Shown here: in pieces, positions 1-64,000 of the stretch
Layout of the letters: the number at the start of each line of letters is the position of its first letter
Numbering within the stretch: the stretch's first letter is position 1
NCBI GenBank assembly: GCA_051294375.1
Contig: CM119266.1
Location: 16,424,087-16,488,086 of the forward strand
Direction of reading: 5' to 3'
Length of the DNA stretch: 64,000 nt
DNA from: Paraspadella gotoi
Taxonomy: Eukaryota > Animalia > Chaetognatha
Translations under genes and position numbers: made by a program
The notes under the pieces: model-generated
What the model was told of the DNA's origin: nothing
What the model saw: only the letters and a program-made list of their open reading frames with translations
Databases searched by the model: none

Positions 1-1035
1 GATTAAGCTGGAAATTAAGTTTCGATGGAAATGAGTTTAAATGGAAAAAAACAAAAAACCTGTTTCACTAATTGATTATGCTTCTTTTTCTTTTTATATT
101 AAATGTAAATGCAAGATGTATTAATTAATCAAATATTTAACTAGTTAATTAATAAATAATTAATCGGTCAATTAATCAAAAACATTTTGGTTCAAATTAA
201 TTAATTAATTAATTAGCGATAATGATCGTGGGCAGATCCGACATTGTTTGCTCAAACTTGTTTACAATATGAAACAGTCTGCAATAAAAGTCTTTTGTCC
301 TTTTACAACCAAATTGACTTATTTTGATTAAATTCATTTTCCTCATGCATGGAAGCATTTTAAAATATATTTTTTAAAAAATTTCGGAAATTTAATTTTT
401 AAAAATGGATTTTGATAGAGATTAAAAAGTTATATAAAGGTTAATATTAAAATTTTAATGTTAAAAGGAATAAAATTTAAAAAATCAATATCATCGGTAT
501 CATAATCATTCAATAAATTTGATAATTTTTGTTAATCTTTATAAACTCATCATTAAAATTTAACAAAGTTCTAATAACTTTCATTTAACTTCTCAGGCTT
601 TATCAGAATCCGATAAAAGTCACTTTTTGGTTGGTTTGTCGGTCGGTATGTCTGTCTGTTGATCTGTCCCACTTAAATTAAAAATGCACATAATTTGCTT
701 ATAGTTGGTTGCTCATTTGTTAAAACAGAAAAGAACCTTAAATCTAAGGGACTGCTAGCACCGCCTGTAGGAAATCCTAAAACTATTCCATGCAGTGCGT
801 GTCATAAATACACAGGCTAAGAAAGTTATTGTAGTCATGTCATGTCACGAGAAATTCATTAAGATATATTCACTGCGGCGCAACACATTGGATGAGCAGA
901 TCTTGGTTAATAAAAAATGAGGTATTAACTTATATAAAAATTAAACTTAGTTATTTAATGTTTTTTTTATTTAAGCCTCCCCAGATGCTAAAACACCGAA
1001 ATAAATTTTGTTTCTGTATTTTTCTTATTTTATAG

Positions 1036-4000
1036 AATGAAAAGCATGAAAAGGAAATCGATGAAGAGAAATTCAACTTAAAGGAAGACGGATGGACGTT
1101 CATTCAAGAAATTTGTATAGAGTTTAATAAGGGCTCGTGCCCGTCGGGAGTTTCATGCAAAAAACGTCACGTGTGTTCAGATTGTCAAGGACCGTACCCC
1201 GTTAACAAATGCGCCCGATGCATAGGAAAAGTTAAGAACAAGTTCGTTTGCAACAATTACCAGACCGAACAATGTCATAAGTTCGACTGCCCATTTCCGC
1301 ACAGGTTCGAGAAAAACATGATTTGTATGTTTTATATTCGTAGCACATAAGTCTTATACATTGTTAGTTAGATTTAAGAAAGGCTGAATTACCCATTATG
1401 GGGTTTAGGCGACCCTGGCGGTCACTCCTGTCAGGTCAAATCGGTCCGAGAGTTGATGTCCGCTCACTTCGCTTCTCCTAGTATTAAGTTAATTAACCCT
1501 CGGATCGACTCCGACGTTGGTGTACGCAGGGGTCGCCTCACTGCTGTGTAATTGTGTAGTGATGAAAATGTATAGATACTATATAAAAATATTATTTTTT
1601 GAAAAATTTTCAAAATGGGAAATACTGTGCGAGAAGCAAAAAAAAAATTTCCAGATATTTGGACATATATTTGTCTTCATCAGTAGCAAAGAAATAACCG
1701 AGAAAAATTGTTTTGATAAATCACAATTCACAATTTGAGTGGTGAAGTAGTGTGTGAGAGAGGAGACCATTATGAGGTCAAATTTAACAGAGAGAAGAAC
1801 CCGGCTATGTAATTCACTTTGTTGGTCCGTCGGTCCGCCGCATAAATCTTGTCGGTAAGTCACTTAGATCATGTCAGAATATCAAATTATGATAAATTAT
1901 GCCAACTACCAACTACCGTGGGTGCTTACCACAACTACCATAACCCCCACAAAAACCAAAACTACCATAACCTGCATTATTACCTAAAATAAAACTACTA
2001 CTACTACATAAAAAAAATATAAATATTGTTAGCGAATTATTGTATTAATTAAAACAAGAAATTGATAGATAAATCCTAACTTATTATCTGATTCGCTGCT
2101 TGCCGCTAAATGCCCGCGTTCAGATCCGGCATTGTTTGCTAAAACTTGTTTCTTCCAATCCCAATATAATAAAAATATTTTTACAGTGCAAGAGCAGAGC
2201 ATGCGCTGTAATGGTTTCCTTAAGAATTTACCACGATGGAAAAAAATGTCGCGGTTTGGAAAAATAATTTTATTATAAAATGTTTTTTGCAAATAAAAAT
2301 TTTAATTTTTAGTATAATTTTTTTAAGATAAGTTTTTCCAATTTATATCTTTGTTAATTGTAATACATTGCTAAATGTAATTATTTTCTCTCTCTCTGTC
2401 TTCTCCAATTTTTTCATCTTTCACATTTCAACCAGTTGTTTCTTCTTACCTCGCCTAACCTTCACCTGTCCTCACATTTAACCACTGTCCTTTCTCAATT
2501 CTTTGTTGGTGAAGAGACAGTAATTATTGTAATGAGTTAGTGACGGAACCGTTCAATATAAGCAGTCCCTGAGCTTCGGATCAGGCTGTAACACCGTGTT
2601 ACAGGCGGGTTAAGCACCCTGTCCCTCTTAACTGCCAGACGACCACCGGGCTAGAACTCCGGACCTTTGGGTTGGGAGGCAAATGACTTGCTTCCGGCAC
2701 CAATGGCCGCTGATGAATGGTTGGTGGATTTTAATCCACCATATTGGAAACTTTTTCTCTTTTTCCCTCTCTCTTTCCAAAACTAATGTTAAAGAAAAAA
2801 AATAAGTTGATTATAAACGCTGATAAGACTTTTAAACCAGAGTCAAAACATGTATGACTAAACTATCAATACATTCGTTGTTGCACCATTAAAACTGTTT
2901 TTCCTAAAGATAAAAAATACATATTTATTCTTAACAGTATAAAATTATTAATGCATACAGATACTCTCAATATAGGTTCTTTAATTTTTTTTTAGATTAA
3001 GTAAACAATTTGTATTATTATTAATATTCTTTTTAATATGATATATTTTACTAGATTTAAAGAGATACAGCTGAGGTTGTCCTTTTTAATAATACCCATT
3101 TTATTAAAAAAATATTTAAAAGAAAATTAAATTATAAATTAAATTAAAAAATATTAAAACAATTTTTGAATAATTTTTGTATTTTTTATCGTACATAAAT
3201 GAAATACAGCTCATATGAATCATAAGAAGCTATAATTAAAATTTTAATTTTATTTTTTAATTTTTATATTAAAATGTTAAAAAATGGTTAACAAGTTGCC
3301 GCGACAATATTTTTTCCATCATGGTAGATGTTCTAGTTTGTTAGAAATACCGTCTTGGCGTTGTCGCGGTAACTTTAAAACTAAAAATTCAACCTCGGCG
3401 GGGGGTTATAGTTTAGGGAGAGGCTCTGAGAAAGACGGAAGGCCCAGGCTAAGGTTTGGGTTGACCGTTGAAGGAGAGGCTCAGCGAGAGATGGCAGGCC
3501 GGATTAGGATTACGGTTGAGGGAGAGGCTCGCTGGAGATATCACAAGCCGGTTATGGTGCGGGTAGGGGCCCGTGTTTAGGGTTAGATAGGAGGCTGTCG
3601 CGAGACATCTTATTTTTTCGAGTCAGTCCTTATTTTAAGCAAAATTGGAAATTTAAGTAAAACAGTATTTTAATCAATGATATATTATGATGATCTATTA
3701 TCTGATTTAAATATTTAAAGTATGATTTATTTTGTGTTGTTCGTTTTACATTCATTATATTTATGGAAAGTATAAAGCAGATGTAACTTTTTTGAAAAAT
3801 TAGGTGCTCCGGATGTATGGGACCTTCTCCACGGTGTAAATGCTCCTGTTTCTGTTCCCCGGTTGGATTTCATCCCCCACGGACTGAGGGGACACAACCC
3901 TTGCACCCGTTGCCTAGAGCTTCCAACGTGGTTGGCTCTCAATCTATTTTGGGTCCTTTTCCGGGAACACCGGGAATTCTGGGCCCCGCCCCAGGTTTTC

Positions 4001-5476
4001 TTCACTCTTCTGGCGGCCCCAGCCATATGGTTCCGCCCTCCTCTAGCAGCCGCACTCCGATTATGTCCGGTTCGCTTGGACCGGGGACATCCACGCAAGG
4101 CCAGAATACTTTTGAAGCTAACGGCGAAAAACCAGAGGTCTCAGAAGTTACTAATGGTGACAACGGTGCAGAATGTGAAGAGAAGCAAAACGACAACTTA
4201 GAAGAAGCCGAACCCGAAAATATGCAGCTAACAGATGCTTCGGTACTATTTTTCTTTTCGTCACAAAGAATTGTGACGAAGTTTTTAATTCGCTTCTATA
4301 TGTTGTGATTGTATTTTTTATCTCCCTAAAATTAATCATTGGGGACGTACCCCGTCTCCCCCTAATTTTTTCTTTTTACCTGCCTTTTAGGTTGATCCCG
4401 GAAACTCCTTGGGTTTTGTGAACGATGGCTCCTTTGCAGAAATCGCTGCGGCTACGATTGAGCAGCAAAAGGTACTGGTGTGAGGTTGCTTGAATCGAGT
4501 AAACCAACAGCTATTTGCTTTAGTTTGAGCCAAGAGTAAAAAGGATATCCCTCTGAGATTAATGTAGATAAAAATAAAAATTTCACACCTGGTCTCAAAA
4601 TTGCTAGTATTAGGCTATTTACTTTATTATTTTCTTTATTACTACAAGGTGACACACGACAACCCGACGCCAGAAAAAAATCGTCATTTGCATACTTATA
4701 TATTATATAAGTATGCAAATGACGATTTTTAATATATAAATTAAAAAAATCTTCACAGGTTTGCAAATAACGATTTTTTTAGCGGCGGGTTGTCGTGTGT
4801 CACCTTATAATATCTCCCGATCTTCATTAAATTAACATTTTTTTTTATCAGAGAGAAGTAACGAAGCAAGGCGCACAATCTTCGATAGGCTCAGGGGTAA
4901 GATTTTTATTTAGGTTATTAACTACTAGTTGATATTAATTTAAATACTAGTTTGATATAGAGGATTTGGTTTAAAATATTTTGTTTATAATTATGAGCAA
5001 TGTTAAGCAACGACGCAGAGTATTTCACCAACTGGCTTTAAATGCTTTTTTTCCCTTAATTGACCACCTCGAAACAATGGCGACTCCGTCATGCTTTGGC
5101 AAGGTAGCTGGGGAGATCTGCGAACTTACGTGATCGATTGGGACGGTGCATTATCCCACAGGAAAAAGCAATTTATTGAGATGTTCCTTGTGGAATCACC
5201 CCAAAAGCCCATTTTGCTACAAAATGCTCTCGAACAACCGTTTCCACTGAAATAATTGAGTTAAAGACCGATGATTGTTTAAAATTTAAGGTTAACAAAC
5301 GAGTTGGGGGTAAATCTCTCAAGACTGGCGTGGTGATGAAAACCAAAAAGCCTGAAGATAAGGTCAAAGACGGAGGCAACGATGATGCTTGGAGCAAGTA
5401 CATGGAAGAAGTAAAAAAAATGTCTGGAAACGTATGTGAACGAGGTCTTGGAGGAAATAATTCTGTTGCAAAATAA
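1036..5476 (+). CDS. TRIR: CCCH zinc-finger protein with a TRIR/C19orf43-like C-terminus (5' part not identified); exons 1036-1304, 3804-4242, 4391-4471, 4852-4896, 5291-5476
   Basis: GT-AG exons join in frame. Two C-x7-C-x4/5-C-x3-H + CxxC modules (EICIEFNKGSCPSGVSCKKRHVCSDC; FVCNNYQTEQCHKFDCPFPHRCSGC, the second spanning the first intron). Then FVNDGSF and KRVGGKSLKTGVV...DAWSKYMEEVKK, resembling TRIR motifs. Confidence 0.75.
2510..2743 (-). mobile_element. Solo LTR, family A
   Basis: TSD TTGG. The empty site of the host repeat is seen near 43135-43146 (ctttgttggaaact). Confidence 0.92.
4646..4806. mobile_element. Palindromic MITE (PIF/Harbinger-like)
   Basis: AAGGTGACACACGACAACCCG TIR plus internal inverted blocks. 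Confidence 0.7.
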
Positions 5477-7153
5477 TCTTCTTAGATTTGAATGAATTAT
5501 AAAAATTATAAGTATAAACGAACTAGACTGATCATTTTCAATTTTTAAGTAAAAAAATGGTCTATTACTTACTTGTAAGTAAAATATAGTGCATCATGAA
5601 GTTTTTACTGGTATCTGAAGAGCCTCAGAGCCCTAAAATCCAGCTTTTCTTTTGGTTATTCACGTGTAAATTTAAACAAAGTTTTCTTGATCATTTTTTT
5701 TTGATCGAGATAATTCGTTAACTTTTACTATATGTATGTGTCACGAACTCCATCATTCTCACAACTTATTCGTTAATTTCTCATGCATATTTTTGCTCGT
5801 TACCACCAAAATTGAATCCTCTATTTTTCGTTATTCGTATTAATTTTCATTTTATTAAATTAGATGGTACTGTGGCTGTTTTATGACTGTACAGAAGGCT
5901 TCATATTATATAGTTATATATAGTTAACACCTGAGAGGAGAAACAGGGCCCTGGGACTGGATCTCCGGGGGGGGTCAAAAAATTATTTGAGTAGTATCAG
6001 GTGCTTAAACATATAAAAAACTATAAAAGAACTAAAATTGTTAAATTTTCGCTATTTAAGCATTGATTGAATATATATTTTATCGTTTTACTTCCAATTT
6101 TCCCGAATTATTAACAATTTGACTTGAGCCTATGATATTCATAAACCAGAAAAACTAATATTTTTGAGGTAATAAATACGTTTTTGTGTAAGATTAAACA
6201 TCTTAAAAGTTTTTTAAAAATTTTGATCATTTTTTGCCTCTATGGGTGACCCTCCGGGGGACCCATATCTCGGCTCGGGGGTCAAATATTGAATTATTCA
6301 TCAATACAATAGTTTTATTTGTATTCACATAGGGATCGTTCATACTAAATTTCAATTTCAGATTCTGGCCACACAAAACCACGACCTGTTTATAATATGA
6401 AGCCTTCTGTAAATATTATTGTACTCAATTGTACAAAATGTAAAAAGTGGCCGAGTTCAACATTCTGTTTGATAAGATTTGAGAATGTCAACATGAATAA
6501 TATTTTTTTCGTGAATTGTAATGTATTAGAAAACAAGTTTAAGCAAACAATGTCGGATCTGTTTACGATAATTAAGCGGTAATTAGCTAATCAGATGATA
6601 AATCAAGATAATTCTTTTAATTTGTGATCCTAATTAATCCAAAAAACCAACTTGCAACAGATTAAACTGAACGGTTACTGTAGTAGAAATAATTAAAAAT
6701 AAAGTACAAATATTTTTTTACTATTAATTTTTTTCGACTTGCAAATTCAAGTCAACTTGACTTTAGTTTTTTCCATGCAAACTCATTTCCACTCCTCAAT
6801 TCCATCGAAACTTTATATCCTGCTCAATCATACACTTTACTACCCACACACAAAATTTCATCTAAATCTATCCATACAATTATGATTAATTTGAGTAATT
6901 ATGGGTTAAAAATTAGTAAAAAGATGTAAGTAAATGTGACTTATGTTTTTTTCCATCATTTTTTTTGCATTATTTATCATAATTCGATGTTCTGACATAA
7001 TTTAAGTGAATGCCCGACAAGATTGAGGGGGCGGACTGACAAAGTAAATTATAGAGTTGGAATCTGCTGATAAGCAGATCCGACTTAAAATTATTTTACC
7101 TTGTATTTACTTTTATAGTAATTTTTTCTGGCTACATAACACTTTTTTTTTCC

Positions 7154-7421
7154 TGTGGTGGAATATTCACACCTCCTCGCGTCCATACTCCATAATCGTT
7201 CAGCCAATCCCATTGGCTCAGATGAGGAACGCCCAATCCCAGGCGTTGTGTTCCATCCAGTCCTAACGACTTCCCACTGCGTTGGCAAAGCGAGACCGTC
7301 CTAGGGTAACTATGACAGTGAAAGGAGGCGTCACTGAGGGTCGGAACTTCGAAAGCCTCCAAAGCCAATAGTGAGATGCCCCATCCCAATGGGCATCACA
7401 GGCAACCCAGCTGTTGCCATA
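7154..7421 (+). mobile_element. Solo LTR, family B (decayed twister)
   Basis: TSD TTCC, homologous to 7681-7935. Confidence 0.88.
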
Positions 7422-7680
7422 TTCCTGGTTTTGATGGCACAATTAAAATCGTCTTCAAAAGTTCAAAGGAAAATTTAAATAATTGTTGTGATTTTTAAAA
7501 TTTAAATGTTATATTTACACTATTGTGGAAGACACTTAAAACATATTTAAATTTAAGGTTAAAATAACAGTCAGCTCCTTGCATTTTTCTGCTAGTGCGG
7601 AATACTTTATATAGTATTCCCCGTTCTACTAGTAATACTTAAGAGTCTTCCTTTTATGAACTGTATCATTAATGGGAAGG

Positions 7681-7935
7681 TGTGGCGGTATATTCACACT
7701 GCCACACGTCCAACATTGTTCAGCCAAATCCATTGGCTCAGAGGGGGAACACACCATCCCAGGCGTAGTGTTCCATCCACAGTCCTCACGACTTCCCTCT
7801 GCGTTGGCAAAGCGAGACCGTCCTAGGGTAACCGCGCCAGTGACTGGATGCGTCACTGAGGGTCGGAAGCCCCCAAAGCCAACAGTGAGATGCCCCATCC
7901 CAATGGGCATCACAGGCAACCCGGCTGTTGCCATA
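7681..7935 (+). mobile_element. Solo LTR, family B (tRNA-like head + twister-like fold)
   Basis: TGTGG...CCATA ends, TSD AAGG, 5' hairpin, A-box-like TGGCTCAGAGG. Confidence 0.88.
7803..7883 (+). ncRNA. Twister ribozyme, type P5 (family B); predicted cleavage between 7829 and 7830
   Basis: gttggc-aaa-GCGA-GA-CC-G-tcctaggg-TAA-CCGC-GC-[CAGTGAC/GTCACTG]-aGGG-TCGGAAGC-CCC-caaa-gccaac. Confidence 0.8.
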
Positions 7936-8477
7936 AAGGTCAGTTACTCTCTGGGAGTCTTAATTGAAAACTTACACGGTCCGGCTATGTTATTATCTTG
8001 TAAGATGGATGGAAGCTTCAACCCACCATGTCCAAAGTCAGAGGCATGCTAGCTTATTTATTGAATGAGTGGATAATTTCATATTGGTTGTACCGATCCC
8101 AATAAACCCAAAAAATTGTATTAATTTTGTTAAAGAATTCATTATTGAAACAGATGTTTTTCAGTCGCTTTAGTTTTGCTTGTAAAAATTTTTTAAGACA
8201 ATGTAAAACTAGAGTATATTTTGAATAACTAAAGGATCTATTCATTATTCGAGTTTTTATACTGATAGTTACTAAAAAAAATTCGTATGTGAGTCGAAAC
8301 ATGTCCGTTTCACTATGAAATAAAAATCGTTGTTAAATCTCTCTTCAAATCTTTGTTCTATATTAATTTCATACAAAAGTAGATTTGTGTATTTTTACCT
8401 AGTTTTCATTATTTTTGTTTTATGTACGTATATTTCACCGATCGAGTTATAAATTCTAAATTGTGGTCCCTACTCCG

Positions 8478-9642
8478 TAGGGCGTTTAAAAATAACAAAA
8501 TATGACAAATCGAATAAGGTAAATGGCTATATTAGTTTAAACAAGTCTGTAGAATTTGATGGTAATGACCATTTTTTTGTATTATTTTATCTTTCTTGTC
8601 GAAAATGACGATTTTTAATGTATATAAAATTGTCTTAAAAAAGAAAAACAATTATAATTTATGATAAATCAAATTATTAATATTTTATAAAATTTACTTG
8701 AGCTTTTGAAATATAAAAATAAAGACTTAAAAAATATTATGGTGTAGCAGTAGTATTTCATACCCTGCTACTCGTCCGAGAATCAGCAGCACCTATGGCG
8801 CCGGAGGTAGCACAAGCTTCTCCCAACCCAAAGGACTCGGGTTCGCGCCCTGCTGATTCACACAAGTTTAACCCACCTGTAGTGACGGACTACAACCCGA
8901 TCTGAAGCTCGGGACCTTGTGTGCAACGGATGGTGAACTGCTCGCGGCATCGTCTTCCACAATGGTAAGTTTATTCTTAAATTTTATATTTTATAAAAAG
9001 TTAGTTAATTATATTTATTAATAATTATGAGTGAAAATTAGGTTAAAGTTAAAAAATACTAATTTCAAAATTTTATTCATGGATTTGTATTCCTTGTAAA
9101 AAGTTGATATAAGAAGATATAATTTTTATTCCAAAATTATGTCATTAAGTTGGTCAAAATTTAAAAAAAATATAATTTTAAGCCAAAAATTAAAAAATTT
9201 AAAAAAAAAATTTTTTTTACATTTTTAACCAACTTTTTGTAAGAAATTCAAATCCGGTTTTAAAATTTTAAAATTTTCATTTTTTCATTTTACCTTATTT
9301 TTTATTATTATTTATTAATAAATAAATATAGCTAAAAAACAGTTAATAAAATATAAAATTTGTAAATAAACTTACTAAAATATTTATATGGGTCTTTATT
9401 TTCATATTATGTAAGCTAAATATAGTTTTTATAAAATTTTAATAATTTGAGTTTCTTATACTCTATAACGTTTGTTGCATTTGAATAGTACCTTATGTGC
9501 TACAAAAATCGCTATTTTCGACAAAGAAGATAAAACTATACAAAAAAATGATTATCCACATCGAATTCTACAGACTTGATTACATTAAAATAGCTATGTA
9601 CCTTATTCGATTTGTTATATTTTGTTATTTTTAAATGCCCTA
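8478..9642. mobile_element. Non-autonomous hAT-like element with long TIRs (hosts the LTR at 8743)
   Basis: TAGGGC...GCCCTA ends, TIR longer than 100 bp, flanks CTACTCCG/CTACTCGG. Confidence 0.8.
8743..8961 (+). mobile_element. Solo LTR, divergent relative of family A
   Basis: TG...CA ends, TSD ATGG, 5' hairpin GTAGCAG/CTGCTAC, tRNA-like boxes, and compensated hairpins TGTAGT/ACTACA and CCCGA-TCTGAAGC-TCGGG. Confidence 0.85.
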
Positions 9643-9764
9643 CTACTCGGTAGTGAAAAATTAAATTTGTTGATATCATCCTTTATTGTTGTTGTTTTTT
9701 TTATCAGAATGCAAACCAGTAGAATATTTTGTTTTTTTCTGTAGTTAAATATTTGTAAATCAAG

Positions 9765-10769
9765 ATGCAGCGTTTGGCGTATTCATTTATCGTTCAAGCC
9801 GCTTCTTCAGAAAACAACTCATCCGACGTTGGATTGAGCGAAAATTGCTCGATATTGCAATCCGCTTCTCAAGAAACTGAAGATTCGAATAATTTCAAGG
9901 CTCTAAAAATGCGTTGGGCAGTTGAGAAAACTAACATGTTGGAGACCTGTGAATTTTTATTAGAAAAGATTCGACGTATTTGTCGTATTAACTTAAGTAA
10001 CGATGAAGAACCAATATCTTCAACGTCGGATGTTCCACCATCTACCCTAGACCTTGAAACCACCAATTCAAAGCCCTGTCTGCAGACTCTTAGTCCCGAG
10101 CTTCACGATCTCATTCTCGCAGAGGCCTTTCGACGTCTTGAAGAACGGACTCCTCAACAACGATACAAGGATGTATTTCGACGTAATGATCTTACAGGCG
10201 AACTCAGCCCCGAAGCCCGCATCTACATCAGCTTCGTTAAACAAGCATTTATATCGACTTTTATTTTGGGCGGCTTCTTGGAGCGCAATCCAGCCCGGGA
10301 AAAATTTCTCAAACGTAATCTGGCAACTAAATTTGCATCCCCAATGTCAGCTAATCGGAGACGCCTCGACTACCTCATGATTCAAATTTTTTTCGGTGGG
10401 GTTAAATTCGCTTTTCCAATAACTACATTTTTGGCGATTTATTTAGGTTTGGCTGGTATTTTGGGTGTTGTTGAGGGTGAGGAACGTATTTGGCACCATA
10501 GTGCTGGGGCGGCACTGGCGGGATTTAACAACCGACTTATACTGGGGCCCCGTGCTCAGCTAGTTGGAGCAATTTTGGGTGGAGCGTTTGGTTTGGTTGG
10601 GGGTACTGCTGCGCTTATCTTCAGAGATTACCTAGGCGTAATTTCTTTGAAGAAATACCGTTACTACCGATATCTTCAGGACGTTATGATTGAGATGTAC
10701 AAAACTCAGCGATTGCCAATGCCGCCTACCGAATACGAAATTTTTTATTCGATGCCTCCCATATATTAA
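9765..10769 (+). CDS. TIMMDC1: Tim17/22/23-family membrane protein, TIMMDC1 (complex I assembly factor)-like, single exon
   Basis: 334-aa ORF with Gly-rich TM segments (AGAALAG...LGPRAQLVGAILGGAFG) and RYKDVFRRNDLTGELSPE and FLKRNLATKFASPMSANRR segments like the TIMMDC1/140up family. Confidence 0.7.
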   Translation: MQRLAYSFIVQAASSENNSSDVGLSENCSILQSASQETEDSNNFKALKMRWAVEKTNMLETCEFLLEKIRRICRINLSNDEEPISSTSDVPPSTLDLETTNSKPCLQTLSPELHDLILAEAFRRLEERTPQQRYKDVFRRNDLTGELSPEARIYISFVKQAFISTFILGGFLERNPAREKFLKRNLATKFASPMSANRRRLDYLMIQIFFGGVKFAFPITTFLAIYLGLAGILGVVEGEERIWHHSAGAALAGFNNRLILGPRAQLVGAILGGAFGLVGGTAALIFRDYLGVISLKKYRYYRYLQDVMIEMYKTQRLPMPPTEYEIFYSMPPIY

Positions 10770-11177
10770 TACCAAATTCAGAATTCTGTCATTGTATTTA
10801 AAACGATTTACGTGCCTAGGATGTTTTTCTTTCAGCTGTCCAATTAGGGTCAATAAAAGTTCTAACTAGCATTGCCATTGGATGGAACAAAGCTGGAGAA
10901 CGATTACCAACTAAATTCAACAATTGCAAATAAGGATTTGAAACAAGTCAAAGGTACGATCTTCTTCAAAAAGTGGTATCAAAGAAGTTTTAAAATGAAA
11001 AAAATTGTTTAATTAAATTAATTTTTTACTCGCTCCTAATTTTTCATCTTTTTACTTTAAGCCTTAACAACCCTAAACACAGTCGGCTAATATTTTTGGA
11101 GCTGTTTCTCTTCGTGGGAGAAGAAGAATTAATTAACATAACAGCTTCAGGTCCGATTTATAAATTTAAGGTTTAAA

Positions 11178-11410
11178 TGTGGTTCTCTTTAACGAATTAC
11201 CGCCTCACCTCCGACTTCACTCAGGCAATCCCTAAGACTCAGCAGGGAAACGCACGGTCAAATTGCATACCGAGTCCTCACGTCTTCCAGCTGCGTTGGG
11301 AATGCGAGACTGTATAACCACCCGGAGTCACTCGGGGGTCCGACGCCCCCAGCGCCAACAGGTGTGATGAGCAACTCCGCTTGGCATAACAGGCAACCTG
11401 GTACTTAACA
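11178..11410 (+). mobile_element. Old divergent family B-related solo LTR
   Basis: TG...CA ends, TAAA/TAAC flanks, shared blocks gtcctcacg, ctgcgttgg..gcgagac and acaggcaacc. Confidence 0.6.
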
Positions 11411-12061
11411 TAACCTTGATTAACCTTGTCGAATCGGAAGCGAATCTCGCCCGAATTCTATTGTAAATTCTACTTTACTATAATAATAATCGGACACGCT
11501 TCAGTTATATATTTTTGAATATCTTAAGACTTAATCTCCTTAATCTTTCTTCTAGGTGTTCACTTTTCAATTAACAATGCAAGATGTTCATACCTGAGTG
11601 GCAAGTGTATTCAAAGCTGGATCAAGGGATTAAATTAAAGCTCAAGACAGAGGGCTTGAAAATTAAAAGCAGAACGGGATAAATGTTGTGATTGCCATTG
11701 AGGGCGAATATAACCGACTTTATCATTCCTGATATCCGTTTTACTTACGCTTATGAGAGATTTTGTACTTGCATTCGATTTTCATTCATCTTACTTTATA
11801 AATAAAACATTCTATTAGGACTTTCTTTTTTTTTATTTTTAAAATTCGATCTCAGTCATTAGAATTTAGATTGATTCTAGAAAACGTGAAATAACTTGGT
11901 TGAAAATACCCGAACCAAAATCCCTGCCCTAAATTTTAGGGCAGGGATTTTGGTTCGGGTATTTTCAACAATGAAATTGGAACGTTACTAACTATTATTT
12001 CTTTTTTTCCCACCGATAAATATGAAACACCCTTTATTTAAAAAAAAACGGTTGGCTATAG

Positions 12062-13135
12062 TAGGGTAGTCTGGTGATTTTTTATTTTTATTAACAAAAA
12101 TCTTTTTGACTTGCTGTCATGTAGCAGACATCGTTAGCTTTCATATGATACCTCACATGATGCATTAAAATTATTTTATGATAGCACTGTGACATAAAAA
12201 AAATTGTGATAATTTTTTTCTGCCAGGCCTAGGAGATACAGCTAATTCTTAAAATTTAAAAATCTGATAATACAGTCTTTTAGCCCTATGTCAGTAGTTT
12301 TTAAATCGGGGGGAACAAAGTTTGAACTCCTAAATTATCATATTTAAATCATATGTTTTTTAAGGTTCCTACATGAATTTTTTAAATTTTTTTGTTTTCA
12401 ACAAAATGATAATCATTATCCTTAGTAATTATATAAACATTTGAGGTATAGAAAATTTTTGTTTATATCAGAAACATAATTCAATCTTTTCTCTTTCAGA
12501 ATCTATATTTATTTTTTTTTTAAATGTGGCCAAGTGTGTTTAATTTAATTTCAAAAGTTGTTAGACTTTTAACTAAGATTCCGATCAAGATTTCAAAAAA
12601 ATCCTTTGAAAGATTTAAAAAAAAATTATATGGAAAAGATGCCCCATAATTATGGCTTTAATATGATACCAGTCTCATCGTTCTATCATTTTTGGTTCAA
12701 AAGATATAAAAAAAAACAATTTTTTTATTACCAATTGACAAGGCCGAAGCTAAAAATTTAAGTGGAACCAAACCAAACAACTTGCTTTCAAGGCATATCG
12801 CGTCTATGCGCGTCTACGTAAGTCAATTTTAAAAACATATATGAAATCCTCAAACGCATATTTACTAGTAACCTGACGACATCAAGTGACGGAAGTTTGG
12901 TTCTCTTATTATATCAAAAAGAAAAATTAATTCTAATATTTTTAGTTAATATCTATCGATTTCAATGAAAAAAAAGGCACTAGATATATTGCATGTGATT
13001 GAACAATGTTATTCCCATAATAATTTTTTTAATTTTATGTATTTTGTAAGTATTTTAAGTATTTTTATTCAGTGAGTAAAATAACTTTTTTATTCGCTAA
13101 TTTTTATCTCGGACGCTTAACGCCAGACGTCCCTA
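12062..13135. mobile_element. Non-autonomous TIR element (hAT-like)
   Basis: TAGGG..GTCTGG / CCAGAC..CCCTA ends with GCTATAG duplicated on both flanks. Confidence 0.6.
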
Positions 13136-16100
13136 GCTATAGTTATCTTGTCTTTATAACATAGAAGTCACTGGGTGAATTTCTATGCTTTCAATATACG
13201 GTAAGACATGATTTCTTTTACGACGATCATTCCAATTACGGTATCAGCCTTAATTAAAAATAAACTAAAAACGATTTTTAGTCGTCCGTCCGTCCCACCT
13301 TAGCAAAATGCTCCAATAACTCGTGATTGGGAGGTTGGATTGGAATGAAATTTTGTGTGTGGGTAGGAAAGTGTGTGATGAAGCAGGATATAAAATTGGA
13401 TGAAATCGTGCGAGTGGAAATGAGTTTAAATGGAAAAAAACATAAGTCGCATTTACTAAAATATTTTTACTTATTTTAACCAATAATTACTCGAATTAAT
13501 CATAATTGGATTGATAGATTGAGTTGAAATTTTGTGTGTGGGTAGGAAAGTGTGTGTCGAAGCTTGATATAAAGTTTTGACGGAATCGTGCCAGTGGAAT
13601 GAGTTTAAATGGAAAAAACATAAGTCACATTTACTTGAATCTTTATTATTTATGATTACTAATAATTTTTTAAATTAAGTAATGTGAAAAAATGATGCAA
13701 GTTGAAAATTTTTTTTCACCTATGCTCTGCTTCTCTTATCTTTTTCTCCTCATTAATTTTTTAAAATTTAAATAATACTGAATGTATAAAAATCTTTAAA
13801 ATGTATTGTAAGAAAAAAATAGGGTTGTGCAAGATTTTAGCGGAAGTTTGGTTGCCTAGCATATTTTTTTCCGTAAAAATGAGTCGATTGGGAGAAAAAA
13901 ATGTCCTGAAGCTTCCCATGACATTGAAAGAATGCGGTTTTTTTTTTTTAAATTGAACATTAGTGTGTTTTTCATCTGATGAAACTATAAAATTAGTTAA
14001 AAAACGAGTTTTAGTTTTAAAAAAACGCACCTCACAAATTAAAAGTTGGCTTAAAAATTTTTTTTACAGCCAAAGTATTGAATATTTTTCCATAATTTTT
14101 TAGGTGTTGGAAGCTCAGTTGATAAAGAATATTTTCCTAGAATTGTAAATAAATCAAACTATTTTTGTTTAATAAATTGTAATAAAAACTAAAAATGTGA
14201 GTTTTTGACTAGTCAATTTTAAAATTAATTCAAAGGCAAACAATAGATTTTTAATTGAATATGAACTGACTCAGAGGTAAGGAAGATAAAAAGGACCTGA
14301 AAACCGAAATAAATTTTTTTTCTCAAACCATCTTGGCATTCAAATCTCAAGAAAAAAGTCAAAATGGACAAAAATGGACATAATTTTTTTATTTTAAGTA
14401 GTAAAAATGATATTGATTTTTGATTAGAAAATGGTGCAGATGATTTCAATTAATCCGTAGTCTAGCCCACTTTGTCTTAGGGTTCAAATTTAATTAATTT
14501 TGTAGGTAATATTCTCGCAATATTGCAAAAAGTGGTTTTTTTGCTGAATTCCTCGATAGAAATCACTGACTTAGATAAAATTTATGATTCAACGTACGGA
14601 TTTGTTAATGGGTAAAATGGCAGATTAGCGGTTTTTCAGCAATTAGCCGGATATGTTTATAGCAGATCCCGGTTCTATAAAATTCATTTTGTTGGTCCGT
14701 TGGTGCGCCGCATAAAGCTTGTTGGTAAGATTATGTAAGATTATGTCAGAACGATATACATAAAAAGTGATGACCTTATGCCCATTAGACTGCCATATTT
14801 GTAAACGCTTTTAAATCGAAAGTAAATATATAAAATTTTAACAAGTAATACTATAGTATTAATAAATTGGGTAATTTTACTATTCGACGTCCGCAAATAA
14901 TTTTAGCTACCACCATTTGGTGGTTTGTTAATCCATTGAATTTTGTTTTCCTTCTAAAGTAGAAATTCAGTTTGCGCAGTGATATATTTTTTTTTTTACA
15001 TCATCACAGAGGAATGANNNNNNNNNNATTTCTTTATTTTTTTCATTAATTAAAAGAAATATATTTTTATATTTATAATTTTTAATCGTTTTATTTTTTA
15101 AACTCTTAGCAATTGGGTTAAGGGTGGTTAGGGGTTATTAGGGTTATGGGTAATTAGGGTTAGGAATTAAGGGTGGTTAAATTTTTAAAATACAATTTTA
15201 GAAGAGGTTTGAAATTAATTTTAACAACGATTATATTATGGGTAGCCGCACTCAATGGGGTGAGTCAAAAATTTAGAGTGAGTACATGCTCAAACGAATA
15301 TTTAGACATTTTTAAGAATACTTTCAATGGACAAAATATTTCTAATATCGCTCTATACCTTAGTAATTAATTTTTTAATATTTATTTATAGATAGGAAAG
15401 GCCAAATTTTTTAAAAAAAATTTTAAATTTTAAGACCAGATTCATATAGCTCATAAAAAGTTGTCTACACAAAGTATAATTCTTTTTTAAATATTTTTAT
15501 GATAAGTGTATCAAAAATAAGAAAAACCGTAAAAAATCATCATCTTTCGATGATTTTATCATTTTTTTTATATTTTCACTTAAAAAACGTAAGAATTTTT
15601 AAAGGCTGTATTTTGTTTTTTTAACTTTTTATGCTCTATCAGAATCCATCAAAAAATTTTAAGATTTAAAAAAAAATGTTTTGCTCTTTATAGTAATATA
15701 ATATTTTTAATTAGGTATTTTTGATAAAAAAATATTTTAATACCATAATCTATGGTCATGATAGATTATTTTAACGCTGTATACATAAGCATTTAAATTT
15801 CATCGGCTATGGTTAATTATATCACAATGTTTAATAGGGTGGAATAATGAAAAGATTGAGTGATAAAAAATTATTTTTTTGCTGCTTATGGATATGTAAT
15901 TAATGAATTTTAAATATTTTTTAAAATTTTTTTAGTATAACAGTATAGTAAATTCAATTATTTATATAATAATATCCTTATAAAATTGTTAAATTTCAAA
16001 ATATTTTTATTTTAAGAACAGATTTGGATTCACCATAAAAAACTAAGAAACTTTTATAAAATGTTATATATTTAAATGTTTTGATTATAAAAAATGACTA

Positions 16101-17346
16101 AAACGTTTTAACATATATAAGTTTTTATTAGAAAGAATAAAAAAATTATAAATTTTTACCTTTTTGCCCATTTTAAATGCTGAAGATGACAGAATTTTTG
16201 ATAACATATTTTATATTTTTGATTCAACTTTTTATGAAGAATCTGAATCTTTATTAAAAATTTTAAAAAATGAAAAAAAAATTATTATTTTATAAGAAAA
16301 AAATAAAACTACAAATATATATTTTACTATTCGGTTCCTGAGACAATATGAACAAAATATTTTTTGTATTAATTAATCATACTATCTCACATCTAAATAG
16401 CCTTGTTCGATCATTCAAATAATTTTTTTGTTCTCGAGTGCTCCACTCTAATGTCTAGTAAATAAAATTTTTAGTTCAAATTTTTTTTGTTCTTATATTT
16501 TTTCCTTTTTTGCTTAATGAGAAGCGAAACGCGAAAAATAAATCACCGACCGCAAAATCCTGGTCGGTGAATGTAAAATTAAGCCAATCAATTTTTAAAA
16601 ATAAATAATAGCAATATTTAAAAAAAAGTTTTTAAAGGATTAAAAAGAATCAACATATCTTCCCCCCCCCCGTGTAGCTTATCCAATAAATTCAGCGTTT
16701 TTAAGATCATTGTTGTTAGTCCTAATTTTTCTTTTCCGTACAGAAACAATTTTATTTTTTTCATCTTCTTTATCTCCTTTTTTCCTATAACGCTTAAGCC
16801 TCCCGAGCGTATTAAAATCCAGGATCGACTTAAACTTTATATTCGACCAGTTATTAATAACTCGACTGGTAGTTATATTGACTCGGAAATGCTAAAAAGA
16901 TTCTATCTAGAGTACTGGTTTGGTTTTCTTCTCCACAGATGGAGCCAAAAACAGAAATACGCAGAGTACTTTAACGTAACTTGTTTCTGTCGGTTAATCC
17001 GTGACTAAGTTCTAAAGTTTTTATCTGATTCTCTTCTGCCTGCGTGTTAAACGCCCACTAAGTTATTTAAGTAAAGGGTAAAATATGCGTGAAATATGAG
17101 TTTTTTATTCGTCATGTGAACTAAAATCTACGATCTATTCCTGAAACTCGTTTTGATCAAAGAAACCCTTTTCAGCAAATACTTTCCATGTATGGGCAGC
17201 GAAGGTAATAAAAGTTATGTTTATACACATATGATTTGCTACAATTGGTTGAGGCTCAAAAAGGGTTTGAGCAAACTAAATTTTATATACACAAGGTGAC
17301 CGTAGAATCTTTTATGCAAGAAACTTATCATTATTAATAAATACAG

Positions 17347-20300
17347 ATGAATATGGAAAAATATGACAGCATCAATTCCACTTTTATCCCGTACGGATCA
17401 TCGGAAACTCCTTCTCCTATAAGTCCTGCATTTGGCCTGAAGACGAGGACACCTTTCACTATTGTTTATACTATAATATACTCAGGTATTAGAATTTAGA
17501 GGACAAAAACGAGGCGATTAAATAGATATCGAAAAACGAAAACTTGATTTCATAATCTTATAGTGGTAATATAAAGTTGTCCATTTGATGTTTGACGAAT
17601 GTGTACAATTTTATGTAATGCGAGGTGATTAGTCTTAAGCAAATAAAATAAAAATACTCTTGGCGTTTTTGAACAAATTTAGAAATATTAAGCGGTTTTA
17701 GTTCAAATGCCATATTATCATAAGACATAACAACGCAGGAATTGGATGATTGAAAACTAAATAATTTATTTGATCGAGTTATGGCAAGAGTCAATTTGGC
17801 ATTCTCAGACAAATTTAAAAAAGTAAAAAAGCGAGTTTTACAAAAATGCTTTTTTCAAAACAGAAATACGGTGTAAATGCAAATAAAAAAAAAGTTTTTA
17901 TCCCATTATTTTAACTGCACGTTTCGGTTTCGAAGCCATCGTCAGTGGCTATATGAAAATGTGAAACAAAATAATTGAGAGGAAAGAAAGAGAGTGTAAT
18001 AGCGAAATCAAAGACCAAAGAAGGGTTGTGCCCCCCCTTTGCAGCCGTCTTAATCTATACAGAGTGTCTCAAGGGTACTGTCTCTTTACAAACGAATACA
18101 GTGGATCATTATATTTATGGTGGACTAAAATCCGAAGCTAAGGGACTGCTTAATAGTGCTTATAACAATTATTTGTCTCTTCATTGGTGAGCTCGACTTC
18201 AGAATACAACAGCAACAACAACACTTTCAGGCGACATACCTCAACTTGGCAACGCGCTTTCTGGCAACAACACATCATGAGGCGATGTGCCTCAACTTGG
18301 TGATGAGCTTTCCATCAACGATTCACTGAAGAGACGCAACAGACTTCTCCCTAGGGAAGGGGGATGTATGGTGGACTAAAATCCACCAACCGTTAATCAG
18401 CGGCCATTGGTGCAGGAGGCAAGTCATTCGCCTCCCAACCCAAAGGTCCGGGGTTCTAGCTTGGTGGCTGCCTAGGAGTTAAGATGGATGGGGCGCTGAA
18501 CCCGCCTGTAACACGGTGTTACAGCCTGATCCGAAGCTCTTAACAATTATCTCTGTCTCTTCACAGTTATATAAAATGCATTTACTGTGCTTTTTGGATT
18601 CAAAAGTTCTTACAGTTTTAAATGTCTTTATTTTTAAAATCAAACGATAAAGCAAATGTTTAAATTTTTTTTCTAATTCTATCAATTTTAAAATATTTCA
18701 ATCTTTTCAACTACCCAAAAGTTATTTTTTTAGCGACGAGATACGAGACGCCAATGGAACCATTGTTTCCATCTTCTTGAAAGCTGATTGGTTGATTCCA
18801 ACAAATCACGTGACGACGATTCTATCAAGCGAGAGAAAGAGAGAGTTTTTGCCTCTTGAATCTTTTTGCTTTCACGATCTTGTTAGTCCTGCGATGGTTG
18901 AATAATAATATGTCGTCACTGTATAATGATTGTAACAGGTTTTTCCTTACAGATTTTTACCATAGCCATTCCGGAATTGTAAGTATTTGATAGGTTTTCT
19001 TTGAAATCATCCTACGGATATGCATCTGGTTTGACCGCCAATTACATTAGCATGCCTCTGAGCTGCAGTCAGCTGGAAAATGGTTTTAGCAGTAAAAAGT
19101 ACTCTATGCATCTAACATCATATTCTGAATTATAGCATACTAAATTTGCAGGGTTTATCAGTTTCCTGAAGGTAAACTTAATGAGCGTCCATTAAAATTT
19201 ATTTTTTTTACATTATCACCCTATCTACAGAAATCTTAGGCAAGGGCACAATAAACATAGTCGCCTACTGTAATGTAAAATGCATAATTTTTTTACGCCA
19301 AAAGAAGGACAACTTTATAAATTTAATATCACCTAAATTTTTTGATTGATTGTCAAGACAAAAATCACCCCTCGTTTGAACTGCGCATTGTGTTATTATT
19401 CTATCCAATTAATAATTCACCATACCAAATTAACACAGAGTTCATTTGTAAAGTGACAGTACTCTTGAGACACTCTGTATAAGTGTAATAAGTGTATATT
19501 TCATGAAAGACTGGCTTCTACACTTCAGTTTGACAAATGTGCCCCAATCTTCGATTACACCTCCCTCCTCTTTTGAGTCTTAGGTATTTGACCTCAGTCT
19601 GACCAAATTCTTTCTCTTATGTTTCTTTCTATCTCAATTATTTTGTTTCACATTTTCATTTAGCCCAATGGCTTATTAGAAACCGACGACTAAGTCTAAA
19701 ATACACATTTGTATTACAATTGTGCTGGTGTATGCGATGACTTTTAAAGAAAGAGCAGTTTTGTTGTTATTAATTGAATTATTATTGGTATTGATTATAT
19801 TCATTGAGGCAAGCAACGCAGAGAATAGATTATGAAGAGAGTTGTAAGAGGAAGCTATAAGTTTTATTTATAATTATTATTTTGTTAAACATAAAATGAC
19901 TATCTTACACGACGTCCGAAGTTTATTTTAAAAAAATTATTTATTACAGGCATTTTTGCATACGTATATTTCCAGCTACTACTAATTCTTTACCATGGTC
20001 ACAAACGTCTCAGTTACCAAACGGTTTTTCTATATATTTGTCTAATTTGGGCGGCGCTGCGTACTACGCTCTTTAGCTTTTTTTACAATGATACAGTTAC
20101 TGCTAATCAGCTAAGTATTTTTTTTCATTGGCTACTTTTCTGTGCTCCATCTATTTTGCAATACTCAATAATGAATCTTCTCTTTGTATTTTTTGCACAA
20201 TTAATAATTCCAAATCGGATTAATCCCGACCTTTTGCTTAGAAGAAAAAAAAGAATTTTCATCGTTTCGGCTACAGGATTTTTATTATTTGTTGTAACAA

Positions 20301-21016
20301 ACATATCATGTGCTATATTAACAAAAATAATATATACCACCGATACCTGTAAATATATTAAAGCAATTGACATCGTCATTGCAAGAGTGATTATTAATGA
20401 TGGACTCTTCATGCTAAGCGCAATTTCCCTAGCGATTTGCATCGTACAATTGAGAAAACGGCCATCTGCAAAGGCGATGTTTGAATCTAAAGGAATGGGA
20501 TTTAAAGGAGCGATAATCATGGCAGTTTTTATTATTATAATTTTCGTATCAAGAGTGATCTATAATTTTATGGCGGTGTTTAATATTTGTCCATCATTTG
20601 GCTATGGTTGGATAAACGTATCGGATCAAGCCGAACTAAAAAATCTTACTGATGATATGGCGTATTTATCTTTTGGATTAGTCTTATTGTTTTGGGAATG
20701 TCTCCCTACGCTCATTATAGTAATGTTTTTTCGCGTAAAGACAAGATCATACTCTTCTGTAGACACTCAAGAATTTCACGAGAGAACTATTGGCAGCCTT
20801 CCGGGATTGGCAGGACCTTCATATTTTTTCGACAACAGAAACCGATACAATAGTACGGACGATATTACTCATGCTTCAATTCCACAATCTCCTCGCTCTT
20901 CGGCGGTCGATATTTATACAATTGGACAGTTAAATTCTGGTCATTCTTATTCGACCTACACTGGTAGTAAGTCAATCCCAAAATCTCCCGTTGGATTAGC
21001 TACACATCGGAGATAG
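17347..21016 (+). CDS. GPR137: GPR137/TM7SF1 lysosomal 7TM protein; exons 17347-17485 and 19950-21016
   Basis: Phase-1 GT-AG join gives HKRLSYQTVFLYICLIWAALRTTLFSF, FGYGWINVSDQA, WECLPT and YFFDNRNRY, matching GPR137B motifs. Confidence 0.92.
18060..19477. mobile_element. Tc1/mariner-like non-autonomous element in the GPR137 intron; partial copy at ~32985-33747
   Basis: TA-flanked ~37-bp TIR CAGAGTGTCTCAAG.GTACTGTC.CTTTACAAA. Confidence 0.75.
18116..18563 (+). mobile_element. TRIM family A with internally deleted LTRs
   Basis: TATGGTGG...TCTCTTCA ends, with PBS, internal region and PPT. The 5' LTR is collapsed at an ATCC microhomology. No clean TSD. Confidence 0.85.
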
Positions 21017-23815
21017 TTACGTATATTATACTCTTTCCAATATGTATCCATATGCTTTTCCAAACGACCGATTCCATTCGTTAGTTAAAAATTCAATTGG
21101 TCGGAAACTGTTTAGTGTGTTAAGTACGTAAAAGAGGTAAAATTTTACATTCGCCGACTGGGATTTGTGTTGTAACAATATAATAAAAAAAATATTATTA
21201 AAAAAAAAAGACTTGTAATGTAAAGTCGAAACATGTACGAAAAATAAAAACCATCGACATCGTAGTTGAAACAAATAATTTTTTTTCTCATCTAAAAAAG
21301 AAGTAAAACTTATCGAAACCCCATTCATAATTATAATCACACCTAACCCTAAACAACCCTGACCTTAAACCCAACTAACCCTAATCGGCGAATGTGAAGT
21401 TAATTATTTATGTCGTAAAAAATGTTAATGCTTTAACTATTTGACTTAACTATCCAAATTTGTTTGGTTTAAAAAGTATTGCCCGCTAAATAACGTTTCC
21501 ATTCTGTAATTTTTATCCGCGGGCTTTTTCCGATAATTTTTTGTTAATAATTTTGTCACTTAATATTTTTCTCGCACGTTACAGTTTAGGGGTAATCGGA
21601 AATGGTGGTTAAAGATCAGCCAGTAAGGTCTTTCAGGATTTGTAATTTTGTTCCTTTTTCCAACAAAATTAATGCAATCACGTTGACTACACGATCTATC
21701 CCGTAAGGCGAAACAGGTTGAAAACTAAAAGATGTCAGCTATGGTGAAACATCTTTTAAAGCTCATAAAAATAATAAAAGTTTTGGAAAAAATTGTACAT
21801 TCGGAGACTGGGATTATTTGTTTTTCGCTTTAAGCATTGTATAAAAATCTTGTGTAAAAAGAAGTAGAAAAAAGAACAATGGTAAGAATAGAAAAACTTA
21901 AACTTTAATGTTTTTAAAATTTAAAAAAAAAAAGGTTTTCATAATTTATTCGCCTATAGAACCCCTGACCAACCAATATAAAAAATATTGATAAAAATAT
22001 TTGGAAAATTTGAAAGATTTTTCGCCATTTAAGATTTTTGCTGAATCTGACTTCCAGTTGAAAACTCTGAGAATACCGATCGCTAGCTTCTCTTTTACTT
22101 TTAGTAGAGATGAGCATCGTTCGAATCGAAGCTCCGATCNNNNNNNNNNNNNNNNNNNNNNNNNAGAGAGAGAAGCAAAATAGTTGCACCTATTCGTTTT
22201 AAAACAAATTAATATATAAAAACTGAAAATGATACTTTTTGACTTGTAAACTTAAAAATTAATTCATAGGCAAACTATAATGATTTAAGGAAATAAATTT
22301 ACCCAGAGATGAAGAAGATAAGGAAGAACGGATTTCCAAAATTTCCTTGGCATTCTAATCAAAAGACGAAAGTGAAAATGGACAAAAATGGACATAGATT
22401 TTTTCTTCTAAATGTTGCAAAAATTGTACTTTTTTATCATTTGAAACTGGTGGATATGATTTCAACCAATCCCTAATTCAGCCAATTGTTATTGTGGTAG
22501 AAATCAAATTGTTATTGTAAGTAATGTAACAACTGAACAATATTAGAAACAGTTGCTTTTTTGCTAAATGCGAAGTTTGTAGGCGGAACCTTTTACTATA
22601 GAATGAAAGGGAAATTTTTTTTTTTAAATTACCAACGGGATTACGGTATGTGAGCATTATAAATAGTACTTCGAATTATGAGATTCCAAAAGCCTCGTGT
22701 CCCAAGAGCTCGACCTATTTTTCTCTTTTTATTTCATGATGTTTTTAGGGACAAACAATCAGGTTTAAATGAAGTGGTCCAGTTTTCATTGCGAAATTTT
22801 TATTTAAAAATAAATTAAAAGGAAGGTTGAAAAAAAAACAACTGATTTTTTCTAATATCTTTTAAAAGAATAAAGATACAGGGATGGCAATAGTACCAAA
22901 ATGAAGCCATAATCATAGGGCATATACCAGATACAAATTTAAAATTATTTTTCCTAAAACTCCTTACAGGGGGAGTGCAAAACTAAGTCAAAAGTATAGC
23001 AATTTTTAAAACTAATGAACACCCCAGAACAATAAATGAAAATAGCAAATGAGCCAGGACAAATAGACAGCTTCTTTACGAAAAAATTTTCATCTCTGAT
23101 TTTATATAGAAATGAAAGGGATTTTTTCCCTTCAAAGCAATATAAACGTGAATATTATTAAGGTATGTTCCAGTTTCACAAATGATATCAAATTCAGGAA
23201 TGCTTTGACCAAATTTTTCTTTAAATTTTAAATAGTTTTTCAATATGATATGATCAGGGTAAAGTGAATTAGTCCACTTTCATAAATTTTATTTAAACTA
23301 AAAGTGGGGATGAGCATCGTTTCTAAACAACTCATTGTTTTATATCAAATTAGGTAGCGTTCGATAGACATTGCAAACATCTACATGCATAATTCATCAT
23401 AATCCGACAATCCGTTCAAAAGTAATCGCCAAAAAGCAATCGCAAAAAATCGCTCTTCAAACCGATCAACTTTCCTTTAAAATCGAGCTCGTTTTGATCC
23501 AACAAAGATTAGTATATGCGTAGTACTAAGCTTTAGAACCGGCGCACAGTGAGATCCTGGCCTGAATTATTCAGAAAATCCCGTTCAATTAAAAATATTT
23601 TTTATTATATATGAATTATGAAAATATTTTTAAAAAAATTTATTTAAATATTAAAATAATTAAAAATATAATTTTATAATTTTAAATAAATAAAATAAAA
23701 TTATTTTATAATAAAATATATATTATATCAGATTAATATAATAATAAAAAATAATAATAATAATAATAATAAAATAATAATTATAATTAAAAAAATAAAA
23801 TTAAAAAAAAATTAT

Positions 23816-23862
<47 letters not shown>

Positions 23863-24095
23863 AAATTTAAAATTTTTTAAATTTATTATATTTAATATGA
23901 TTATTATATTTTATTGAAATTAAAATTTATTTTAATCTTATATTTTTTAATTATACCATGATAAAAAAAACTAGCAATTTAAAAAAATTAGTTAATTTTA
24001 TTGTAAATATATATTTTTTATACGTATATATATAATATATAGTACTACCTTTCTCAGATTGAATTAAAAAGTTTATTTTTAAAACTATAATTATA

Positions 24096-27043
24096 CACGG
24101 TTCCTTTTTACATCAATTTACTCGGCATGGAGTGCACAAGAATGAAGATGTCCCGGGATACGTTTCCGGACCTTTGGGCTACACAAAAAAAGGGTAATCA
24201 AATTTTTCCTAATGACAGTTTTTTTATAAATTAATATTAAAATTAGCTATATAAAATCAATAAAGTAGAATTAAAAAAATTTAAAAATGGTTTAAATTTT
24301 TTAAAAATGAAAATATCATGCATCATCCATAATCTATGAACAATTTTCTTTTGTTGAGTCCATAACCATTATTCTATCTTTAATAGTTTATTTGTAATTA
24401 ATTTCTTTTATTAAAATATTATTTTAATTTTTTTTCAAATAATTTAATTAAAAAAAATTATAACTATGCCAAATGATTGAAGAAAAATTTTATATTATAA
24501 GGACTTACCTACCTAATATAGGCCTTCAAATAAATATATAGTAAGTTTATTATGATGATGTTTTGACATAGAAAATAAATAATTTATAAAATTAAATATA
24601 TGAAAAATTTTAAACTTTGAATTTTTTTTTTAGCATAATAAACATAATTATTAATTAATTGTTCATGATGCTTTTAATAGCTACTGGTCAGTTGTATCAT
24701 TCTCATTATAATAATTTTATAACTTTTTTATTTTTAGTAATACCGACTGCTATATTTACTTACTTTTGACAAAATCCAAAAATTACTGGTATTAAAAATT
24801 ATGTATGAAACAGACGAAAACTTTTTTTTAAATCACATGCTATTTAATTGTTTGAACTGATATAATATTATCCTTGGACAAAATTAAAAAGTTTTAAACA
24901 ATCCCAACTAGACATTTTTAAGGCCAAAAGTTAGGTTGTTTAAAAAAAACTGCAAGATGCAAAAAAGTAAAAAAAAAGTTATTTTCTTGAATATCTTTTG
25001 AAAAAAAAGAGTTAGCAAGGTGGGTGTGGTATCAAATTAAAGCCCTAATAATGGGACACATTTCTAGAACAGTTTTGTTAAATTTTATCATAAATATTTA
25101 CACAGTTTTATTTAAATACGAGTTAAAAGTATAACAGTTTTTTGCATTACAAATTTCAATGAAGGCATGTAAAATTTTTTGTTTTTCTTTTGTAAATTAA
25201 AAGAGGAAAGTCTGAATTACATTTTAATTACCATTAAATTTTTTCTACTTTTAAAATTTGCTTGTATTTTCAGTTAAAGTAAAAAACAAGCAAAAAATTT
25301 GTAGTAGCTTGATAAAATGTTTTTTAAATATGAAAAATGATAAATAATAAATATTTTCAGCTTGATATAAACAGTCTGGACGTCTACCTCTTGTCTGTGA
25401 AAAAAAAATAATCATTTTTCATTATCTTCAACTGCAAAGAAAAAGCTTGATATACTGCTTGTTTATCATAATAAAATTTTTAAAAATTACTTAACTGCTG
25501 ATATATTTGACAAAGCAAGACATCATTGTGTTGAATTGTATGCTAATTTTCTTTTAAATATAACAACCTTTATAAAGGGAATTTAATTGTATTATTTATC
25601 ATCCATTTTAATTAAGAAAAAAAAATTCGCGAAAAGGGTTCATTGACTGACTTAATGATTGCATTTTTAAGGTTTCTTTACTGCCCCCATTACGCAAGAC
25701 ATAAAAGGTCATTATTATCATGTCACTATGTACAGATTTTCTCTACCCTTTATGCCACCTGCATTCTGATTTTCTTTTATTCCCTTTCAAATGTATTAAA
25801 TAAAAAAAATTAATTGAGAGAATGATCAGCATGGAGGATACCGTTGGTAAGCCTTAGTTACCCCACTTCCCGATCAAATTTTTAAACAAGAGTTTTTTTT
25901 CATCTATTCTAGACATAAATCTAACTATTGGTACTATTATTTTTAATTTTTACATTCTCTTTCGCGTAATCAAAAAAAACGTTTTGCGTGTCAAAAAAAT
26001 TATAGAAAAAAAGTAAAACGTTTTCAAAAATTAAAAAATCTATAGAGGAATCTACTATACTTAACAAATATACTGATGTTAATATGTGTTAGAACTTTGA
26101 TGCCCACTCAAAATAAAAAACTGTTAAATATACTGCCTTTCTGTCATATTAAAAGAGGCTACTGAATTAAGTTAAAACCTACAAAGCAGTCCGAATATCA
26201 AATATTTAACATTTGACAACCTTAAAAATGTCTAGTTGGGATTGTTTAAAACTTTTAAAATTTGTCCAAGGATAATATTATATCAGTTCAAACAATTAAA
26301 TAGCATGTGATTTAAAAAAAAGTTTTTGTCTGTTTCATACATAATTTTTAATACCAGTAATTTTTGGATTTTGTCAAAAGTAAGTAAATATAGCAGTCAG
26401 TATTACTAAAAATAAAAAAAGTTATAAAATTATTATAATTGAGAATGATACAACTGACCAGTAGCTATTAAAAGCATCATGAACAATTAATTAATAATTA
26501 TGTTTATTATGCTAAAAAAAAATTCAAAGTTAAAAATTTTTTCAATATATTAATTTTATAAATTCTTTATTTTCTATGTCAAAACATCATCATAATAAAC
26601 TTACTATATATGTATTTGAAGGCCTATATTAGGTAGGTAAGTCCCTTATAATATAAAATTTTCTCAATCATTTGGCATAGTTATAATTTTTTTTATTTAA
26701 ATTATTGAAAAAAAATTAAAATAATATTTTAATAAAGAAAAATGAATTACAAATAATATTAAAGATAGAATAATGGTTATGGACTCAAACGAAAGAAAAT
26801 TGTTCATAGATTATGGATGATGCATGATATTTTCATTTTTAAAAAAATTTAAACCATTTTTAAATTTTTTTATTCTACTTTATTGATTTTATATAGCTAA
26901 TTTTAATATTAATTTATAAAAAACTGTCATTAGGAAAAATTTGATTACCCTTTTTTTGTGTAGCCCAAAGGTCCGGAAACTATCCCGGACATCTCATTCT
27001 TGTGCACTCTATGCCGAGTAAATCGATGTAAAAAGGAACCGTG
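24096..27043. mobile_element. TA-flanked element with ~830-bp TIRs
   Basis: 24096-24923 is the reverse complement of 26220-27043; termini CACGGTTCC...GGAACCGTG; no ORF. Confidence 0.75.
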
Positions 27044-27927
27044 TATATTATATATAATATTTTTATATATTATATAATAATATAAAAAATTTAAAAATTT
27101 ATTTTTCTAGCATTTGGGACTCACAAGCAACACTGTGCGACGATTTTTGTTTATAATGAGTTTTTATTGGACTTTTTTTAAATTTTGCATTATATTGAGA
27201 AAACGCTTTTGAATTAAGCCCGCGCTCTACCTGATTTGAATAGTAAAATCAATACAGTTTCTGTCAATTGTATTCAAAATTGAAAAAAATGAAGGCTTGA
27301 CTATGCAGTTTTCACCTAAAAAACCAGTTCATTTGATTGCTTTATCAAGCAATTAAGATTGCAAGAATTTTAATTTTGGTTTTTTTCATCATGTAGAGAA
27401 GACAATAAGGTTTCGGAAACTGTACTAATATGTATGATTTGGTCTTTTTACTCAAGAGCCAGGACGTTTTCTTGGAATAGGGAAAAAACGACCTGACCAG
27501 TCTATTTAAATACCATTTTTGGGCATGATAAAATGGGAATTTCGATCGCTCTACCTCCATTGGCTTCCCAAGACGCCAAGCTTTCGAAATCTGCCCATAT
27601 TGATATAATTTTTTTGGGCCGTGACTATGCAGTTTTGAATAGAAGTGAAATATAAAGGAATCTTGACATGCCGAGTAAATCGATGTAAAAAGGAACCGTG
27701 TATAATTATAGTTTTAAAAATAAACTTTTTAATTCAATCTGAGAAAGGTAGTACTATATATTATATATATACGTATAAAAAAATATATTTTACAATAAAA
27801 TTAACTAATTTTTTTAAATTGCTAGTTTTTTTTATCATGGTATAATTAAAAAATATAAATTAAAATAAAATTTTAATTTCAATAAAATAAATAATCATAT
27901 TAAAATATAATATTAAAAAAATTTTAA

Positions 27928-27970
<43 letters not shown>

Positions 27971-30900
27971 TAAATAATTTTTTTTTTAATTTTATTTTTT
28001 TAATTATAATTATATTTTATTATTATTATTATTATTATTTTATTATTATTATATATATCTGATAATAATATATATTTTATTATAAAATAATTTTATTTTA
28101 TTTATTTAAAATTATAAAAATTATATTTTAATTATTTTAATATCAAATAAATTTTTTTTAAAAATATTTTCATAATTCATATATAATAAAAAATATTTTT
28201 AATTGAACGGGATTTTTCTGAATAATTCAGGCCCAGGATCTCACTGTGCGCCGGTTCTAAAGCTTAGTACTACGCATAGTACTAATCTTTGTTGGATCAA
28301 AACGAGCTCGATTTTAAAGGAAAGTTGATCGGTTTGAAGAGCGATTTTTGCGATTGCTTTTTGGCGATTACTTTTGAACGGATTGTCGGATTATGATGAA
28401 ATTATGCATGTAGATGTTTGCAATTGTCTATCGAACGCTACCTAATTTGATATAAAACAATGAGTTGTTTAGAAACGATGCTCATCCCCACTTTTAGTTT
28501 AAATAAAAATTTTATGAAAGTGGACTAATTCACTTTACCCTGATCATATCATATTGAAAAACTATTTAAAATTTAAAGAAAAATTTGGTCAAAGCATTCC
28601 TGAATTTGATATCATTTGTGAAACTGGAACATACCTTAATAATATTCACGTTTATATTGCTTTGAAGGGAAAAAATCCCTTTCATTTCTATATAAAATCA
28701 GAGATGAAAATTTTTTCGTAAAGAAGCTGTCTATTTGTCCTGGCTCATTTGCTATTTTCATTTATTGTTCTGGGGTGTCATTAGTTTTAAAAATTGCTAT
28801 ACTTTTGACTTAGTTTTGCACTCCCCCTGTAAGGAGGTTTTAGGAAAAATAATTTTAAATTTGTATCTGGTATATGCCCTATGATTATGGCTTCATTTTG
28901 GTACTATTGCCATCCCTGTATCTTTATTCTTTTAAAAGATATTAGAAAAAATCAGTTGTTTTTTTATCAACCTTCCTTTTAATTTATTTTTAAATAAAAA
29001 TTTCGCAATGAAAACTGGACCACTTCATTTAAACCTGATTGTTTGTCCCTAAAAACATCATGAAATAAAAAGAGAAAAATAGGTCGAGCTCTTGGGACAC
29101 GAGGCTTTTGGAATCTCATAATTCGAAGTACTATTTATAATGCTCACATACCGTAATCCCGTTGGTAATTTAAAAAAAAAAAATTTCCCTTTCATTTCTA
29201 TAGTAAAAGGTTCCGCCTACAAACTTCGCATTTAGCAAAAAAGCAACTGTTTCTAATATTGTTCAGTTGTTACTTACAATAACAATTTGATTTCTACCAC
29301 AATACAAATTGGGCTGAATTAGGGATTGGTTGAAATCATATCCACCAGTTTCAAATGATAAAAAAGTACAATTTTTGCAACATTTAGAAGAAAAAATCAT
29401 GTCCATTTTTGTCCATTTTCACTTTCGTCTTTTGATTAGAATGCCAAGGAAATTTTGGAAATCCGTTCTTCCTTATCTTCTTCATCTCTGGGTAAATTTA
29501 TTTCCTTAAATCATTTATAGTTTGCCTATGAATTAATTTTAAAGTTTACAAGTCAAAAAGTATCATTTTCAGTTTTTATTATAATTTGTTAAACGAAAAT
29601 AGTGCAAATTTGTTTAAATTAACAGAAATATAGGCTATTGAATAAGCTTTTAACTCCTATAAAATTAACAAAAAACTTTTTTTGGTTTAGCCACAAATAA
29701 TTTTTAAAGATATCTTTTAATTTGTGACTTTTTGTGACTTGCATTTACTTTTGATAAAGAGAATATTTTCAACTCATTTATTAGTTTTAAAAGATGAGGT
29801 ACATACTGACGTTGATTAATAAAAAAAAAACCGCATCCTTTTAACCCAAAGGAAAGCGTCAGGACTTGTTTTCTCTCAGAAAAATTTCCCCCAAAATCTG
29901 TTGATTTACTAAATTTGCGAGGCAACCAAAATTGAAAGAAAAATCATGCGCTACCGTTCATTTTCTTTCTTATATTAATATTTTAATATATTAATTTTAA
30001 TATATTAATATAATGAATCTAAGGATTTTCATCGATTTGGTTCAATATTAATGAAGAAAAGTGATAGGAAAGATGAAAGGGAGAACAAAAAGAGCAGAAG
30101 GGGAGCAGATGAGAGAGAATGAGGTAAAAAAAGGAAAAAGAGAAGGCAAAGGGGATAAAAGTAGAGAGATAAAGGTAAGGCGGGAAGGGGGAGAAATTGA
30201 AAGAAAAAGAAGAGGAAAAAAATGGAAGGAGAGAATAACATATTCAATAAGAGAAAAAAAATATAAAGAAAGTGGAAGAGAATTAGGGAAAGGTAGGGAG
30301 TAAAAAAATGGAAAATGAAGACGTGAGATGAAAGGGAGGAAAGAGGGTTAGAAAAAATAAAAAGCTGTGAAGAAGAAAGGTAACGAGAAAGAATAACAGA
30401 AAGGATATGAGAAGGAAAAAATGGTAACAGATATTGTGGTGTCTTGTCAAAATAGTTTGCTCTAAGTAAAAGACACAAAAATTATTTAGGAGTCTACGTC
30501 GTTCTTAGAAATTGAGGAAGACTTTTTCAATGGAGATTTTCGTTAAAATCTGACTACCAAATAATGTCAACGCCCCTGGGAAAAATTCAGGTAAAAAATA
30601 GATGTAACAACAGTCGATTCCGATCCTGTTATGTCTGAAGGGCTCGCATTTTTTTTCTCTTGACAAATAACCATCATTTTGACATCGAACCATTCGATTA
30701 AAATGTACTGGTCCTCTCAGGAAAATATTTTTGACGCAATTTTTATATATAAAATAAAGGGATTTCTCAACTTCAATACAATGTCAACGCATTTAAGGTA
30801 TGTTGTCATTTTACAATAAACTTCGAATTCAGGAATCCGATAGCAATATGTCTGAAGGGCTCTCAAAATTTTTCTTTACATTTCATTTGGTTATTTTAAT

Positions 30901-31420
30901 ATGATACGATCATGTTAAAGTGAATTAGTCCATTTTGGTGAAATTTTTATTTAAAGTAAAAGTAAAAGAGGAGCTAACAATCGAAATTCTAAGAGTTTTC
31001 AACCAGGAGTCAGATTAGGAAAAAATCTTATATGGCGAAAATCTTCCAAAGAAGGGGTGGATTTTCCGAAGATTTTGGTTAATAGTTTCTATATTTATGG
31101 TCGGATTTTTTTGACACTTAAAAATAGCAATATTGCCATCATTCTACATTGGCCGGTCAAAGAATATATTAAAAAAACCTTTGACTTTTTTCGTCAGAGC
31201 TTAGTCCTAAATTATTATAGGGAATTCGATATTTAAAAGTTTTCTGTACCGTGAAAATTCATACATACTTTTTTTAAAACTAAGGCAATTGATAAGCATC
31301 GAAGAAATCATGCCTTACCATATTTTTAACTCAAAGAATTTTACCTGGGAAGTACTATGTCATAAGAGGAAGATAACTATAGCCTACCGTTTTTTTAAAT
31401 GAAAAAAGATTCATACTAGT

Positions 31421-32073
31421 TGAAGAGACAGTGATTATTGTTATATGTTAGTGACAGAACCGTATCAATATAAGCAGTCCCTGAGCTTCGGATCAGGCTG
31501 TAACACCATGTTACAGGCGGGTTAAGCGCCCTGTCCCTCTTAACTGCCAGACGACCACCGGGCTAGAACCCCGGACCTTTGGGTTGGGAGGCGAATGACT
31601 TGCCTCCGGCACCAATGGCCGCTGATGAACGGTTGGTGGATTTTAGTCCACCATACATCCCCCCCTCCCGTAGGGAGAAGTCTGTGCATCTCTTCAGTGA
31701 ATTGTTGTTGGTGGAAAGTTCGTCACCAAGTTGAGGCATGTCGCCTGATGTGTTGTGGGCGGAAAGTGCATCGTCAGGTTGAGGCATGTTGCCTGAAAGT
31801 GTTGTTGTTGCTGTTGTGTTCGGAAGTCGGGCTCACCAATGAAGAGACAGTGATTATTGTTATATATTAGTGACAGAACCGTTCAATATAAGCAGTCCCT
31901 GAGCTTCGGATCAGGCTGTAACACCATGTTACAGGCGGGTTAAGCGCCCTGTCCCTCTTAACTGTCAGACGACCATCGGGCTAAAACCCCGGACCTTTGG
32001 GTTGGGAGGCGAATGACTTGCCTCCGGCACCAATGGCCGCTGATGAACGGTTGGTGGATTTTAGTCCTCCATA
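31421..32073 (-). mobile_element. Full-length TRIM, family A (Helenus-like): two ~235-bp LTRs, each with a tRNA-like head and a twister-like fold
   Basis: LTRs 31421-31655 and 31840-32073. TSD TAGT on both sides. PBS TGGTGAGCCCGAC (31838-31826, tRNA-Trp-like). PPT GGGAGGGGGGGA next to the 3' LTR. No credible coding capacity. Confidence 0.93.
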
Positions 32074-32906
32074 TAGTCAATGAGATCATCAGAGATGATC
32101 GTAAATTAAGTTCAGATTCCATTGTCTAAAAGAGTCTGATTGTAGGTGGCACCAAAAACGAGGTTTGAAAATCCTCCAAAGACGAGTAGTCCATTTCTCC
32201 TGGCTTGTTTGATAGTAAAATCTTTATCAAATGCCACAAGAACAAAAAGTCGAGCTCTTGAGATGCAACGCTATCGGAATCGTGCGTTTTTACAACCATT
32301 TTATACCGGAATTTCTTGCAGGCCCGTTTGTAAAGTTGGGGAGTCAGATTTGAACGGAAATCTCTATTAGAAAAATGTTGAATTTTTTTTTAAGCGAGAT
32401 TCTCGTCTAATTAGTATTAGAATAAGAATTAGAAAAATGATTAAATTTTTTTAAAGAAATATTTTCGCCTTAGTATAATTGTGCAAACCGAGATTCGACG
32501 CCGAAAGGGATTTCAATCAAAAGACATGGTCATGGGATTAACAAATCCCCGACTAGTGCTCACTAAGTCTCTAACAAGATTTCTATACATCGCTTATAAG
32601 AAGCGAAAAAAAATAACCGACAGCAACATCCCGGTCGACGAATGTAAAAATAAGCCAACTAATCTAACTAGATAATGCTTATTATTACATCTTTTAAAAA
32701 ATATGCTTTATTTGTAAATTAAAGTTTAAAAAAGTTAATCTAGTGATGATGATGTTTTTTTCATATTTCTTTGTGTTCTTTATTTTCTCTCTCTTTCTAA
32801 AGCCAAAAGCCGCGATTAATTAATATTGTATATTGTCTCTTGTATCTCTCTCTCTTACACACACTTAATGTTTGTCAAACTAATTTTGCTATTTTTCACA
32901 ACTGTT

Positions 32907-32981
32907 TAGGTTGGGAAGCGAATGACTTGCCTCCGGCACCAATGGCCGCTGATGAATGGTTGGTGGTTTTAGTCCACCATA
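32907..32981 (-). mobile_element. Truncated family A LTR (5' hairpin and part of the tRNA-like head)
   Basis: Near-identical to the 5' end of the LTR. Confidence 0.8.
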
Positions 32982-33949
32982 ATTTCTTTATTTTTAAAAT
33001 CAAACGATTATATCACATGTTATTTGCACTCAAAGTAAAAGACGGAAATAACTTTTTATCAATTTTGAAAAATTCAAATCTTCCTAAATACCCAAAAAAA
33101 AAATTTTCAGCTACTTGGTTACATAATAATAGGTCGCCAGTCGCCACAGTCACAAGCCTTTCCTGACAGATTTTCATCATAGTCATTCCGGATCTGAGAG
33201 TATTTGATTGGTTTTAATCTAAAAATTGTTACACATATGCAACTGAGCTGCAGTCTGCTGGAAAATAGTTTTAGTAGTAAAATGTACTATATGCATCTAA
33301 CATTATATGCTGAATCAGAGCATACTAAATGTTTACATTTCACAATTTATTAAGGAAAATGTCCATGAAAGCAAATTTTCTTCATAATCATTCTTTACAT
33401 TTTTTTTCTGAAATCATTATCATCATCAATTATTCCAAATCTACAGAAATCTTAAGCAAGGGGTTAATAAACATAGTGGCCTACTGTAATGTAACATGAA
33501 CAATTTTTTTTCACCAAAAGCAGGACAACTTTAAAAATTTAACAACACATAAATTTTTTGATCAATTTTCAAATCATTTGAACTGCGCTTTGTGTCAATA
33601 AAAATACAAATAAATATGAAAATGGAGATACCAAAAAAAAAAACTGTATGAACTATCTTTCCGGTAGTTCATTCAAATTAATCATTCACCTAACCAATTT
33701 GACACAGCGTTCATTTGTAAAGTGACAGTACGCTTGAGACACTCTGTATACTTTATTAATAATAACATCAATATCATCACTAAAACAAAGCATTCTAAGC
33801 TTAAAGATCGGAGTTTTAAATTCTACGATAATTCTAATAATTTTCCCCGAGCGTCGCTCAAATTTCATGAAAGGTCATAACGGTGCTAGAATATAATTAA
33901 AAACAAAAAACCAATCTATTGGCACATTTGCATTTAATCTTACATAGAT

Positions 33950-51733
<17,784 letters not shown>

Positions 51734-54285
51734 CTAAACTTTCACATGGATTGATTACTTTAAGTTTAAGATACATTCCTAATTCTTCAGCAGCAATGAA
51801 CAAAGAATCTGATAAAAAATTTGAACCATTTTCCGAAAGCTCCCTATTAGTATTTCGTAATCCCTGAACCTAATTTTAACCGTAAAAACGCGAAAACCTT
51901 CAAAACAATCCCTCTCCCACCTAACTCTACCATATAACTCACCCCTACTTAATTCCGAATTTAAGCTTTAAAAGGGCACTTTTGGAAAATTGACTCAATA
52001 AAATAATTGTTTGCTTCGAAATGTTTCTTAATTAAATACCTGAGGCGACTTAAATCCGGCCGCAGATACAATATACCTATAGCTATAAGATTAAATATCG
52101 ATACCTATTTTATTATTAAGATCATGAGTAAATTGAGTATGTAAGGAAATGAAACCCATACCTTTTTAAATTACGTATAATTTTTTTAAGCGACTAAATA
52201 ATTTGAAGATCGCTTGACTTAACAGTCCTGTGCAAAAGAGGACACCCAAAAACATTACGAAAATAAATCGAGTTAAATTACTTTAAAATGAAAGATTATA
52301 AATGAGTATTATTCATAGAAAAAAGAACTATTGGTGTGAATTTGGTTAATAGATGGCTATCCTTTACGAAGCAGTGATTTATTAAAAGTAACTACTAGGT
52401 TACAACTAAGTACTCAAACAAAATATCAGAACAGAAGAATATTAAAATATTTTTAACCTTTTGTGGAATGACTGGACCGATTTTCTTTCAAATAACACAT
52501 TAGGGTGGAGTGATGAAAAGATTGAGCGATGGAACAATTTTTTTTTTGCTACTTTTGTATATGTAATATAATAAAAAATAAACTTTTTTCAAAAAAAAAT
52601 TGCATAACAGTATCATTAATTAAACATCCTTATAAAATCATAAAATTTTAAAATCATTTTTTAATTTTAAAAAGTTTTGGATTCACCGGAAAAAACTGAA
52701 AAACTTTTGTAAAATCTATTTCATGACATTTTTAGGTTAAAGCTGTGGAAAATGACCAAAACATTTTATCATATAATAATTTCTACTACAGAGCATAAAA
52801 TTGAAGAATTTCAACCTTTTTTTATTTTTAATACTAAAAACATTAAAATTATTATTAATATATTTTATATTTTTGATCTAACTTTTTTAAAGAATCATCT
52901 TTTTAAAAATTAACATATTATTATAAATATTGTAATGATACTTCCCCAAACAATATAAACAAAATATTTTTTGTAATCCTTAATCATACTATCTTACATC
53001 TAAATATCCTTATTTGTTCACTCAAAATTTACATTCTCTAATGTTTTACTTTATTAAACATATGGATTCCTTTTTCAAAAATCCTTATTTCCTATTTATA
53101 ATTTTTTAAAAAACAAATTAAATAAATTAAGGCTTTTTAACAAATCTTTAAAAATTGTTTGTTATTTAAGAGTTATAGCTCTTAAATGCTTGGACCATTT
53201 TTTAAAATTTACATATATGGATTTCCTATTTTAAAATTAATACAAATTTTTAAAATTTTAATGATTTATCTATGAAAATTAATAAAACTATAAATTTAAT
53301 GAATGATGATGATTTTTTTAAGGTTTTTTTAAATTTTAACCCATTTATTATTAAATTTTTTAGTATTAACCTTTAGAGAGAGCAAAGAATTTTTAATTTT
53401 AACAAATTCTTTGCTCTCTCTAATACCTATAAACAACGAAAAAGAAAGGATTATCGCATCATAGTATTAAGCTTTAACTAACTTTTTAATCTTTATCAGA
53501 ATCTATTTTTAAAAATTTCTCTGTATGTAAACCCTTTCTTTTTTGTTATGTCTTGGTTTAAGGAGACAAATAATTTAATTGCAATAACAATTTTTATTAT
53601 TGGACGAACATGTTTCGGCCCTCAGTTTGAGCTTCCATGCATGAAGAAAATTAATTTAATCAAAATCTAACATCATAAGTAAATTTGGTTATAAAAGGAC
53701 AAAATTCTTTTATCGCGAACTTTTTAATATTATAAAAAATATTAAATTTTGGCCCGTAGTAATAATAATATCCTTATAAAATCATAAATTTTTAAAATAA
53801 TCTTTTAAAAATTTTTATTAAAGATTCTGATTCTTTATAAAAAGTTAAATCAAAAATATAAAATATGTTATTAAAAAATTTAATATCTTCGGCGTTAAAA
53901 ATGGAAAAAAGGTCAAATTCTTCATTTTTTTACGTTTTGTAGTAAAAACTATTATATGATGAAACATTTTGGTCATTTTTTGCAGCTTTCACCTAAAAAT
54001 ATCATGTAACATATTTTACAAAAGTTTTTCGGTTTTTTCCGGCGAATCCAAAACTGTTCCTCAAATTAAAAAAATATGATTTTAAAATTTTATTATTTTA
54101 TAAGGATATTACTATAAAAAAATTCAATTAATGATACTGTTATACAAATTTTTTTTGAAAAAGGGCTTAATTTTTTTTTATTACATATACAAAGGCAGCA
54201 AAAAAACATTGTTCCATCGCTCAATCTTTTCATCACTCCACCCTACTGACCAGCTCGATATATACTTGATATACTTACTATATAT

Positions 54286-54518
54286 ATATATACTTGATTG
54301 GCGGGGCGAATGAGGAGTTAAGGAATTTTGCAGGGTGGTGGTCGCCTAATATTCGAGGCCTCTTATATACATACTTGATTGGCGGGGCAAATGAGGAGTT
54401 AGGGAATTTTGCAGGGTGGTGCTTATAATTCGAGCCTCTGTGTATATATACTTGATTGGCGGGGCGAATGAGGAGGTTAGGGAATAGTGCAGGGTGGTGC
54501 TTATAATTCGAGCCTCTG
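54286..54518. repeat. Three tandem ~77-bp units
   Basis: tacttgattggcggggc.aatgaggag...gcagggtggtg...attcgag occurs three times. Confidence 0.9.
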
Positions 54519-55197
54519 TGAGCTCGTTCCACATTCTTAACATCCTTTCTTGTTATACAGACTAAAATGAGTCAAAAAAATATTAAACAAAATGGATAAA
54601 AGTTAGGGAAAATTATCATAAAATACCTGTGATCTAAAATTAATTTTGCTGAACAAAATGAAGTAGTTGTTATTATTAATTATACTCATTTTTAATAGTT
54701 CTTATTTAAAACGATTTTACCAATATTTCATAAGAAATTGTTTTCGTTTTGATAAAAAAAAAGACAGATCGGCCAGAACGATCTAAGGAAAGGAGGGAGA
54801 GTAGTAATGGGTAAGGGTAAGTCAACTAATATTTTTTTGGTAAAGCTTATTATAAGCTGAATAAAGTAGGCCATATACTACTACTAATCCAATAAATGTT
54901 AAAATTTCAAAATATTTTTTTTTTAATATTTTTTTGCAGACTTAGATTTGTAATGAAAAGTTAATATAATGAAATATAACTTTTTTAAAAATTATTTCAT
55001 GAAGTTGATCAAATATATAAAAAACCTATATTTTAAGCTGAAAATTTAAATTTTATATACTAAATATCGTTTTTTTAAATTTTAACCCACTTAAAAATTA
55101 TTTATATTTTCTTTTATCAACTTTTGACGAGGAATTCAAATCTGTAATCAAAATTAAGAAAAGCCCATTTTGAAATTTTACGACTTTATTAGGATAG

Positions 55198-55451
55198 TGT
55201 GGTGGTATATTCACACCACCTCACGTCCACGATCGTTCAGCCAATACCATTGGCTCAGAGGGGGAACACACCATCCCAGGCGTTGTATTCCATCCACAGT
55301 CCTAACGACTTCCCTCTGCGTTAGCAAAGCGAGGCCGTCCTAGGTAACCACGCCATTGACTGGATATATCACTGAGGGTCGGAAGCCCCCAAAGCCAACA
55401 GTGAGATGCCCCATCCCAATGGGCATCACAGGCAACCCGGCTGTTGTCATA
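55198..55451 (+). mobile_element. Solo LTR, family B
   Basis: TSD ATAG. The empty site aggatagtactatatataaatatag is seen near 43314-43338. Confidence 0.9.
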
Positions 55452-56131
55452 ATAGTACTATATATAAATATAGCTCACTACGAAATTTGAAGAATATGAA
55501 ATTAATTTTTTTTACAAATTAATGTTCACTGATGGTATGTTATTCATAATTTACATTTAGAATTTTCGTACGTAATTTTCACTACGCTCTAACCGACACC
55601 CAAGAATATTATACTTGCATTTTGAGTACTCACGGCGCAACTGTTAATTACCTGACATTGGCCGGTGATCACATAGCTGGAATGAAAGAATAACTGAACA
55701 GATAACTGATAAGAGAGACTGAATAAATCAAAGTTCACGACCAGAATCTTCGCCAAAACTAAATGCCCTCCACAAACTATGATATGCAAAATGGTTTGCA
55801 TCAGTCCAAAAGTGAATAACCACTTGCAGCAGAAAGATTTTCACTTTTGAATAGGCTATCTATTTTTAAACACAGAAAAGGATTTCGGAAAATTAGTTTA
55901 TGAAAATATATTCAGTAAACATCATAACAGAAAGCCCAAACATTTGTTTTAAATCTTGACTCCATTTTTGAAGTTCAACAGAGTAAAAATGTTTTAATCA
56001 CATAGAACGTGAACGAAAAAACAATTGTTATAATCACGAATTAAGAAAACAAACACCACAATAATTGAAACAATTTTAACTGAAATCACAATTATGTTTA
56101 GAATCAATCAGGTTTATTATATGTGATTGGT

Positions 56132-59100
56132 TCAAATTTTGAGATCAACAAAAGTAGCCGCTGTAGCTACTCCGCAATTGTTGTCTTTTTGACTCATGAG
56201 AACATAACCGTCATTGCCCCAAAAGGTTGACCAAGAGTTTTTAATGAGCCAATATTTTTGATCATTGAACACGCCGTATCCTACGGCCAACACAGCATGA
56301 TCAAGATCATATTCAGTATTTCCACAGTTTGGCTCGTAATAAACCTAAAAAAAAAGTATGTCAAAGCAGCTTACTAATAATTAATGAATATTATAGCATA
56401 TACAAGACTTGAAATTCATCTCAAAACGTAGTGGTGACAGTCGACGAAAGTTACTGCTTCTGTTAATATAATCACTTATGGTGGACTAAAATCCACCAAC
56501 CGTTCATCAGCGGCCATTGGTGCCGGAGGCAAGTCATTCGCCTCCCAACCCAAAGGTCCAGGGTTCTAGTCTGGCAGTTAAGAGGGACGGGGCGCTTAAC
56601 CTGCCTGTAACATGGTGTTACAGCCTGATCCGAAGCTCAGGACTGCTTATATTGAACGGTTCTGTCATTAACCTGTCTTTGTTTGTTTGTTGATGATGAT
56701 TGTACTGAATCAACCTCGTTGTATTCGAATAAAATCGCATATTAACACATATCAATAATTACTGTCTCTTCATTGGTGAGCCCGACTTCCGAACACAACA
56801 GCAACAACAACACTTTCAGGCGACATGCCTCAACCTGGCGATGCACTTTCCGCCCACAACACATCAGGCGACATGCCTCAACTTGGTGACGAACTTTCCA
56901 CCAACAACAATTCACTGAAGAGACGCAACAGACTTCTCCCTACGGAGGGGGGGATGTATGGTGGACTAAAATCCAACAACCGTTCAACAGCGGCCATTGG
57001 TGCCGGAGGCAAGTCATTCGCCTCCCAACCCAAAGGTCCGGGGTTCTAGCCCGGTGGTCGTCTGGCAGTTAAGAGGGACGAGGCGCTTAACCCGCTGTAA
57101 CATGGTGTTACAGCCTGATCCGAAGCTCAGGGACTGCTTATATTGAACGGTTCGGTCATTAACACATCAATAATTACTGTCTCTTCACACTAAACAATCA
57201 AGATTCGAATATCGAAACTCTTAGGGGATTGATCAAATCGCACCATTGGATTTGGTAAATCGCTAATGTTAATGGCAAGAGGAACGTGCGTCATGCCCGG
57301 GGTGTAAGGCGTCTCCCTACAGGTGGCGCTCAAGGCTTTGGGCCTGCAATGACCACCCAGCTTAAGTTAACCAGACTATATGGGAAGCGAATTTAGGAAT
57401 CGCCACAATATACCGGGTGCTGTTTGGCAACTGGTTTTTGCGTCATAAAATCTTGATCTTATTGTTGATAGAGTGATCGTTGTATTGTTTGAGAAATTGT
57501 CTACATTAAGGATTTAAATTAAATTCTGATACATTTCAAAAAGTACTTGTATAATGTGTGGGATTTTCATATTAAAAGAACTTTACCCCTTGATTATAAA
57601 AGGCGAAGCTGGGATGGGATGCATCAATTCCCACAGATATGGGACCCTCTTCAAAAATAGCGATTTGTAACGCATTCAAATCTCCTGAAGGGATGTTTTT
57701 CCAATTCTTGATGGTATATAGTTGGGTAAAGTTTTCAATCTTGCAAAAACCGTTGATTCCTTTGTACATTCCATAATCCCGCTCGAGAGGGATGCCATGT
57801 TGCTTGATATATTTGTAAGCTCTATTTCAACATAAAAAGGAAATTTAGAACCAAATTCCGAAACTCGATCCCAAACCTTTTTTCATAATATTTTTATATT
57901 TTTGGATAGAGAATGACTGGAATAATGTAAATCTTAAGTTACGTCTAAATTGGCCCATGGGTTTAGAAAATCGACCAAAAACAACCAAAATTCCTCTCCC
58001 TTTTTTCAACATTCTCGCCTTTTAAGATTTTCGCCGATTCTGACTGCCTCTTAGTTAGGGATTAGCAGTATTCGACGAAATTTTTATTTCTCTATCGGCC
58101 GAAAAATAATAGGGAATTTGATACCAAAAAACAAGGCTTTTTTAAATATTTACTGTATGAAAAATACTGAAAAGAAAAATTTTATTTTTTGAATATAGGT
58201 AGCGTAAGTGTAACTAACTAAAAACCGAAAAAGAATCTTTCAAATTAGAAAAATATTGGAATAGTACAGAAAGCAATATTTCTTTTTATTGTAGCGCAAA
58301 AACTAGGCTTTCCTCGCAAAACCTCTGGTTATAGGAGATGCAAATGTATTTTTTCTCAATGTATTTATCATTGATAATTCCCAAAAATGATGCGCAAAAA
58401 CTCTCCGTCTCCTAAACCTGCCAATACGGAACTTTGGCATCGTCATAAAGCTTTGGTGAATTTACCCTAGTTCGTTTTGTAACTCTTCTAACGAATCCTA
58501 TATCGTATACCGCATCTCTCCTCCCTTGTCTCCATTCCCTCAATCTGAATTAATAGTGTTCCATTTAAACACCCTACCTCTTCGTACAAAATTTGACCAC
58601 AAAGTTCTGAACCAACCACTGCACACAATCCAGAAGCCCAAGGGCCCAAAAATGTGTTTACCGGAATCGTCCGCCATAGGAAGCGCGGTTATTTTTTTTT
58701 TTTATAACCGAAATAGATTTTTTTTTTTTTTTTGAAAACGCGAAGTCTTCTCGCAACAGGGATTTGAATAACTACATAATATCTGTATTTATAATTCTGT
58801 AATATATATGCAGTTGGTAATATTTACGTTAATTGGGAAGTTTGAAAATGAACCCCCACAAAAAATAAATAGAGAAAGCCACGAAGGAAAGAATTAATCG
58901 TATTTAAAAAGTGGGGTGCCAGAATTGTAAGGCCATTGGAGTGAGTTAGTTTTAATATAATTTATTCATTACAGTATTGCGTGGCTTGCTTTCGGCACGT
59001 AGCCGATGACCCGAAAAGCTTATAATAAGAGGAACTCGGTTCACAAATATAGACCCGGCCCTGATACAGTGAAAAAACTGTTTGGGCCAACCCGGCAAGG

Positions 59101-62100
59101 GCCCCTATCGGCGGCTCCGCGTTCCTCAAACTCCTAGTCCGGCAATCATTCACAGCTTTAGATACGCTGAACAAAGGCTCTATGTTATTATTTAGGCCCA
59201 GTTCTCGGAGAGAGAGAGTCTCAAAGTTCCAAGGTTGCTGTCTAAGGTCGTATATTTTTTAGTTTAATTTTAATTTGAGAGACGTTTGTTTGAAACTAGT
59301 TTAATGATATAGTTTTGCACCGTTGAAAGATTTACAGTCTTTAGATATTATAGTACTGTTGTAAACCGCCTCACGCCCTAAAAAAGTCCCTATGATAGAA
59401 TATTCCACTGTCAGTAAGAGTAATATGAGAAAATGATGTTATATTCCCGCCAATGTAGAACTGGATTGTAAGTGTAAAGACACTCAAAGCAAAGTAATTA
59501 TCATTTCTCACAATAACAATAATCATTTCTCCATCTCAAATCGGATCATACTTTGGTGGACTTAATCGGGCGAGTGGTCTTTTTGTTTCTCTCGCGCGAG
59601 TAGCCTGGAGGCTTTACCTGTGCGTCGCGTTTAATACATGTAACTTTAGAGTGAGTTATTATAACTTCCATTGACCTTACAACTGAAACAATGTATCGTT
59701 GTTTTTACCTGATAATGACGCCAAGTCGCCTCGTCCTGTCACGACCTCATCTTTACAAAGGCCTTATATAGCAGTAAGGTAAACTAATATATTAAATATG
59801 ACTTAAGTCGCCAGTAACTGTTGCNNNNNNNNNNNNNNNNNNNNNNNNNTCATATTAAACGGTTTTACCTTTATTTCACGCCATTTTACACCACAATTCT
59901 TTTCAAAATTTAAATATAAACATTTACATTTACGGAATCGGGTGTTTTTACAACTTTTCTACCGGAATTTCTTGCAGGCTCGTTTGTAAAGTTGGGCAGT
60001 CATATTTGAACGGAAATCTCTATTAGAAAAATGTTGAATTTTTTTTTAAGCAAGATTTTCGCCTAGGAAATTAATTGGATAAAGATTATATGGTAACAAT
60101 TTTACAAGCGCCGGTAAAAAAACGCTGTCATTTGCAAACCAGTGGTTATTTCATTGATTTTAAAAATTAGTTTAGTAGAAAATATTAAAGTCATTTATGT
60201 GTTCAAATTTTATATTGATCAGTTAAGATATGCCTTGACAATGAGAGGAGAAAGTTGGCTTATAAAAACGGGTTTCATTTTCCAACTCGTTTTTTTTAGA
60301 TTCAATTTTTTTCTCTTACTTTCAGTAAGTTTTCTAAAGAAATTTGAAAAAAAATAATATTAATATTATTACCTTCTGAAAGCCCTTTCAAATCTAAAGA
60401 GAATGACGTACTTACAGTAGCGTTAGCCGACCAAATTCAAATTTTAATGGGAACAGCATTAAACTAATCCATTATTGGTATTAATTATTGTGTTAAAATA
60501 TTTTTTTGCAAAAACGTTCCGAACCATGAGTAATTCGCTAATTAATATTATTATATTGCTATATAATGTTAAAAATTTTTTTTGATATTTTAAGTTTTTT
60601 TAATTGATTCTGATAGAGCTTAAAAAGTTCAGCAAAAAATATAATTACAACTTTTTAAAATTTTGATGTTTTATTACTAAAAATTAGTAAAAACTGCTAA
60701 AATCATCGGATGATGATGATGATTTTTTAAAGTTTTTCTCAATTTTAACCCACTTATCATCAAAATATTGAAAAAAGAATTATACTTTGTGTAGATAACT
60801 TTTGATAAGCTATTTGAATCTGCTTTTAAAAATAAAAAAATCCAAAAAAATTTTTTGACATTTCCTATCTATAAATAAATATTAAAAAATTAATTACTAA
60901 TGCTTCTTGCCATTTTAGAAAATTTTGCTCCATTGAAAGTTTTCTCAGAAATGTATGAAGTTTCATTTGGAAAGGTTCCCAAATCAAACTTCTGACCCAC
61001 CCCATAGACGAAGTTTGGCTCTACTTACAGATACTGTAGTATAAAATTTAACCAGCCCAGCTTTAATTTAATTAGGATACTCAAAAACAAAACATCTTTC
61101 CAAAAATCAATAGTTGGAGGGTAAATTTAAGATTTTTATCAAATTGTGATTGGCTATCTTAAATCTCTTTTTTTCAGTCTTCATTTTTTAAGGGCTTTCT
61201 GAGGATATTAATATTGTTAATATCTTAATAAATACTTTGTTTAAAAAAGTGCTAAAAGTTGAAAAAAAAAAAATTTAAAAACAGTTAGTTGGAAAATGAA
61301 ACCCGATTTTACAAGCCAACTATCTCCACTCATTGTCAAGGCATATCTTCACTGATCAATATAAAATTTGAACACAAATGACTTTAACATTCTCTATTCA
61401 ACTAATTTTTAAAATCAATGAAATAACCACTGGTTTGTTTTTACCGGCGCTTGTAAAATTGTCACCATGTAAGAAGCTTTATATTTAAGAATGAAAAAAT
61501 CTTAAGGACTCTTTTTTCCACAAGTATCCCATTTCTGTTTATCCCAAAATTTAAATTTATGAAACAACCCCTAACCCTTAACCCTAATCTCTAACCCTAA
61601 TTTAATCTTAAACCCAAATTCTAAACCTTTATCTTAATTTTTGACCCGAAACACTAATCAAAACCCAAATTACTTTCCCTAATCACAAACCAAGTTCTTA
61701 ACCTTAATCATTAACCTAATCCCTAACCTTTAACTTAATTTATAATGACAATTCCGAAATTAGGATAAAATTGGGCGTTCTGGGAAAATAAGGCCCTTAA
61801 AAGAAATAGGGAATGTACAAGAGCTAGTAAACAAAATTAGATAAACCACGAACAAGTTTGAGCAAACAATGTCGGATCTGCCCACGATCATTAGCGGTAT
61901 TATGGTGGACTAAAATCCACCAACCGTTCATCAGCGGCCATTGGTGCCGAAGGCAAGTCATTTGCCTCCCAACTTAAAGGTCCGGGGTTCTAGCCCGGTG
62001 GTCGGGGCGCTTAACCCGCCAGTAAGATGGTGTTACAGCCTGATCTGAGGCTCAGGGACTGCTTATATTGAACGGTTCTGTCATTAACACATAACAATAA

Positions 62101-64000
62101 TTACTGTCTCTTCAGTATATATGTTTTTAGGTCTTTTTGTCACCGACCACGACAAAAGCAACGACGATGGCGGCGACGACGACAATGCCGATAACGTTTG
62201 ACTTAATTGATTAAATAATTAATTGATAAAAAAATTTATTGATTGAATAATTAAATAATATTTAAATAAATTGATTGATTGAATAATTAATTGATTAACT
62301 AATTAATTATTTGATTAATTAATACATCTTGTATTTACATTTCATTTTTAAAAAAAGAAGCATAATCAATTAGTGAAACAGGTTTTTTTTCCATTTAAAC
62401 TCATTTCCACTCAGACGATTCCATCGAAACTTGATTTCCAGCTTAATCACACACTTTCCTACCCACATACAAAATTTCAAGTTACTCCCCCCATCCACTG
62501 ATTGATAATTGGCGTTCAAATAGGGAAATATAATTTTTTTTTCCATTTAAACTCATTTACACGCGCACAATTCTATCGAAACTTCATATCCAGTTCAATC
62601 ACACACTTCCCTACCAGCACACAAAATTTCATTCCAATCCATCCATCCAATCACAAATAATTAGAGTTTTTTGCTAAGGTGGGACGGACGGATGGACTTT
62701 TTTTGCATAATTTATCATAATTCGATGTTCTGACATGATATAAGTAAATGCCCAACAAGATTGAGGGGGCGGACCGACAAAGTAAATTATAGAATTATAA
62801 AAACCGTCTTTGTAACAAGAATTTAAAACAATAAAAACAGGAAATTAATAATTAAGAATAATAATTAATTTGATATGCCATTGTTTGTTTTTAGGTTTTT
62901 TCGTCACTGACCACGACAAAACCGACGAAAATAACGATTAATTGATTGACTTGATTTATTAAATAATTGATAAATATTATTAAATAAATTTATTGATTGA
63001 ATATTTAAGGAAGAAAGCATAATCAATTAGTGAAACATGTTTTTTTGGTTTTTCCCTTCTCATCAAGCAACCAACTATATGCAAGTTATGAGCATTTTTA
63101 ACGTAAATGGTACAAACCGACGGACAGACATTCCGACAAAAGTGACTTAAAAAGTTGTTCCGAGAGAAAGTGACAGAAAAACAAGTTTGAGCAAACAATG
63201 CCCGATCTGCCCACGCTCATTAGTGGTAAGCAGCTGATCAGATAATATTATTTTTTTTAAATTTGTGTCAAAATCGATTTTCACTGTCATGCCTCTCGAT
63301 CACAAAATTAATTAATTATAAATAATTAATTACTTATTTAATAATAATTAATTAATGCAGCTTGAATTTACATTTAATATAAAAATAAAAAAAGCATAAT
63401 CAAATAGTGAAATAGATTGTTTTTTCTATTTTAACTCATTTCCACATGGGCGATTCTATTGAAACTATTTCCTGCTCAATCACACATTTTCCTACCCACA
63501 TACAAAATTTCATTCCAATCCATCCATCAAATCATGAGTAATTTTAGTTAAGGTGGGATGGATAGACAGACAAGACTTTTTTGCATAATTTATCATAATT
63601 CGATGTTCTGACATGATATAAGTGAATGCCCAACAAGATTGGGGGGGCAGACCGACAAAGTGAATTATAGAGCCGGAATCTGCTGTAAGCAGATCCGGCT
63701 AAAAATAAAAGTACAACTAAAAGATTGTGTTTAATCTCTCTTTTCGTTGCAAAAATTATTTAAGGAAAGGTTTTTATTTTTTGGCAAAAAATGAACACTG
63801 TTCATTACATTAGATTTTAGCCTGGCTTATAGTCCAAGGTGTATGAAAAATGAGAGATCTGGTAGATCCAACGACAACGTCGGCAAAGAGCAAGAAAAGA
63901 ACCATTGCATTCCTGTAGTATAAACGAGACCGGACCAGAGAATTACCTAAAATCTTCGCCGCCGTCACACCCATCATTTCCCTCTCCCCAAGAACAATCG
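56132..64000 (-). CDS. Papain-family (C1A) cathepsin L-like protease, 26/29-kDa proteinase type, 3' part; exons >64000-63947, 57821-57587, 56344-56132
   Basis: [40 protein letters not shown] (catalytic His) and [17 protein letters not shown] (catalytic Asn). Splice phases are consistent. Confidence 0.93.
56477..57187 (+). mobile_element. Full-length TRIM, family A, in a cathepsin intron
   Basis: LTRs 56477-56772 and 56957-57187, TSD CACT, PBS 56774-56786, PPT just before 56955. Confidence 0.92.
56574..56646 (+). ncRNA. Twister ribozyme, type P5 (family A, 5' LTR); predicted cleavage between 56597 and 56598; partner in the 3' LTR at 57065-57137
   Basis: gcagt-taa-GAGG-GA-CG-G-ggcgct-TAA-CCT-GC-[CTGTAACA/TGTTACAG]-CCTGA-TCCGAAGC-TCAGG-actgc. 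Confidence 0.78.
57271..57407 (-). mobile_element. Internally deleted family C LTR
   Basis: Both ends are homologous to 44622-44879. The tRNA-like part and the 5' half of the twister are missing. Confidence 0.7.
58926..59681 (+). mobile_element. Probable LTR preceded by a PPT-like tract
   Basis: TGTAAGGCCA...TGACCTTACA inverted ends with upstream AAAAAGTGGGG. No TSD. Confidence 0.4.
60086..61472. mobile_element. Non-autonomous element with ~200-bp TIRs
   Basis: tggtaacaattttacaagcgccggtaaaaa... is mirrored at about 61295-61467. Confidence 0.65.
61901..62114 (+). mobile_element. Solo LTR, family A (twister 5' part deleted)
   Basis: TSD GTAT, same termini as other family A copies. Confidence 0.9.

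Follow-up and report, generated by a model that had tools for sequence, protein, structure and literature searches.

Can a twister ribozyme profit from, or even depend on, a second copy of itself? The question is raised by a short element at 7681-7935 of a 64,000-nucleotide stretch of Paraspadella gotoi DNA (the window), which contains a twister-like fold with a P1 helix that is a palindrome without a loop. The preliminary description of this DNA had found such palindromes in several families of window copies (A to D) and had suggested that two ribozymes in one transcript exchange strands to form a real P1, so that full elements would cleave well and solo LTRs in host introns would stay nearly silent. 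Covariation of the inner P1 pairs, the contrast with phage twisters and nearest-neighbour energies speak for an exchange of strands between two copies. The division into cleaving full elements and nearly silent intronic solo LTRs was not supported, as type-P1 twisters cut without P1 and the placement in introns found no support.

The fold at 7803-7883 and its class

On the forward strand, the segment 7803-7883 of a 255-bp solo LTR is modelled here as a twister fold in circularly permuted (type-P5) form. Its strands follow in the order P5, P2, GA with T1, P1 slot, UAA, P2, T2, P3, P4 with L4, and P5. The helix register is that in which Rfam's Twister-P5 model aligns to two sister copies, one of family D (34386-34428) and one of family C (44684-44747), and in this register the predicted cut falls between U7829 and A7830. 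The parts of the fold are:

7803-7808/7878-7883 (+), P5, from the descriptor parse
7812-7815/7832-7835 (+), P2, with three of four pairs
7816-7817 (+), conserved GA
7818-7820/7864-7866 (+), T1
7821-7828 (+), P1 slot, the loop-less palindrome TCCTAGGG
7836-7837/7869-7870 (+), T2
7838-7858 (+), P3
7860-7862/7871-7873 (+), P4, with L4 at 7863-7870

The permuted order and the ends in P5 place the window copies among type-P5 twisters. As an ordinary hairpin, their P1 would have at most one to two pairs and a positive free energy.

With the Rfam Twister-P5 model (RF02684), the D copy at 34386-34428 scored 25.6 bits and the C copy at 44684-44747 scored 22 bits, the gathering score being 37.6, and the twister-P1 model gave a sub-threshold 16.1 bits for B. 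No copy in the window reached an Rfam gathering score, and the family A LTR had no Rfam twister match. Single-strand folding gave z-scores of -2.3 to +1.2 and did not recover the full twister fold. Many copies have core damage, and T1 is mismatched in four of the seven family A copies. The low Rfam scores, the weak z-scores and the core damage would be expected if the folds were inactive or not twisters at all, and if the palindromes were due to chance or to processes at the DNA level. We consider this highly improbable in view of the conservation of the core. The catalytic G (general base) and the L4 core are invariant in seven aligned copies from four families, and the best copy of each family has an intact conserved G, UAA cut site and L4 core. 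T1, T2 and P2 covary between the families, with pairing kept in the T1 forms CGG/CCG, CCG/CGG and UGG/CCA and in the T2 forms GC/GC and AC/GU. The best copies of the four families have descriptor scores of 22.8, 22.0, 20.2 and 17.8, all of them above the maximum of 17.0 found in five block-shuffled windows. The window copies are taken here as twister folds that are predicted to be self-cleaving.

The elements that carry the fold

The fold at 7803-7883 lies in a family B element, and the B and C copies of the window are all solo elements, listed here with a B-related copy:

7681-7935 (+), family B solo LTR-like element with TG...TA ends and the 4-bp duplication AAGG
7734-7778 (+), degenerate tRNA-like head of this element and putative Pol III promoter, A-box-like at 7734 and B-box-like at 7770 (pattern with at most one mismatch)
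7154-7421 (+), second family B solo copy, P1 slot 7299-7306, P2 and L4 damaged
55198-55451 (+), third family B solo copy, with a mutated GA and one base missing from the P1 slot
11215-11430 (+), B-related copy with approximate bounds, P1 slot of 2 nt, damage in T1, T2 and L4
44622-44879 (-), solo element of family C, a homologue of B, with its P1 slot at 44731-44738

B and C align end to end (z 23.6). No two-LTR element was found among the six B, B-related and C copies of the window. The element at 7681-7935 is inserted into a family D unit. In contigs of sequencing runs it occurs with many different flanks at 7681 and 7935/7936, and its contig depth, which is no measure of copy number, is orders of magnitude above that of neighbouring bins. 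An antisense orientation of the B and C ribozyme was considered and dropped, the 5' ends of B and C aligning with that of A.

Family A includes elements with two LTRs:

31421-32073 (-), two-LTR TRIM with LTRs 31840-32073 and 31421-31655, primer site (PBS) 31826-31839 and duplication ACTA
56477-57187 (+), two-LTR TRIM with PBS 56773-56786, 3' LTR 56957-57187 and duplication CACT
18116-18563 (+), two-LTR copy that has lost most of its 5' LTR and has unmatched flanks
2510-2743 (-), solo LTR with P1 slot GGTGCT and duplication CCAA
61901-62114 (+), solo LTR with a deletion before GA and duplication GTAT

The element at 31421-32073 has a purine tract that ends just before 31655 and one twister per LTR, 418 nt apart, with a T1 mismatch in both. 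The element at 56477-57187 has the best-scoring twister, at 56586 (P1 slot 56591-56596). Three family A elements have the layout of Helenus TRIMs, namely two LTRs, a primer site, a purine tract, a length below 1.3 kb and no coding capacity. The 4-bp duplications that are a trait of animal Helenus elements flank eight of the nine elements examined for flanks, with the 18116 copy as the exception. A- and B-box-like motifs with at most one mismatch are located just upstream of the twister in five of six elements of families A to C, a run of four T is absent from five of the six checked, and neither ARAGORN nor Rfam scans gave a tRNA match in them. Families A to C resemble Helenus TRIMs, the primer site and the purine tract being seen in A. 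Compared by eye, the family A primer site is one base off that of two wasp Helenus families, and we take it to be that of tRNA-Trp. Family A has at most weak similarity to C (z 2.3) and shares the L4 region with D (z 6.3). A 48-nt direct repeat is present in two copies in the internal region of A (31703-31805(-) and 56805-56909(+)). Three of the seven family A ribozymes, 2623(-), 31953(-) and 31535(-), have in common that the middle pair of T1 is an A-C mismatch, and two of these are in the LTRs of one element; this weakened T1 form appears to have transposed.

Family D is a tandem, non-LTR-like repeat without primer site or purine tract:

34321-34831 (-), tandem of two 170-nt repeats with a 340-nt period and a P3-less twister in each
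7564-8100 (+), unit with a spacer from 7564 and a ribozyme repeat at 7955-8100, split by the B insertion
38071-38503 (-), copy with a broken P1 palindrome and an insertion

In the first of these, with P1 slots at 34755-34760 and 34415-34420, the 3' end is shared and the 5' ends vary, and such a partial tandem layout fits a Penelope-like non-autonomous element. The ribozyme of the 7564-8100 unit (P1 slot AAGCTT, 8013-8018) has C^A at the cut site and is probably decayed. The D spacer contains a conserved stretch with a short hairpin (7564-7680(+), 34492-34660(-)).

Elsewhere in the window, a long uninterrupted host frame at 9759-10769(+) encodes a Tim17-family protein (weak Pfam match), which we take to be TIMMDC1-like, and the host frame at 19895-21016(+), likewise long and uninterrupted, is GPR137-like, with its best named relatives in brachiopod, chiton and amphioxus at 41-42%. 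None of the nine long frames scanned in the window gave a retroelement Pfam match. A long inverted repeat pair with AT-rich tracts at 23419-23560 and 28230-28374 probably derives from a DNA transposon, and inverted structures like it are located at 4656-4796 and 11825-12025. At 46325-46800, an 18-bp unit is repeated in tandem about 27 times, and this array, which contains an inversion, gives spurious microRNA matches.

Palindromic P1 slots and probable pairing between copies

The palindromes are located between the strand of GA and T1 and the (U/C)AA cleavage strand. All five motifs that had been named, for A, B, C, D and a D variant, are present where the preliminary description had placed them:

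7821-7828 and 7299-7306 (+), family B, TCCTAGGG
seven family A copies, GGCGCT in six and GGTGCT in one
44731-44738 (-), family C, TGTTGGCA
34415-34420 and 34755-34760 (-), family D, AGGCCT
8013-8018 (+), D variant, AAGCTT

The claim that every twister here has such a P1 is true of 13 of the 16 window copies with a readable slot, when an even length and full Watson-Crick or G-U pairing are taken as the measure. In the other three the palindrome is lost: one base is missing in copy 55333, a G-to-C change and a 6-nt duplication are found in copy 38474(-), and the slot of the B-related copy near 11308 is down to 2 nt. The D variant AAGCTT exists, but is weak as support, being a minority form in a damaged copy with 5 nt missing before P4; G accounts for 85% of the depth at 8014 (8733/10249, run X1), and 8017 is absent from the 40 rows listed out of 86. 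For the B slot at 7821-7828, no variant was found among the 40 variant rows listed out of 86 for contigs of sequencing runs.

In a type-P5 twister P1 is a hairpin by definition, a point absent from the preliminary description. Since this hairpin already needs the outer pairs and its loop needs at least three bases, only the inner four bases of the slot are informative. Complementarity of these four is found in A, B and D, and the C copy of the window has only G-U pairs there. That family C as a whole would be more palindromic than its window copy was set as a prediction and compared with the per-position depth of contigs: in four of four runs, 89-96% of the depth at 44735 has the base needed for a C-G pair at the centre. 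The window copy of C is thus the deviant one, probably through CpG decay. Between B and the majority form of C, P1 is ungapped and six of eight positions differ, with all four antiparallel pairs kept; the innermost pair has undergone a double change from U-A to C-G, and A and D have C-G and G-C at this place. By a rough estimate, inner-four complementarity in every one of the four families has a chance of 3e-5 to 8e-5, which is an underestimate, the calculation being post hoc, using the majority form of C and treating families that are related. G-U pairs are found at the P1 ends in A and B and inside P1 in C, which would point to pairing of RNA and away from repair of a DNA palindrome.

Pattern scans of viral contigs, with at least 180 loci, served as control; slots from 4 nt were allowed, so that short ones were not excluded. 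Of the at least 180 loci listed, 50 passed a filter on T1, P2 and P4. The 34 distinct phage type-P5 P1 slots among the loci listed are all hairpins of 15-28 nt with at least six pairs. None of these 34 is loop-less, and a self-complementary inner tetramer was found in none of the 27 even-length phage slots among the loci listed. The gain of a duplex over hairpins has a median of 2.8 kcal/mol in the phage loci listed, compared with 8-10 kcal/mol in A, B and D. Because of the covariation of the inner pairs, the majority form of C and the contrast with phages, pairing between two copies looks selected.

When metagenomes were scanned for type-P5 twisters with a short P1, 93 loci with 72 parses were obtained, of which four went through the filter; no animal relatives were found among the 93 loci. 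L226, a loop-less match, is a chance match inside a bacterial coding frame, and for L223 and L184 the parse had assumed the wrong order, both being ordinary type-P1 twisters. L263, at about 295-345 of a 509-nt contig, is type-P5-like with intact P2, P4 and T1 and has a non-palindromic P1 slot of 5 nt. As L263 looks real, a short tether seems possible. The palindromes could have arisen by deletion of the tip of an ancestral hairpin, which would join its arms, with monomers that cut alone and a dimer of no relevance. Besides L263, the dispensability of P1, the three of 16 window copies without a palindrome and the B slot, which can form the tabulated special tetraloop C(CUAG)G and by which a B monomer can close a hairpin, would agree with this origin. 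It needs, however, several independent and exactly symmetric deletions, without which the innermost double changes between homologous families are left unexplained, and the P1 of phage type-P5 twisters is long in 34 of 34 slots among the loci listed. We regard such an origin as improbable.

By nearest-neighbour calculation, a duplex of P1 alone has -8.3 (A), -10.0 (B) and -9.1 (D) kcal/mol, and the hairpins have +2.7 to +5.7 kcal/mol. For the whole ribozyme, the swapped dimer minus two monomers amounts to -11.7, -13.4, -9.0 and -13.1 kcal/mol for A, B, C and D, in trans, at standard state and with pseudoknots ignored. In the natural two-LTR transcript of A the swap gains only 3.2 kcal/mol. Pairing of the palindromes would force a full swap, by which the half with GA and T1 from each copy comes together with the UAA half of its partner. 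In a two-LTR (A) or tandem (D) transcript this swap would be fully nested: the 5' half of copy 1, i.e. P5, P2, GA and the T1 strand, would pair with the 3' half of copy 2, and the 5' half of copy 2 with the 3' half of copy 1. That two copies swap strands in this way, share one P1 helix between two hybrid cores and cut faster than singles is the reading that we favour by a modest degree. Cutting at both sites would release a unit-length RNA without terminal repeat (418 nt for the A element at 31421-32073), which, by analogy with plant LTR retrozymes, would have to become a circle before it could be copied; a host ligase would close it, and a helper element would supply the reverse transcription. 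The circle would contain one ribozyme with a P1 of one or two pairs, and slow re-cutting would make it last. Following the retrozyme model (PMC4918200), we propose that keeping the unit-length circle uncut is the rationale for slow monomers.

How strict would such a dependence be? Single copies are probably slower, not silent. According to a review, accessible in part, P1-less twisters cleave at an almost wild-type rate (PMC5408937), and in 1,948 natural type-P1 twisters the length, stability and defects of P1 had no effect on cleavage in the data available from PMC11662667, while the accessible sections of PMC8501958 call P1-less cleavage inefficient. The portions of these three reports that bear on dispensability do not treat a tight P5-type tether. 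Strict gating, a stronger claim than faster cleavage as a pair, appears unlikely to us. Solo LTRs could pair in trans, because they have A- and B-box-like promoter motifs of their own and are present at many loci. In the predicted A circle, half of the ribozyme is already sequestered by other pairings, and since such a circle would block its own ribozyme, its protection needs no dimer gate. Moreover, fast cleavage may not be needed for an element to move, because three of the seven A copies, including both LTRs of one element, share the T1 mismatch. We treat only as a doubtful extension the idea of a natural obligately dimeric twister in which a tight P1 tether silences singles and only the strand-swapped double cuts, serving as a portable copy-counting switch common to LTR (Helenus-like) and Penelope-like retroelements, with family A as an animal LTR retrozyme that makes stable circles.

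Single copies might also cut well, with the palindrome kept for some other pairing of RNA with RNA, e.g. dimerisation of element RNA for packaging or template switching. Dimerisation of retrovirus genomes starts at six-base palindromes, and cleavage would leave the released RNA with the palindrome at its extreme 3' end. Such a function would explain the covariation of the inner pairs together with the dispensability of P1. Yet in each of the four families, D without primer site and purine tract among them, the palindrome coincides exactly with the P1 register, to which a packaging signal would not have to be bound. We judge this function rather improbable, and cleavage that is faster as a pair is the reading retained below.

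Comparison with known systems

The window copies share with type-P5 twisters of RF02684 the strand order, the ends in P5, GA, UAA, L4 and both pseudoknots. They differ in their P1, a loop-less palindrome of 6-8 nt instead of a long hairpin, in their sub-gathering scores and in their host, an animal retroelement. The T-variant twisters of Perere-3 (Liu 2021, PMC8501958) are likewise twisters with a reduced P1 inside a retrotransposon, but, as far as the available text describes them, they have the type-P1 form, sit at the 5' end of an RTE LINE and have a P1 completed by flanking DNA; the words "palindrom" and "dimer" do not occur in that text. Twisters in truncated form are also mentioned for the 5' ends of RTE elements in the accessible part of PMC7761336. 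The literature covered, to which subscription journals mostly do not belong, yielded neither a twister that is dimeric or has a palindromic P1 nor one that resides in a TRIM or LTR.

Like the P1 described here, the cut-site helix of the dimeric, minimal type I hammerheads known from Penelope-like elements and from amphibian retrozymes is a palindrome beside the cut site that is unable to close in one copy and can be shared by two tandem copies (PMC6765202 and PMC7229834, each in part). In the available data of PMC7229834, axolotl hammerheads with a helix III of one or two pairs cut at 6% and 22% per hour alone and much better as dimeric constructs. These hammerheads are of another ribozyme class. 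Because their helix III is essential for catalysis, whereas the P1 of twisters is reported as dispensable, the analogy does not carry the claim of gating. In hammerheads, whose shared helix belongs to the core, dimer-assisted cleavage is known, and a covarying palindromic P1 in a twister, in which P1 is held to be dispensable, would mean either that the P5 topology needs P1 or that the RNA pairs for another reason.

With plant LTR retrozymes (Cervera 2016, PMC4918200, in the portion accessible) family A shares a noncoding LTR element with primer site, purine tract and 4-bp duplications and a self-cleaving motif per LTR, here predicted from the fold, and in both systems double cleavage would remove the terminal repeat. 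The plant elements have a type III hammerhead; the elements of the window have a twister fold and belong to an animal. The same portion of PMC4918200 reports neither a primer site nor a purine tract in animal hammerhead repeats.

Helenus TRIMs are short noncoding LTR elements with tRNA-like A and B boxes in the LTR (Kojima 2024, PMC10886601, in part), and families A to C have in common with them 4-bp duplications and many solo LTRs, as well as a primer site and a purine tract in A. Here a twister follows the tRNA-like head, whereas the available sections of PMC10886601 describe no ribozyme in Helenus elements; six twister L4 terms gave no match in the accessible part of the Helenus consensus file, in a single-strand search that was broken by line ends. 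By eye, Helenus-2_SyJa-LTR and Helenus-2_SyUm-LTR in the supplement, as far as it was available, seem to contain, downstream of their tRNA-like boxes, a hammerhead of type III. This hammerhead is absent from the accessible main text, and the primer site of the two is nearly that of family A. If the reading is true, Helenus-2 would be a second animal LTR retrozyme.

For Penelope-like elements, the available text of the Naiad paper (PMC8557442) states that canonical hammerheads are lacking and does not contain the word "twister". In the accessible part of its supplement, which covers Naiad and Chlamys, one of 18 motif places parses by eye as a twister and 17 do not. This Penelope-like consensus, the last record before File S7, has a type-P5 twister-like fold near its 3' end (by eye), with a 39-nt P1 slot that is tipped by a 10-nt loop-less palindrome and a T2 pair that is that of family D.

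Taken together, the comparison points to a variant type-P5 twister in a retroelement setting for which no description was found in the literature covered, with good comparative evidence for pairing between copies. A twister that depends on two copies would, if true, be a useful part for RNA circuits and for the production of circular RNA. The elements join three things that were described separately, namely Pol III-type TRIMs, LTR retrozymes, which are known from plants and with hammerheads, and twisters.
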